Positions 1-64,000 are shown, numbered from the stretch's first letter. The stretch is 64,000 bases of DNA from Pseudomonadota bacterium (GCA_018001635.1 JAGNHS010000009.1:3091-67090); one strand, 5' to 3'. Translations and numbers: made by a program. Notes: a model not told the origin generated them from the sequence alone.

Positions 1-9224: not shown

Positions 9225-10502
9225 ATGGATAAGTTTTTAATTAACGGACCGACTCGATTAAAGGGGAAAATATTGGGTAGTGGTTCGAAAAATGCAGCTC
9301 TTCCTATTATATTTTCGACGCTACTTTCTGGTAAAAAACATATTTTAAAAAATGTTCCTAACTTACAAGACATGTATTCGGCCCTTCTTATGATGAAGCA
9401 TTTTGGTGCTCTTCTTGATTGCAATGAAAAAGCAGAGGGCGGTCAGGAGTGGAAACTGGATTGTGCTCCCGTAAATCAATCTGAGGCTCCTTATGAATTG
9501 GTTCGAAAAATGCGAGCTAGTTTTTTTTGCTTGGGACCATTGTTAGCTCGTATGGGGCGCGCACGAGTGTCGTTGCCTGGTGGTTGCGCTATAGGTGCTC
9601 GTCCTGTTGACTTGCATTTGATGGCGCTAGAAAAATTAGGTGCCGAAATTAAACAAGAGTCTGGATATGTGGAATTAGTGGCTCCCCCAAAAGGACTACA
9701 AGGTGGAAAAGTTGTTTTTCCATTAGTCTCAGTGGGCGCCACTGAAAATGTGATGATGGCTGCGACTACTGCTATGGGTACTTCAATAATTGAAAACGCA
9801 GCTTGCGAGCCTGAGGTGCAATATTTAGCAAACGCACTTTTATCTATGGGAGCAAAAATCACAGGTGTGGGTACTCCAACAATAAAAATTGAGGGAGTTT
9901 CCGAATTGGGCGCCTTAGATTATGAAATTCCAGCAGATCGAATTGAAGTGGGGACTTATTTGATCGCAGCACAACTCACAGGTGGTGATATTGAAGTTGT
10001 GAATTCACCCGTGGGTGATTTAGGGGCTCTGATTGAGGCGCTTGAAAAATCTGGGGCAAAAATTACAATCAACGGAAATTCAATTCGTTGTGAGGCTAGT
10101 GAAACTATTAAACCGGTGAGTATCAAAACAGCACCCTATCCTGGCTTTGCGACAGATCTTCAAGCGCAATGGATGACACTCATGACTCAAGCCGAAGGTG
10201 TTTCTACGATTGAAGAAAAAATATTTGAAAATCGTTTTATGCATGTTCCTGAGTTGACTCGAATGGGAGCTAAAATCGAAATTCAATCTCGAGTGGCCAC
10301 GGTTCATGGAAAAAGAGGGACTCTCAATGCGGCTCCTGTTATGGCCACAGATTTACGTGCGAGTGCTTCTCTGGTTTTGGCGGGCTTAGTAACTCCAGGT
10401 GAGACCACGATAAATCGCGTATATCATTTGGATCGTGGTTATGAAGCTATGGAACTCAAGCTTCAATCCTTGGGCGCTAACGTTAAAAGAGTGAAGTCTT
10501 AA
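9225..10502 (+). CDS. murA: UDP-N-acetylglucosamine 1-carboxyvinyltransferase
   Basis: N-terminus MDKFLINGP..L.G....GSKNAALPI. Active-site loop LPGGCAIGARPVDLH. 425 aa. Confidence 0.95.
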   Translation: MDKFLINGPTRLKGKILGSGSKNAALPIIFSTLLSGKKHILKNVPNLQDMYSALLMMKHFGALLDCNEKAEGGQEWKLDCAPVNQSEAPYELVRKMRASFFCLGPLLARMGRARVSLPGGCAIGARPVDLHLMALEKLGAEIKQESGYVELVAPPKGLQGGKVVFPLVSVGATENVMMAATTAMGTSIIENAACEPEVQYLANALLSMGAKITGVGTPTIKIEGVSELGALDYEIPADRIEVGTYLIAAQLTGGDIEVVNSPVGDLGALIEALEKSGAKITINGNSIRCEASETIKPVSIKTAPYPGFATDLQAQWMTLMTQAEGVSTIEEKIFENRFMHVPELTRMGAKIEIQSRVATVHGKRGTLNAAPVMATDLRASASLVLAGLVTPGETTINRVYHLDRGYEAMELKLQSLGANVKRVKS

Positions 10503-10571
10503 TTGATTTTGTTTTAAAAATTAAAAGAATATGAGATTGAGCTTCATTAAAGGGTCATTCGTGAGAGTATC

Positions 10572-10691
10572 TCAAGATTTCTTCCTTTTCTTGATTTTTC
10601 GGCTCAAGACCCAATCGGCAATTGCCGATAGGAGAACTAACGTTTCGGTTAGCTCTCGGATCAATTGCAGGATAATGTGGATATCTTGCAT
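10572..10691 (-). CDS. Candidate small protein (39 aa) with a polybasic C-terminus; not in the supplied ORF track
   Basis: Minus-strand ATG preceded by AAAGGAGGT (5-nt spacer). Translation is MQDIHIILQLIRELTETLVLLSAIADWVLSRKIKKRKKS. The leader is structured (see findings). Confidence 0.4.
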   Translation of the reverse strand: MQDIHIILQLIRELTETLVLLSAIADWVLSRKIKKRKKS

Positions 10692-10885
10692 ATGGACCTC
10701 CTTTTTAGGGATGTCCATCCATGGGACCGACCTCAATCCGTTGAGGGTTAGTTCGGTCCTTACATTTTCTATGCCAATATTTTAATTAAGTATAAATTTT
10801 ACGTTTATAGAAATGATATCTGTATGATGAATTTTTGACATCTACTAATCTAAAGTAAGTCTAAGTCTAGTTCGAAACATAGCTT

Positions 10886-12697
10886 ATGCTTTACCTGCGT
10901 AAGCGTTGGCTAATTTTAGCGATTCTATTGCATGCGCTGTTTAGGATTTCTCACGCTGAAGTTTCTAAGCCTATTTTGGCTCTTCCTGCGCCCAAAGATG
11001 ATTGCAAAAGTTTTTTCAAAATTCTTGCTCAAAAAGCTGATCGTTATTTGGCTTCGCCCGCCGAATGGAAAATCACTCCCGAAACTGAAAAAGCTATAGA
11101 AGACGTTTGGAATGATTCATCCCTTATTCGAAGAGAAAAACTTAGAAAAACCTCAGATTTATTATTGAAAGATAGAGAGCGTGGAATGAATCCTCTTTCA
11201 GCCTTTTTCTTTAGGGGCGCCCTCAGAAGTGCGGCCAAACAAGATAGCATTTACAATTATACTCTAGGAAAACTTTTGAGTTTTATGGGACCTCACTACA
11301 ATCCTGTTTTCAATCGGATAAACATACCTAAACAAGTTGGCGATGATGGGATTCGTGAAATTTTGGTAAGAATGCACGAGTTAGAACATGCTCATCATCG
11401 AAATGCTTGGCCTATTCATTGGTATTTTGGAGTTAAGGCCAGAGTTTTTGAATTAATAAATTTTGCCATTATAAGACCACCAGTAACTCCTGTATTTATA
11501 ACTTGGGCGGAAGGAAGAGCTATTGGATCTCAATGGGAGTTGGTGCAAAAAATTCCTAAAGCCGTAAGAAAGCAGTACATAGAAGAATTGGAGAAGCATA
11601 ACAATGAGCTTTTTAAAAGGAGAAATACCTTAGATTCATTTGAAGCAGAATTTTTGGCCGATATTGTTTTAAGTGGAAAGCATAAAGACTATTTAAAAGC
11701 TTTTAAAGATTTAGAGGGCGTGAAAAAAAATGCGCTTCCTCAAATGCCCATGCCTCCCAAGCCCCCAGATTTTTTAAGCGGACCAAGTTATTTAGATTTA
11801 GAAAATGTCTCGGCTGGAGAAGCTAAAGAAATTAAAAATAATAAGCAAAAAAAGTTGCTCAGAAATTTTTTTGAAAAAGAAATGAAGTCATGGTTGGAAA
11901 ATCGCGATTTGTATACTGATAGAAAATTCGAATTTAATAGGGAGCAACTTAATGAATTAGACGATTTAGTGGCTCATTATTTGAAATATGTGCCCCGTAG
12001 AGACATTAATGGATTGGAATTCATGACTAATAATATCTCAATTCTTAGTTTAAAAAATGCAGATTTGCCCAAAGATGAATTTGTAAGAGCGCTTCAGGGA
12101 GTCCATGGTTATAATTTTGAAAATCTTTTTAAGAGTCATGTTTTTGAAATTGGGGCTTATAAGAAATTTTTACTATTCTCATCGGCGCCTATTATTCTTT
12201 TGGCTCTAATTGAACCAGAGAATACTAAAGATACGATTGAAAAATTTAATATTATAGATTTAAAATTACTACTAAAGCTCTACGCCTCTTTTAGGGGTGT
12301 TTCTTTTGAAGACCCTAATTTGCTAAAATTTAAAGAATTTAAAAAAACACAATCATGGAAGAATGTGAAAAAATTCCTATCAAAAAACCCTGCCGCCGAT
12401 GCTTTTTATGAAGAAGTATTTAAAATACAAAGTGAAGAAAGTCTTCAGTCAGATAAAGCCGTAGAAACTTACTTGATAAGATATCCACAAGAAGCTCAAA
12501 ATTTATTATTAGAATCTTCTAAAATTGATTCTGATATATTCATTGCCTCTATTTGGCCTATTGAAAGCTTTGTTGATTCAAAAACAATTAAGAAACTCAC
12601 AAAAGAGGATAAAGAAGACTTTTATGTCCTATTTCTATCTAATTACATTCAGCTTCTATTTGAAATGAGAGTCAAAAGAGCTCGTTTATCGAATTAA
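10886..12697 (+). CDS. Hypothetical secreted protein (603 aa) with a single HExxH motif
   Basis: Signal peptide (WLILAILLHALFRISHA-EV). MHELEHAHH is the only recognisable motif. Rest is largely helical and charged. Confidence 0.75.
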   Translation: MLYLRKRWLILAILLHALFRISHAEVSKPILALPAPKDDCKSFFKILAQKADRYLASPAEWKITPETEKAIEDVWNDSSLIRREKLRKTSDLLLKDRERGMNPLSAFFFRGALRSAAKQDSIYNYTLGKLLSFMGPHYNPVFNRINIPKQVGDDGIREILVRMHELEHAHHRNAWPIHWYFGVKARVFELINFAIIRPPVTPVFITWAEGRAIGSQWELVQKIPKAVRKQYIEELEKHNNELFKRRNTLDSFEAEFLADIVLSGKHKDYLKAFKDLEGVKKNALPQMPMPPKPPDFLSGPSYLDLENVSAGEAKEIKNNKQKKLLRNFFEKEMKSWLENRDLYTDRKFEFNREQLNELDDLVAHYLKYVPRRDINGLEFMTNNISILSLKNADLPKDEFVRALQGVHGYNFENLFKSHVFEIGAYKKFLLFSSAPIILLALIEPENTKDTIEKFNIIDLKLLLKLYASFRGVSFEDPNLLKFKEFKKTQSWKNVKKFLSKNPAADAFYEEVFKIQSEESLQSDKAVETYLIRYPQEAQNLLLESSKIDSDIFIASIWPIESFVDSKTIKKLTKEDKEDFYVLFLSNYIQLLFEMRVKRARLSN

Positions 12698-12771
12698 AAA
12701 TAGGAATTTTTAAATAATAAAACGGGCTAATTTGCAGTAAAATGCACCCTAATTTCTTAGAATATTCAGCC

Positions 12772-12800
12772 TTGACCCTTTAGCCCTTACGCTTTATCAA
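12772..12800 (+). promoter_or_regulatory. Candidate sigma70-type promoter of the rpsU-dnaG-rpoD operon
   Basis: TTGACC (12772-12777), 17-nt spacer, TATCAA (12795-12800), about 40 nt upstream of rpsU. Motif match only. Confidence 0.35.
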
Positions 12801-12839
12801 TAAGGCTACCTCAATTTTGAAAGGGGGTGATTTTTTTAT

Positions 12840-13082
12840 ATGCCATTAGTTAGAGTAAAAGAAGGTGAATCCTTTGAATCTGCGGTCCGCCGTTTCAAAA
12901 AACAATGCGAAAAGGCTGGAATTCTTACAGAAATTCGTAAACGTGAGCATTATGAAAAGCCCTCCGTTAAGAAAAAACGAAAGAGCATCGCTGCTCAAAA
13001 ACGTTTAGAGAAGAAAATGCGTAAGCAATTTAGGGGCCCTAGAGAAAATAATAACAGCAGCAGTAATAGCGGCACTAAATAA
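12840..13082 (+). CDS. rpsU: 30S ribosomal protein S21 (with a short N/S-rich C-terminal extension)
   Basis: [28 protein letters not shown]... is canonical S21. Preceded by GGGGGTG. Confidence 0.95.
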
Positions 13083-13108
13083 ATTTCCTAATAAATAGGT
13101 TATTTTGT

Positions 13109-13143
13109 ATACGGCGCGTGGCCCCTTAGGCCGGGCGCCGTAT
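13109..13143 (+). terminator. GC-rich hairpin between rpsU and the yqeY-like gene (possible internal attenuator)
   Basis: atacggcgc / gcgccgtat (13109-13117 / 13135-13143) with an inner ggcc/ggcc stem. Only a weak T-run follows. E. coli has an internal terminator at the analogous position. Confidence 0.5.
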
Positions 13144-13164
13144 CTGTTTGTGAGGTAACAGAAT

Positions 13165-13626
13165 ATGGAATTAAAAGCTCGACTTCAAAAAAGCATGACT
13201 GAAGCCATGAAAGCTAAAGATGCTTCTCGTTTACAAAGCATTCGTTTGATGTGGAACGCCTTAAGAAAAAGAGAAATCGACGATCGAAAAGACTTAAGCG
13301 ATCAAGACATTGAAAAGATTTTGCTGACCATGATTAAGCAAAGCACTGAAAGTTTAGAACAAGCTAAATCGGCTGGGCGCGCCGATTTGCAGGCCGAAGT
13401 TGAAAAAGAAATTTCTATCATTAAAGAATTTTTGCCAGAGCAAATGTCTGAGGCTGACGTGCTTAATAAAATTAAAAATATAGTGGCTGATCTCAAGGCA
13501 AAAGGGAGCTTGCCTGAAGGTGCAAAAGCCATGGGCATGGTGATGAAAGAAGCTATGGCCGTTGTGGGCTCAAAAGCAGAAGGGCGAGTGATTCAAGCGG
13601 CTGTAAAAAGCGCTTTGGGTCTATGA
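13165..13626 (+). CDS. GatB/YqeY domain-containing protein
   Basis: LKxxLxxAMKAKDxxRLxxIRLM... followed by EIxIIKEFLP is typical of the YqeY family. Sits between rpsU and dnaG. Confidence 0.85.
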   Translation: MELKARLQKSMTEAMKAKDASRLQSIRLMWNALRKREIDDRKDLSDQDIEKILLTMIKQSTESLEQAKSAGRADLQAEVEKEISIIKEFLPEQMSEADVLNKIKNIVADLKAKGSLPEGAKAMGMVMKEAMAVVGSKAEGRVIQAAVKSALGL

Positions 13627-15500
13627 CTAAGTTTCGAAATCTTTCTGAAGCCAAAGCCTATATAAAAGACAACGTTGATTTGGCTTCCTGGGTGTCTCGA
13701 CACACAAAGCTTGCAAAGAGCAGTGATGGTTTTAAGGGGCGTTGTCCTTTGCCGGGACACGCCGAAAAAACTCCTTCGTTTCATGTAAACACACGGCATA
13801 ATTTTTTTCATTGTTTTGGATGTGATCGTGGCGGCGATATCTTTACATTTCTTCAGTTGATGGAAGGTTTGAATTTTAAGGAATCCTTAGAACGCGTTGC
13901 TGAGACTATGAACTTAGAGCTGCCTCGCTTTAGTGAAGACGACAAAAATTCAAAAGAAAAAGACCGTTTTCGCGCAGGCTATGAGTTGATGCATCGAGCG
14001 GCTTCTTTTTATAATCGTGTTTTAATCGAAGAAGCGACACCTGGTGCTACTCGAGCCTTAGCCTATTTAAAAACTCGAGGCATTGGAGCTGAGTGGATTG
14101 AAAAGTTTCAATTAGGTTGGGCGCCTGAAGCTCCGCAGAGTCTAGCCAAAAAACTTACTGATAAATCTGAAATAGTTTTGGCTCAAGAAGTGGGTTTACT
14201 TCGTAATTATAACGGTGTGAATTACGATTTTTTTCAAAATAGATTGATGATACCAGTGCATAATGATCGAGCGCGTGTTGTGGCTTTTTCTGGACGAACC
14301 CTTGATCCGGTTGTCGATAAAAATCCAAAATATAAAAATTCACCTGAAACTTATCTTTTTAAAAAGAAAGAAGTTCTCTATGGGTATTCTCAAGTTCAAG
14401 ATTTGCTGCGAGAAAAGGAATACGCCGTTTTTGTTGAGGGCTTTTTTGATCAATGGGCTTTAGCGCGTGTAGGAATTCCTGCTATGGCCGTTATGGGTAC
14501 GGCCCTCACTGAAGAGCACTTAAAATTAGTGGAGCGTTGGACAAAGCATTTAGTCCTCATGATGGATTCCGACGAGGCTGGTAAAAGATCGGTGCTTCGC
14601 TCGTTGCCTTTGTTACTTGGAAAACATTTTGAAGCTAAAGTTTTTTCAGTGCCTTCTGGTAAAGATCCCGATGAATGGTTGCAGGATCCAAAAGCTGTAG
14701 AAAATGCTGAAAATATATTGAGGCGTGCCCCAGAGGCTCTCGAGTGGTGGGCTTTGTTGTTGATTGTTGAAGGTGAAGAAAAGCGACTCAATCGTCTGCA
14801 AATACTCAATCGTTTACAAGAAGTTTGGGAATGGACCCCGAGCGTAGCTCATCGAAATTTTCTTTCGATGCAATTGGCCCCTCGATTGGGGATGCGCCCA
14901 AAAGATTTTGTAGAATCTTTGAATGGAATTACCCCTCCTCAAAATTATAAAGTTAAAAGGGACGGGGCCAATTCTGGCGCTGGCCGAGGCTTTACTGAGA
15001 GTTATTTTATGGCCACTCCAAGCCTAACTAATGTTGATAAATCTGCTGAAGCGCTACTTTTATGGTGGATCCGATTTTGGGAGCAGCTCACGCCGAAGAG
15101 TCATACAGCGTGGGATCATAGAGAAGAGCTTTTTCGATCAACTTTAGCTGAGGACTTGGTTCATTCATGGTCTCAGGCTTATTTTCATGCACATGGTGCC
15201 TTGTCTCGTGAAACCATTAAGGCGTCACTAGAGTCAGAGTCTCTTGAGCCCGTTGTTAAACAATGGATAATTAAAGGTTTTGTTGACGGCATAGAGTCAT
15301 CCCAAGCCTTTGATTCGGATCAAGTTCAAAGAGATTGGGATGAATTAGAGAGACATTTGCAGGTTGAGAAACTTCGAGGCCAAGTGAATGTGCTTAAACA
15401 AAAAGTTAAAATAGAGAGCGAAAATCCCGAAACTTCGGCCCAACTCTTGCAACAAATTACTGAATTAACTCAGAAACTAAATAATTATTTGGAAAAGTAA
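13623..15500 (+). CDS. dnaG: DNA primase
   Basis: Zn-finger CPLPGHAEKTPSFHV...FHCFGC, TOPRIM EGFFD...DSDEAG. ATGA overlap with the upstream gene. Confidence 0.95.
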   Translation: MTKFRNLSEAKAYIKDNVDLASWVSRHTKLAKSSDGFKGRCPLPGHAEKTPSFHVNTRHNFFHCFGCDRGGDIFTFLQLMEGLNFKESLERVAETMNLELPRFSEDDKNSKEKDRFRAGYELMHRAASFYNRVLIEEATPGATRALAYLKTRGIGAEWIEKFQLGWAPEAPQSLAKKLTDKSEIVLAQEVGLLRNYNGVNYDFFQNRLMIPVHNDRARVVAFSGRTLDPVVDKNPKYKNSPETYLFKKKEVLYGYSQVQDLLREKEYAVFVEGFFDQWALARVGIPAMAVMGTALTEEHLKLVERWTKHLVLMMDSDEAGKRSVLRSLPLLLGKHFEAKVFSVPSGKDPDEWLQDPKAVENAENILRRAPEALEWWALLLIVEGEEKRLNRLQILNRLQEVWEWTPSVAHRNFLSMQLAPRLGMRPKDFVESLNGITPPQNYKVKRDGANSGAGRGFTESYFMATPSLTNVDKSAEALLLWWIRFWEQLTPKSHTAWDHREELFRSTLAEDLVHSWSQAYFHAHGALSRETIKASLESESLEPVVKQWIIKGFVDGIESSQAFDSDQVQRDWDELERHLQVEKLRGQVNVLKQKVKIESENPETSAQLLQQITELTQKLNNYLEK

Positions 15501-15539
15501 CCTATTTCAGACTAAAGTCTGTCTCTTAACAAAAGGCGA

Positions 15540-17528
15540 ATGGGATCTTTCTTTATTATGGCGAAAAGCAAAGCAAAAACTAATTCAAAAAAAACTCCTC
15601 CAGCAAAAAATGTTAAAAAAACTGAAGTTAAAAAAGCAGTTTTAAAAACAGCTGCAGTAAAAACAGAAAAGGTGACCGTTAAGGTTAAGGAAAGTCTCAA
15701 GGTTGAAGTGAAGGCTTCTATCAAGGCGACTCCTGTAGCAGTTAAGGCTCCAAAGGCCCTTAAGGGTAAAGCCAAAGAAGAGGCCGCCAAAAAAGCCATT
15801 GATGTAGCTCCGCCCGAACTCATGGCCAATAAAGACGACACTCCAAAAGAAAAACGTAAAAAAGAAATTTTTACCGACTTGCTTAAGCGAGCCAAGAAAA
15901 AGGGCTTTCTTACTTATGACGATGTTAACAATGCGCTTCCACCGGAATTTTCACAGCCTGAAGATCTCGAAGAGACTTTAACTTTCTTAGATAGCAAGAG
16001 CATTTCTGTTGTCGAAAAAAGTGGCAAAGGCCCTGGCGATGAAAAAGACGAAAAGGCTTTAGATGAAGCTGCTGACGATATGCTCAAGGCCAACGATCCT
16101 GTTCGTTTGTATTTGCGCAAAATGGGAAGCATTCCTCTTTTAACAAAAGAGGGTGAAGTTGAAATTGCGAAAGCCATTGAAGAAGGCGAATCCGAAATTA
16201 TGGAAGTTGTGCTCAACTCCCAAATCGGTATTCAAGAAGTTCTTTCTGTAGGTGAGAGAATTCGTGCCGGAAAAATTCGAGTTAGAGATGTTGTTCGAGG
16301 TCTTGATGAAGAAGATCCCGACATTAACGAAGATGAATATCGCGATAAGATTCTTACAGCGATTGACCGCGTAAGAGATTTTGAAAGATTAATTTCTACA
16401 AGAACTGCACAAAAAGAAATTCTTAAAGCCAGAGACGCCATGTTTGATGCGTTTAAAGAAATTTCATTCAACAGAAAAACGATTAACCGTATCGTTGGAA
16501 GAATGAAAAACTACGTTCAAACGATTGACGACGTAGAGTACACGCTCACTCGTGAACTTGGAAAAGTGGGTTGTCGGAGCCCTGAAGATTTCCGCGCTTT
16601 AGAAGAAAAGTTTAAAGACGAAAAAACTCGTCTACAAGCTTTCAAGCAAGCTGGAAATCGCATGTGGGACGACATCACATCCTTGGAAAATGTGATTAAA
16701 GAACAAGCACGTCGACTTGAAGAAGTCGAAATGCAATCAGGTCTTCCTGTCGACAAATTGAAACTCATGTATGAGCAAATCGTTGAAGGTGAGCGCAAGG
16801 CTGACGAATCAAAAGCGCGTCTTGTTGAAGCCAATCTACGTCTCGTAGTGAGTATTGCAAAAAAATACACAAACCGCGGCTTACAATTCTTGGATTTGAT
16901 TCAAGAAGGTAACATCGGTTTGATGAAGGCCGTCGATAAATTTGAATATCGACGTGGATATAAATTTTCTACTTACGCGACTTGGTGGATTCGCCAAGCG
17001 ATCACACGGGCCATTGCCGATCAAGCCCGAACAATTCGTATTCCGGTTCACATGATTGAAACCATCAATAAATTGGTTCGTACGAGCCGATATTTGATGC
17101 AAGAAATTGGTCGCGAACCAACTCCTGAAGAAATTGCTGCTAAAATGGAGCTTCCCGTAGATAAAGTGCGCAAAGTTCTAAAGATTGCAAAAGAACCTAT
17201 TTCTTTGGAAACACCAATTGGTGAAGAAGATGATTCGCATCTTGGAGATTTCATTGAAGATAAGAGCATCATTAATCCAAGCGAAGCTGTGATTAATCTA
17301 AATCTTTCTGAGCAAACTCGAAAAGTCTTAGCAACTCTGACTCCAAGAGAAGAAAAAGTTCTTCGTATGCGATTCGGTATTGGCGAAGAGTCCGACCATA
17401 CTTTGGAAGAAGTGGGACAAGATTTCTCCGTAACTCGAGAGCGTATACGTCAGATTGAAGCAAAGGCTTTGAGAAAATTGCGACATCCAAGTCGTGCGAA
17501 ACGTCTCAAAAACTTTGTAGAGAATTGA
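15540..17528 (+). CDS. rpoD: RNA polymerase sigma factor RpoD with a Lys/Ala/Val-rich N-terminal tail
   Basis: Region 2 ([19 protein letters not shown]), region 3, region 4.2 ([30 protein letters not shown]). About 110 aa of basic low complexity at the N-terminus. Confidence 0.95.
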
Positions 17529-17537
17529 TAGCGAATT

Positions 17538-18284
17538 TTAATTTTCGTAGTGAGGAATATTGTTCTTAGACATTGTTCCTCCTGCGCCATCATATTTGCA
17601 AATATCGCTGTTAATGTTTCCGCTAGCTACGAAATTTCTACGACTTTTGAAATCGTTTAATGGATATTTGTCGGGTTGAATTGAGCTAAATATTGTCATG
17701 GGTCCAGAAAATTCTTTGGGCATGGATTGCGTTACTGTTGAGGGAATTAAAACAGGTCCTTCGTTCATGTATTTTCCTAATTCATCAGGACTTAAGTATG
17801 GAATGTATTCAAGGCCGAGGGGTCCAAGTTTTGAAGAAGCTGCTGTGCCGGGAATAGTTGTCGTGTTGACTAAAAACCACTTTCCTTCAGATTTAACTAA
17901 TAGAAACACATGACCTCCAAGGCCGTCATTGGGAGCGGTAGGATTGGCTGATTTTCCTTTTAATCCAAGGCAGAGTTTATCAAGTGAGAGATTGTTAATA
18001 GCGCTGACAATTCTTATGTCTTCAGGAGAGATTCCATTTTTCATTAGAGTGAGTGCGGCCACTCTCGCGTGTGTATTGCATTGACCCCCTAGGCCTTCTT
18101 GGAGCGCGATTTGAGGCTCTCTATTGGCATCAAAATCATAAGATGTGTTAAGTGCTTGGCCCGCTTTTAGATTACGAAATAAGCTCTTTTGGTCTTTGGG
18201 ATATTCTCTTGAAAGTAACTCTAATGGATTTATTTCGTAGGCAATGGCTGAAAGGCTGATTAAAAATACTAAAGCTTGAATCAC
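17538..18284 (-). CDS. Secreted transglutaminase-like/papain-fold protein (putative)
   Basis: Signal peptide. Cys...His arrangement GGQCNTHARVAALTLMKNGISPEDIRIV ... GGHVFLLVKSEGKWFLVNTT resembles the transglutaminase-like Cys-His-Asp/Asn core. Confidence 0.55.
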   Translation of the reverse strand: MIQALVFLISLSAIAYEINPLELLSREYPKDQKSLFRNLKAGQALNTSYDFDANREPQIALQEGLGGQCNTHARVAALTLMKNGISPEDIRIVSAINNLSLDKLCLGLKGKSANPTAPNDGLGGHVFLLVKSEGKWFLVNTTTIPGTAASSKLGPLGLEYIPYLSPDELGKYMNEGPVLIPSTVTQSMPKEFSGPMTIFSSIQPDKYPLNDFKSRRNFVASGNINSDICKYDGAGGTMSKNNIPHYEN

Positions 18285-18398
18285 CTTATAAGTTTAACTC
18301 CCTTAACAATTAAGGCAAAATCTTGAATTGATAAAATACTGAAAATATAGGAGTCTCCTTAATGCAATTCTTTACCGATGGGATTGCAGTTTTGAAGT

Positions 18399-18475
18399 GG
18401 GCCCATAGCTCAGTCGGTTAGAGCAGGTGGCTCATAACCACTTTGTCGGGGGTTCAAGTCCCTCTGGGCCCACCA
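18399..18475 (+). tRNA. tRNA with CAU anticodon (elongator type; Ile2-lysidine or Met)
   Basis: 7-bp acceptor stem GGGCCCA/TGGGCCC, D-loop AGCTCAGTCGGTTAGAGC, anticodon loop CTCATAA, T-arm GGTTCAAGTCC, encoded CCA. The 1:72 position is paired (G-C), so it is not an initiator. Confidence 0.95.
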
Positions 18476-18689
18476 ATCTTCGGCTTTTGTTCATCTCACT
18501 GTATCAAAATTTTCGCTCAGTTAGTCATGTATTTTATGGATACACTCCTTCCTTCTCTCAATTTTGCCACAGTGATATGAGCCAAAATCCTTGATTGGGC
18601 AGTGTTCTCAGGGGGACTTTCCTTTTTATGTGGCAAAGATTGCCCTTGAGGCGCGCGAAGATTTCTTGAAATTAGCCATCCTCGCGATT

Positions 18690-20882
18690 ATGCTCTGCGC
18701 AATCTTGAAAAACTTCATATTTTTATCATTTTTTTTATTAGCATCGCTTTCTCAAATTCAAGGAGCCAGAGCTGCTTGCGACGCTCCACTTTTAATAGAA
18801 TCAGATTTGGTGAAAGAAATTCTTCACCCAACAAAAGTTCTCCCTTTTGCAAAATTACAGGAATCTCAAGCTTCTTCGTTGGTCACTGAAGCACTTCAAT
18901 ATTTAGAATCAAAAATTGCAATAATTGTAGAAGATAATTCAGCTCCAACTTTTCAAAATACCTATGCGGCTTTGGACTCACTCTTTACTGATATGGCTAC
19001 ATTTGAGTCATTATTTGGATCTGTTTTTTATTCACTTATGATGAGTCCAGTCACTGAGCAGGCCTATGCCAATTTTGGTGAAGAGAAGCTTCGTTTAGAA
19101 TCTAAATATTTACTCAATAAAAATCTTTGGGAAAGAATGCAAAAGGCAAAACAACTTAGTGGAACTGCGACTCAACTTAGTTTTGAAAAAAAGCTCATCG
19201 AATTTATAGATAAAAAGTTTCTTCAAGAGGGAATAGAATTATCCGACGCTGACAAGCAAAGATTAGAAAAAAATAAAATTGAAAGTTTACGACAACAAAC
19301 GGCGTTTAATGATGCTGTGGTTGGCGAAACCTCAAAAATTAGAATTATAATTAAAGATAAAAAAAGATTGGCTGGTTTGCCAGCTTCTCTCATTTCAGAA
19401 GCTTTTGAGAGGGCGCAAAAAGAGGGAACGCCCGAAGCCTACAGCTTTGCTATTTCTGGTAGTACTTATATTACAATTATTGGATCGGCGACTGATCGAG
19501 ATCTAAGGAAAGAAATTTTTACTAAAGCTAGAAGAGTGAGTCCAAACATTGGAGCTTATTCAACAGAGACTACGCTACTCAGTGATGAAGCCAATAGTGA
19601 AAGTTTAAAAGCAGTAAGAGCCTTGGCTAAGCTAAGAGATGAAAAGGCTAAAATTCTAGGCTTTGATAATTATGCTTCTTGGGTTGTGTCCTCGCAATCG
19701 GCAGGAAGCTTAAGAAAGGTTGAAGATTTTTTAAAAGAATTATTAAAGCGATCTCGAGTTAAAGCTGAGGCCGAATGGAAAGAGCTTTCTCAACTAGCTG
19801 CTGCCGATGGAGTTAATGAACTTCAGGCTTGGGATCTTATGTATTATCGCAATTTAGCTTTGAGTCGCTTTCTTCAAATGGACACGAGTAAGCTAAATTC
19901 TTATTTTGATTTAAATTTAGTCATTTCACGAGTTTTAAAAAATATAAACACCACCTTTGGTTTAGAGTTTATTCCTGATGAATCTTTAGAACTTTATAAT
20001 TCTCAAGATGTTAAAGCCTATAAAGTTGTTGATCATCGTCGTTCGGGAGAAGTTGCAGCTTATGTGTATCTTGATTTGTATGGAAGAGCTTCAAAGGGTG
20101 GAGCTTTTATAAGCACCGTGAAGCGAAGAAGAGTGTCGGGAAATCAAAATTCTCCTGCTTCAGTTGTCGTGAGTTATAATTTTTCTAGAGCCCCCAAAGA
20201 TGAATCTAACTTTATTAGTTTTGAGCAATTAAGAACTTTACTTCATGAGCTTGGACACGTTTGTCATGCTGTGAAATCGGATACTGTTTTTGGAACATTA
20301 GCTAGTCCCGATGCCGTGGCTTGGGATTTTGTTGAATTCCCTTCAAAATTGTTTGAAAATTTTATAACGGACCCTGATTTTATGAATCAAGTAGCCTATT
20401 TGAATGATGACCCTGCTCAAAGTTTGCCCAAGGAGGTTTTACAAAGATTGGCGCAGTCTCAAAACTTTATGCCAGGAGTCCTTTACTTGTCGAAAGCCAT
20501 TTATAGTTTGATTGATCTTGCATGGCATTCAAAAGCTCCGGGGCAAGATATTTCTGTTCAAGATTTTGAAAAAGAAGTTATTGGCGGTACGCTAATGCAT
20601 ACCCCTTTTGAAAATTCTACTTTTTCATCTACATTCACTCATATATTTTCGAGTTCAGAGTATGCTGCGCTTTTTTACAGTTATTTATATTCTCAGGCTT
20701 ATGCAGACATCGCGTATGATTTGCGTTTTGCTAAAGAAGGAGCTTTGAATCCAAAGGTTGGGGCCGATATGGGAGATGATATCTTAAGGCAAGGTGCTTT
20801 GGTCCCAGAGGGCGAACAGTTTGAAAAATTTTCAGGCCGCCCTTTTGATGTGGAAACATTTTTTAAAAGAATAGGCCTTTAG
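18690..20882 (+). CDS. M3-family zinc metallopeptidase (oligopeptidase A / peptidyl-dipeptidase Dcp-like), exported
   Basis: HELGH zinc motif (LLHELGHVCH) in an M3-length protein. The ORF is open from TTG 18591, but ATG 18690 gives a signal peptide (MLCAILKNFIFLSFFLLASLSQIQGARA). Confidence 0.85.
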   Translation: MLCAILKNFIFLSFFLLASLSQIQGARAACDAPLLIESDLVKEILHPTKVLPFAKLQESQASSLVTEALQYLESKIAIIVEDNSAPTFQNTYAALDSLFTDMATFESLFGSVFYSLMMSPVTEQAYANFGEEKLRLESKYLLNKNLWERMQKAKQLSGTATQLSFEKKLIEFIDKKFLQEGIELSDADKQRLEKNKIESLRQQTAFNDAVVGETSKIRIIIKDKKRLAGLPASLISEAFERAQKEGTPEAYSFAISGSTYITIIGSATDRDLRKEIFTKARRVSPNIGAYSTETTLLSDEANSESLKAVRALAKLRDEKAKILGFDNYASWVVSSQSAGSLRKVEDFLKELLKRSRVKAEAEWKELSQLAAADGVNELQAWDLMYYRNLALSRFLQMDTSKLNSYFDLNLVISRVLKNINTTFGLEFIPDESLELYNSQDVKAYKVVDHRRSGEVAAYVYLDLYGRASKGGAFISTVKRRRVSGNQNSPASVVVSYNFSRAPKDESNFISFEQLRTLLHELGHVCHAVKSDTVFGTLASPDAVAWDFVEFPSKLFENFITDPDFMNQVAYLNDDPAQSLPKEVLQRLAQSQNFMPGVLYLSKAIYSLIDLAWHSKAPGQDISVQDFEKEVIGGTLMHTPFENSTFSSTFTHIFSSSEYAALFYSYLYSQAYADIAYDLRFAKEGALNPKVGADMGDDILRQGALVPEGEQFEKFSGRPFDVETFFKRIGL

Positions 20883-20889
20883 TTAATCG

Positions 20890-21240
20890 TTAAGTTTTTT
20901 TAACGAATTCAGATTTTAGACTCATATTTCCAAAGCCTTCAATTTTGCAGTCGATGTTATGCCCGTCGCTGCTTTCAACAAGGCGAATGTTTCTTACCTT
21001 TGTACCAATTTTAACGGAAGATGAAGAGCCCTTTACTTTGAGGTCTTTTATGACACTAACCGAATCTCCGTCTTTTAGAATGTTTCCAAAGGCGTCGCGC
21101 ACGTTGAGTTCTTGATTGTCTATCTTTTCATTTTGAAGTGCTGGATTCCATTCGTGGGCACATTCTGGGCAAATAAATAGCTCTCTATCAGGATAAACGT
21201 GATTAGACTGACACTTTGGACATTGGGGAGAATCGCTCAT
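20890..21240 (-). CDS. yjdM: PhnA/YjdM family zinc-ribbon protein
   Basis: N-terminal CPKC...CPEC zinc ribbon. C-terminal LKVKGSS..[13 protein letters not shown]...[20 protein letters not shown]. Confidence 0.9.
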
Positions 21241-21327
21241 AAATAATGTTTTGCATTCAATTATTATTTAAGTCCAGTGATTAAAATGTAGAATCCTTAG
21301 GTTATAATTTTTTTAAGTGGGGTTCCT

Positions 21328-22392
21328 ATGCGATTACGTTTAGTTTTATTTTTTCTAATGACTTTTAGTTTTACTAATCTTTGGGCGGTTGATGCTTTGT
21401 TGAGTGAATCCACTACGCTTAGAGATAAGCCTGATGCTGCCGTTGGAGGCACGGCCGTTGAGGGAAATCAGAAGGTTGAAGCGTTAAAAAAATCTAAAGA
21501 TGGTAATTGGATATATATTCGTACTGATTTGGCTAATGAGGGTTGGGTAGAGCGGAATTTATTAAAGCGCGTTAGTTCTCCGTCATCAAAAACAAAAGTA
21601 ACCGATAATTCAAAACCTGAACTTCCAGAAATTGACTCTAAAGTATTGGCTTATCGTGGAAGTCGTCTTTATGAAGGGCCTAATACTAAGAATCCAAAAG
21701 AAGTTGGAGAGGTTGAGCCCGATGATGAATTGCAGATTTTGGGAAATTCTCCGGATGGCAGGTGGCTAAACGTTAAAGTGATTTATACTGGTATAAAAGG
21801 TTGGGTCCCAGCTTCAGTAGCTACGGCAGCTAAATCTTCGGCTAGAGGTAAAAAGAAAGCTAAAAATAATTCTACTTTAGACGAAGATAATGAGGCTTCG
21901 GGCAATGAAGAAGATTTTGAAGGCACGGTGTCCTCAGGATCAAATCACGATCGGCTTTATACTTTGGGACTAAATTCTCATTTTATTGCTTCGAAAGTTT
22001 CTGGGGCGAGTAAAAATACTTATGACAAGCTTATATCAGCATCTTTTGGAAAAAACTTTGGAGTTTTTGAGATCGTTCCTAGGTTTTCGTGGATTCCAGG
22101 AACCTCAACAAATGTGATTGAGTTGGGTTGTGAGTTAGATTTCAATTTTACAAAAAATAAGAGCCCTGAAAAAAAGATTTTTGGAGTTTATGGGCTTCCG
22201 TTAATCACTAAAGGATTTGGAGATTATAGCTATACGGCTTATGGTGTTGAAGGTGGCTTTACTTCTAAGTATTTTATACTCAGAAAATCAAGTACAGCCA
22301 TTCGAATCGACATTTTGGCTCGATTTCAAAAAGTCTCCTCAGTCAATACGATTTCCTTTGGGGTCGGAGCAGGTATTCAACCTTATTTTTGA
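21328..22392 (+). CDS. Exported protein with two SH3b-like repeats and a C-terminal barrel-like region
   Basis: Signal peptide. Two ...DG.W..(I/V).......GWV segments. K/N/E-rich linker. C-terminal alternating hydrophobic segments ending GAGIQPYF. Confidence 0.7.
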   Translation: MRLRLVLFFLMTFSFTNLWAVDALLSESTTLRDKPDAAVGGTAVEGNQKVEALKKSKDGNWIYIRTDLANEGWVERNLLKRVSSPSSKTKVTDNSKPELPEIDSKVLAYRGSRLYEGPNTKNPKEVGEVEPDDELQILGNSPDGRWLNVKVIYTGIKGWVPASVATAAKSSARGKKKAKNNSTLDEDNEASGNEEDFEGTVSSGSNHDRLYTLGLNSHFIASKVSGASKNTYDKLISASFGKNFGVFEIVPRFSWIPGTSTNVIELGCELDFNFTKNKSPEKKIFGVYGLPLITKGFGDYSYTAYGVEGGFTSKYFILRKSSTAIRIDILARFQKVSSVNTISFGVGAGIQPYF

Positions 22393-22412
22393 TGATTAAT
22401 TTATTTCGTTTA

Positions 22413-24020
22413 CTAATTCTGGTCAGGAGCCATTCTGTCTGGGACAAAATCATTTTCGGGGCGACTTCTCATGTTTTTAGGTCGAGGTGGCGGAAGTTTT
22501 AAAAAATCTTCAGAGTTATTTTTAAGAATTTTAATTTTTTCAATTTCATTTGAGGATCGTTGATATTCAAGAATCAAAGAATGAATTTTTTTTATCAGTA
22601 AGCTTCGCTCTTCTTGGGGAATTTTTAAAAATTCATCACGATAGATTTTGGGACGCTGAAGTTTTTCACTAAGGTGGGTGGCTTCTTCCCATGCCTTTTT
22701 TAAAGATTCACTTCGTGTCTCGCTTGTGTTTTGCACCTCACCCATAATTTCTCTTAGTAGATTTCGGTCTTCGGCAGGTAATTGGCCACGATTGATTTCA
22801 TTGTTTTGAATGTTTTGTTCTTCGGAATCGTTTGAAGAAATGCTGTTTGTTAAGTTTTTATTTTTATTAATAAAAAATTTTATTGGTATAAGAGCAAGGC
22901 TCAATAATAAAAAACCAAGTCCTATATAAGCTAGTTGATCTTTTCTGGTGAATTTTTTTGTAGTTAAAGGATTGTTGTTTGATAGTACAGTTGGATAATC
23001 ATCGTTTAATTTCACTTTTTTAGTGTTTTCAATTAACGTTTGTATTCTTTGTTTTTCAGTAAAAAAAAGATCTCCAAAGGCACCAGAAACAAAAGTTTTT
23101 AGAAATTCAGTCCCTGAGGAAAGATTGTGGCTTCTTTGATAGTTTTCTATCCACTTTGAAATTTCTTTTGCGTTCTTGGGTCGACTTTCTGGGTTTATTG
23201 AAAGCATTTTAAATACAAACTCTGAAAGTTCGTGATCGATATTTTTATCTATTGTGGAAAGATCTTCGATTTTAAATGTACCTTCAATGTATTTTTCAAT
23301 AGCGAGAGTTTTATTGTCGTCTATTCCACTAAATAATCTTTTCCCACTTGCGAGTTCCCATAATATGACCCCTAAACAAAAAATATCAGCTCGAGCATCT
23401 AGTTTGTGACTGGCCTGAAATTGCTCAGGAGCCATGTAAGTAAATTTTCCTTTTACTTGACCACTGAAAACCGTAGCCGATCCAAGATGCTTAGCTTTAG
23501 CCACTCCAAAATCAATTAATTTTACATATCCTGCTGAAGTTAAAATGATGTTGTGTGGAGAAACGTCTCTATGAAGTATGGGCTCAATTTTTCCACTGAT
23601 GGGGTCAACGCATTCGTGAGCAGCACTTAATCCAAGGGCAATTTGTCTAGCAATTTCCATAGTAGGAGCTAGAGGCAGTTTTTGAAGGGCCTGAGCCTCT
23701 AGGGCTTCGGAAGACTTTTTAAGACTTAAACCATCTAAGTACTCCATAATGAGATAAGGTTCTGCATCGCTCCCAATCTCAACGTCATAAGTTTGAACAA
23801 TATGGGGAGATTGTAACGAAATGAGGGCTTGGGCTTCAATTTTAAAGAGTTCTCGAAGTTCTTTTTGATTTTCTCTTCCACCTCGGGCTCGCTTAATAAT
23901 TACGAGTCTGTGTCCTCCGGTTCCAATATATTGAAGAGCCAGGTAGATTTCGGCCATCCCACCTGAGGCTAAGTGCTCCAAAAGCACATATTTACCCCAG
24001 CGCACGGGAAATTTATCCAT
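22413..24020 (-). CDS. Hanks-type Ser/Thr protein kinase with one TM helix and a charged C-terminal region
   Basis: Gly-loop/VIIK, catalytic HRDVSPHNIIL, DFGVAK, MAPEQ. TM segment LAYIGLGFLLLSLALIPIKFFI. Confidence 0.9.
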   Translation of the reverse strand: MDKFPVRWGKYVLLEHLASGGMAEIYLALQYIGTGGHRLVIIKRARGGRENQKELRELFKIEAQALISLQSPHIVQTYDVEIGSDAEPYLIMEYLDGLSLKKSSEALEAQALQKLPLAPTMEIARQIALGLSAAHECVDPISGKIEPILHRDVSPHNIILTSAGYVKLIDFGVAKAKHLGSATVFSGQVKGKFTYMAPEQFQASHKLDARADIFCLGVILWELASGKRLFSGIDDNKTLAIEKYIEGTFKIEDLSTIDKNIDHELSEFVFKMLSINPESRPKNAKEISKWIENYQRSHNLSSGTEFLKTFVSGAFGDLFFTEKQRIQTLIENTKKVKLNDDYPTVLSNNNPLTTKKFTRKDQLAYIGLGFLLLSLALIPIKFFINKNKNLTNSISSNDSEEQNIQNNEINRGQLPAEDRNLLREIMGEVQNTSETRSESLKKAWEEATHLSEKLQRPKIYRDEFLKIPQEERSLLIKKIHSLILEYQRSSNEIEKIKILKNNSEDFLKLPPPRPKNMRSRPENDFVPDRMAPDQN

Positions 24021-24131
24021 ATTATTACTCTAACTGAGAAATGGAGCTATTCAAGATTTTGAGTTAGGGATCTTCTGCCTCTTCTATTATCCCTTCCAAG
24101 CTGATTTAATAATATTGGGGATGCTTGTTTG

Positions 24132-24818
24132 ATGAGTCATTTATTTTTACTTGAGGATGACCCTGTATTTGGAAAGAATCTTAAACTTTATCTTGAGACC
24201 AATGATTTTGTCGTGACGTGGGTGCGCGATCTCAAGGGCGCAAGATTGGCATTTTCAAATGCAAAACCCGATCTTTTGCTTTTGGACTGGAGCTTGCCCG
24301 ATGGAACGGGTTTAGAATTTTATAAAAAATTTAATAAGTCTATTAAACTGCCTTGCTTTTTTCTGACCTCGCGCGAGGATGAGGAATCAGCCATTGAAGC
24401 ATTAACTTATGGTGCCAATGATTATCTACGGAAACCCTTTGGCCAAGGTGAGCTCATCGTAAAAATTAAAAAAGCTCTGGGTGAGGCTAGCAATCCAAAA
24501 AAAGAAATTCGATTTGATAAATTGCTTTTAAATTTAGCTTCAAAAATGGCTTCTTATTCAGGAAATGAAATTGAGTTAAGGCGCAAGGAGTTTGCATTGT
24601 TAGAACTTTTAGTAGCGCATTCGGATGAGGTGGTTTCTCGCGAAAGCGTTTTAAAGGTTATCGATTCAACTGAAGAGGGGATTTTTGACCGTGCGGTAGA
24701 TACGCATGTTTCAAGGCTTAGAAAATCATTAAGTTCTGCAGGTGTAAAAGATTTAGAAATTGAATCAGTCTATGGAGAGGGATATCGATTAAAGAAAATC
24801 TCTAAAGCTAAAAAGTGA
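24132..24818 (+). CDS. OmpR/PhoB-family response regulator
   Basis: Receiver domain (LLLLDWSLPDG, KP motif LRKPF) plus a winged-helix output domain (VDTHVSRLRKSL...GEGYRL). The track ORF starts one codon earlier, at TTG 24129. Confidence 0.9.
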   Translation: MSHLFLLEDDPVFGKNLKLYLETNDFVVTWVRDLKGARLAFSNAKPDLLLLDWSLPDGTGLEFYKKFNKSIKLPCFFLTSREDEESAIEALTYGANDYLRKPFGQGELIVKIKKALGEASNPKKEIRFDKLLLNLASKMASYSGNEIELRRKEFALLELLVAHSDEVVSRESVLKVIDSTEEGIFDRAVDTHVSRLRKSLSSAGVKDLEIESVYGEGYRLKKISKAKK

Positions 24819-25846
24819 TTCGAGGTTTTTTTAATAAATGGCCCCTTTCGATACTTGTGATGGGAATCGTCGTTCTCATTTTGTCTTTGTTCTCAACAAC
24901 AAGTTTAATTTCGGTTGTTTTAGTTTCATTATTGGCTCTTAGTATTGCTTTTTATAATGACACTCGTCCAGTGGCATCGACGGGATCTCAGAAGGAAGCC
25001 GTTGAAGTTTTAAGCTCTTTACGTTCAGGAAATCTTAAAACTCGTGCTCAGGTTAAGAGTTTAGATTCAGAGGGTCGATTTTTACAACTCATCAATGAAG
25101 TGGCTGAAGAATTAGAATCATTAGTGGCTAAAAATAAAATGTTAGAACGCTCTAAAACACAATGGCTTCAGGAATTGGCTCATGATTTAAGGACTCCTTT
25201 GGCCTCTATCGAATTGGCTCAAACAGCTTTAAAAAAATCTGGAAATAAGTTGAGTGAAGAACAAAAATTAGGGCTTATAGACGACACTGTTAATGAGACC
25301 CATCATTTGAGAGTTTTAGTAGAAGATATGATGACATTATCTTTATTAGAAGATTCTTCTTATTTTTCAAGTCGAGAAAATATTGTTCTCATCGATTTGT
25401 TTGAGAGTGTTTTAATGGGATATCCTGAGAGAGCAAAAAGTTTATCTAAAGAATTAATACTAACTTTTGATAAAACAGTATTTTTAGAAAAGAAAATAAC
25501 TTCAAATAGATCTCTTCTAACAAGGCTTATAAAGAATTGTATTGATAATGCTATAGCTTATTCTTATTCACGAATTGAAATTTCTTTAAAGGAAAATGAA
25601 GCTAGGCAATCCCTCATTTTTTCTATTAAAAATGATGGCGCTAATATGAGCGAAGAACAAATGAGTAATTTCGGACAACAGAGAAAAGCGCGTGGTGATT
25701 CTAAGTCGGAGAAGTTGCCGACGTCATTGGGTTTAGGTTCCATTATTATTGTAAGATCTGCTAAACTATTGGGAGCTCAATTTAAAATTGAAAATGTAGT
25801 TTTGAGCAATCAATCGTCAGGCGTAGGAATTGAAATAATTTTTTAG
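24815..25846 (+). CDS. Sensor histidine kinase
   Basis: Two N-terminal TM segments, H-box ELAHDLRTPLASI, N-box IDNAIAYS, G-box SLGLGS. GTGA overlap with the regulator gene. Confidence 0.85.
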   Translation: MIRGFFNKWPLSILVMGIVVLILSLFSTTSLISVVLVSLLALSIAFYNDTRPVASTGSQKEAVEVLSSLRSGNLKTRAQVKSLDSEGRFLQLINEVAEELESLVAKNKMLERSKTQWLQELAHDLRTPLASIELAQTALKKSGNKLSEEQKLGLIDDTVNETHHLRVLVEDMMTLSLLEDSSYFSSRENIVLIDLFESVLMGYPERAKSLSKELILTFDKTVFLEKKITSNRSLLTRLIKNCIDNAIAYSYSRIEISLKENEARQSLIFSIKNDGANMSEEQMSNFGQQRKARGDSKSEKLPTSLGLGSIIIVRSAKLLGAQFKIENVVLSNQSSGVGIEIIF

Positions 25847-25864
25847 TTTATGATAAATAAAGAT

Positions 25865-25905
25865 TGGCACCAAATGAGTGGGATGGGTCCACTCATTTGG
25901 TGCCA
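25865..25905. terminator. Bidirectional terminator-like hairpin between convergent genes
   Basis: Perfect 17-bp stem tggcaccaaatgagtgg / ccactcatttggtgcca with a 7-nt loop. Confidence 0.6.
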
Positions 25906-25928
25906 GGGATAGACCCCAATTACGTTTT

Positions 25929-26351
25929 TTAAGCGTCCTCGGGTCTTGGCGGCTGATTTAAGGGCTTGCAGAAATATTTATCGCTGGCTTTTAGTTGCTC
26001 TAATATTTCTGGATTAGATTTCAGTTTTTCGGGAATAGATAAACAAGTGCTTTTAAAACTTGGTGGTGTGGGTCTAGATGTGTCCGGATTCTTGGGCGGA
26101 GTTGCTATACAGGAATCGCCTAATTGTCGGCCTCTACAAGCTTCAATGAGAAACATGGGTGCGGGTCTTTTTCTTTCACCGCGGCGGCCTCTTTGTCGGC
26201 CCATTCCTTCACCGCGTTCAGAATTTGCTCTTCCTCTTTGTTGGCCAAGGGCCTCATCAGCTTCTGATTCGTTTCTGCCTTGTTTAGGACCTCTAGCAAA
26301 AACGACAGCTGCTAAAAGGAGGCTTGTTATGATAAAAATTTTTTTGTTCAT
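25929..26351 (-). CDS. Small secreted Arg/Gly-rich, four-Cys protein
   Basis: Signal peptide MNKKIFIITSLLLAAVVFA. RG-rich stretch QRGRANSERGEGMGRQRGRRGERKR. Pro-rich C-terminal half with 4 Cys. Preferred over the antisense ORF 25966-26379, which lacks a signal peptide. Confidence 0.65.
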   Translation of the reverse strand: MNKKIFIITSLLLAAVVFARGPKQGRNESEADEALGQQRGRANSERGEGMGRQRGRRGERKRPAPMFLIEACRGRQLGDSCIATPPKNPDTSRPTPPSFKSTCLSIPEKLKSNPEILEQLKASDKYFCKPLNQPPRPEDA

Positions 26352-26600
26352 GAGTAAGTATCCCCCTTACGAATACTAGAATACGATTTCATTGTGGCAT
26401 AAGTGTGACTGAATAGCTAAAAAATTATGCAATGTTTTCAGGTGCATAGCGCTTCTTAACCTTTTCTTAACAGTGGAGACTAGAGACGTTTCAATGAATC
26501 TTTAATTGAAGCTAGGACTTTATAGAGTTGACACAACTCATGATTCTTACAATGCAATGAGTCTGCCCCCTACCTACTTTTTTAAGAAAGGGATTTTTTT

Positions 26601-29570
26601 ATGAAGAAGTTAGCTCTACTCGTTTTAAGTATATTAATTTTCAACAATTTTGTTCTTGCCGATGAGGCCATTAAGAAATCCGTAACGATTGATATAAGTT
26701 CGGCCAATCAATTAGATGCCTCCGATAGAGCTCTGGTTGAGTCTTTAAAGGCTGCATTGGAAGCTAAACTTTTTGCTTGGGAAAAATTTTCAGTAAGCGC
26801 ACCCTCGTCGGTTTTTGAAAATTCTGAATTCGTGAGTTTATCTGATTTAATCATTCAGCCCGATAATTCTGAAGTGCTAAGCTTGGGTGGCGGAAAATTA
26901 AGTGCAGATCAAGTAGCTCAGTTAAAAGAAGAGGGAATGTTTGTTGTTCCTTCTGTGAAATACCCTGGTCAAAATCATGTGTGGAAAATGAGTGCTTGGT
27001 TTCAGCACGGAACTAAAACTTTAAACGTAAAGTTTACAAATCTTCAAACTAAAGCGGCTACGCAACTTTTGGTAAAAATTCCCCAATCTGTAATCGGTGG
27101 AGATGTGAGTGATGGGGCGACTCTTCGTAAGGGAATTAGAAGAATTGGAATGGGACTTAGTGGATTGTTTGATGCCTTGCTTGGAAAAATTCACAAAAAA
27201 AATACTTTTAATGAATACGAAGTGGCTGAGCTTCTTAGAAATGCTTTTGTAAAACTAAATCCTTCAGCAAATATTTTAGACATTCCTACAAATATTGAGC
27301 TTTATGCACCTATTGTTGAAAGAATTGCTGCGCAAGTAAGTCAGGAATGGGAAGAAAAAGTTCAAGAGGAAAAGAAAGCTGAATTGGTCGCTCAGGCTGA
27401 AAAGCTTGGTTACTATTTAAATGATTCCGCTTTAGCGAACGCATATATAAAGGAAGGTTTAGAGTCTGAACTCATAAAACTTTTTGATATCAGATTGTCG
27501 GAGTCACAAGATCTAGCAAAAATCTCTACTGAGTTGGCTCCCGCCTTGGTTAGTCGCCTTAAGGCTAATAAAATCATTGAGCGTTATGAAGCTAATATTC
27601 AGTCTGAACTTGAAATAGTGCGTTCTCAAATTCAAGCAATAGTCGCAAAAGAACGACCTTATTTGTCAAAAATACAAAGTTGGTTTGATAAAGAAGTTGA
27701 GCGCAGATACGCAGAAATTTATTCGAAAAGAAGATTTTCTCAATACGATGAACTCGTCAGCACACTTAGGCTTTCTGGTTACACAAATGAATCTACTCGA
27801 GTTGCCAATTTACTTAAATTTCTCAGTGAAAAAGCGGACGAGCATGACTCTCAATTACGAAACGCTTTAAGTCCAGCCAGAACTTTCGAAGTGAGCCGTC
27901 AAATATGGCGTTCTAAAAATTGGGGCATTATTGAAGACCTTGCTCGTGATGGTCGCACACATTATTCATTGGATGATGAACGTGTATCAAAGGTTACAAC
28001 TGATGTTCCAGGTTGGCGTTTGTGGTTAATTGCCGCTAGAACTCGCAAGTATATGGCCGATGGTGTTTACGCCTTGGCTTATCTAAACATTGTTAACGGT
28101 CCGATGGGACTTCGTTCATTGTTTGGTAAAGATCCTTTCTATGCCACTAAAACAATCGATCCTGATACAGGAAAAATTATTGATCAAAAAAGTAGTTTGA
28201 CTCAAACAATGGCTTCTCGTTGGGCTGCCATTGATGCTCAAGTTAAACGTGATATTGAGCGCGCTATGGAAAAGAAAAGTAGTAGCCTATTGTCCGAAGG
28301 AGCGTATAAGAAATTAACAAATTTAAGATATAAATATATTAAACAATTATTTTTGAAGGGTGGCTTGCTTCTAGGCCAGCCTGTTCTAACTACTTGTAAC
28401 GTTGTTGTATCGGCTGGACTCTGTGTAACAGCACCGGCGTGGTCGCCTGTGTTGGCGACTCTTCAATGGGCCTTTAACTTGGTCCTTTATGATAGAGACA
28501 ACGCAAGTCAGTCTCGAAGTCGTTACAGTGCACCTTTAATTTCGCCTCTTGCACAAGGTTTAATAGCCAATGTTGGAATTTTTGGTGTGGGTCAGAGTGT
28601 GCTGAGTGTGTTCAGGATTATGTGGCACGCTTTGGCTTCTGCTGGAATTGAAACTTGGGCTGCTGCTCAATGGGCTGGATTAAAAGCAAAAGATGTTGTG
28701 ATACGTGGTGCTCTTTTAAATAGTTCGTTTTTGAAAGTTCCTACTGATGATACTTGGTTAGCTCGTAGAATTTCGGGTCCTGGACTTGAAAGCAATTACT
28801 ACTATCAAATTAAACCTGATTTAGCGTTGATAGTATTGCAGTTACAGCTTGAGCAGACCGAACTTAGATTGTTTTATAATGAATCTACTTATAAAGCTTT
28901 GGAACCCCATCGAGTTGCTGAGAAAGAATTAGCAGCTATTTTTGGTTCATTCGCGGACGTGGGACCACTTAATTCTCGTGGTTTTCATGAAGAAATTTTG
29001 AAATCTGTGGTCGATGCAGAAAAGGCTGTTGGAGATGCTGTAAATAATAGTCAGGAATTTTTAAATAAGGTTTCTGGAGTGAGTCAGGTGAATCTCTCTA
29101 AAGTGAGATTGAGTGCTGAGGCTTTGGATGAATTGATTTTGAAATCAGTTGCTGTTGTTGAAAAATTTTATAATCAAAACTTATTGCCTAAGTTTGCTGG
29201 AGATGAAGCTCGTGTGACAGCTTATTGGAACCAAAACAGTTTAACTCAAGGGGATTTCTTGGGACTTGCTAAAATACTATTAGTTGAAGCCTTTGCTGGT
29301 CAGGGAATACTCACTCCTTTAAAGGATATTGCGGGTAATTTCAGTATTGTAGTGAATGATGAGCCAAGTGTTGGAGATGTCGCTGCTAAGGTTTTAGATG
29401 GAGCCACCATTCCTTCTTTGGACACTTTGACTCCAGTAGTAGTAGACACAACTAAGTCTAAAGATGTAGCTCGCTTAAATGGAGCACCTTCTGTGCAACT
29501 AAACCTTGCTCAACTTTCTACTGCTACTTGTGAGCTTAGACTTCTTCCGAAAATAGAAGCCAGAAATTAA
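26601..29570 (+). CDS. Large hypothetical exported/membrane-associated protein (989 aa)
   Basis: Signal peptide MKKLALLVLSILIFNNFVLA. Long helical charged region. Two hydrophobic stretches in the C-terminal half (LLLGQPVLTTCNVVVSAGLCVTAPAW..., LIANVGIFGVGQSVLSVF...). No recognisable domain. Confidence 0.8.
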   Translation: MKKLALLVLSILIFNNFVLADEAIKKSVTIDISSANQLDASDRALVESLKAALEAKLFAWEKFSVSAPSSVFENSEFVSLSDLIIQPDNSEVLSLGGGKLSADQVAQLKEEGMFVVPSVKYPGQNHVWKMSAWFQHGTKTLNVKFTNLQTKAATQLLVKIPQSVIGGDVSDGATLRKGIRRIGMGLSGLFDALLGKIHKKNTFNEYEVAELLRNAFVKLNPSANILDIPTNIELYAPIVERIAAQVSQEWEEKVQEEKKAELVAQAEKLGYYLNDSALANAYIKEGLESELIKLFDIRLSESQDLAKISTELAPALVSRLKANKIIERYEANIQSELEIVRSQIQAIVAKERPYLSKIQSWFDKEVERRYAEIYSKRRFSQYDELVSTLRLSGYTNESTRVANLLKFLSEKADEHDSQLRNALSPARTFEVSRQIWRSKNWGIIEDLARDGRTHYSLDDERVSKVTTDVPGWRLWLIAARTRKYMADGVYALAYLNIVNGPMGLRSLFGKDPFYATKTIDPDTGKIIDQKSSLTQTMASRWAAIDAQVKRDIERAMEKKSSSLLSEGAYKKLTNLRYKYIKQLFLKGGLLLGQPVLTTCNVVVSAGLCVTAPAWSPVLATLQWAFNLVLYDRDNASQSRSRYSAPLISPLAQGLIANVGIFGVGQSVLSVFRIMWHALASAGIETWAAAQWAGLKAKDVVIRGALLNSSFLKVPTDDTWLARRISGPGLESNYYYQIKPDLALIVLQLQLEQTELRLFYNESTYKALEPHRVAEKELAAIFGSFADVGPLNSRGFHEEILKSVVDAEKAVGDAVNNSQEFLNKVSGVSQVNLSKVRLSAEALDELILKSVAVVEKFYNQNLLPKFAGDEARVTAYWNQNSLTQGDFLGLAKILLVEAFAGQGILTPLKDIAGNFSIVVNDEPSVGDVAAKVLDGATIPSLDTLTPVVVDTTKSKDVARLNGAPSVQLNLAQLSTATCELRLLPKIEARN

Positions 29571-29585
29571 TTCTGGCTTTGTTTT

Positions 29586-29628
29586 AACAAGGACGCCGGG
29601 CCGAAAAAGGGGGCGTGGCGTCCTTGTT
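29586..29628 (+). terminator. GC-rich hairpin after the 989-aa gene
   Basis: 12-bp stem aacaaggacgcc / ggcgtccttgtt (29586-29597 / 29617-29628). No clear T-tract. Confidence 0.5.
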
Positions 29629-29680
29629 CATTATTAGTCCCATAGATTCCTAAGCTTTATTCGTATAGATTCTTAGATCT

Positions 29681-30451
29681 ATGAAATCTTTTTATTTGTT
29701 CTCTTTTTTTCTTTTATTTTCATTTCAAACTGCTGCGGCCGAGACTCTTAGGGTGGGCATGGAGCTTAGTTATCCTCCTTTTGAAATGACAGACAAGTCT
29801 GGAGAACCGAGTGGAGTCAGTGTCGATTTGGCAAAAGCCTTGGCAGATTCTTTGGCGCGACCGCTGAAAATTGTAAATATGAGTTTTGATGGTCTTATAC
29901 CAGCGCTTAAAACGGGCGCAATTGATGTTGTTATTTCTTCATTAACTGTGAACGAAGAACGAAAAAAATCAATAGATTTTTCTGAACCTTATGTGAGCAC
30001 GGGATTGGCATTAATTGTTTCAAAAAATTCTAAAATCCAAAACGCGGCTGATCTTGATAAAGAGGGAATCAGTGTAGCGGTTAAAAAAGGGACAACCGGA
30101 CATAGTTGGGCTCTGAATAATTTGAAAAAGGCTAAACTTTTAGTCTTTGATAAAGAGAGCGCGGCTATCGTTGAGGTCTTGCAAGCAAAATCTGACGCCT
30201 TTATTTACGATCAGCTTTCGGTTTATCAAAACTGGCAAAAGCATAAAGATAAACTTCGCGCCATTTTAAAACCATTTCAGGCTGAGTCTTGGGCTGTGGG
30301 TGTTAAAAAGGGAAATCAGCAGATGATTCAGTCGGTGAATAAATTCTTAAAAGAGTTTAAGTCTAAGAAGGGTTTTGATACTTTGGCGACTAAATATTTC
30401 GGAGAAGAGAAAAAAGTATTTCAAGAGCTTGGTGTTGAGTTCCTTTTGTGA
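29681..30451 (+). CDS. Polar amino-acid ABC transporter substrate-binding protein (family 3)
   Basis: Signal peptide. LRVGMELSYPPFE...GFDGLIPALKTGAIDVVISSLTVNEERKK..DFSEPY is typical of the HisJ/GlnH class. Confidence 0.9.
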   Translation: MKSFYLFSFFLLFSFQTAAAETLRVGMELSYPPFEMTDKSGEPSGVSVDLAKALADSLARPLKIVNMSFDGLIPALKTGAIDVVISSLTVNEERKKSIDFSEPYVSTGLALIVSKNSKIQNAADLDKEGISVAVKKGTTGHSWALNNLKKAKLLVFDKESAAIVEVLQAKSDAFIYDQLSVYQNWQKHKDKLRAILKPFQAESWAVGVKKGNQQMIQSVNKFLKEFKSKKGFDTLATKYFGEEKKVFQELGVEFLL

Positions 30452-31182
30452 AGGATAAATTTTATCAGCTAGCATTTTGGACTTTGTTGCTAGCAGTATT
30501 GTTTTTTGCCCTTTTAAAGGTGGGTTATCAGTGGAATTGGGTGGCCTTGGCTCCTTATTGGGGTCGTTTCGTAGAGGGTTGGTTCAATACTTTGTTGATA
30601 TCTATAGTGGCATTAGTTCTTAGTTTTGCGTTGGGACTTTTGCTGGCTCTGGGACAGAAGTCTACTTTTAATTTATTAAAAATTGCTTCTGAACAATGGG
30701 TGGGTTTAATACGAGGTACTCCTCTTTTAGTTCAATTACTCATTTTTTATTATGTTATTGCCAATGCTTTTGGTTTTGAAAATCGATGGTTTTTAGCGGT
30801 TTTAATTTTGTCTAATTTTAGTGCGGCCTATGTTTCGGAAATTTTAAGAGCCGCGATAAATGGAATTCCGATGTCGCAGAAAGATGCGGCGCGCGCTATG
30901 GGGCTGAGCCGATATCAAATTTTTCGCTGGGTTATTTTTCCTCAGATGATAAAGGCTTCACTTCCTGCTTTGGCGGGCCAGTTCTCATCTATAATAAAGG
31001 ATTCTTCGTTGCTATCGGTGATTGCAGTGAGTGAGCTGACTTTAAATTCTCAGGAAATTAATTCCGTCACCTACAGCACACTAGAGATATATCTTCCCTT
31101 AGCTCTTGGTTATTTGTCTTTAACTTTGCCGATTGCTTATGTGGCTAAGAAATTAGAAAGAAGCTTGAGATATGAAAATTGA
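30448..31182 (+). CDS. Amino-acid ABC transporter permease
   Basis: His/Glu/Gln/Arg-type permease pattern (IRGTPLLVQLLIFYY; EAA-like AARAMGLSRYQIFRWVIFPQ). Overlaps the neighbouring genes. Confidence 0.9.
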   Translation: MKDKFYQLAFWTLLLAVLFFALLKVGYQWNWVALAPYWGRFVEGWFNTLLISIVALVLSFALGLLLALGQKSTFNLLKIASEQWVGLIRGTPLLVQLLIFYYVIANAFGFENRWFLAVLILSNFSAAYVSEILRAAINGIPMSQKDAARAMGLSRYQIFRWVIFPQMIKASLPALAGQFSSIIKDSSLLSVIAVSELTLNSQEINSVTYSTLEIYLPLALGYLSLTLPIAYVAKKLERSLRYEN

Positions 31183-31888
31183 AATTGAAAATCTTAATTT
31201 TTCATATTCGGAGAAAAAAATACTTTCTAACTGGAATTTGAAGATTGATTTCAAATCTTTAGTATTAATGGGCCCATCTGGATGTGGTAAGTCTACGTTT
31301 TTAAGATTGCTTGCTGGGCTCTCGCTCCCCACAGAGGGGAATATTAAAATCGATGGAAAAGCACTTCCTCATTCGGAATCTGAGCTCATTCATTATAGAA
31401 AAAAAATGGGTATAGTTTTTCAGGCTTATAATTTATTTCCTCATTTTGATGTTTGCACAAATGTGGCGTTACCGCTTTTTTTGGTTCATAGATTCACTCG
31501 TGAAAATGCTATTAATAAAGCTAAGGAATATTTGAATAAATTTGGGCTTTCAGAACAAATTTACAAGTATCCGGCGCAACTTTCTGGTGGGCAAAAGCAA
31601 CGGGTGGCTTTAATAAGAGCCGTTATAACTGATCCTGAATTATTATTGTTAGATGAACCCACTTCTGCGCTCGATCCTTTTATGAGCCAAGAGGTTATCG
31701 ATTTTGTATCGCTCCTCATACAAGAAAAAAACACGCCTGTAGTTTTGGTGACCCATAACATATCATTTGCACGTGTCATGGGCGGAAAAATGATCTTCGT
31801 AAAAGAAGGTAAAGTTTTTGAAGAAGGCGATACAAGAGATTTGCTTTCTGGTTCTGAAGAAGAATGTCTTCGTAAGTTTAAAGTTTGA
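31172..31888 (+). CDS. Amino-acid ABC transporter ATP-binding protein
   Basis: Walker A GPSGCGKST, signature LSGGQKQRVALIRAV, Walker B LLLLDEPTSALD, H-loop VTHN. Confidence 0.9.
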   Translation: MKIEIENLNFSYSEKKILSNWNLKIDFKSLVLMGPSGCGKSTFLRLLAGLSLPTEGNIKIDGKALPHSESELIHYRKKMGIVFQAYNLFPHFDVCTNVALPLFLVHRFTRENAINKAKEYLNKFGLSEQIYKYPAQLSGGQKQRVALIRAVITDPELLLLDEPTSALDPFMSQEVIDFVSLLIQEKNTPVVLVTHNISFARVMGGKMIFVKEGKVFEEGDTRDLLSGSEEECLRKFKV

Positions 31889-31982
31889 ATTTAAATTTGG
31901 CTTGAGTTTCGCAAGGGAAAGTAGCCCTGCGAATACAAAGTTTTTTATACGGATATGACTTCGCAGCAGATTGGAGGTGCCG

Positions 31983-32087
31983 ATGGGACACCTTGAGCTG
32001 CTCTTATTGGTCTTAAGAATATTCCTGACCGTTAGCGCGATCAGGAAGCTATTGGGACAACGAAAACGGTTGAAACGCCGTAAGTAG
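31983..32087 (+). CDS. Candidate small hydrophobic protein (34 aa) with a polybasic C-terminus; not in the supplied ORF track
   Basis: GGAGGTG followed by a 3-nt spacer (or GGAGG with a 5-nt spacer) and ATG. Translation is MGHLELLLLVLRIFLTVSAIRKLLGQRKRLKRRK. Lies in a 310-bp spacer that contains no ORF of 60 aa or more. Confidence 0.4.
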   Translation: MGHLELLLLVLRIFLTVSAIRKLLGQRKRLKRRK

Positions 32088-32198
32088 TGTATCGTCGATT
32101 CTCTGAAAAGCTTGAGCCCTTAATCGAAATTTTAAATTAGCCCGTTGCGGTGAAATGGATTTCTGTGTTCGCGGGGCTCTATTAAAATAAATCGGGAG

Positions 32199-32516
32199 TT
32201 ACTTACATTTGTAATCAATACTTTTAACTTTTGAGGACCCGAATAAAGCAATGTCGCCATCGGTGGGGTCTTTGTCGTGGACGCTTTCTTTGAGAATTAC
32301 GTATTTGCTTTTGCCGCCGCAGGCTTCGGCAATTTTTGTGAGCGCATTTTGATGGCGAATTTCTACCATTTCTTTGAGACCATTGGGGTTGTATGAAATA
32401 GTTCCTCTATCTTTTGGGGCTGGTGATAGAGCCGAGCCGCCTTTGCCTTTTTGAGATGTGGTTGTGCAATAAGATAAAACGAATAAGGAGCTCAATAAAA
32501 TCATGAAGCTTTTCAT
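32199..32516 (-). CDS. Small lipoprotein (105 aa)
   Basis: MKSFMILLSSLFVLSYC places a lipobox-like Cys at residue 17. Two further Cys. Confidence 0.7.
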   Translation of the reverse strand: MKSFMILLSSLFVLSYCTTTSQKGKGGSALSPAPKDRGTISYNPNGLKEMVEIRHQNALTKIAEACGGKSKYVILKESVHDKDPTDGDIALFGSSKVKSIDYKCK

Positions 32517-32550
32517 CAGTTATTTCTAGATTGTGAATAATGAATGCACA

Positions 32551-32709
32551 AGTCCTTAGTTCCAAAGGAGTATTTAATTTTAAATTTCCATATCTACACA
32601 CTCGGGGTTCCCGAAGGTCGAGCCTTTTGGCGAAGACCTGAGGAGGGGGTGCCCTGCCGTGTGTAGATATGGAAATTTAAAATTAAATACTCCTTTGGAA
32701 CTAAGTACT
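32551..32709. repeat. Long inverted repeat flanking a 57-bp GC-rich core. Arms are 51 nt; 47 nt are perfect, followed by one mismatch.
   Basis: Left arm is 32551-32601. Its reverse complement equals the right arm 32659-32709 except for one base. An imperfect extension runs about 10 bp further on each side. Confidence 0.9.
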
Positions 32710-32768
32710 GTGCGTAATTTTAATGGACCTAAATTGACTCTTGGATGGCGTCTGCCTAAAAGGGTTTT

Positions 32769-33995
32769 ATGACTAAAATTAAAGTTAAAAACCCTATCGT
32801 TGAAATCGATGGCGACGAAATGACCCGAATCATTTGGACTATGATTAAGGATCGTTTTGTAAGTCCTTATTTAGAGCTTCCGATAGAGTACTTTGATTTA
32901 GGTATTGAAAATCGCGATAAGACTGATGATCAAGTCACAATTGATTCCGCAAATGCTATTAAAAAATATAACGTTGGAATAAAATGCGCCACCATCACTC
33001 CCGATGAAAAGCGCGTAGAAGAATTTAAATTAAAGAAAATGTGGCGTTCTCCTAATGGAACGATTCGAAATATTTTGGGCGGTACAGTTTTTCGTGAGCC
33101 CATTATTTGTCGAAACGTGCCTCGCTTAGTTCCAAATTGGACTAAGCCTATATGTATTGGTCGTCATGCTTATGGTGATCAATATCGCGCCACGGAAATG
33201 CTTCCCAAGGGGAAGGGCAAACTTTTTTTAGAATTCCAACCTGATAATGGCGGTCCTTCTGAGAAGATTGAAGTACATCATTTTGATGGCGATGGTGTGG
33301 CTCTCGCTATGTTTAACACCGATGAATCTATCGAAGGATTTGCAAGAAGTTGTTTTAATCAGGCGCTCATGAAAAAGTGGCCGCTTTATTTGTCTACAAA
33401 AAATACAATCTTAAAAAAATACGACGGACGCTTTAAGGATATTTTTCAAAAAATATATGAAGGTGAATTTAAATCACAATTTGAAAAAGCAGACATCACT
33501 TATGAGCATCGTTTGATTGACGATATGGTGGCCGCTTGTTTGAAGTGGAATGGGGCCTTTGTTTGGGCTTGTAAAAACTATGATGGCGATGTGCAGTCAG
33601 ATACCGTGGCTCAAGGTTTTGGTTCCTTGGGACTTATGACTTCGACTTTGATCACCCCAGATGGAAAAACTATGGAAGCTGAGGCTGCGCACGGAACAGT
33701 AACTCGTCACTTTCGTTTGCATCAGCAAGGAAAGCCAACTTCGACTAATCCAATAGCGTCTATATTTGCGTGGACTCAGGGTCTTGCGTTTAGAGCAAAG
33801 CTTGATGCTAATCAGGAGCTTGCGAAATTCTGCAAAACTCTTGAAGAAGTTTGCGTGTCTACGGTTGAAGCAGGACAAATGACTAAAGACTTAGCGGTTT
33901 GTATTCACGGTAACGACGTTCGCCCCGATCAGTATCTCAGCACTGAGACCTTTATCGGAGCGATCGATAAGAACCTTCGAGCGAAGTTAGGGTAG
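32769..33995 (+). CDS. icd: NADP-dependent isocitrate dehydrogenase (eukaryote-like homodimeric subfamily, 408 aa)
   Basis: N-terminus [21 protein letters not shown] and overall collinearity with IDH1/IDH2-type enzymes. Confidence 0.95.
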
Positions 33996-33999
33996 TTGT

Positions 34000-34815
34000 T
34001 TATTTCTCTAATTCTCCTGTAAGTTGATTTTTGGGAACAATTATCCAGGTATGTTTACCTTTCATAAGTAGAAGCTTTGTTTCTTCCTTTATTTTTGAAT
34101 CACTTGAAGTGATGCTAGATAATGAGGAAGCGCCAGCTCCCCCTGCACCAAGACTAGAACCAATATTGCTTCCTATATTAGTCGAGTTTTGAGTTTTCCC
34201 TGTTAATAAATTTGTATTTGTTGAACCAGTGCCGCTTCCTAGAGTACCGCTTGTTCCAGTTGTTCCATTACCACCTGTAGAAAATGATGTGCCATTGATC
34301 ATGTCATCTCCTAAGCCTCCAAAGGTAGTTAAGTTAGCGTCATTAGATGTTGAGGTGGTGCCAATAAAACCTCCATTATTATTAAAGAGTGGATTAGATA
34401 AGCCCCCCCAACCACCATTAAGAAATGTTCCAAATAAAGATGAGCTAGAGCTAGATATCCAAACGCTACCGCCTCCACTACCGCCGCCACCACCACCACA
34501 ATTTCTGCATGGATGTGTGATTGCTACTATGCAGTTACCACTTTTACCTCGACCGTACTTACAGGGATCCTTCGGTTTATTCGGAGGAGGAGGTGGTTGT
34601 ACTGGCGGAGGAGGTGGAGGAGGCATAACTGGAGGAGGAGGAAGCCATGGAGGAGGAATTACGCCGACTAATTCAATTGGAGGTGGTTCCGTATTTGTGT
34701 CGTCTTTAGAGTGAACGTCACTATTTGGGTAAGCATTAGAAGAGAGAAATCCAAACAATATAAGGCTAATACAACGAAACCAAGTTGGTTTAAGAATGTT
34801 AATTGGAAGAGACAT
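34000..34815 (-). CDS. Secreted low-complexity protein: poly-Pro spacer, 4-Cys knot, poly-Gly, G/S/T/N-rich region
   Basis: Signal peptide (CISLILFGFLSSNA-YP). PPPWLPPPPVMPPPPPPPVQPPPPP, then CKYGRGKSGNCIVAITHPCRNC, then GGGGGGSGGGS. SD AGGTG lies 6 nt upstream. The gap to the upstream gene is 15 nt. Confidence 0.75.
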   Translation of the reverse strand: MSLPINILKPTWFRCISLILFGFLSSNAYPNSDVHSKDDTNTEPPPIELVGVIPPPWLPPPPVMPPPPPPPVQPPPPPNKPKDPCKYGRGKSGNCIVAITHPCRNCGGGGGGSGGGSVWISSSSSSLFGTFLNGGWGGLSNPLFNNNGGFIGTTSTSNDANLTTFGGLGDDMINGTSFSTGGNGTTGTSGTLGSGTGSTNTNLLTGKTQNSTNIGSNIGSSLGAGGAGASSLSSITSSDSKIKEETKLLLMKGKHTWIIVPKNQLTGELEK

Positions 34816-34830
34816 AAATTACACCTACTT

Positions 34831-35910
34831 TCAAAGAAAACTCAAAGAGGTACTTCCCACTAATGAATAAGTACTTCTTTGATGTTTTCTCCATAGAATG
34901 TTGGTTGCCGTTAAAGAAACAATAAATGGAAGCTTTTCGAAGGGAGCATAACTTAAAGTTGAGCAAAGTTCCTTTCTAACATAATCAACTGCAAAACCTA
35001 CTTGAGGAATAACTCGAGTTCCTATTCCAAAAAATGGAGCAATACCACCTTTGCCATTTCTTGAATCTACAAAATCAGTAAAATTTTTATTTCCATATCC
35101 AAAAGTGTACTGAATTTCACTAAAAGAATAGACGGGCAATCTAAGTTGTATTTTTTGAGAAATACTTAAATATCTTGAACCTAAAAATTGATTGTCTTCT
35201 TTTTTATAGCCCCACTTCAATACATGACTCATACCGTAAGCAATTGAGGCACCTGCAATAAATGGAAGCATTCTTGAAAACTTTAGATGGACTCCTCCTA
35301 AATCAAAATCAGGTATTCGACCAATTTCTAAACTTTTACCTTTTCTCGTTTTATAAATACTATCGGCCACTATTGAAACTGACCCGCCTATATATTTGGC
35401 AGGATTTCCAAATCCAAAACCACCACCAATGGCTGCATCGTTAATTGAGGCTGTTCTTTTAGAGGGAGAGTAAACACCATATCCAAAAAGTGTTCCCCAC
35501 GAACCCCCAAAACCAGAAGGAGCTGAGCCGGACGAACCGGGATTAGGCCATTCTTTCATGATTTCTATTTTATCTCTTCTGAAATTACGCATCAAGTCAA
35601 TTAAGGTTGTGTTATAGAATTCGTGATAATGACGACTTAGCTCATCCTTTTTCTTTGGATTTTCTTTTATTTTGTTTTTTAACTCAGTCTGAATGATAAC
35701 TTTATAATCTTCTTTAAAATCCTTAAAAATTTCTTTTTGTTCTTGAGTAAGACGATCCTCTTCTCTTTTAAGATCAGCATCAGTAGGGAAGCTTGTATCT
35801 GTGGGAATTTTAGATTTTGAGACAATATTTTGGGCCATTGAATTCAGAGTAGATAAAACTAAGCTAGTTAAGAGTAAATTTTTTTTTATATCGTAAGTAT
35901 TCATCATCAT
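34831..35910 (-). CDS. Outer-membrane-barrel-like protein with an N-terminal charged helical region (paralog of 37226-38290)
   Basis: Signal peptide. About 90 aa of K/E-rich sequence. Then Gly/aromatic alternating segments. Shares conserved blocks with the paralog (GNPxKYIG, IAPFFxxGTRV). Confidence 0.8.
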   Translation of the reverse strand: MMMNTYDIKKNLLLTSLVLSTLNSMAQNIVSKSKIPTDTSFPTDADLKREEDRLTQEQKEIFKDFKEDYKVIIQTELKNKIKENPKKKDELSRHYHEFYNTTLIDLMRNFRRDKIEIMKEWPNPGSSGSAPSGFGGSWGTLFGYGVYSPSKRTASINDAAIGGGFGFGNPAKYIGGSVSIVADSIYKTRKGKSLEIGRIPDFDLGGVHLKFSRMLPFIAGASIAYGMSHVLKWGYKKEDNQFLGSRYLSISQKIQLRLPVYSFSEIQYTFGYGNKNFTDFVDSRNGKGGIAPFFGIGTRVIPQVGFAVDYVRKELCSTLSYAPFEKLPFIVSLTATNILWRKHQRSTYSLVGSTSLSFL

Positions 35911-36025
35911 TAGAATATCTTAAGTAAATTATTTTGTTTGATTCTAAATGGAATTTTTACAAAATCTTAATAGTTCAAAATTTCAGAAACTTCTCTTAGT
36001 GAGTCTATTCGGATATTCTATAATT

Positions 36026-36907
36026 ATGGATAAAAAACATGGCTTAAAAAGAATATTTATCAGTGCCTGTTTTTTGACGCTTATTCAATGTTCTTCGGAT
36101 TCAGAAACTAAATCTACGAGCTCTATTGTGGGAGGGGATCTTTCTGTAAAAAACTCTCAACTGCTTTTTGGTTTTAATTTTATTAATAAGCTTGAAGAGC
36201 TGCCTGGCTATGCTGAATGTAAATTCGAATTTAAAACGGATGGCTTTCCGCCTAAAAAGTTTATTGTTAGGGCTAAAGTTGGTCAGAAAACGGTATTAGC
36301 TCCAGTGGCTTTTCCTCAATTTAAGTTGTCGGGCATAGATTGTGGTGATTATGGAAGTCTAACTAAGGACATTTTTAATCCCGAAAATCCTCTAATAAAA
36401 ATGGAGTCCGACAGAGTGCAGTTTGCGGGGCTTTATGAATTAACGACTCGGAATGGGGCGTTGAGTGTACAATTACGTAAACAATGGTCTTTAGATTTTT
36501 TGCGAAGAGTTGCTTTTGAGTCGGGCGCCTCATGGGGAGGGCGTTTGTATAGTGCTTATTCCTCTAAGCAAATCCAAGCTGGAATGATTCCAAAGTCTAT
36601 TTCAAGTCCTGTAATAGTGGTGAAAACTAGTGGATCCAAAACGAAAAACATTGCGCTCATTGATAGAGAAAAGCGAGGTTTAGAGAAACTAATTCAATCC
36701 TGTATGCTCGATGAAAATTTTCGTAATCCCATAGTTGTAGGTTATTTAGCAATGCAGGTAAAATTCTCAAATGGAAAATTTGAGCAATTTGAAAAGGTTC
36801 AAGATCAGGGCACCTACTCTAAAGAATTCCAAGACTGCGTAAAATCAAAGCTTCAAGAGCACGATTCAAAAGACCCAAGTATCAACAGAGCTGCGTTTAA
36901 GATTTGA
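36026..36907 (+). CDS. Cys4 lipoprotein/periplasmic protein (paralog of 39236-40081) with a TonB-C/AgmX-PglI-like C-terminal region
   Basis: MDKKHGLKRIFISACFLTLIQC signal/lipobox (track ORF is open from 35948). Conserved blocks GFPPK, FNPE, CxxDExFRNP, GKFEQFE, FQDCVK. Confidence 0.75.
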   Translation: MDKKHGLKRIFISACFLTLIQCSSDSETKSTSSIVGGDLSVKNSQLLFGFNFINKLEELPGYAECKFEFKTDGFPPKKFIVRAKVGQKTVLAPVAFPQFKLSGIDCGDYGSLTKDIFNPENPLIKMESDRVQFAGLYELTTRNGALSVQLRKQWSLDFLRRVAFESGASWGGRLYSAYSSKQIQAGMIPKSISSPVIVVKTSGSKTKNIALIDREKRGLEKLIQSCMLDENFRNPIVVGYLAMQVKFSNGKFEQFEKVQDQGTYSKEFQDCVKSKLQEHDSKDPSINRAAFKI

Positions 36908-36915
36908 GACTTTTT

Positions 36916-37209
36916 TTAGCGGCCAGGCTTTTTTGTGACAACATAAACGTCACCACCAATTTTTGAGGCTTGGCCGTTAGTACCAGCCATTGCACTTCTA
37001 ACAGCTCCAGCAATAGCGGTACCAGCGGCTGCGGCGCCAGCAGAAGCACCAGCTCCTGTATCAACGGAAGGTAGGCTATTTGATTTCTTGCCTGGTGGTA
37101 AAACAAAGGTATCTTTTGAAGGTATTCCACTTCCTGCAAATGTTGAAAATATACTTAAAGAGACCGCAAAAGTTGCAGTTTTTAGACTAAGCATTTTATA
37201 ATTTTTCAT
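36916..37209 (-). CDS. Small secreted Gly/Ala-rich (glycine-zipper-like) protein
   Basis: Signal peptide (AVSLSIFSTFA-GS). GAGASAGAAAAGTAIAGAVRSAMAG. SD AGGAGG lies 4 nt upstream. The gap to the upstream barrel gene is 16 nt. Confidence 0.7.
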   Translation of the reverse strand: MKNYKMLSLKTATFAVSLSIFSTFAGSGIPSKDTFVLPPGKKSNSLPSVDTGAGASAGAAAAGTAIAGAVRSAMAGTNGQASKIGGDVYVVTKKPGR

Positions 37210-37225
37210 AGGGCCTCCTGTATAG

Positions 37226-38290
37226 TTATCGACTTATAAAGTCGTAGAAAAATGAACCAGAAACACTTATCATTTTGTTCAATCCACCGGCTTTATTCAA
37301 GTTAATTGCAAGTAAAGAAAATGCTAAGGGAAAGCTACGAAATGGTGTGATGTTGATGAAGGCGTTTATTCTTTTGGCCTCATATTCTATGCCTAGCCCT
37401 AGGGGTGGGGCGACTCGAGTTCCTACGCTAAAAAATGGAGCGATTATACTTCTAATTTTACCGTTCTTGTTCACACGAGTATCATCATCTACGAATCCTC
37501 CACCTCTACCTAAACCAAAGCTAAATTGAAATACGCTGAAGTATTCGTGGGGTAAGCCCTTAACATAATAGTGAGTTAAAACTAAGTGCTCAGATCTACG
37601 AAGATCAATTTGGCTTTCATAGCCGTAGCTTGCTACATAACTTTCACCTAGTCCCAACGCAAAATTACCGGGCAAATTTCTATGTAAAGATACGTGATAG
37701 GCCCCTATTGAAAAGTCTGGTGCTTTTGTAAGGTCGTAACGTTTTCCGTTTTTTGCCGTATAAAGGTCTTGAAAATCAAAAGTATTTTGAATTCCTATAT
37801 ATTTATCTGGATTACCTAATCCAAATGAAAATCCAGCGCCAGCATCATTCTTGTTAGAGTACATATCTTTAAATGTATAAACACCCCAGAGTGCAACTTG
37901 ACCCCATTCCATGCCTGAGCCTGTTGGAGAGGTTCCCGAAATTCCAGGGAACATCCATTCTCTATAAATTTCAATATTTCCTAGGGTGTAGTTTCTTTTT
38001 AAGTCGGCGAGAGTTTCGTTATAGGATTGTTCGTAATCCTTTTTGTATTGAGCTTTGTTGGCGGGATTTCTTTTAATTTTTTCTTTGAGCTCTTTTTGAA
38101 ATAACTCCTTTAGGGCTGCCTTGGCCTCATTAAAATGTGCGAGCTTTTCTTCGCTGAGTGGAGGGTAGTCTTCTTTTGGAGCTGAAAAACCTGTGTAAGA
38201 AAACAGAATCATTAAAATTAGTGTTTTTTTTTTAAAAAAATTGCTTTTAAAAAATTTGCTCGAAATTGATTTAGGATAAAGTTTGAGCAT
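37226..38290 (-). CDS. Outer-membrane-barrel-like protein with an N-terminal charged helical region (paralog of 34831-35910)
   Basis: Signal peptide. Blocks ELKEKIKRNP, YNETLADLKRNY, IEIYREWMFPGISGTSPTG, GNPDKYIG, IAPFFSVGTRV. Confidence 0.8.
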   Translation of the reverse strand: MLKLYPKSISSKFFKSNFFKKKTLILMILFSYTGFSAPKEDYPPLSEEKLAHFNEAKAALKELFQKELKEKIKRNPANKAQYKKDYEQSYNETLADLKRNYTLGNIEIYREWMFPGISGTSPTGSGMEWGQVALWGVYTFKDMYSNKNDAGAGFSFGLGNPDKYIGIQNTFDFQDLYTAKNGKRYDLTKAPDFSIGAYHVSLHRNLPGNFALGLGESYVASYGYESQIDLRRSEHLVLTHYYVKGLPHEYFSVFQFSFGLGRGGGFVDDDTRVNKNGKIRSIIAPFFSVGTRVAPPLGLGIEYEAKRINAFINITPFRSFPLAFSLLAINLNKAGGLNKMISVSGSFFYDFISR

Positions 38291-38425
38291 AGCCTAAAGT
38301 ATCTCAAGAACTAGAGTTTATTCCAAATATTTCAAAAGCAATTAAATGGCGAAATTGACCATTTTGATTTTTGTATATTTTATATTTTTTTATATTTCGA
38401 ATTAAAACAATGTATTCTGCATTTA

Positions 38426-39196
38426 ATGCCTAAAACTCGTAGCCTTTTAGGCTTTATTCTTTTTATTTCATTTAGCTCGTCTCAAGCCGATGAAATTTTT
38501 AAAGCTTCTCGGATGGCAAGTGATTTTTCTTCACCTGTCACTAATTCTATACCTAGAACAGTTTTGCTAAGTGGAGCAGGTCTTACAATCTTTCTGGCCA
38601 TAACTAAAAAAAATGTGGCAGAGCCCTTTCGAGATGATTTAAGGAAAAATTCAATTGCTACACAGCTTAGACCTCTGGGAGCTTTTGGTGGAAGCGGCAT
38701 TGCCAACGCAGCCTATGCTGTAGGGATGTTGGGTGATTATTTTATTCGAGGTTCTCGTAAAAGTTTAGGCAATGCTACGCTTATGAGTGAAGCCACCTTT
38801 TATTCTGCAGCCTTGGCTTATGGATTAAAAGAAACAACACATGAACCGCGTCCTGATAGGCCGAAAGAGATGGATTCATTTCCTTCAGGAAGTAGTGCTT
38901 TATCCTTTTCCTTTGCTAGCTATGTGGGTGCAAGACATTCTATTTGGTGGGGCGCTGGAGCTTATACTTTGGCAACGATAACGGCAATGAGCAGACTTAA
39001 TCGGAATCGACATTACTTACATGATGTCACGGCTGGGGCAACATTAGGAGCGGCCTATGGTCTTGGAGTCTATTTTCAAAACTTTCATAAGAAAAATCAA
39101 AAACTCGGGGTTAATACTCAAGAAGATTTTAAACCTGAAATATTAGCGTGGATTGATTCTGAGGGGCTCAAGATTTTAGCAACAAGTCATTTTTAG
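38426..39196 (+). CDS. PAP2-superfamily phosphatase (variant C2 motif)
   Basis: C1 motif KETTHEPRP (Kx6RP). C2 reads PSGS instead of PSGH. C3 motif SRLNRNRHYLHD (SRx5Hx3D). Several TM segments. Confidence 0.8.
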   Translation: MPKTRSLLGFILFISFSSSQADEIFKASRMASDFSSPVTNSIPRTVLLSGAGLTIFLAITKKNVAEPFRDDLRKNSIATQLRPLGAFGGSGIANAAYAVGMLGDYFIRGSRKSLGNATLMSEATFYSAALAYGLKETTHEPRPDRPKEMDSFPSGSSALSFSFASYVGARHSIWWGAGAYTLATITAMSRLNRNRHYLHDVTAGATLGAAYGLGVYFQNFHKKNQKLGVNTQEDFKPEILAWIDSEGLKILATSHF

Positions 39197-39235
39197 CTCT
39201 TACAATAATTATAAAAATGCCTAATATATAGATAA

Positions 39236-40081
39236 GTGAATATATTTCAAAAACTATTATTTATAGTGGCTTCTTTTGTTTTACTTTTAAAATGTGCTTC
39301 GAATGCTGACAAAAATGCCAATCCCAATTTGGGCGGAACTAACGTTTTATTTGAACTTGATGTTCCAGAAAAATTAAAAAAAGATACAGGCACTGGAACA
39401 TGTAGTCTTGTATTTTCTACTCTTGGCTTTCCGCCGAAACTCAATGTGGTTAAATCAAGCGATCAAAGCAGGATAACTGTAGGGAAAGTTCCCAATGAAG
39501 ATATTAAACTGACTCAAATTTACTGCAACGGAAAAAAAAGTGTTTTAAAAAGTGCTTTCAATCCAGAAGTTACTAAAATTAATATTCAAAAAAATAAAAC
39601 TCATTATTTAGGAATGATTGTTTTATATTTTCTTGAAGATGGTGGATTTAGTTTTTATGTTAAAGCCAGTGAGTCTAAGCGTTTTTTAAAAAACAACTAC
39701 GAACAAGTCACAGCAACAGATAAAGATAACCTTGTAAGTCCATATTCTGGTAAAGCTTTAACGGCTGAATTGATAAACGCCGCACCTGAAAAGCGAGGTG
39801 TCGATTTTAAGGCTGAAGTTCCTGGGGCAAAATCACAAGAAGATAAAATGCGCCTCAATGCCTCGGTCAAAAAATGCGCAAATGATGAAGATTTAAGAAA
39901 TCCTCTACATTTTGGAAATTATAAATTTGAAGCTAGTTTTTTAGATGGGAAATTTGAAAGTTTTGAGGTTAAAGAAAATAGCAATGTGTATACTCAACAG
40001 TTTACTGATTGCTTAAAACAGAGTTTTAAAACCTATATTCCCTTGACTCAAAAGAGAATTAAATACGCTTTGTCTATTTGA
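39236..40081 (+). CDS. Cys4 lipoprotein/periplasmic protein (paralog of 36026-36907)
   Basis: GTG start. Signal FIVASFVLLLKC. Blocks GFPPK, FNPE, CANDEDLRNP, GKFESFE, FTDCLK. Confidence 0.75.
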   Translation: MNIFQKLLFIVASFVLLLKCASNADKNANPNLGGTNVLFELDVPEKLKKDTGTGTCSLVFSTLGFPPKLNVVKSSDQSRITVGKVPNEDIKLTQIYCNGKKSVLKSAFNPEVTKINIQKNKTHYLGMIVLYFLEDGGFSFYVKASESKRFLKNNYEQVTATDKDNLVSPYSGKALTAELINAAPEKRGVDFKAEVPGAKSQEDKMRLNASVKKCANDEDLRNPLHFGNYKFEASFLDGKFESFEVKENSNVYTQQFTDCLKQSFKTYIPLTQKRIKYALSI

Positions 40082-40104
40082 AGTTTCTAAACGGTCTTAA
40101 CTAT

Positions 40105-41079
40105 TTATAAAGTGTAGATTTTTCCTTCAAATGGAAGGCTAATCATTAATGGATGGCGCTGACCATGCTTTTTGTGGAGATATTTGTAGGCTCGATTTAA
40201 AACTTGATCCAATTTTCGATCATTATAGTTGGGGTTGTGATGAATGAGAATCAGGTGTTTCACCTTGTGCCGAACTGCAAAATCCACTCCCATATCGATG
40301 CTGGGGTGACCATAGTCTTGAGCTTTAACAAAGTCTTCGTGCGTATAATGGGCGTCGAGGGCCAATAAATCAGCCGACGAATATATGTTGAAATCTTTTG
40401 GGTAATTGGTTCTGAAGGTGTTGGCTAGATCGGTGTCTGTTGCGAATACAAAACTTTTAGTGGTTTCTTCAAAACGATAGACATAACTTGTTCCTGGGTG
40501 AGATTGGGGGGCGGCAGCGACTCTTAAATCGCCAACTTTAAAAACCTCATGTTTTTTTATGGTGTGAAATTCAAATCTTGGGCTCACGAATGAGTACGGA
40601 ACTGGAAAAAAATCCCTATCAAAAAGTTTAGAAACTCTTCGTTCAAGATTGGGGTGACATCCATAAAAGTGAAATTTATTTTCTCCTTTATAAATATGGT
40701 TTAGGGTTGGTAGAGCAATGATGTGATCCCAATGTGTGTGACTTAAGAAAAAGGCAACTTCTCCTTTTTCTTTTTGAAATAACTTATTGTTAATACCTGA
40801 TTTGTGGTCGCTTGCGGCAGCGCTCAAGCCCGTGCCCAAATCTAAGAAAATTGGAAAGGGGGCTGATGCAGAACGTAGTTCTACACATGTTGTATGTTGG
40901 CTGAAGGATGAAGACATCCCAAAATCGAGTTCAGAAAATAGTTTTTTTATTTTCGTCCAATTTGCCTTAGGGTTTTTTTTTATAAGACTGAAAGTGAATT
41001 TAGCGATTTCTTCGATTCTTTTGGGAGAGGTGCTAGTGCTGTAACTCCCCCTGGAGCCGTAAAAAACTACTTTCATCAA
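40105..41079 (-). CDS. MBL-fold metallo-hydrolase
   Basis: HxHxDH motif (SHTHWDH) plus downstream His/Asp ligands (HPGTSY, DTD, HH). Confidence 0.8.
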   Translation of the reverse strand: MMKVVFYGSRGSYSTSTSPKRIEEIAKFTFSLIKKNPKANWTKIKKLFSELDFGMSSSFSQHTTCVELRSASAPFPIFLDLGTGLSAAASDHKSGINNKLFQKEKGEVAFFLSHTHWDHIIALPTLNHIYKGENKFHFYGCHPNLERRVSKLFDRDFFPVPYSFVSPRFEFHTIKKHEVFKVGDLRVAAAPQSHPGTSYVYRFEETTKSFVFATDTDLANTFRTNYPKDFNIYSSADLLALDAHYTHEDFVKAQDYGHPSIDMGVDFAVRHKVKHLILIHHNPNYNDRKLDQVLNRAYKYLHKKHGQRHPLMISLPFEGKIYTL

Positions 41080-42011
41080 TCTTCACCAGCTTCAAGTTTT
41101 ATAGAGGGAAAAATGACTTTAACTTCTTTTGAAGAAATTTTACGAATTTCAATTTTATCACCCATGTAAAGGGGAATGTTGGGACTTTCGTGGCCAGCGT
41201 CTATTCGACTTGCTAAAAATAAGCCGCGCTCTTTGGCCCACGTTTTTAAGATGTCTCGATATCCGGGGCAATCAGTGAAGTGTCCGAGCAGGATGCCTTG
41301 GCAATTCTCAAAAAATTTGGATTGACCAAGAATGGAAATCAATCGATCGATTTTATAATAACCTTCAGTAATGTCTTCAAGAAATAGAAAGTAGGGTTGT
41401 TTGGGTTTTTTTAACCAATCTCGGCCAAACATTGAGACTATCGACATAAGGTTTCCACCGAGTATTTGAACTTTCTTAGGAATACTTTTATTTCCTAAAT
41501 TCCATATTTTTAAATTTTTCTGATAGCTAAAGCCATCTTTTTTAAAAAGATCTTTAAAGGCTTTATTCTCTCTAGAGTCGGGCTCTTGCCAAGATTGAGA
41601 GCAAAGCATGGGAGCGTGCACCCAGGTCCATCCAAATCTCTGAAACAGATACATTTGAATAATGGTTGAGTCAGAATAGCCCCAAACGACTTTTTTCCCT
41701 TTGGGGTGGATCTTCCATTTATCGAGCACTTCGAGAACTCGAATGGCTCCGTAACCTCCGCGTGTGCAGAAAATATTTTCCACTTTAGGGTCTTCAAGCA
41801 GAATTCTTAAGGTTTTAGCTCTTTGTTCGTCACTTCCTGCTAGATAAAATCGGACGTCGGATTCCTCTTCGCTGGCCCAGTCTAAAACTTGACGGGTGTA
41901 ATGTAATTGAAGGGGCCATCTTTTCATTCCCCGTATAGAGTTTTTTAATTTTCTAAGGGATTCGGGTGAGCTGCCCGACCATAAGTAAAAATCTGCGTTT
42001 GAAGATGGCAT
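41076..42011 (-). CDS. LD-carboxypeptidase (peptidase S66, LdcA/MccF-like)
   Basis: Nucleophile motif GYSDST and C-terminal GHxxxNxP(L) (DAGHESPNIPLYMG). 4-nt overlap with the downstream gene. Confidence 0.85.
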   Translation of the reverse strand: MPSSNADFYLWSGSSPESLRKLKNSIRGMKRWPLQLHYTRQVLDWASEEESDVRFYLAGSDEQRAKTLRILLEDPKVENIFCTRGGYGAIRVLEVLDKWKIHPKGKKVVWGYSDSTIIQMYLFQRFGWTWVHAPMLCSQSWQEPDSRENKAFKDLFKKDGFSYQKNLKIWNLGNKSIPKKVQILGGNLMSIVSMFGRDWLKKPKQPYFLFLEDITEGYYKIDRLISILGQSKFFENCQGILLGHFTDCPGYRDILKTWAKERGLFLASRIDAGHESPNIPLYMGDKIEIRKISSKEVKVIFPSIKLEAGED

Positions 42012-42019
42012 ATTTAAAA

Positions 42020-42652
42020 TTAAAAGGGATAGCCCGCTCCAAGAGAGAACATATAAACACTTCTGTGAATACTGAATGAAAATTCAGAGTAGAAAACCCA
42101 GGGGTCTAGATTTTTATGCGACCATTTGCTACCGACGAGCACGGTCCAGGGGTACTTGTCAGGCAGTTTGTTGGCCCAAAGCATCTCATATTGAAGGGCG
42201 GTATAGGGAGTGAAGAAGCCTTGGGTGAGCTCAACCTTTTTAGACACTAAGGCGCCAAGTTGGCCTAAGTAGAAGTTAAAGTTAGCGCTTCGCACATCAT
42301 CGCGAAGATAGGAGAAGCCGCCTAAGAAAGATAGGCCAATTTGACCATCAACATCCGGGAGTAAATTGTACTTCGCTAGTCCCCCGATTTGAAGATTGGT
42401 GGTCCCGGTTGCCGCTAAAAGGTCGAGGTCTAGAAAATCGTCGATAATTCCTGTTTTAATGTGACCTGAAACGTTAAAACCACCACCGTTGTTAAAAATG
42501 ATATCGCTTTGCACCTTGGTTTCAAAATGACCTGTTTTAGTCGTTTCAGCAGTTTGCATTAAAGAAGTGCCAACGCCGCAAAAAACTTTGGTGCTCGTCG
42601 CCAAGAAAAATGAAATCATTATTGTGGGTGTAAGTTTTCTTATGCTGAACAT
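42020..42652 (-). CDS. Small outer-membrane beta-barrel protein
   Basis: Signal peptide, alternating strands, C-terminal SLGAGYPF. Confidence 0.7.
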   Translation of the reverse strand: MFSIRKLTPTIMISFFLATSTKVFCGVGTSLMQTAETTKTGHFETKVQSDIIFNNGGGFNVSGHIKTGIIDDFLDLDLLAATGTTNLQIGGLAKYNLLPDVDGQIGLSFLGGFSYLRDDVRSANFNFYLGQLGALVSKKVELTQGFFTPYTALQYEMLWANKLPDKYPWTVLVGSKWSHKNLDPWVFYSEFSFSIHRSVYMFSLGAGYPF

Positions 42653-42682
42653 AATCTAAATTAAAGTTAACATGATAACGGA

Positions 42683-43735
42683 ATGTCAGAAAGACTCTTC
42701 AAGATCAATATTCCGCCATCGATGAAGTTCTTGCCCAAGGACTATGATGGTTATGTTGTTATTTCTGATATCGACAAAACTTATTTAGTAACACAAATAG
42801 ATTCCTTGGGTGGCTTAATTCGCGCTGCGCTTGAGGCGCCAGAGCGGAAGTTAAATGTTCCCGGGTTTGGAATTTTGTTGAGAGCCTTAAGGCGGGGGGC
42901 TGCGCTCGAGGCGTCAAAAACCCCTATAGTTTTCCTAAGCGCATCGCCTCCGCAAATGCGTGAAAAATTGCTTGCCAAAATGGAATTGGATGGGGTTGAG
43001 CACAATGGAATTATTCTTAAAAATCAACTTCAGCACGTTAGAAACGCAGAGTTTAAAAGATTGACGGAGCAGATAGGATATAAGTTGAGTGCCCTTCTTT
43101 CCCTTTGGGAACATTTGCCTCCAAAAGCCAAATTAATTTTGTTTGGTGATGATAGTGAAAAAGATCCGGTGATTTTTTCCTTGTTTAGCGAAATTTTATC
43201 TAAAAACATTTTTGGTCGAAAACTTTATCAATTACTGTCCTATTTGAATGTTTATAGAGAAGACGCTCTAAAAATTGGATGGTTTTCTCGAAATGTGAGA
43301 AAAAATTCTGAAGCTATTTGCGCTACTTTTATTAATATGGTTTCCGGAAATAATCCTCATCACTATCGAAAGCTTTCTCAGGATATTTATCCCACCGAAA
43401 ACACTCTTCAAACAGCGTTTGTTCTTTTTGAACATGGTTTGATTCGTGCTAGAGCTGTGAAAAGTATTGCTAAGGATTTGATTTATAATCATGACTTTGA
43501 AGTGAATGAGCTCTATCAATCCCTTGTTGAGGCCGAGTCGAGAGGCTATTTTTCTCAGGAAACGCTTAAAACATTAACAACTCTTTTGATTAAGGAGTCG
43601 TTGTTGCCTGCTGATAAAAAAACAAATGAGAACGTGGAGAGCGCTGAAAGTTTTATTCCACGCGAATGGTATCGTGGTCCTCATATTCAAAAATCCTTAT
43701 ACGAATTAAAACTTCAATACACCGATGAGTTGTGA
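42683..43735 (+). CDS. App1-like (DUF2183) HAD-type phosphatidate phosphatase
   Basis: DxDxT motif in VVISDIDKTYL and a downstream LFGDDSEKDP motif, as in the App1 family. Confidence 0.65.
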   Translation: MSERLFKINIPPSMKFLPKDYDGYVVISDIDKTYLVTQIDSLGGLIRAALEAPERKLNVPGFGILLRALRRGAALEASKTPIVFLSASPPQMREKLLAKMELDGVEHNGIILKNQLQHVRNAEFKRLTEQIGYKLSALLSLWEHLPPKAKLILFGDDSEKDPVIFSLFSEILSKNIFGRKLYQLLSYLNVYREDALKIGWFSRNVRKNSEAICATFINMVSGNNPHHYRKLSQDIYPTENTLQTAFVLFEHGLIRARAVKSIAKDLIYNHDFEVNELYQSLVEAESRGYFSQETLKTLTTLLIKESLLPADKKTNENVESAESFIPREWYRGPHIQKSLYELKLQYTDEL

Positions 43736-43831
43736 AGGCGCCTAGCGACTTTTTACCATCGCCCCCCACCCTTTTACGTGAAGTGATGTAAAAGGGTGGG
43801 GGGCGATGGTAAAAAGTCGCTAGGCGCCTTC
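43734..43831. repeat. Perfect 44-bp inverted repeat (10-nt loop) between convergent genes; terminator-like or REP/MITE-like
   Basis: 43734-43777 is the exact reverse complement of 43788-43831. It overlaps the TGA of the + gene and the last codons and TAG of the - gene. Markedly GC-rich. Confidence 0.9.
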
Positions 43832-44197
43832 TCGCTTAGGGTATTGAATTCGGTCGTAGGTGTCTAAGCTGAATCCTGCAATTTTATCCAAATCACTTGG
43901 ATTGAGACCTCTATAGATAAGGGAGCAGTCGTAACAAATGGCTACAACAGGGCGAATCGCATGAAAACTTCGGTCAATGATTAGAGTTAGAAACATGGGA
44001 CTCCAAACAAGCCACCAGTTGTAACCCATCGCAAATAAGACACACGTTAATAAAGAAGAAATTGAAACTAATGTGATTCCCAGCGAGCGTTTAAAATCAG
44101 ATTGCTTATAGAATTCTTTGCAAGAACAATGTGGGCACCTCTCGGGGAGATGCTCACATTGTTTAAAATCACCGCTGAGTCCCAGAAAATTGGACAT
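43820..44197 (-). CDS. Membrane protein with Cys-pair (zinc-ribbon-like) motifs
   Basis: CEH...CPHCSC near the N-terminus, two hydrophobic helices, CYDC near the C-terminus. 1-nt overlap with bcp. Confidence 0.65.
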   Translation of the reverse strand: MSNFLGLSGDFKQCEHLPERCPHCSCKEFYKQSDFKRSLGITLVSISSLLTCVLFAMGYNWWLVWSPMFLTLIIDRSFHAIRPVVAICYDCSLIYRGLNPSDLDKIAGFSLDTYDRIQYPKREGA

Positions 44198-44943
44198 TAA
44201 GAGATTTTAGTTAAAACCTCATCCACATGGCCTTCAACTTTTACGGGTTGCCATACGTGTTTTAAAACTCCGTCAGAAAAAAGAAATGTACTGCGGTCAA
44301 CGCCCCAGTATTTATTGCCCATGAATTCTTTTTCTTTCCATACTTTAAAATGGTTTGCCAATGTTTTTTCTGAGTCTGATAAAAGATCAAAATTAATTTG
44401 ATATTTTTCAATAAATTTTTGATGGCTTTCAGGAGAGTCTGGGCTCACGCCAACAACCACTGTGTCTTTGTCGACAATGCGATTTAAGTTATCGCGAAAG
44501 TTGCAAGCTTCTTTAGTGCAACCAGGTGTGTCGTCTTTTGGGTAAAAATAGAGAAGAAGATTTTTCTTGGCGCTAGCCAATTCTTTTAGGCTAACTTTTT
44601 CACCTCGTTGATTAACAACAGCAACGTCAGGCACTGGAGAATCAAGAAGAGGGTGATTGTCTGGAGTTAATACGGCCGCTTCTTTTGAAGCATTCTCTGT
44701 ATTAGTTTTTACAATTTTTGCTTTAATTTTTTTTGGAGTAGTAGAAACTGCTTTAGTTTTGGCTTTTTTTAGCACTTTTTTAGTAGTGACTTTTTTCTTC
44801 GCCGCTTTCTTAAGTTTTTTAGCTTTTTTGATAGCGACTTTTTTTACAACTTTTTTGCTAAGCTTCTTTGTCTTCTTAGAAGTTGTTTTTTTTGCCTTCA
44901 CTTTTTTCTTTGATTTTTTTGTTGTTTTCTTTTTTGTTGCCAT
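44197..44943 (-). CDS. bcp: Thiol peroxidase Bcp (peroxiredoxin) with a Lys-rich histone-H1-like N-terminal tail of about 80 aa
   Basis: Peroxidatic motif FYPKDDTPGCTKEAC. N-terminus MATKKKTTKKSKKKVKAKK... An alternative GTG start at 44901 would give a GTGA overlap with the ferredoxin stop. Confidence 0.9.
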   Translation of the reverse strand: MATKKKTTKKSKKKVKAKKTTSKKTKKLSKKVVKKVAIKKAKKLKKAAKKKVTTKKVLKKAKTKAVSTTPKKIKAKIVKTNTENASKEAAVLTPDNHPLLDSPVPDVAVVNQRGEKVSLKELASAKKNLLLYFYPKDDTPGCTKEACNFRDNLNRIVDKDTVVVGVSPDSPESHQKFIEKYQINFDLLSDSEKTLANHFKVWKEKEFMGNKYWGVDRSTFLFSDGVLKHVWQPVKVEGHVDEVLTKIS

Positions 44944-45326
44944 ACTTGACTCCTTTGTAGGTGTTTTTCTCTTATCTTTCCCGCATCGGGTACAAAGACA
45001 GATGTATCGTCACCTAACAAGGCTTGGCAAGATAATCTTTCATGGGTGATATGGTAGATGTTTCCCAGTAGTGCAATTTCGGCAGCTTCTGGCGCTAGAA
45101 ACGCGGAATTATGATTTTCAAGAACTTTGATTTTACAGTCGGCGCAAGAGGGGCTTCCTCCGCAGGTTTGTTGAATGACGACATCGCAACGATGAGCAAT
45201 TTGATTAAGCTTTTCGCCATGGGCCCCAGTCGTTTCTACGCGGCTTCCATTCTCTAATACAAAAGTTACTTTATGGCGCAAAGCTTCTGACACACTTCGA
45301 TCATAAAACCCCATGGGCCATAGCAA
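44898..45326 (-). CDS. [2Fe-2S] ferredoxin (adrenodoxin/Fdx-like)
   Basis: CGGSPSCADC (Cx5Cx2C) and a distal RLSCQ cysteine about 35 residues later. The basic C-terminal tail is read from the Lys-rich bcp 5' region in another frame. Confidence 0.75.
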   Translation of the reverse strand: MLWPMGFYDRSVSEALRHKVTFVLENGSRVETTGAHGEKLNQIAHRCDVVIQQTCGGSPSCADCKIKVLENHNSAFLAPEAAEIALLGNIYHITHERLSCQALLGDDTSVFVPDAGKIREKHLQRSQVWQQKRKQQKNQRKK

Positions 45327-45358
45327 AAGCCTTATTTTTACTTTTCATTGGGTATACG

Positions 45359-46495
45359 ATGAAATTCATGAAATTAGCTCATTTTTCCTTAGTCTCCTTA
45401 ACTTTCTTGATTGCCTGCAGCAGCCACGAAGTGTCACAAGGGCCCAACCCATTTTTAAATCTATCTGATTTAAGCTTTTCTCAGGGTGAGCAAATGGGTC
45501 CTCGAGAGTTTAGACTCGTTTTTCAGGGAAACGTTAAGGGGGAGCTGGGAACCTGCGGTTGTGCTTTTAACCCAACCGGTGGAATCGATAGAAAATTGAA
45601 TTTTCTAAAGTCTCAAAAGGGCACTTATTTATATTTAGATTCTGGAAATAGTCTTTTTGGAAGTCTTCACCCTGAAAAGAAGGATTTGGCCAAGTCGATT
45701 CAGAAAGCCGTTGAAATTGCTAAAGCTCATCTTCGTTTAGGAGTGAGTCTTCAAAATGTTGGACGTTATGATTTAGTGGCTGGAATTCAAAATCTAAAAA
45801 AAATCGCCTCTGAGTCTAAGTTAGAGTTGATCTCAAGCAATATTGTAGACGAGAAGGATGACTTTATATTTTTGCCTTTTAAAAATTACGTCTTAGATAA
45901 TGGCCTTAATGTGAGCGTTGTTGGTTTTACCAATCCGGCCCATGACGATCTTTCCTATGATGGTTTTGCCATTAAAACTCCCGTTGAAAAATTAAAACTT
46001 CTATTGAATAAAATTCCTCAAGATCACCTCTTACTTGTATTGAGTGATTTAACGACTCTCGAGAACCAGCAATTGGCCTCTGAAATTTTTAGACCCCATG
46101 TGATTATAGGATCTTCGGGTTTTGAATCCTATAAAATTCCATTGCAAGAGCATAACGGCATTCAGCTGCAGGGTCTTCCATTGGGGCAAGAGCTAGGAAT
46201 GCTGGAACTTATTTGGAAGTCCGACGCAGAGTCTTGGTTTAATCAAGGAGCCAAAGAGCTTTATATTGCACGTTGGAATGATTTAGTTAGAGAAAGAAAG
46301 TATTTTTCAGAGTTTCCAGATTCTGAAGAAAAATCAAAAGAAATTGAAAAAAATGAAGCTGACTTTAAAACACTTAGTAAAATATTACCTAAGGAGAATG
46401 AAAACTACATTCCATTTAGAGCGAGAACATTTAGTATGGACGCCAGTTTGGCCCAGCCTAATGAGTTCACAAAGATAGTAAAAAAGTGGAACTAA
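45359..46495 (+). CDS. Hypothetical lipoprotein (378 aa)
   Basis: Lipobox LIAC. No confident family; GTCGC...GGIDRK and the overall layout faintly recall 5'-nucleotidase/metallophosphatase-like proteins. Confidence 0.7.
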   Translation: MKFMKLAHFSLVSLTFLIACSSHEVSQGPNPFLNLSDLSFSQGEQMGPREFRLVFQGNVKGELGTCGCAFNPTGGIDRKLNFLKSQKGTYLYLDSGNSLFGSLHPEKKDLAKSIQKAVEIAKAHLRLGVSLQNVGRYDLVAGIQNLKKIASESKLELISSNIVDEKDDFIFLPFKNYVLDNGLNVSVVGFTNPAHDDLSYDGFAIKTPVEKLKLLLNKIPQDHLLLVLSDLTTLENQQLASEIFRPHVIIGSSGFESYKIPLQEHNGIQLQGLPLGQELGMLELIWKSDAESWFNQGAKELYIARWNDLVRERKYFSEFPDSEEKSKEIEKNEADFKTLSKILPKENENYIPFRARTFSMDASLAQPNEFTKIVKKWN

Positions 46496-46505
46496 GTAAG
46501 TCTTT

Positions 46506-48158
46506 CTAATGAAGTTTTTTGGCTAAAGGAAAGCGCCAGCCCGATCCGAACGACCTAAAACGAGCCTTTAGGATTGGCGGCGATTGGTATCTTTTAAATT
46601 CCATTCTGTGTATGTAAGAAAATATATCTTTTCTTATTCCGTTTAACTCAATAAATTCTTGAAGCGTTTTGTCGTTTTTTGAAAGTCCTGCTTCGAGGTA
46701 AAGGAAAAGCAAACTATCTAAAATTTCATAGGAGGGGAGTGAATCTTGATCTTTTTGACCAGGCGAAAGTTCAGCACTGGGTGGACGCGTGAATATTTTT
46801 TCAGGGATAGGAATTCCTTTATGGTCTTTTAAATATCGAGCCAAAGCGTAAACATCGCTTTTGTAGAGATCGCCTATAGGATTCAGAGCCCCGCAAAGGT
46901 CGCCATAAAGAGTTGAATAACCCATAGCGAGTTCACTCTTGTTTCCGGTGCTTATTAAAAGAGAATTTTCTTGGTTGCTAATAGCCATGAGGATAATTCC
47001 TCGAACCCTGGCCTGGAGATTTTCATAGCTGAGTCCCTTCTCGATTAAGGAAAGCGACTTGCTGAGAGTTTTAACGCTTTCAGAAATAGGAATTTCTCTT
47101 ATAGATAGATCGAGATTTTTAGCAAGTTCAGAGGCTAGTTCTTTTGATTCTGAGGAGGTGATTTCGGAAGGGAGGCTAAGTCCTAAGACGTTTTGGGCTC
47201 CGAGGGCTTCTTTGCAAAGAGCGGCGACGAGTGCTGAGTCCATTCCCCCTGAAAGGCCAAGATGAACTTTGCTATAGCCAGATTTTTCTACATAATCTCG
47301 TAGACCTAAGCTTAAAGCCTGAAATAAAAATTCAATGTCTTCAATTTTTTTAGAAGCCTTTAAGGCTGGAGTAGCCTTGGGTGACCAATCAAAAATTAAA
47401 AGATCTTCTTGGAAATGTTCAGCATGAGCTATGAATTGTCCAAGGGCATCCATGGCAAAGGATCCTCCATCAAAAAGAAGATCGTCTTGTCCGCCGACGC
47501 TATCGGCATAGAATAAGGGTTTTTTGTATTTCTGCGCCAAAGAGGAAAAAAGTTTTTCGCGACGAGAGATTTTTCCCATATAAAAAGGCGAAGCTGATAA
47601 GTTAATGAGGCAATCGCAGTTTTCTGCGTTATTAAAGGGGTTGAATTTTTCAGGATAAACAAGGGTCTGATTTAAGTTAAAAAATTCAGGTGAATTCCAA
47701 GCGTCTTCGCAAATACTAATGTGGAGTTTTAATCCGCGCCACTCTAGTGGGGCTTGCGATTCGTTGTAGGATTGGAAAAAGCGAGTTTCTTCAAAAATGT
47801 CGTAATTGGGTAGGCGGACTTTCCGAATTGTTCCTAAACGGTGCCCGTCATCGAAAAGACTTGCAGAATTAAAAAGTTTTTCATTGGGTTTAGAGGATTT
47901 TTCAGTGTGTGAGATGAGTAGAGCTACTTTTAGGCGAGCCGAGGCTTCTTGAAGTTCCTTGAGGGCGTTTTGTTCTTCATTAAGTATGTCTGAAAGAGAA
48001 AGTAGGTCTTTGGGTGGATAGCCGATTAAGGGAAGTTCAGGCGTTATCAGCAAATCCACTTTGTTTTGGGCACAATCATGGAGCGCTTTTTGAATTTTTT
48101 CCGCATTGTGTCTGATATCAGCGGATTTTGAGTTCAATTGTATGATTGCCCAACGCAT
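46506..48158 (-). CDS. nadE: Glutamine-dependent NAD+ synthetase
   Basis: N-terminal CN-hydrolase domain (ISICEDAW). C-terminal PP-loop GLSGGMDSALVAA. Confidence 0.95.
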   Translation of the reverse strand: MRWAIIQLNSKSADIRHNAEKIQKALHDCAQNKVDLLITPELPLIGYPPKDLLSLSDILNEEQNALKELQEASARLKVALLISHTEKSSKPNEKLFNSASLFDDGHRLGTIRKVRLPNYDIFEETRFFQSYNESQAPLEWRGLKLHISICEDAWNSPEFFNLNQTLVYPEKFNPFNNAENCDCLINLSASPFYMGKISRREKLFSSLAQKYKKPLFYADSVGGQDDLLFDGGSFAMDALGQFIAHAEHFQEDLLIFDWSPKATPALKASKKIEDIEFLFQALSLGLRDYVEKSGYSKVHLGLSGGMDSALVAALCKEALGAQNVLGLSLPSEITSSESKELASELAKNLDLSIREIPISESVKTLSKSLSLIEKGLSYENLQARVRGIILMAISNQENSLLISTGNKSELAMGYSTLYGDLCGALNPIGDLYKSDVYALARYLKDHKGIPIPEKIFTRPPSAELSPGQKDQDSLPSYEILDSLLFLYLEAGLSKNDKTLQEFIELNGIRKDIFSYIHRMEFKRYQSPPILKARFRSFGSGWRFPLAKKLH

Positions 48159-48220
48159 ATCATGCGTTTTCTATCAGATCTTGCATTTGCTTGCTGTAAA
48201 AAATTCGTTACACTTCAAGT

Positions 48221-49303
48221 ATGGGCGAAATCAACTCCGATGCTTCTTCTGGGCTTTCTTTTAAGGGTTCACTTTCAGAACTAAGAGGTTTGCTTACAAA
48301 CAACATAGCTAAAGGAATTGTAAATGTTGTTTCCTCTATAGAGCAAAAAGTTGGAGAAGCTATTCAGGACAATCCAAATTCAAGTGAAGGAAGCACTCGC
48401 CTTATTCCTATTGAAAAAATAGTGCCTTGTCCTACTCAGCCACGGCAAGTCTTCGATGCTCAATCTTTAGAGCAATTATCAATGACAATGAAAGAAATGG
48501 GGCAGGCACAAGCCATTACAGTGAGACCTGCTGGCGATAAATATGAAATTATCTCCGGAGAGCGCCGTTATCGTGCGGCGAAGTTAGCGGGTTTGCCACA
48601 TTTACATTGTTTAGTGAAGGAAGTGGATAATAAAGACGCTCGCTTGTTATCGTTGGTCGAAAATCTACAACGGGATGATTTGCTTCCTATCGAAGAGGCT
48701 CATTTTTTAAAAAGAGTTTTACAAGATCATGGCGATTTGAATTTAGATAAACTGGCTCGAATGCTGGGATCGCACAAGAGCACATTAAGTGAGAAAATTC
48801 AGTTAACCGAAGTTCCTGAGCCCATTCAGAAAATGCTTTATAATAAGGATTGCCATTTTACTCATCGCCATTGGAGGGTCATCTCCAGAGTTAAAGATCA
48901 GGCTGTGGCAACAGATTTGTGTTTAAAAACTATCCAAGAAAAATTGTCGGTGGCTGAACTTGAACGAGCTTTGAATTCTTTGGGAGTTAAAAAGGCTTCC
49001 AGAAATCCTCGTAGTGGGGCTGAGCAGTTGAGCTTTGAAGATGTTCGTTTGTTTGAATCAAAGGGCAGTTTTTTAAAGTTACGTTCTCTTCATTGTAATA
49101 TGGCTGAAGTGTTGCCAGAGGTAAAAGATAAGATAATTCAAGAGCTTGAGCGTGCTTTGGTCTTTTTAAAATCTGATCAAAGTGCATTGAATCCGCCCCA
49201 GGCAGTTTCGACACCTCAAAGTGTGGCTCCCGCTTTAGAGCGAATTCAAAAGGCTGCTGCGGAGGCCGCTTCTATAATGTCTGAAGAAACTCAGTCTATT
49301 TGA
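48221..49303 (+). CDS. ParB/Spo0J-like protein (no adjacent parA)
   Basis: ParB N-terminal box GERRYRAAKLAGL, LVENLQRDDL, HTH region LARMLGSHKSTLSEKI. Divergent N- and C-terminal regions. Confidence 0.8.
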   Translation: MGEINSDASSGLSFKGSLSELRGLLTNNIAKGIVNVVSSIEQKVGEAIQDNPNSSEGSTRLIPIEKIVPCPTQPRQVFDAQSLEQLSMTMKEMGQAQAITVRPAGDKYEIISGERRYRAAKLAGLPHLHCLVKEVDNKDARLLSLVENLQRDDLLPIEEAHFLKRVLQDHGDLNLDKLARMLGSHKSTLSEKIQLTEVPEPIQKMLYNKDCHFTHRHWRVISRVKDQAVATDLCLKTIQEKLSVAELERALNSLGVKKASRNPRSGAEQLSFEDVRLFESKGSFLKLRSLHCNMAEVLPEVKDKIIQELERALVFLKSDQSALNPPQAVSTPQSVAPALERIQKAAAEAASIMSEETQSI

Positions 49304-49423
49304 GAAATTAATAAAAGCGGATCTTGAAAGAAAGCTTCGAGACTTAAATTAACGCTCAATGTTAAATTTGAGATTTGTCTATAAAAGCTTAAGTTTTCAT
49401 GAAGAATCCCGATCTAAAGAGTA

Positions 49424-50245
49424 ATGGGCGCCTTGTCGATTTTAAAAAATCAAGCTGAGCAACAACATGAAAGCTTTTGGTTTTATGTTAAAAATGAATC
49501 CTCTTATGGGCCCTTTTCTCATTCTGAAATTGAAAGTTTTATAAGTGAAGGAAAACTTTCTTCTGGCGATTTTTGTTGGCGTCAGGGCTTCGATGAATGG
49601 AGATCGTTTTCATCCACACAAGAATTTTCTGATAAATTTTCTCCTCAGCAGGCGGCTATCCTTTATCCAAAAATAGACGTGCCCAGCAAATTAGAACTTA
49701 GTATTGTTAGTGATTTGCAAAAGAAAGAAGAAAGCACTCGAAAGAAGGTCACTGTACAATTAGCCAAATCAAAAAAATATTACTTTTCACTCTATGAGTG
49801 GACCATTGCTCTCTTGTTTTCCATTGGATTAGCGTATCTTTCGGTCACATTTGCTTTAAACGAAGTTCGAAAAGGTTTCTTAGTAAAAACTCTACAAAGT
49901 CAGATGGGCGTTATACATTTTTTAGGAGAGCTCAATTCTTCAGGCGAGATTTCGACAAAACATCTTAATCCACTCTTCAGCGCACCAGGAGCCATGGACT
50001 ATCCATTTTCTTTGCCAGTTGATCTAGTTGATTATCCCAGGGAGCATAATAAAGGCGAAAAATCCTTTGTGGTGGGTGATTATACGGTTCAAAGCCAAGA
50101 GTCTTTGCTTCAGAAACATGAATTTATCGATCACATTGATCCCGTTTATCACCATCCCTATGAGGTTCATGGTGAATTATTCCTTAATCGTCCTCGAGAA
50201 ATACTTGTAAACAATCCAGGTTCTCCGTTAGTATTTTCTCATTGA
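49424..50245 (+). CDS. GYF_2 (DUF4339) domain membrane protein
   Basis: WFYVKNESSYGPFSHSEIESFISEGKLSSGDFCWRQGFDEWRSF, then one TM helix. Confidence 0.75.
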   Translation: MGALSILKNQAEQQHESFWFYVKNESSYGPFSHSEIESFISEGKLSSGDFCWRQGFDEWRSFSSTQEFSDKFSPQQAAILYPKIDVPSKLELSIVSDLQKKEESTRKKVTVQLAKSKKYYFSLYEWTIALLFSIGLAYLSVTFALNEVRKGFLVKTLQSQMGVIHFLGELNSSGEISTKHLNPLFSAPGAMDYPFSLPVDLVDYPREHNKGEKSFVVGDYTVQSQESLLQKHEFIDHIDPVYHHPYEVHGELFLNRPREILVNNPGSPLVFSH

Positions 50246-51036
50246 GATCATTTAATACAGCGACATTAAGTCTATTTTTCTTATTTTTCGTATCTTCCTC
50301 TTTTTCGCAGGATGATTTGGATCCCAAAAGTTTGGATTCTTCAAAGAATAAAGGGAATACTAAATCGACTATTGAAATAAAAGGTGGGGGGTCTAAGCCT
50401 CGTATCAACATCGATGAGGTGAAAAGGGAATTTGAACCACCTCCAAAAGAAATTCCTATTCCTCGAAATCTGCGCGCACAACATTGGCCGCGATTTACCG
50501 GTGGCCTTTGGTTAAATTATTCAAACCAAGGGATCGCGAGACCACTCGTTAAAGCTTCGCAAGATAAAGTTCTTATGAATAATTCAACCGAGAGGGCTTG
50601 GGGCTTTGGGGGCCAGTTAGATTTTTCTGCAGAAGGTGAAAGTGATCAGGCCATAAGAGGTCGAGTGGGTTTTATGAAGTCCGCTGTGCAGGCTCAATCG
50701 GCAATAAATAATCAATACCCAAATGCTTCGTTTGAAAATCGTGTGAATATATTTCATTTGTCTGCCATTCATCGCTGGAGATATTTGTCTGCCGAAGACG
50801 TGGGCCATCTTTGGTTTGGTTGGGGTGGGCAAATGAATTACGCATTTTCATCAACTCGTATTAGGGCGGCGTCTGGCAGTCCAAGGAGTAAACTCAATGG
50901 AAGTTATGCGTTTAATCTTTTACTAGCTATGGGAACAGATTATCCGATTTCAGATCTTGAAGACATTTGTTTTGAAGTCCAATACTTACCCTCTAAAGCC
51001 TTTGCGATGTTCTTTGGTTTTAGAAGTAGTTTGTAA
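50242..51036 (+). CDS. Outer-membrane beta-barrel-like protein
   Basis: Signal peptide (LSLFFLFFVSSSFS-QD) and alternating strand pattern. 4-nt overlap with the upstream gene. Confidence 0.65.
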   Translation: MRSFNTATLSLFFLFFVSSSFSQDDLDPKSLDSSKNKGNTKSTIEIKGGGSKPRINIDEVKREFEPPPKEIPIPRNLRAQHWPRFTGGLWLNYSNQGIARPLVKASQDKVLMNNSTERAWGFGGQLDFSAEGESDQAIRGRVGFMKSAVQAQSAINNQYPNASFENRVNIFHLSAIHRWRYLSAEDVGHLWFGWGGQMNYAFSSTRIRAASGSPRSKLNGSYAFNLLLAMGTDYPISDLEDICFEVQYLPSKAFAMFFGFRSSL

Positions 51037-51086
51037 GGGGCCTTAGCTCACTATTTGATACTCGGCCAAGCGGAAAACTGCTATAA

Positions 51087-52268
51087 GTGCGCTCAATGAA
51101 AAGCCCCCTTTTGGATAATCCTTTTGTATTGGCACCTATGGCCGGTATAACGGATATGCCCTTTCGTCGATTGATGAAAAAAATGGGTGCAGGTTGTGTG
51201 ATTTCTGAATTTGTTTCGGCCCATGCCGTGGTTCAGCAAAAAAAGAAAAAAAGTCGATATCTTAATTTTCACCAAGATGAGCGCCCAGTGGGTATTCAGC
51301 TTTTTGGTGGTCATGAAGACATGTTGGTTGAGGCTTCCAAAATTTTAGAGCAGTTGGGTGTGGATTTCGTTGATATTAATTTTGGATGTCCTGTACCCAA
51401 GGTTACAAAAAGTGGAGGCGGTTCGGCTTGGTTGTGTCATCCCATAGAACTTTCAAAACTATTAGAGAGAGTTAAAGCTGCAATTAAAATTCCTTTAACT
51501 ATAAAAATTAGAACGGGTTGGGATGAGAACTCTATAAATGCAAAAGAGATTGTTAAAATAGCTAGTGAGGCTGGAGTGCATTGGGTGGCTGTTCATGGTC
51601 GAACTCGAGCTCAAGGTTATTCTGGAAATGCTAATTGGAATTTTCTTTCTGAGTTAGCCAGCGAGAGTCCTATTCCCATCATTGGAAATGGAGATATCGT
51701 CAATGGTGCTCAAGCCGCTGCTCGATATGTTTCTTCTGGTTGTCATGGCGTTATGATTGGTCGAGGGGCTCTGAAAAATCCTTGGATATTTTTGGAAGCT
51801 GTAGAAGCACTTAAGCGTTTTGATGAAATTAAGAATGAAGAAAAAGAAGCTTATGCGGAAGCAGTGTTGAGTGAATATCAAATGCCGTCGGCAGGTGAGC
51901 TCAGTGCTGGGCAAGAATATTACAATCGTAAAGTAAAAAGAATGCAGCCTATTCCTGTAAATTTCGTGGCTGATTGGGTGAGAATAAGGGCCGATCGTGA
52001 TGTGATGGCGCTTATAAATTTGCACCTTTCACTTTTGCGAGAAGTTTATAATGAAGAAAGAGTGGAATTTTCATTTAGAAAGTTCTTAGCGTGGTATGCG
52101 GCTGGTTATCCTGGGGCCCATCAATTTCGAAAATTTATTTTCACGACTCAAGATTTTTCGCTCGTTGTCGCTCGTGCTTTTGAGTATTTTGAAGAGATAA
52201 AGTCTTTAGGGCAAAAAGCTGACGCTCATAGAGAAGCGGCTCCGGTGCTTATGTCCGGTCATGGCTAA
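51087..52268 (+). CDS. tRNA-dihydrouridine synthase
   Basis: LAPMAGITDMPFRRL, INFGCPVPKVTK (catalytic Cys), HGRTRAQGYSG. Start could be ATG 51096 rather than GTG 51087. Confidence 0.9.
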   Translation: MRSMKSPLLDNPFVLAPMAGITDMPFRRLMKKMGAGCVISEFVSAHAVVQQKKKKSRYLNFHQDERPVGIQLFGGHEDMLVEASKILEQLGVDFVDINFGCPVPKVTKSGGGSAWLCHPIELSKLLERVKAAIKIPLTIKIRTGWDENSINAKEIVKIASEAGVHWVAVHGRTRAQGYSGNANWNFLSELASESPIPIIGNGDIVNGAQAAARYVSSGCHGVMIGRGALKNPWIFLEAVEALKRFDEIKNEEKEAYAEAVLSEYQMPSAGELSAGQEYYNRKVKRMQPIPVNFVADWVRIRADRDVMALINLHLSLLREVYNEERVEFSFRKFLAWYAAGYPGAHQFRKFIFTTQDFSLVVARAFEYFEEIKSLGQKADAHREAAPVLMSGHG

Positions 52269-52363
52269 GATCTGTCAATTTCCCGCGCTTATTGTTACGT
52301 AGCATATTTTTGTCGCGCGCAAAATTTAGCTCATCTTTAATTCCCGTTACAATGTAAGAGAAC

Positions 52364-55300
52364 ATGGCATCTCGAATAAACCGCGATAAATTTAAAGGTC
52401 TTTTTTCTTTGGGCCGCTATGTTAAGTGGGTTTTAATTTTTGCGGGTGCTAGTTTTTGCGGATTAATTGTTGCGGGTATTTTATGGCTATACCTAAATCC
52501 TATTAGTAAGTTTGAGTCTCAGATAAAGAAAAGACTTACAGAATATACCCATGCAGAAAAAATTTCATGGAAAACTTTGCGATGGGGATTTCAATCAACA
52601 CAATTTAATTTAGGTATTCATGGAGAATCTGTTGTTTTTGAAAATGGTAAAGGTTTTAATAAAATCATTATTCCAGAAATGGATTTGACCGTATCCTTTT
52701 GGAAATTGATTTTATTGAAATTTCCGATGTTTCTCGATTTAAAAAAACCTTTTATAGAATTGAGACAAGAAACTTCCGAAAATAAAAAGCAAGTTGAGGC
52801 TATTGAGATTCCTGAGATCTTGAGTCATTTAAGATTAAATATTCGTTTAAACGAAGGAAGACTCCTTTGGAACTCTTTGGTTAAAAATGAAATTTATGAT
52901 TTAAGAGAATTAAATTTGAATGGTGTCGTGGCAGGTGTGCCGGGATCATTCTCTTTCCAAGCTGAATTTAATCCAGCCCTCAACATACCTTCTTTAAAGC
53001 TTATTGCCTCAAAATCTATGTCCGTAGATGTAGAAGGCTACACGTCTGATTTTGCTGGAAAGTTGATGAGAATTGATTTTGATAAAATAGAGTTTAATTT
53101 TGATGATTCCTTATTGTTAGCAGGGGGTTTTTTAGAAAAAGTTCCAGGGGTTCCATTTAATTTTCGGGCCAAATCTTCATTGGTTTTAGAAAAAGATCTT
53201 TCTGTGGAATCATTTTATCTGAGCGATGGAGTGGTTGAATTGTCTGAACTTTATTCAAAACTTCACTTCGATTATAAGAGTGATATTGGTTCTAGCTTTG
53301 ATTTTTCTCTAGCTCGAGATCATTATAAAAAATTACGATTACCCTTTAAGTATCTTCGAAATCTAGAAATGGATGGCGTGATTGAGTCCGGAATTGTTTA
53401 TGAAGCTCATAAGGGGAAAGAGCCCTTTGTTAAGTGGAAGATTGATTTTAATACTTTAAAAGCTGATTTAAAGAATTTAAACCCTGTTTCTGATAGTTTT
53501 TCAGAAGGCCCTTTTGAATTTTCATTATTGAGTCAGGGCTCTTTGGAAAATGGAAATTTAAAATCACCACGCACAGAGTTTTTAATAAATGCGACCGATG
53601 GAAAGCTTTCTTTTAATAATGAACAAATATTGAAGCAAAAGGGTGAGCGATTTTTGATTGAAGGAAAAATTCGCGCAGAAAATAATCAAGTGACTTTAGA
53701 CAGACTCGTAGCCAAGTTACACACTCTTGAAATCAATGGAGCTGGGAAAATGGAAAATGTTTCACAGTGGTTAAAGGGAGATGTGGCTCCGGCGAAATTT
53801 TCTCTCTATACGAATCGTGTGAATTTGCGTGATTGGGCCAATGTGTTTCGCTTTATTAATCAGTCTCCACCCTTAGAGGGAGCCTTTGAACTTGCGGGTG
53901 AGCTCAATACAGAATTTAAGAATGGTTTGAACACTCAAAAACCCATGAGTTGGAAGATCGATAAAGCTTATGCTTCAGGAGTGAGGGGCTTGTTGAATCC
54001 TGTGGAACTCACAAAGGCGGGTTATCTTGATAAAGATTCGTCGTTGGATGGGGTCTTTACAGCAGATATTCTTTGTTCAGCTCGTGGAGAAGGTTCAGTT
54101 CTCAGTCGTGGAAATATGCGAGCTATAATCGATTTAAGTGATCTTGCTTTTGTTTGGAAGAAAAAATTTCAAAAAGAGCAGGGTGTGCCATTAAAGTTAA
54201 CGGCTTCAATTGATGCTCTTCAAAATGAAATTAGTATTCAGCAAGCGAAATTTCAATTTCATACACTAGTTATGAGTTTAACTGGAAAACTGCGCCAAGG
54301 CTCTGGTCGAAGTTCGGTGATGTTAAATATGGCGAAACCTGTTGAGCTTGGTGATTGGAAAAAGTTTTTTCCACAAACTAAAGTTCCACTTCAAGGACAA
54401 ATTGCTTGGAACGGACTTTTGGGATTTGCTGGTTCGGAGAAGAGTTTTTCAAATAACTTTGATTTTAAAAAAGTGGCTTTAAAGGGTTCGTTGAACTTCA
54501 ATCATATTAAAGGAAGAGTCCCCGATTCTGAAGTTTTGATTAGAGATGCCAATGCGAATCTAAAGTTTAGTGATCAAGGGGTTTCTGTGGATAGGGCTTC
54601 TGTGAGATTTGACGATAATCAAATAGATTTGCAAGGTTCGTCCACTCCTTTAAAGTCAACGGGTCGATGGTTGAGCGTTTCTGATATCTTAGCCAATAAG
54701 ACTTGGGAGCATAAATATATTTTTAAAATGCACCATTTCACTCCTTCTGAAAATTCGAAATCTGAATCTCAAAACAAAAATGAAAAGCCTTTCGATTTGA
54801 TAGAAATTCTCAGAAATCCGTACGTTAAAGGTAGTGTATACGATTTAGGAATTATTATTGAAGAGGGCAAGTTGGGTGGAGTGCCTTTTAAAAAGTTGAA
54901 AGCCAAAGCCACTTGGAAAGATGCACAGTTAGTGATGAATCCCATAGAGCTCAGGGCTCTTCGCGGCGAACTTCGAGGAAGTGCCAACATCAATGCGCAA
55001 GATTTTTATTTACGCAATCAAGATCCAACATTCTCTAGCACTCTGAGAGTGAATCATCTCAATATTGGAGATCTTATTGAAAATGTTAAGCCTGAAATGA
55101 AGGGTCTTTTGGGGGGCTCTTTGGACGGCGGTGTTATTTTAAGTGGCGAGGGAATATTGTTTGATGATTTGATAAAAAAATCTTCAGGAAGACTCCAGGG
55201 TCGATTGAGCGATGGTTATTTTGAAACTTTCAAAATTCTTAAAGGACAACTCGACGACAAAGTTCGTCAAGGAGAATTGAATAAATGGCTCGCACAAGAG

Positions 55301-55753
55301 GCCAAGAGAGAATCTTGTTTGCAGAGCAATTTTGTTGCCGATCTTGATGCTGAGATTAGGGATGGCGCTATATCGGTGTCTCAATCAAAAATTCTATTCA
55401 CAAAAACTCAATCCAAAATCAACATGAAGGGTGATATCGATCGTCAGCTCAATATTAATATGAAGGGAAATTTCTTTGCGGGTGATTCCTGTGTGAATGG
55501 TGATTTGCGTGCATGCCTTAGTAAAAACAAGGAGGGAGCCGCGGTTCCTTTCTATATTCAGGGGCCGGCATCTCAAGCTCAGGCGAAGTTGGATTATGCT
55601 GGCTTGACTCGGCAAATTGGACTTTGCATAAAGGATGGAGCCAAAGAAAAGCTTGTTGAGAAAGTTCGAAGTGAAATCAAGAAAAGTCCTGAAATTAAAA
55701 AAGCTAAAGACCAAGCCGTCGAGCAAATTAAAAACATATTCAAAGGACGTTAA
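52364..55753 (+). CDS. AsmA-family-like large envelope protein (1129 aa)
   Basis: Single N-terminal TM anchor (VKWVLIFAGASFCGLIVAGILWLYL) followed by a long beta-rich repetitive body. Assigned by architecture only. Confidence 0.6.
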   Translation: MASRINRDKFKGLFSLGRYVKWVLIFAGASFCGLIVAGILWLYLNPISKFESQIKKRLTEYTHAEKISWKTLRWGFQSTQFNLGIHGESVVFENGKGFNKIIIPEMDLTVSFWKLILLKFPMFLDLKKPFIELRQETSENKKQVEAIEIPEILSHLRLNIRLNEGRLLWNSLVKNEIYDLRELNLNGVVAGVPGSFSFQAEFNPALNIPSLKLIASKSMSVDVEGYTSDFAGKLMRIDFDKIEFNFDDSLLLAGGFLEKVPGVPFNFRAKSSLVLEKDLSVESFYLSDGVVELSELYSKLHFDYKSDIGSSFDFSLARDHYKKLRLPFKYLRNLEMDGVIESGIVYEAHKGKEPFVKWKIDFNTLKADLKNLNPVSDSFSEGPFEFSLLSQGSLENGNLKSPRTEFLINATDGKLSFNNEQILKQKGERFLIEGKIRAENNQVTLDRLVAKLHTLEINGAGKMENVSQWLKGDVAPAKFSLYTNRVNLRDWANVFRFINQSPPLEGAFELAGELNTEFKNGLNTQKPMSWKIDKAYASGVRGLLNPVELTKAGYLDKDSSLDGVFTADILCSARGEGSVLSRGNMRAIIDLSDLAFVWKKKFQKEQGVPLKLTASIDALQNEISIQQAKFQFHTLVMSLTGKLRQGSGRSSVMLNMAKPVELGDWKKFFPQTKVPLQGQIAWNGLLGFAGSEKSFSNNFDFKKVALKGSLNFNHIKGRVPDSEVLIRDANANLKFSDQGVSVDRASVRFDDNQIDLQGSSTPLKSTGRWLSVSDILANKTWEHKYIFKMHHFTPSENSKSESQNKNEKPFDLIEILRNPYVKGSVYDLGIIIEEGKLGGVPFKKLKAKATWKDAQLVMNPIELRALRGELRGSANINAQDFYLRNQDPTFSSTLRVNHLNIGDLIENVKPEMKGLLGGSLDGGVILSGEGILFDDLIKKSSGRLQGRLSDGYFETFKILKGQLDDKVRQGELNKWLAQEAKRESCLQSNFVADLDAEIRDGAISVSQSKILFTKTQSKINMKGDIDRQLNINMKGNFFAGDSCVNGDLRACLSKNKEGAAVPFYIQGPASQAQAKLDYAGLTRQIGLCIKDGAKEKLVEKVRSEIKKSPEIKKAKDQAVEQIKNIFKGR

Positions 55754-55775
55754 GTCCCTTCAGGTTCTAGAATTA

Positions 55776-56825
55776 TTGAAATCTGTTAAGTCTCTTTTGG
55801 CTTGGTATAGAAATCAACAAAGAGTTTTGCCTTGGCGCAAAGATAAGCCAAGTCCCTATCACGTTTGGATAAGTGAAATCATGTTGCAGCAGTCGACTAT
55901 GCAGAGTGTGCTTCCTTATTTTGATCGTTGGATCAAACAATTCCCCAACATTGAGGATTTAGCGAAAGCCTCAGAAGGCGAGGTTCTTAAATTGTGGCAA
56001 GGTTTGGGATATTATCAAAGAGCACGAAATCTTCATCGAGCGGCCCAGGAGATTTTATCATTTATTGATTCCACTAAGAGATGGCCTAAATCCATCGAAG
56101 AGTGGAGGTCGTTTCCGGGAGTGGGTGATTACACAGCGGCCGCGATAGCATCAATTGTTTATAACGAAAAAGTGCTTCCCGTGGATGGGAATGTGATTAG
56201 AGTTCTTTCAAGGTTTTGGAATATAAAAAACCCCTTAAATAATTCCAAGGACCTTGAGTTGATAAAAAATAACTTTGAATTGTTTGCGAAAAAACTAGCT
56301 CAGGGCCATCATCGAGATTTAGCGCAAGCATTTATGGAGTTAGGGGCGCTCATTTGTCGGCCAGGGGCTGATCCAAAATGTGCTATGTGTCCTTTAAATA
56401 AAGGGTGCTGTGCTTATTCCTTAAAAACTCAAACAAAGATCCCCATCCCTAAGAAGAAGCCACCCGCGGTGAATATTTTGAGTTTAAATCTCATATATAG
56501 GGGTGATGATAATTCCCCTATTCTAAGAAAAATTCCAAAAGGTAGGCGATTGGCTGGGCAGTGGGAGTTACCTCAATACGAAATTATTACCGATAAGCCA
56601 AAGGAGTTAATAGCACGATATCAGAGGGTTTTTGAGTCGTTTGGCCCTCTCCGCCATAGCATTACTAATCATCGTTATTGGGCTTGGGGCCTCAACCTGG
56701 GGGCTTGGGGTGCTTCTAAAGAGCTTCCGGAGGGGCATCTTCGGCTGTCTGATTTAGGAGAGCATGAGACCTTAACAACTCTAAGTCGGAAAATACTCTT
56801 TGAAGTTGAAAAGTCGGAGCTTTAA
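55776..56825 (+). CDS. mutY: Adenine DNA glycosylase MutY
   Basis: LLAWYRNQQRVLPWR..PYHVWISEIMLQQST, HhH-GPD region, Fe-S cluster CRPGADPKCAMCPLNKGCC, C-terminal Nudix-like domain. The ORF is open from 55635 (119-nt overlap with the upstream gene). In-frame TTG 55776 is proposed as the start. Confidence 0.85.
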   Translation: MKSVKSLLAWYRNQQRVLPWRKDKPSPYHVWISEIMLQQSTMQSVLPYFDRWIKQFPNIEDLAKASEGEVLKLWQGLGYYQRARNLHRAAQEILSFIDSTKRWPKSIEEWRSFPGVGDYTAAAIASIVYNEKVLPVDGNVIRVLSRFWNIKNPLNNSKDLELIKNNFELFAKKLAQGHHRDLAQAFMELGALICRPGADPKCAMCPLNKGCCAYSLKTQTKIPIPKKKPPAVNILSLNLIYRGDDNSPILRKIPKGRRLAGQWELPQYEIITDKPKELIARYQRVFESFGPLRHSITNHRYWAWGLNLGAWGASKELPEGHLRLSDLGEHETLTTLSRKILFEVEKSEL

Positions 56826-56843
56826 GGGCATGTTAGCTCCACT

Positions 56844-57062
56844 ATGGCTCGAGTTTGTAAAGTAACCGGAAAAAAACCCCTTGTTGGACATCGCGTATCG
56901 CATTCAAATACAAAAACAAAAATGCGACAGCTTCCCAATATTCGTAAGCGTCGTATGTTTGATGAAAGCACCGGCACTTGGATTACAGTGAAACTTTCAA
57001 CTTCTGCCCTTCGTACAATTACTAAGGTTGGATTGAAGAAAGCTTTAGCTTTAAAAAGCTAG
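56844..57062 (+). CDS. rpmB: 50S ribosomal protein L28
   Basis: MARVCKVTGKKPLVGHRVSHSNTKTKMRQLPN is canonical L28. Confidence 0.95.
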   Translation: MARVCKVTGKKPLVGHRVSHSNTKTKMRQLPNIRKRRMFDESTGTWITVKLSTSALRTITKVGLKKALALKS

Positions 57063-57068
57063 TTTTTT

Positions 57069-58058
57069 TTGGCGCGTTTTCGTCAGCAAAAAAAATATAC
57101 TAATTTAAAGAATCGCCCTGCCATCTCCTCTGATGAGCTCTTGGCGATATTTCAAAAAAATCATTCGATATTTGTAAATCATGTTCAGGAGGAGCGACTC
57201 CCTGATTTTTTAAAAGAATATCGTAAAGCTCCTTTGGCTCAAATTGCAGAACTTGTTTTTTGTGAGCACAATTCAAATTATTTATGGCCCATTAATTCAT
57301 GGGGTCCCATTCAACTTGTAGAAATCGAGTCGATCACTAAAGCTGCAAAGTTTTTGAAGTCTCTTCAGCGCAATTGGGTTCACCAAGCTTTGTTTAGCGT
57401 TAGGCGCGGGGCGCTGATTTCCCAAGAGCTTCCGAAGATAAGTGCTAAGCCTATAAATTTTCCCGACAGGGCTCCTGATGCTGCTTTGGGCGTTTTTTCA
57501 TTAATAGATAATGAACATCTCATTTATAGTTTGAAGAGTCGTTCTCCTTTTCTTCAGGCTTGTCCTCGTTTTGCTCAGGAGTTAGAGGGGGCTCCTAGTC
57601 AGGCTTATTTAAAACTTTGGGAAGCCTTAACTCGTTTGGGTGTTTGGCCTACGAAAGAGGAAGTTTCGCTAGATGTAGGCTCGGCTCCGGGATCGTGGAC
57701 CTTGGCCTTGTCAGATATTTCAAAGAAAGTTTTCAGCGTTGATAAAGCTCCCCTTGAGCCGGTCGTTTTGAAAAGAACTAATGTTGAATTTATAAAGGGC
57801 GATGCCTTTAAGCTTTCTGAGGGCCTTATAAAAGAATTAGATTGGCTCTTTTCTGATGTGATTTGCGCTCCAGAGCGTCTTTATGAATTGATTGAGAGTG
57901 TCTTAAAAATCAATCCAAAAATTAAAATGCTCTGTACTTTAAAGTTTTTAGGACCCTGGGAGCCCTCTAGTGTCGAAAAATTCTTAAGGATTCCGGGATC
58001 TAAAATTCAACACCTTTATTACAATAAACACGAGCTTTGTTTTTCTAGGTTGCCCTAA
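57069..58058 (+). CDS. FtsJ/RlmM-like SAM-dependent RNA 2'-O-methyltransferase
   Basis: SAM-binding loop LDVGSAPGSWT and DKAP...D motifs in the C-terminal half. N-terminal THUMP-like region. TTG start. Confidence 0.65.
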   Translation: MARFRQQKKYTNLKNRPAISSDELLAIFQKNHSIFVNHVQEERLPDFLKEYRKAPLAQIAELVFCEHNSNYLWPINSWGPIQLVEIESITKAAKFLKSLQRNWVHQALFSVRRGALISQELPKISAKPINFPDRAPDAALGVFSLIDNEHLIYSLKSRSPFLQACPRFAQELEGAPSQAYLKLWEALTRLGVWPTKEEVSLDVGSAPGSWTLALSDISKKVFSVDKAPLEPVVLKRTNVEFIKGDAFKLSEGLIKELDWLFSDVICAPERLYELIESVLKINPKIKMLCTLKFLGPWEPSSVEKFLRIPGSKIQHLYYNKHELCFSRLP

Positions 58059-58106
58059 ATCCTCTTACATCCTTGTTTCTTGAGGGTTTTTATATGAAAA
58101 CCCTAA

Positions 58107-58751
58107 TTGGTGAATGGGCGATCGGGGAAAAACTTCAGATATAATTACATTTTCGGATTAATTATATTCTGGAGTTTTTTTGCGTTTGAAAGCCATTCTA
58201 GTTTTATACCCAGCAAAATTCCTAAAACAATTAGTCTATTAGTATTGGCTCCAGGAAATGCTTTTGATTCTAGTTTTGGTCATGTTGATCTTGTACTCAG
58301 CTACGGCGATAAGCCACAGTATAATGATGTGTTGGTAGGATTTGGTCCTTCGGCTGATGACATTGGTGAATTTGATAAAAATATTACGGGCTATCAAATG
58401 ATAGTTTGGCAAAACACTTTGCTTGATCGATTTAAAGATGCGCTGAAATTAGAAAGAAATTGGATAAGAATTATACCCATTAAAATGAGTGAAAAAGAAC
58501 GAGCCAATGCTGTTGAGCTAATTGAGCGGTATCACGCGCACATAAACGAAATTAAGTATTTTCCGCTCAATAACAATTGCGCCACAATGGTGAGTCGAAT
58601 TGTTGGTCAAGCCAAAGGTCGGCGAGTTTTTGGAGTTGAAGCAAATTATCCACTCACTATAGAGGCTTCGTTTCGACGTTTGCGGTGGACAAGTTGGTTT
58701 AATAATCACCAATACAGCCAAAAATTTATTCAAAGTCTTGAATTGCCGTAA
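58107..58751 (+). CDS. DUF4105-like exported protein
   Basis: Signal-like N-terminus. SSFGHVDLVL and YFPLNNNCATMV resemble DUF4105 (Lnb N-terminal periplasmic domain) motifs. Confidence 0.55.
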   Translation: MVNGRSGKNFRYNYIFGLIIFWSFFAFESHSSFIPSKIPKTISLLVLAPGNAFDSSFGHVDLVLSYGDKPQYNDVLVGFGPSADDIGEFDKNITGYQMIVWQNTLLDRFKDALKLERNWIRIIPIKMSEKERANAVELIERYHAHINEIKYFPLNNNCATMVSRIVGQAKGRRVFGVEANYPLTIEASFRRLRWTSWFNNHQYSQKFIQSLELP

Positions 58752-58771
58752 TCTAAACTTGTGTAAGTTTT

Positions 58772-59185
58772 TTGACGCTATTGTTTAGGGTTTTCAATCT
58801 TAAGTTTTACGAAATCTTAACCGAAGAGCTCTTAAGAGAGGGAAATCTTATGGATGAGATAACTCAAACTGAAGAAACTTTATGGGAAGCCGTACTCGAT
58901 ATTTTATCGGAGAAAGGGCGTCTCAGTCGTTATTACAGAGTACCAAGAAATGAAATGCGAGCTGTGATGAAGGTTTATGGAAAGAATACTCCTTCTGATT
59001 TGCAGCAAGTTTTTAAAGCCATCAAAAATGGTGACAAAGAAAAAATTCGAAACTTTTTAGATCAAGCAGGAGATTTTAGAGTTTTTTGTATGCTTAAGGA
59101 ACTCAGTCGCTCAATGAAATGTTGGGTTGAAACTGGAAATTCTGCGATTCACAATGCTCGTGCATGGCCTGTGGCTCATGCTTAA
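58772..59185 (+). CDS. Hypothetical protein (start possibly ATG 58851)
   Basis: Open frame directly upstream of the CpaF-like ATPase gene (13-nt gap). No recognisable motif. Confidence 0.55.
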   Translation: MTLLFRVFNLKFYEILTEELLREGNLMDEITQTEETLWEAVLDILSEKGRLSRYYRVPRNEMRAVMKVYGKNTPSDLQQVFKAIKNGDKEKIRNFLDQAGDFRVFCMLKELSRSMKCWVETGNSAIHNARAWPVAHA

Positions 59186-59198
59186 GGAGAGTTAAAAG

Positions 59199-60326
59199 AT
59201 GTCGTCACTTCCGCAATCAGGAACGGGAAGCAGTATATTTGAGGATACACTCAAAACGCTTTTGGCACCGGTTGAAAAACTTTTAGTGGATCCGAGTGTT
59301 ACGGAAATCATGATTAACGGAAGTCGCGATATTTTTTATGAAGTCAAAGGTAAGATTCATAAAAGTGATTGTGCTTTTAGTAGTGAAGAAGCCTTGTTGG
59401 CAGCGGCGCGGAATATTTCGCAATTTGTTGGAAAAACCATTTCAGAAAAAGAACCTATATTAGACGCTCGCTTACCCGATGGAAGTCGTATTTGCGTTGT
59501 GGGACCACCCTGCGCAAAAAACGGAACAACGATCGCCATTCGAAAGTTTGCAAAAGAAAAATTAGGACTTAAGGATCTCATTAACTTTGGTGCGATGAGT
59601 GGCGATATGGCGCGATTTTTAGATGTGGCCACAATTCTCAAGCGAAACATTCTAGTCAGTGGTGGAACAGGTTCTGGTAAAACGACTTTGCTCAACGTTT
59701 TGGGAAGTCGAATTCCAGGAAATGAGCGCGTGCTCATTATTGAAGACACGTCTGAGTTACAAATTAAAAGTAATCATGTGGTTCGCTTTGAAACTAAACA
59801 TAAAGAGTATGACGGCAAGGGTGAAGTGACCATTCGAGATTTGGTGAAGGCTTCTTTGCGACTACGTCCGGATAGAATTATTGTCGGTGAAGTTCGAGGA
59901 GGTGAGGCTATGGAGTTGGTGCAAGCCATGAACACGGGTCACGACGGTTCGATGGGAACTTTGCATGCCAACAACCCTCCTCAAGCCATGAATCGATTAG
60001 AGACTCTTTGTATGTTGGTGGATACCGGCGTTCCTGCGCATGTAGTGAGATCGCAAGTGGCCGACGCCATTCACCTCATTGTTCAGGCCAATCGATTGCG
60101 CGATGGAAGTCGAAAAATCACATCTGTCAGTGAAATAGTCGGAGTTTCGGAGCGTGACACTTACATCATTCAAGATTTGTTTGTTTTTAAACAAACGGGT
60201 GTGGCCGAAGATGGAAAAATCATGGGTCAACATGTGGCTTGTGGAAATATGCCTATTTTTAAAGATGCCATTTTAACTTCTGGAATTCCGTTTCCATTGA
60301 GTGTGTTTCAGAAAAAGGCTGCGTAG
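59199..60326 (+). CDS. CpaF/TadA-VirB11-class secretion ATPase (short form, 375 aa)
   Basis: Walker [10 protein letters not shown], Asp box LIIEDTSEL, Walker B/Arg fingers [14 protein letters not shown], His box [13 protein letters not shown]. Confidence 0.9.
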
Positions 60327-60373
60327 CAAAAATAGTCTAGCTCGTTGGCACTCCCTTTGGGGCGTGTTAGTTC

Positions 60374-61669
60374 ATGGGCATGGCAAAAATATCAAAAATT
60401 ATTGGTCGAGAAATTTTAGATTCACGAGGCTTTCCTACAGTCGAAGCTGAAGTTCATTTAGATAATGGAATTGTTACAATTGCTGATTCTCCCTCTGGCG
60501 CCTCTACTGGTAAACATGAAGCACTAGAACTCAGAGATGGAAACAACTCTCGCTTTCTCGGTAAAGGTGTTTTGAATGCCGTAAAAAATATCAATGATCA
60601 CATAGCTCCATTGTTAATCGGGAAAGATCCACAAAATTTAAATGAAGTGGATTCTGCGATGATTGCTGCCGATGCGACTGAAAATAAATCTAAGTTTGGT
60701 GCCAATGCTATCTTGGCTGTGTCACTAGCGTCTGCAAAGGCGGCGGCTCAAGAGCAAAAAATTCCATTTGCAACTTGGATCAATAAGCAAGCCTCTCAAA
60801 TGGGATATCCTTGCGAAATGAAAATGCCCATACCCTTGATGAACGTAATCAATGGTGGCGCCCATGCTGATAATGGACTCGATATCCAAGAATTTATGTT
60901 AGTGCCTCACGGCTTTTCTTCTTTCAAAGAAACTTTAAGAGCGGGCGCTGAAATATTTCATCACTTAAAGAAAATACTTTCATCACAAGGTTTAACAGTG
61001 GCCGTAGGTGATGAGGGTGGTTTTGCTCCGCAATTAAAATCCAATGAAAATGCATTAGAGGTTTTGTTAACTGCTATTGAAAAAGCCGGTTATAAACCTT
61101 CGGAGCAAATTTCTTTGGCATTGGATGTGGCTTCCTCTGAATTTTATGACGCCGGGAGCTATAAGTTTCGAGATTCAAAAATTGGAACTGTATCGAGTGC
61201 ACAGCTTGTTGAACATTACGCTCAACTAATAGAACGCTTTCCTATCGTGTCTATTGAGGACGCTATGGCTGAAGATGACTGGAGCGGATGGCAATTATTA
61301 ACGTCTAAGCTTGGAAACAAGCTTCAACTTATTGGTGATGATTTATTTGTGACCCAAGAAAAAAGATTGGCCATGGGCGTTGAGAAAAAAGCTGGAAACT
61401 CTATTCTTATCAAACTCAATCAAGTGGGTTCTTTGCTTGAAACATTAAAAACAATGAAATATGCATCAGAGAAGACTTTTAGGTCGATTGTTTCACATCG
61501 TTCTGGAGAAACAGAAGATGTGAGCTTGGCTCATCTAGCGGTGGGCACGGGATGTGGACAGGTCAAAACAGGATCTGCCAGTCGAACAGATCGCTTAGCT
61601 AAGTACAACGAGCTTCTTCGTTTAGAAGAAAGACTTGATTGCTCGATGGCAAAGTGGCCTAAAAGATAA
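60374..61669 (+). CDS. eno: Enolase
   Basis: [29 protein letters not shown]. Start may be ATG 60380. Confidence 0.97.
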
Positions 61670-61691
61670 AAACTTTGGAGGTTTTATAAGT

Positions 61692-62486
61692 ATGAAATTC
61701 ACTGCAAAAATTTTACCCTTAGTGTTGGCTTCGGCGGCACTACCACTATGTGCCGAGTGGAATATTCAAGCGCAACCTTATTTAGCGTGGTCTGGTCTTG
61801 AAAAAGGATCTGACATTTTCGTAAGCTATGGTTTTAAAACTAAAGGCGACTATTCGATTAACGTTGATACTTTAATGCAAGTTCAAGATGTCGATGGTGC
61901 GGATCATCTTGCTTATACTCATGCCTACAGCAGAATTGGTATTAAAAGCCCAGTCACTTATAATTTGGGCAGCACTTGGAAATTTAACTGGCAGTTTCGT
62001 TACGTAATTCCTACTACTGCTGGCGCTCAAGCTGATGGTAGCTATGGAACGGTTTCTGTTCGCCCAACTTTCACGGCATCTTTCGGTTCATTCTTGAATC
62101 TTAGTTTGCGCACAATTGTGGGTTTAGATCTTCAACGTGAAGGCTACCAAGTGAATCCTGTGGGTTCAGGCGTTCCTGCAAAAGGCACACGTTTGTTCGT
62201 ACTTGCTCAAGAAGTTATTCCTGAGTTTGTATTGGATGAAGGTTTAACTTTCACTCCATACGTGGCTGTATCATACGGATACGTAATGGCACCTCCGCAT
62301 GGAAGCAAAAAATCTTCTAATGCAGTTCTTTTCAACCCAGAACTTTCGAAGCAAATCTCTTCAATTGAAGGTCTTTCTGTAAGCCTTTGGTATGAAGAAG
62401 AAGCTCCTTTCGGAACAGATAAAGATTTAGAAATGTTCCAAACTGAGCAAATTCGCTACGGTATGGGAGTTGGTTACTCGTTCTAA
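61692..62486 (+). CDS. Outer-membrane beta-barrel protein
   Basis: GGAGG 11 nt upstream of ATG 61692. Signal peptide MKFTAKILPLVLASAALPLCA. C-terminal GMGVGYSF. The track ORF is open from 61635. Confidence 0.75.
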   Translation: MKFTAKILPLVLASAALPLCAEWNIQAQPYLAWSGLEKGSDIFVSYGFKTKGDYSINVDTLMQVQDVDGADHLAYTHAYSRIGIKSPVTYNLGSTWKFNWQFRYVIPTTAGAQADGSYGTVSVRPTFTASFGSFLNLSLRTIVGLDLQREGYQVNPVGSGVPAKGTRLFVLAQEVIPEFVLDEGLTFTPYVAVSYGYVMAPPHGSKKSSNAVLFNPELSKQISSIEGLSVSLWYEEEAPFGTDKDLEMFQTEQIRYGMGVGYSF

Positions 62487-62779
62487 TGCTTAAAGCATTT
62501 ATAAGGGCAGCATTCCTTTTTGGAGTGCTGCCCTTTTTTATTTCTTCTTTGTCTTTTGCTGGATCTAAAGAATCTCGTATTGAATTTCCAGCAGTTCAAT
62601 TGCTCGAACAAATTACTCAAGCAGAAAAACTTCAGCCGCAAAGAAAAGACGTCGATGCACTCCGTTATAAGCCCTTTGATTGGGAGCCTAGTATCTTGCC
62701 CGGCTCTGTGCGATCCTGGATGATGTTAGAATTAGATGAACGCACTATTGGTTTAATCCAACGTTCACCTGACATTTAA
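62486..62779 (+). CDS. Hypothetical exported protein (97 aa)
   Basis: TAATG overlap with the upstream gene. Signal peptide FLFGVLPFFISSLSFA-GS. Confidence 0.6.
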   Translation: MLKAFIRAAFLFGVLPFFISSLSFAGSKESRIEFPAVQLLEQITQAEKLQPQRKDVDALRYKPFDWEPSILPGSVRSWMMLELDERTIGLIQRSPDI

Positions 62780-62795
62780 ACTGACTAGGGAGTTT

Positions 62796-63572
62796 ATGAG
62801 CGCATATCAGCAAGGACCTTTTACACCCAAAGTAACTCCTGTTGTTAAATCGTTATTGATTGTCTTAGTTGCCTTTTTCGTACTTCAATTTATTTTGGAT
62901 AGATTGTTTGGATTGCCTTTTACTCAGCAATTGGCTTTTACGCCGTTTTTGTTTGTACAAGGTAAATTTTGGCAGTTAGCCACTTATATACTTTTACACG
63001 GAAGTCCCTTTCATTTATTTTTTAATGCTTTGGCGTTGTTTATGTTGGGCCCACAGTTGGAAAGTCTTTGGGGTTCCAAAAAATTTCTCAAATATTTTTT
63101 TGTAACAGCTTTTGGTGGCGCCATTTTGCACACGTTTATTTGGGTGCTGTCTTTATTTTTTTTCCCATCCCAAGCTGCAGAGCTAGGCTTAATTCCTATT
63201 GTAGGTTCGTCGGGGGCGCTTTACGGGCTTTTGATGGCCTATGGTTTACTTTATGGAGACAGTTATTTTTTAGCTTTTTTTGTTTTTCCAATTAAAGCTC
63301 GATATTTTGTTTTAATCATTGCCGCAATTGAGCTCTTTTCATCTTTTGGATCGGGGAACGAGGGTGTGGCTCACCTGGTGCATTTAGGTGGTTTAATAAC
63401 TGGATTAATTTATTTGAAAATCTCTGGGTCTAAAAATGGACGAGGCGGTGGCGGATCTTTCTTTGGACGTAAAAAAAGTATGAGTAAAGATGAAGTTCGC
63501 CAACGTTTGAGTGTGATCACAAATAATAATCCAAGCAAAGGCGATAAGGGTTTGCCTATCACCTGGAATTGA
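62796..63572 (+). CDS. Rhomboid-family intramembrane serine protease
   Basis: Catalytic GSSGALYG and HLVHLGG motifs in a six-helix hydrophobic protein. Confidence 0.9.
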   Translation: MSAYQQGPFTPKVTPVVKSLLIVLVAFFVLQFILDRLFGLPFTQQLAFTPFLFVQGKFWQLATYILLHGSPFHLFFNALALFMLGPQLESLWGSKKFLKYFFVTAFGGAILHTFIWVLSLFFFPSQAAELGLIPIVGSSGALYGLLMAYGLLYGDSYFLAFFVFPIKARYFVLIIAAIELFSSFGSGNEGVAHLVHLGGLITGLIYLKISGSKNGRGGGGSFFGRKKSMSKDEVRQRLSVITNNNPSKGDKGLPITWN

Positions 63573-63575
63573 GGC

Positions 63576-63905
63576 TTGCTTTTGAATTCAGAAAAGTTTC
63601 GTGATCAAAGAAGAGCGGAGTTGCTTTGGAAAGCTGAATTGATTTCGGAACACTCTAGTCTTCCAGCTTTAGTTCTGAATATTTCTGAAACAGGTGCAAA
63701 GCTCTACTGCCCTGATTTTGAATCTAAAGAAAAAAATCCAAAACTAAAAATTCAATGTCAATTTGTGACGGGTCTTCCTTTTTTGGCTTTAGAAGGTGAA
63801 GCCGTTTGGATGAGAAATGATCAATTGGGTTTTCGCTTTTTTGATTTAAATAAAAAGCAAAAATTCCTCCTCCAAAATTTCTTAAAATATCATTTAGGCG
63901 TCTAA
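63576..63905 (+). CDS. PilZ domain protein (c-di-GMP receptor)
   Basis: RxxxR (RDQRR) and N/DxSxxG (NISETG) motifs. TTG start. Confidence 0.75.
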   Translation: MLLNSEKFRDQRRAELLWKAELISEHSSLPALVLNISETGAKLYCPDFESKEKNPKLKIQCQFVTGLPFLALEGEAVWMRNDQLGFRFFDLNKKQKFLLQNFLKYHLGV

Positions 63906-64000
63906 ACGCCTTTTCGCGCAAGGTAGAGTTTTTCGGATAAGTCGCTGTGATAAAAGCGGCGAAGTTTGTCGAATTCAGTTTTTGTCCAGGCAGATGGATT
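63902..64000 (-). CDS. 3' end of an unidentified minus-strand gene running out of the window
   Basis: Frame is open from the window edge to TAG (...NPSAWTKTEFDKLRRFYHSDLSEKLYLARKGV*). Only 32 codons are visible. Confidence 0.3.
   Translation of the reverse strand, partial: NPSAWTKTEFDKLRRFYHSDLSEKLYLARKGV

Follow-up and report, generated by a model that had tools for sequence, protein, structure and literature searches.

A duplicated envelope module combining a predicted outer-membrane barrel with a secreted low-complexity partner in a Bacteriovoracaceae bacterium

The analysed window, a 64-kb stretch of DNA from a predatory-type bacterium of the Bacteriovoracaceae lineage, contains two tandem copies of one conserved envelope module. 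The core of the module is a two-gene operon, with the barrel gene first and the partner gene second. Our best reading, to which we assign a probability of about 0.4, is that the two products form a pair in which the barrel would hold or pass a disordered partner. The locus comprises seven ORFs, all recovered with the coordinates and strands given in a preliminary description of this DNA:

34000..34815, minus strand: cargoA, ORF for the 271-aa partner of barA
34831..35910, minus strand: barA, ORF for a 359-aa outer-membrane protein, paralogue of barB
36026..36907, plus strand: lipA, ORF for a 293-aa lipoprotein with the lipobox LIQC, divergent from barA
36916..37209, minus strand: cargoB, ORF for the 97-aa partner of barB
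37226..38290, minus strand: barB, ORF for a 354-aa paralogue of barA
38426..39196, plus strand: PAP2-family phosphatase (Pfam PAP2, E 2.5e-10), located between barB and lipB
39236..40081, plus strand: lipB, ORF for a 281-aa lipoprotein with the lipobox LLKC, paralogue of lipA

Within the 64-kb window, tblastn found two copies each of the barrel and lipoprotein genes and no more. The 359- and 354-aa barrel proteins, 36% identical over 297 aa (E 5e-58), are paralogues, and their alignment contains the conserved blocks that the preliminary description had pointed out. The lipoproteins were also duplicated, as it had proposed: lipA and lipB are 28% identical (E 3e-33) and have in common the lipobox Cys and four further invariant Cys. 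Judging from the identity of 36% for barrels and 28% for lipoproteins, the duplication is old, not recent. In a relative (L009), the same flanking genes enclose the three-gene module as a single copy. Its only barrel (P0004) is 52% identical to barB and is the orthologue of the latter, and its lipoprotein has 25% identity to lipB (E 4e-38). The combination of barrel, coupled secreted protein and lipoprotein is supported as a real conserved module. The Cys4 lipoprotein family was confined to this Bacteriovoracaceae lineage. The AlphaFold2 model of lipA (pLDDT 72.9) comprised a beta-sandwich and an alpha/beta domain and had no significant fold match in PDB. The PAP2 gene had been included in copy B, and its identity as a PAP2 phosphatase stands; its membership in the module does not, since L001 and L005 carry the gene and the single-copy locus (L009/L010) lacks it. 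By this distribution it is a later insertion and not a conserved module member.

The leader peptide of barA is of the signal-peptidase I type, and the barrel is not a lipoprotein. In the AlphaFold2 model of barA (pLDDT 86.8, pTM 0.76), the signal peptide is followed by a helical hairpin rich in K and E (residues ~44-111) and then by a conserved Pro/Gly/Ser linker (112-139), and residues 140-357 are predicted to form a beta-barrel. The roughly one dozen strands anticipated after the helical N-terminus proved to be exactly 12 in the model. The N-terminal helices were modelled as an antiparallel hairpin with no long coiled coil, and the predicted barrel is small, with short loops. Counted from strand alternation in the sequence and not from coordinates, the lumen-facing strand positions of barA include 14 Gly, 14 Ser and only 10 charged or His residues. 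Searches of Pfam, NCBIfam and PDB sequences matched neither barA nor barB, and Pfam and NCBIfam showed in them no domain of the SLH, the OmpA-like or any other recognisable peptidoglycan-binding type.

A profile search with the barrel domain retrieved 984 cluster representatives at E ≤ 1e-3, including 212 at E ≤ 1e-30. The family domain is C-terminal, about 235 aa long and has the motif P-x-G-x-G-x-x-W-G ahead of strand 1; most members end with the canonical outer-membrane protein signal G-Y-x-F-x-F. Several of the best-conserved positions are lumen-facing glycines; conserved glycines of this kind (G166, G168, G226, G271 and G273) and the C-terminal aromatic signal also characterise the family, and both barA and barB carry all features of the family profile A1/A3. 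Domains of the SLH type (two or three, N-terminal) were confined to long distant relatives, probably cyanobacterial (P0018, P0020, P0031, P0049 and P0151). The only NCBIfam SomB-porin match, in P0018, was limited to the SLH region, and the member from Oscillatoria acuminata PCC 6304 is annotated as "hypothetical protein". For the barrel domain of the family, searches of Pfam, NCBIfam and PDB sequences came back empty. These searches support the assignment of the barrel to a large, widespread, unnamed family outside all described ones, in line with the preliminary description, which had regarded the barrel as undescribed; no placement in a known porin or lipid-transport family was obtained.

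The partner genes follow the barrel genes closely, with the spacing and ribosome-binding motifs reported before: cargoA begins 15 nt behind the barA stop codon, in frame with barA and with AGGTG before its ATG, while 16 nt and AGGAGG separate barB from cargoB. The partner gene is probably translationally coupled to the barrel gene. Besides its signal peptide and a poly-Pro stretch, the cargoA protein carries the motif CKYG..G..C-IVAITHP and a low-complexity region rich in Gly, Ser, Thr and Asn; the strand motif TWIIVPKN lies at its C-terminus, and its mature part contains four Cys. Internal repeats were not detected in it (self-alignment score 38 vs 40.9 +/- 7.2 for shuffles). In the cargoB protein, which has 71 mature residues, the signal peptide is accompanied by a DTFVLPPG motif and a core rich in Gly and Ala, and the C-terminus reads GGDVYVVTKKPGR. 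Both partners are largely low-complexity and probably disordered. The resemblance claimed for them comes down to the position of the genes, the signal peptide, a biased composition and a short hydrophobic motif resembling a strand, and nothing more; sequence similarity between them was not detectable (best E 1.1). The motif common to partners, an aromatic residue followed by hydrophobics and then Pro, is too short for statistics. Three strains retain cargoB at 80-88% identity, and its dN/dS is 0.14-0.22; since this indicates purifying selection, it is a real gene, which speaks for translation of the 97-aa ORF, a point on which the preliminary description had hinged its proposal.

The same proposal had been made dependent on the adjacency of the two genes in relatives, and this adjacency recurs. 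At the family loci with available downstream sequence, about 20 from three phyla, one or more genes follow on the same strand and include a gene for a secreted low-complexity protein. Outside the cyanobacterial-type loci, the two genes overlap or are separated by no more than 30 nt. The partner gene in L009 encodes 97 aa and overlaps the barrel gene by 4 nt; the partners in L013, L014 and L032 have 85, 111 and 76 aa, the last one overlapping. On an alphaproteobacterial plasmid (L020) a 92-aa partner is encoded 27 nt downstream of a barrel gene whose product aligns with the family profile (hhalign 98.3%, E 2e-14). A secreted low-complexity partner is also encoded at about a dozen cyanobacterial-type loci. 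In four groups of cyanobacterial-type loci (L006/L007, L017, L023/L024 and L033) an RTX-like gene without an evident signal peptide directly follows the barrel gene; in L006 and L017, the two groups in which the next gene was examined, it is followed by a secreted YN-type partner. Partners of the cyanobacterial type have at their C-terminus a helical domain that looks folded, and the partner of O. acuminata PCC 6304 (L018) contains a long poly-Pro or Pro-rich repeat rod. Neither a Pro-rich rod nor a recognisable wall-binding part was seen in cargoB and the partners from L009, L013, L014 and L020. The partners are not detectably homologous across lineages, so that the link between barrel and partner is based on gene position, the signal peptide and amino-acid composition.

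The two copies of the module differ in their variation between strains. barA and cargoA form a sharply bounded cassette of divergent alleles that co-vary as a unit: barrel and partner of copy A are 58% and 41% identical between strains, while flanking genes are 94-99% identical. DNA identity falls from 87-97% to 19-79% exactly over positions 33999-35925, and dS is 1.34 in copy A vs about 0.4 in the flanks. The divergent cargoA allele in L001 keeps the reading frame and motifs. By sequence comparison, copy B is the conserved orthologue, and barB in L001 shows 94% identity with dN/dS of 0.07. Cassette exchange of copy A fits a surface-exposed, strain-variable structure. However, identity between barA alleles was 53% in predicted surface loops vs 56% in strands; since the divergence is not concentrated in loops, surface-directed selection is not supported.

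We infer that barrel and partner most likely belong together as a dedicated pair. The Gly/Ser/Ala/Pro-rich chain of the partner, in extended form, would sit inside the Gly/Ser-lined lumen or pass along it, and part of the chain would be exposed at the cell surface or fixed to the outer membrane; the barrel may also export its partner. Threading of the lumen is proposed by analogy with the passage of the linker through the 12-stranded autotransporter/intimin barrel and of RcsF through an outer-membrane protein. The periplasmic N-terminus of the barrel protein, which varies within the family (a predicted helical hairpin here and SLH domains in long, probably cyanobacterial relatives), would face the cell wall, and the divergent Cys4 lipoprotein may be an accessory that joined the module in this Bacteriovoracaceae lineage. 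More tentatively, the whole family could be an unrecognised outer-membrane display or export device of Cyanobacteria, Bdellovibrionota and some Alphaproteobacteria, in which a glycine-lined 12-stranded barrel threads or translocates a fast-evolving disordered protein. If so, SLH anchors, RTX or CHAT proteins and the Cys4 lipoprotein would be lineage-specific add-ons of this device, and copy A, which varies between strains, would determine surface identity, for instance in prey contact or phage evasion.

It is also conceivable, though somewhat less likely, that the barrel only anchors a tether or spacer between the outer membrane and the cell wall, a small version of the OmpM/SlpA type, with the N-terminal domain and the partner located in the periplasm and reaching peptidoglycan. 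The two or three SLH domains N-terminal to the barrel in long family members point to cell-wall tethering as a main role of the family. Pro-rich rods, such as those in cargoA and the L018 partner, are typical of periplasm-spanning proteins such as TonB, the Cys pairs of cargoA suggest periplasmic folding, and the modelled barrel is small with short loops. The four Cys and poly-Pro rod of cargoA, like the helical domains of cyanobacterial-type partners, are easier to reconcile with a partner in the periplasm than with one threaded through a narrow pore. On the contrary, barA and barB lack any recognisable peptidoglycan-binding domain, cargoB and the four other partners named with it above have no rod or recognisable wall-binding part, and a tether leaves unexplained why the most conserved residues are lumen-facing glycines.

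The preliminary description had favoured a curli/Fap-like system, in which the barrel exports a Gly-rich polymerising protein as an amyloid or matrix fibre and the lipoprotein assists assembly. Retrieval of FapF among 12-stranded barrels by Foldseek (target-normalised TM 0.42-0.48), the FapF-like succession of helices, linker and barrel, and the conserved adjacency of coupled, Gly/Ser/Asn/Thr-rich partners are consistent with it. However, the FapF match (E around 1e-3) was weaker than those of KdgM and NanC, the barA helices were modelled as a hairpin and not as a long coiled coil, and the Pfam and NCBIfam searches related none of the proteins to a Csg or Fap component. cargoA and cargoB are unrelated to each other, the former has no imperfect repeats and the latter is very short (71 mature residues), and nucleator, chaperone and protease genes are absent. 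The SLH domains of distant members and the poly-Pro partners fit a periplasmic, wall-facing role at least equally. The fibre system is thus not supported and very unlikely. That the barrel is a common small porin of the KdgM/NanC/Tsx type with a specific substrate, and the envelope protein encoded downstream unrelated or merely co-expressed, is unlikely as well. KdgM (0.63) and NanC (0.52-0.55) gave the best target-normalised TM, but Pfam KdgM matched none of 42 family members, and the predicted Gly/Ser-rich lumen positions would differ from the charged linings of these porins. Moreover, the downstream secreted gene recurs across three phyla, tightly spaced in non-cyanobacterial loci, and barrel and partner are replaced together between strains.

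Among known systems, the closest structural matches in the Foldseek comparison with the AlphaFold2 model of barA, all with weak E-values, were KdgM (PDB 4pr7; target-normalised TM 0.63, rmsd 4.4) and NanC (2wjq; 0.52-0.55), with superpositions at rmsd 4.4-6.1. Both are 12-stranded monomeric porins with a charged pore lining and are not known to have an N-terminal periplasmic domain or a coupled partner gene. The barA barrel has the same strand number and size, but its lumen-facing positions are predicted to be mostly Gly and Ser, and the Pfam KdgM search was negative for 42 of 42 family members at E ≤ 1. FapF (5o65, 5o67 and 5o68), the outer-membrane transporter of the Pseudomonas functional amyloid, gave a target-normalised TM of 0.42-0.48 with a probability of about 1.0 and a weak E of about 1e-3. 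It likewise has a 12-stranded C-terminal barrel, in its case with a plug, after N-terminal helices and a linker, and an operon with secreted low-complexity proteins. It differs in its sequence and in having a trimerising coiled coil instead of the hairpin predicted for barA; no FapA-E homologues occur here, and the partners lack FapC-type repeats. The operon here has just two genes, barrel first and partner second, whereas fapF is the last gene of its operon, after the fibre subunits. CsgG of the curli system is a lipoprotein channel, unlike the predicted 12-stranded, monomeric-type barrel. As stated in the preliminary description, no similarity to Csg, Fap or type V families was found: barrels, cargos and lipoproteins had no Pfam or NCBIfam match at E ≤ 1, the CsgG domain and curlin repeats were absent, and no homologues of Csg or Fap accessory proteins were identified.

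The barrels of OmpM, SlpA and Som are larger trimeric porins with at least 16 strands and a long coiled-coil stalk. These proteins combine SLH domains with a barrel and tether the outer membrane in Terrabacteria and cyanobacteria (PMC10628300, PMC9388160). Long relatives of barA resemble them in having N-terminal SLH domains followed by a C-terminal barrel, with a periplasmic N-terminus in both cases, but the barrel here is predicted to have 12 strands, and barA and barB are devoid of SLH domains. Regarding type V secretion, there was no Pfam Autotransporter match, the barA model contained no POTRA domain and had 12 strands, unlike the 16-stranded TpsB, and the EspP and EstA beta-domains ranked low (target-normalised TM 0.17-0.36). 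Autotransporter and intimin barrels have 12 strands, and in these proteins, as in RcsF complexes with outer-membrane proteins, a disordered segment lies inside the lumen of a small barrel and is partly surface-exposed. The module described here has no sequence relationship with them, and its threaded chain would be the product of a separate gene.

All ORFs named for this part of the window in the preliminary description are present at the coordinates listed below. They form two copies of a module comprising a barrel, a secreted low-complexity partner encoded after it (cargo) and a Cys4 lipoprotein:

34831-35910, minus strand: barA, barrel of copy A (359 aa)
34000-34815, minus strand: cargoA, its partner (271 aa)
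36026-36907, plus strand: lipA, divergent lipoprotein
37226-38290, minus strand: barB, barrel of copy B (354 aa)
36916-37209, minus strand: cargoB, its partner (97 aa)
39236-40081, plus strand: lipB, lipoprotein
38426-39196, plus strand: PAP2 gene, lying between barB and lipB

The two barrels are paralogues, as had been proposed from their likeness (36% identity over 297 residues, E 5e-58), and the sequence blocks quoted for them were found in the alignment. The lipoproteins are also paralogous (28% identity, E 3e-33), each with a lipobox cysteine and four invariant cysteines. The partner genes begin 15 and 16 nt past the barrel stop codons and are preceded by AGGTG and AGGAGG, in agreement with the preliminary description. 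Of the likeness claimed for cargoA and cargoB, what holds is a signal peptide, richness in Gly, Ser, Ala and Thr, and a short hydrophobic stretch close to the C-terminus; no sequence similarity was detectable. dN/dS values of 0.14-0.22 across three strains indicate that cargoB is a genuine gene, as the Gly-rich ORFs had been supposed to be. A tblastn search revealed no further module copies in the window. The promoter/terminator scan yielded fewer sites than in shuffled controls and nothing in common between the divergent intergenic regions of copies A and B. The 161-aa ORF antisense to cargoA (34229-34714, plus strand) mirrors the low-complexity cargoA sequence in poly-Pro and poly-Gly and is all but certain not to be a gene; the comparison locus L001 has a comparable antisense ORF at 8050-8376.

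The G+C content of the window is about 39%. Its closest genome record is CAZSSP010000003.1 (L005), a metagenome-assembled "uncultured Bacteriovoracaceae bacterium", and the genome scan gave matches only within the same species. The whole neighbourhood, with the same gene order, was present in L001, a JGI metagenome contig. The flanking proteins of the two are 94-99% identical, the barA proteins 58% and the cargoA proteins 41%. DNA identity collapses exactly at the two-gene operon, from ~33999 to ~35925 (6870-8686 in L001), and recovers on both sides. The dS of the barA alleles was 1.34 with a dN/dS of 0.25, against ~0.4 and 0.01-0.11 for flanking genes. The genes barA and cargoA travel together and are exchanged as a unit between strains; the pattern looks as if recombination had replaced alleles, or like a balanced polymorphism of long standing. 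Diversifying selection centred on the barA loops was rejected because divergence is even over strands (56% identity) and predicted loops (53%), and dS is raised too. In a third strain (L019), the copy A allele is nearer to that of L001, and the L005 contig breaks inside lipA, adjoining the cassette.

A single module was found at the loci L009/L010, flanked as in the window by ABC-transporter and Lactamase_B_2/Peptidase_S66 genes. It consists of a lipoprotein gene, a divergent barrel gene (P0004, 52% identity to barB) and a gene for a 97-aa secreted Gly/Pro-rich protein, which at L009 overlaps the barrel stop by 4 nt. The PAP2 gene is absent there. It follows that the three-gene module is ancestral, that the window pair is a duplication, as had been proposed, and that PAP2 was inserted later; its absence from L009 rules out PAP2 as the module member it had been taken for. 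The surroundings vary: isocitrate dehydrogenase (32769-33995, plus strand) and PAP2 in the window vs a GNAT acetyltransferase (2809-3372) and no PAP2 in L009, relative to which the window module is inverted with respect to its flanks.

Two neighbouring genes were also conserved. A 210-aa protein (42020-42652, minus strand) carries a signal peptide and alternating hydrophobic segments and ends in GAGYPF. It matched no Pfam/NCBIfam family and resembles a small outer-membrane barrel, which would represent a further unannotated family; it is kept in L001, L005 and L009, adjoining the Peptidase_S66 gene. A 105-aa putative lipoprotein with an LSYC lipobox-like motif, three cysteines and no family match (32199-32516, minus strand) is kept in L001 and L009 (101 aa there), always beside the amino-acid ABC transporter. 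Just upstream of the ABC transporter lies a 989-aa ORF (26601-29570, plus strand), and the matching position of L001 (12890-15910) encodes a 1006-aa protein with a match to Pfam PF25228 ('Lips').

Adjacency of barrel and partner genes in relatives, predicted in the preliminary description, was found at L009 and at the distant loci scored. Small partners also follow more distant barrels that share the K/E-rich N-terminal region:

L013: 85 aa, signal peptide, low complexity, 20 nt after the barrel
L014: 111 aa, signal peptide, low complexity, 21 nt after the barrel
L032: 76 aa, overlapping the barrel stop
L020 (alphaproteobacterial plasmid): 92 aa, Gly/Thr/Val-rich, 27 nt after the barrel

Segments DTVTITAPGGG and GGDFTVVV of the L020 partner recall DTFVLPPG and GGDVYVV of cargoB. 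Four types of downstream gene occur among roughly a dozen distinct loci of cyanobacterial type:

Type 1, small lipobox protein: L008, L030
Type 2, secreted low-complexity protein of 200-480 aa with a shared C-terminal "..YN..I.." helical domain: L015, L018, L021/22, L025/26/34, L027/28/31, L035
Type 3, RTX-like repeat protein, then a YN-type protein: L006, L017 (the two loci where the following gene was read); RTX-like gene only scored: L023/24, L033
Type 4, CHAT-domain protein whose secreted N-terminus is of low complexity: L029

No locus lacking such a downstream gene was met, excluding L011, where the sequence ends right after the barrel; upstream of it is a divergent gene for a 94-aa secreted protein with a C-terminal GGFIVRGPSR. 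All-against-all BLAST of 11 partner proteins detected no homology across lineages. As far as gene neighbourhood can show, the pairing of the barrel with a secreted protein is real.

The RTX-type proteins, with Gly/Asp nonapeptide repeats and no obvious signal peptide, are encoded directly after the barrel gene in one cyanobacterial subgroup (L006 7382-7993; L017 1769-2641; L023 4272-5144; L033 3922-4791). In L006 and L017 this gene separates the barrel gene from that of the secreted 'YN..I' partner, and the three may form a conserved unit. The 330-aa partner of Oscillatoria acuminata PCC 6304 (L018 4084-5076) contains ~100 residues of PAPVQPPPV-type repeats, and its C-terminal helical domain gave a sub-threshold Pfam match to the spidroin C-terminal domain (E 0.009, under the curated cutoff), probably by chance.

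An exhaustive profile search assigned 984 cluster representatives to the barrel family at E<=1e-3 and 212 at E<=1e-30; word-indexed homologue searches, including that for the lipoprotein, returned only 3-6 relatives each time, and a metagenome scan with Bdellovibrionota-type patterns gave no matches. Family members have the C-terminal ~235 residues in common, most ending in a canonical outer-membrane protein signal (e.g., GYSFSF), and their N-terminal regions vary widely in length, with two or three SLH domains in long members. One barrel gene adjoins PsbO and NdhL genes, and its host is therefore cyanobacterial. Another member is WP_015151865.1 of O. acuminata PCC 6304, annotated as "hypothetical protein", and a 256-aa member comes from L020, a plasmid of Pseudosulfitobacter pseudonitzschiae on which the gene pair encodes WP_224557360.1 and WP_224557358.1; the hhalign probability for this barrel is 98.3% (E 2e-14). 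Pfam/NCBIfam scans of the module proteins, 42 family members and cyanobacterial-type partners found no family; the only matches (PAP2, SLH, RTX, CHAT) were on accessory or distant proteins. PDB sequence searches, whether by single protein or by family profile, brought up nothing beyond low-complexity or coiled-coil noise, and in the literature we found no description of the family; the papers returned dealt solely with OmpM, SlpA and Som-type SLH porins. The family is therefore large and unnamed, with members in at least three phyla. What is new is an outer-membrane protein family with a conserved partner gene.

The AlphaFold2 model of barA, built on a 42-sequence alignment, was confident (mean pLDDT 86.8, pTM 0.76) and predicts a 12-stranded outer-membrane protein of a new family:

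N-terminus: signal peptide
~44-111: helix-turn-helix hairpin
112-139: Pro/Gly/Ser linker, well ordered
140-357: exactly twelve beta-strands

Foldseek against PDB returned only generic outer-membrane barrels with weak E-values (6e-5 or worse); TM scores are normalised to target:

KdgM (4pr7), 12-stranded porin: TM 0.63, rmsd 4.4
NanC (2wjq, 2wjr), 12-stranded porin: TM 0.52-0.55
FapF (5o65, 5o67, 5o68), amyloid transporter: TM 0.42-0.48
COG4313 channel (4rl8): TM 0.43

The fold comparison suggested in the preliminary description thus recovered twelve strands and FapF among the matches, but FapF ranked below KdgM and NanC and E-values were weak throughout. As predicted from sequence, the strand positions that face the lumen are mostly Gly (14) and Ser (14) and seldom charged, and several of the most conserved residues of the family are lumen-facing glycines. 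In KdgM and NanC, the pore is instead lined with charged residues. Gly and Ser at these positions would fit a lumen that takes up a polypeptide chain.

The lipoprotein family occurs in this lineage only: among 5.8 billion proteins searched, the sole matches were close relatives and the L009 protein. In the lipoprotein model (pLDDT 72.9), an N-terminal beta-sandwich precedes an alpha/beta domain at the C-terminus. The fold search with this model gave no significant structural neighbour; the best matches were transthyretin-like beta-sandwiches (E>=3e-3), including the type VI secretion lipoprotein TssJ (E 0.08).

The barrel gene is tightly spaced in one operon with a gene for a predicted disordered secreted partner, a pairing conserved across phyla. 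Our leading reading, with a probability of roughly 0.4, is that the partner's extended chain would be held in or passed by the barrel and the partner thereby anchored or displayed at the cell surface, with the variable N-terminal part of the barrel protein facing the cell wall. That barrel and partner constitute a distinct, widespread display or export device is a more tentative proposal. The main rival, a purely periplasmic tether or spacer, is consistent with the SLH domains of barrel relatives and the poly-proline rods of cargoA and some cyanobacterial partners, and is possible, if rather doubtful. The idea of a mini-autotransporter that exports its own N-terminal region as passenger was rejected because the SLH domains of relatives place the N-terminus in the periplasm.

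A plain porin is improbable in view of the conserved pairing and the lumen composition. The fibre system of curli or Fap type favoured in the preliminary description fared slightly worse still: homology and accessory genes are missing, cargoA has no repeats, cargoB is tiny, and the FapF match is weaker than those to simple porins.

Should the pairing prove functional, this family of outer-membrane proteins, unannotated and about a thousand sequence clusters in size, would have an obligate fast-evolving secreted partner and would occur in groups that matter ecologically, namely cyanobacteria, predatory bacteria and a roseobacter associated with diatoms. It would be a new small barrel-plus-substrate system, among the few diderm ways to put unfolded proteins in or across the outer membrane, and a handle on 'hypothetical' proteins in sampled cyanobacterial genomes. 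SLH-bearing members bear on outer-membrane-to-cell-wall tethering in Terrabacteria, and copy A, which varies between strains, is a candidate locus for surface variation in a predatory lineage that has been little studied. Should the barrel turn out to be just a small porin or tether of the ordinary sort, the family definition is still useful, with modest interest. The conservation of the gene pair is striking and testable, and any function of the pair is a prediction.

In pairing a small barrel with a chain in its lumen, the module would most resemble autotransporter and intimin linkers, RcsF-OMP complexes, and FapF with its substrates. The module appears to lie outside all these families, since the sequence features that define them were looked for and are lacking in it.
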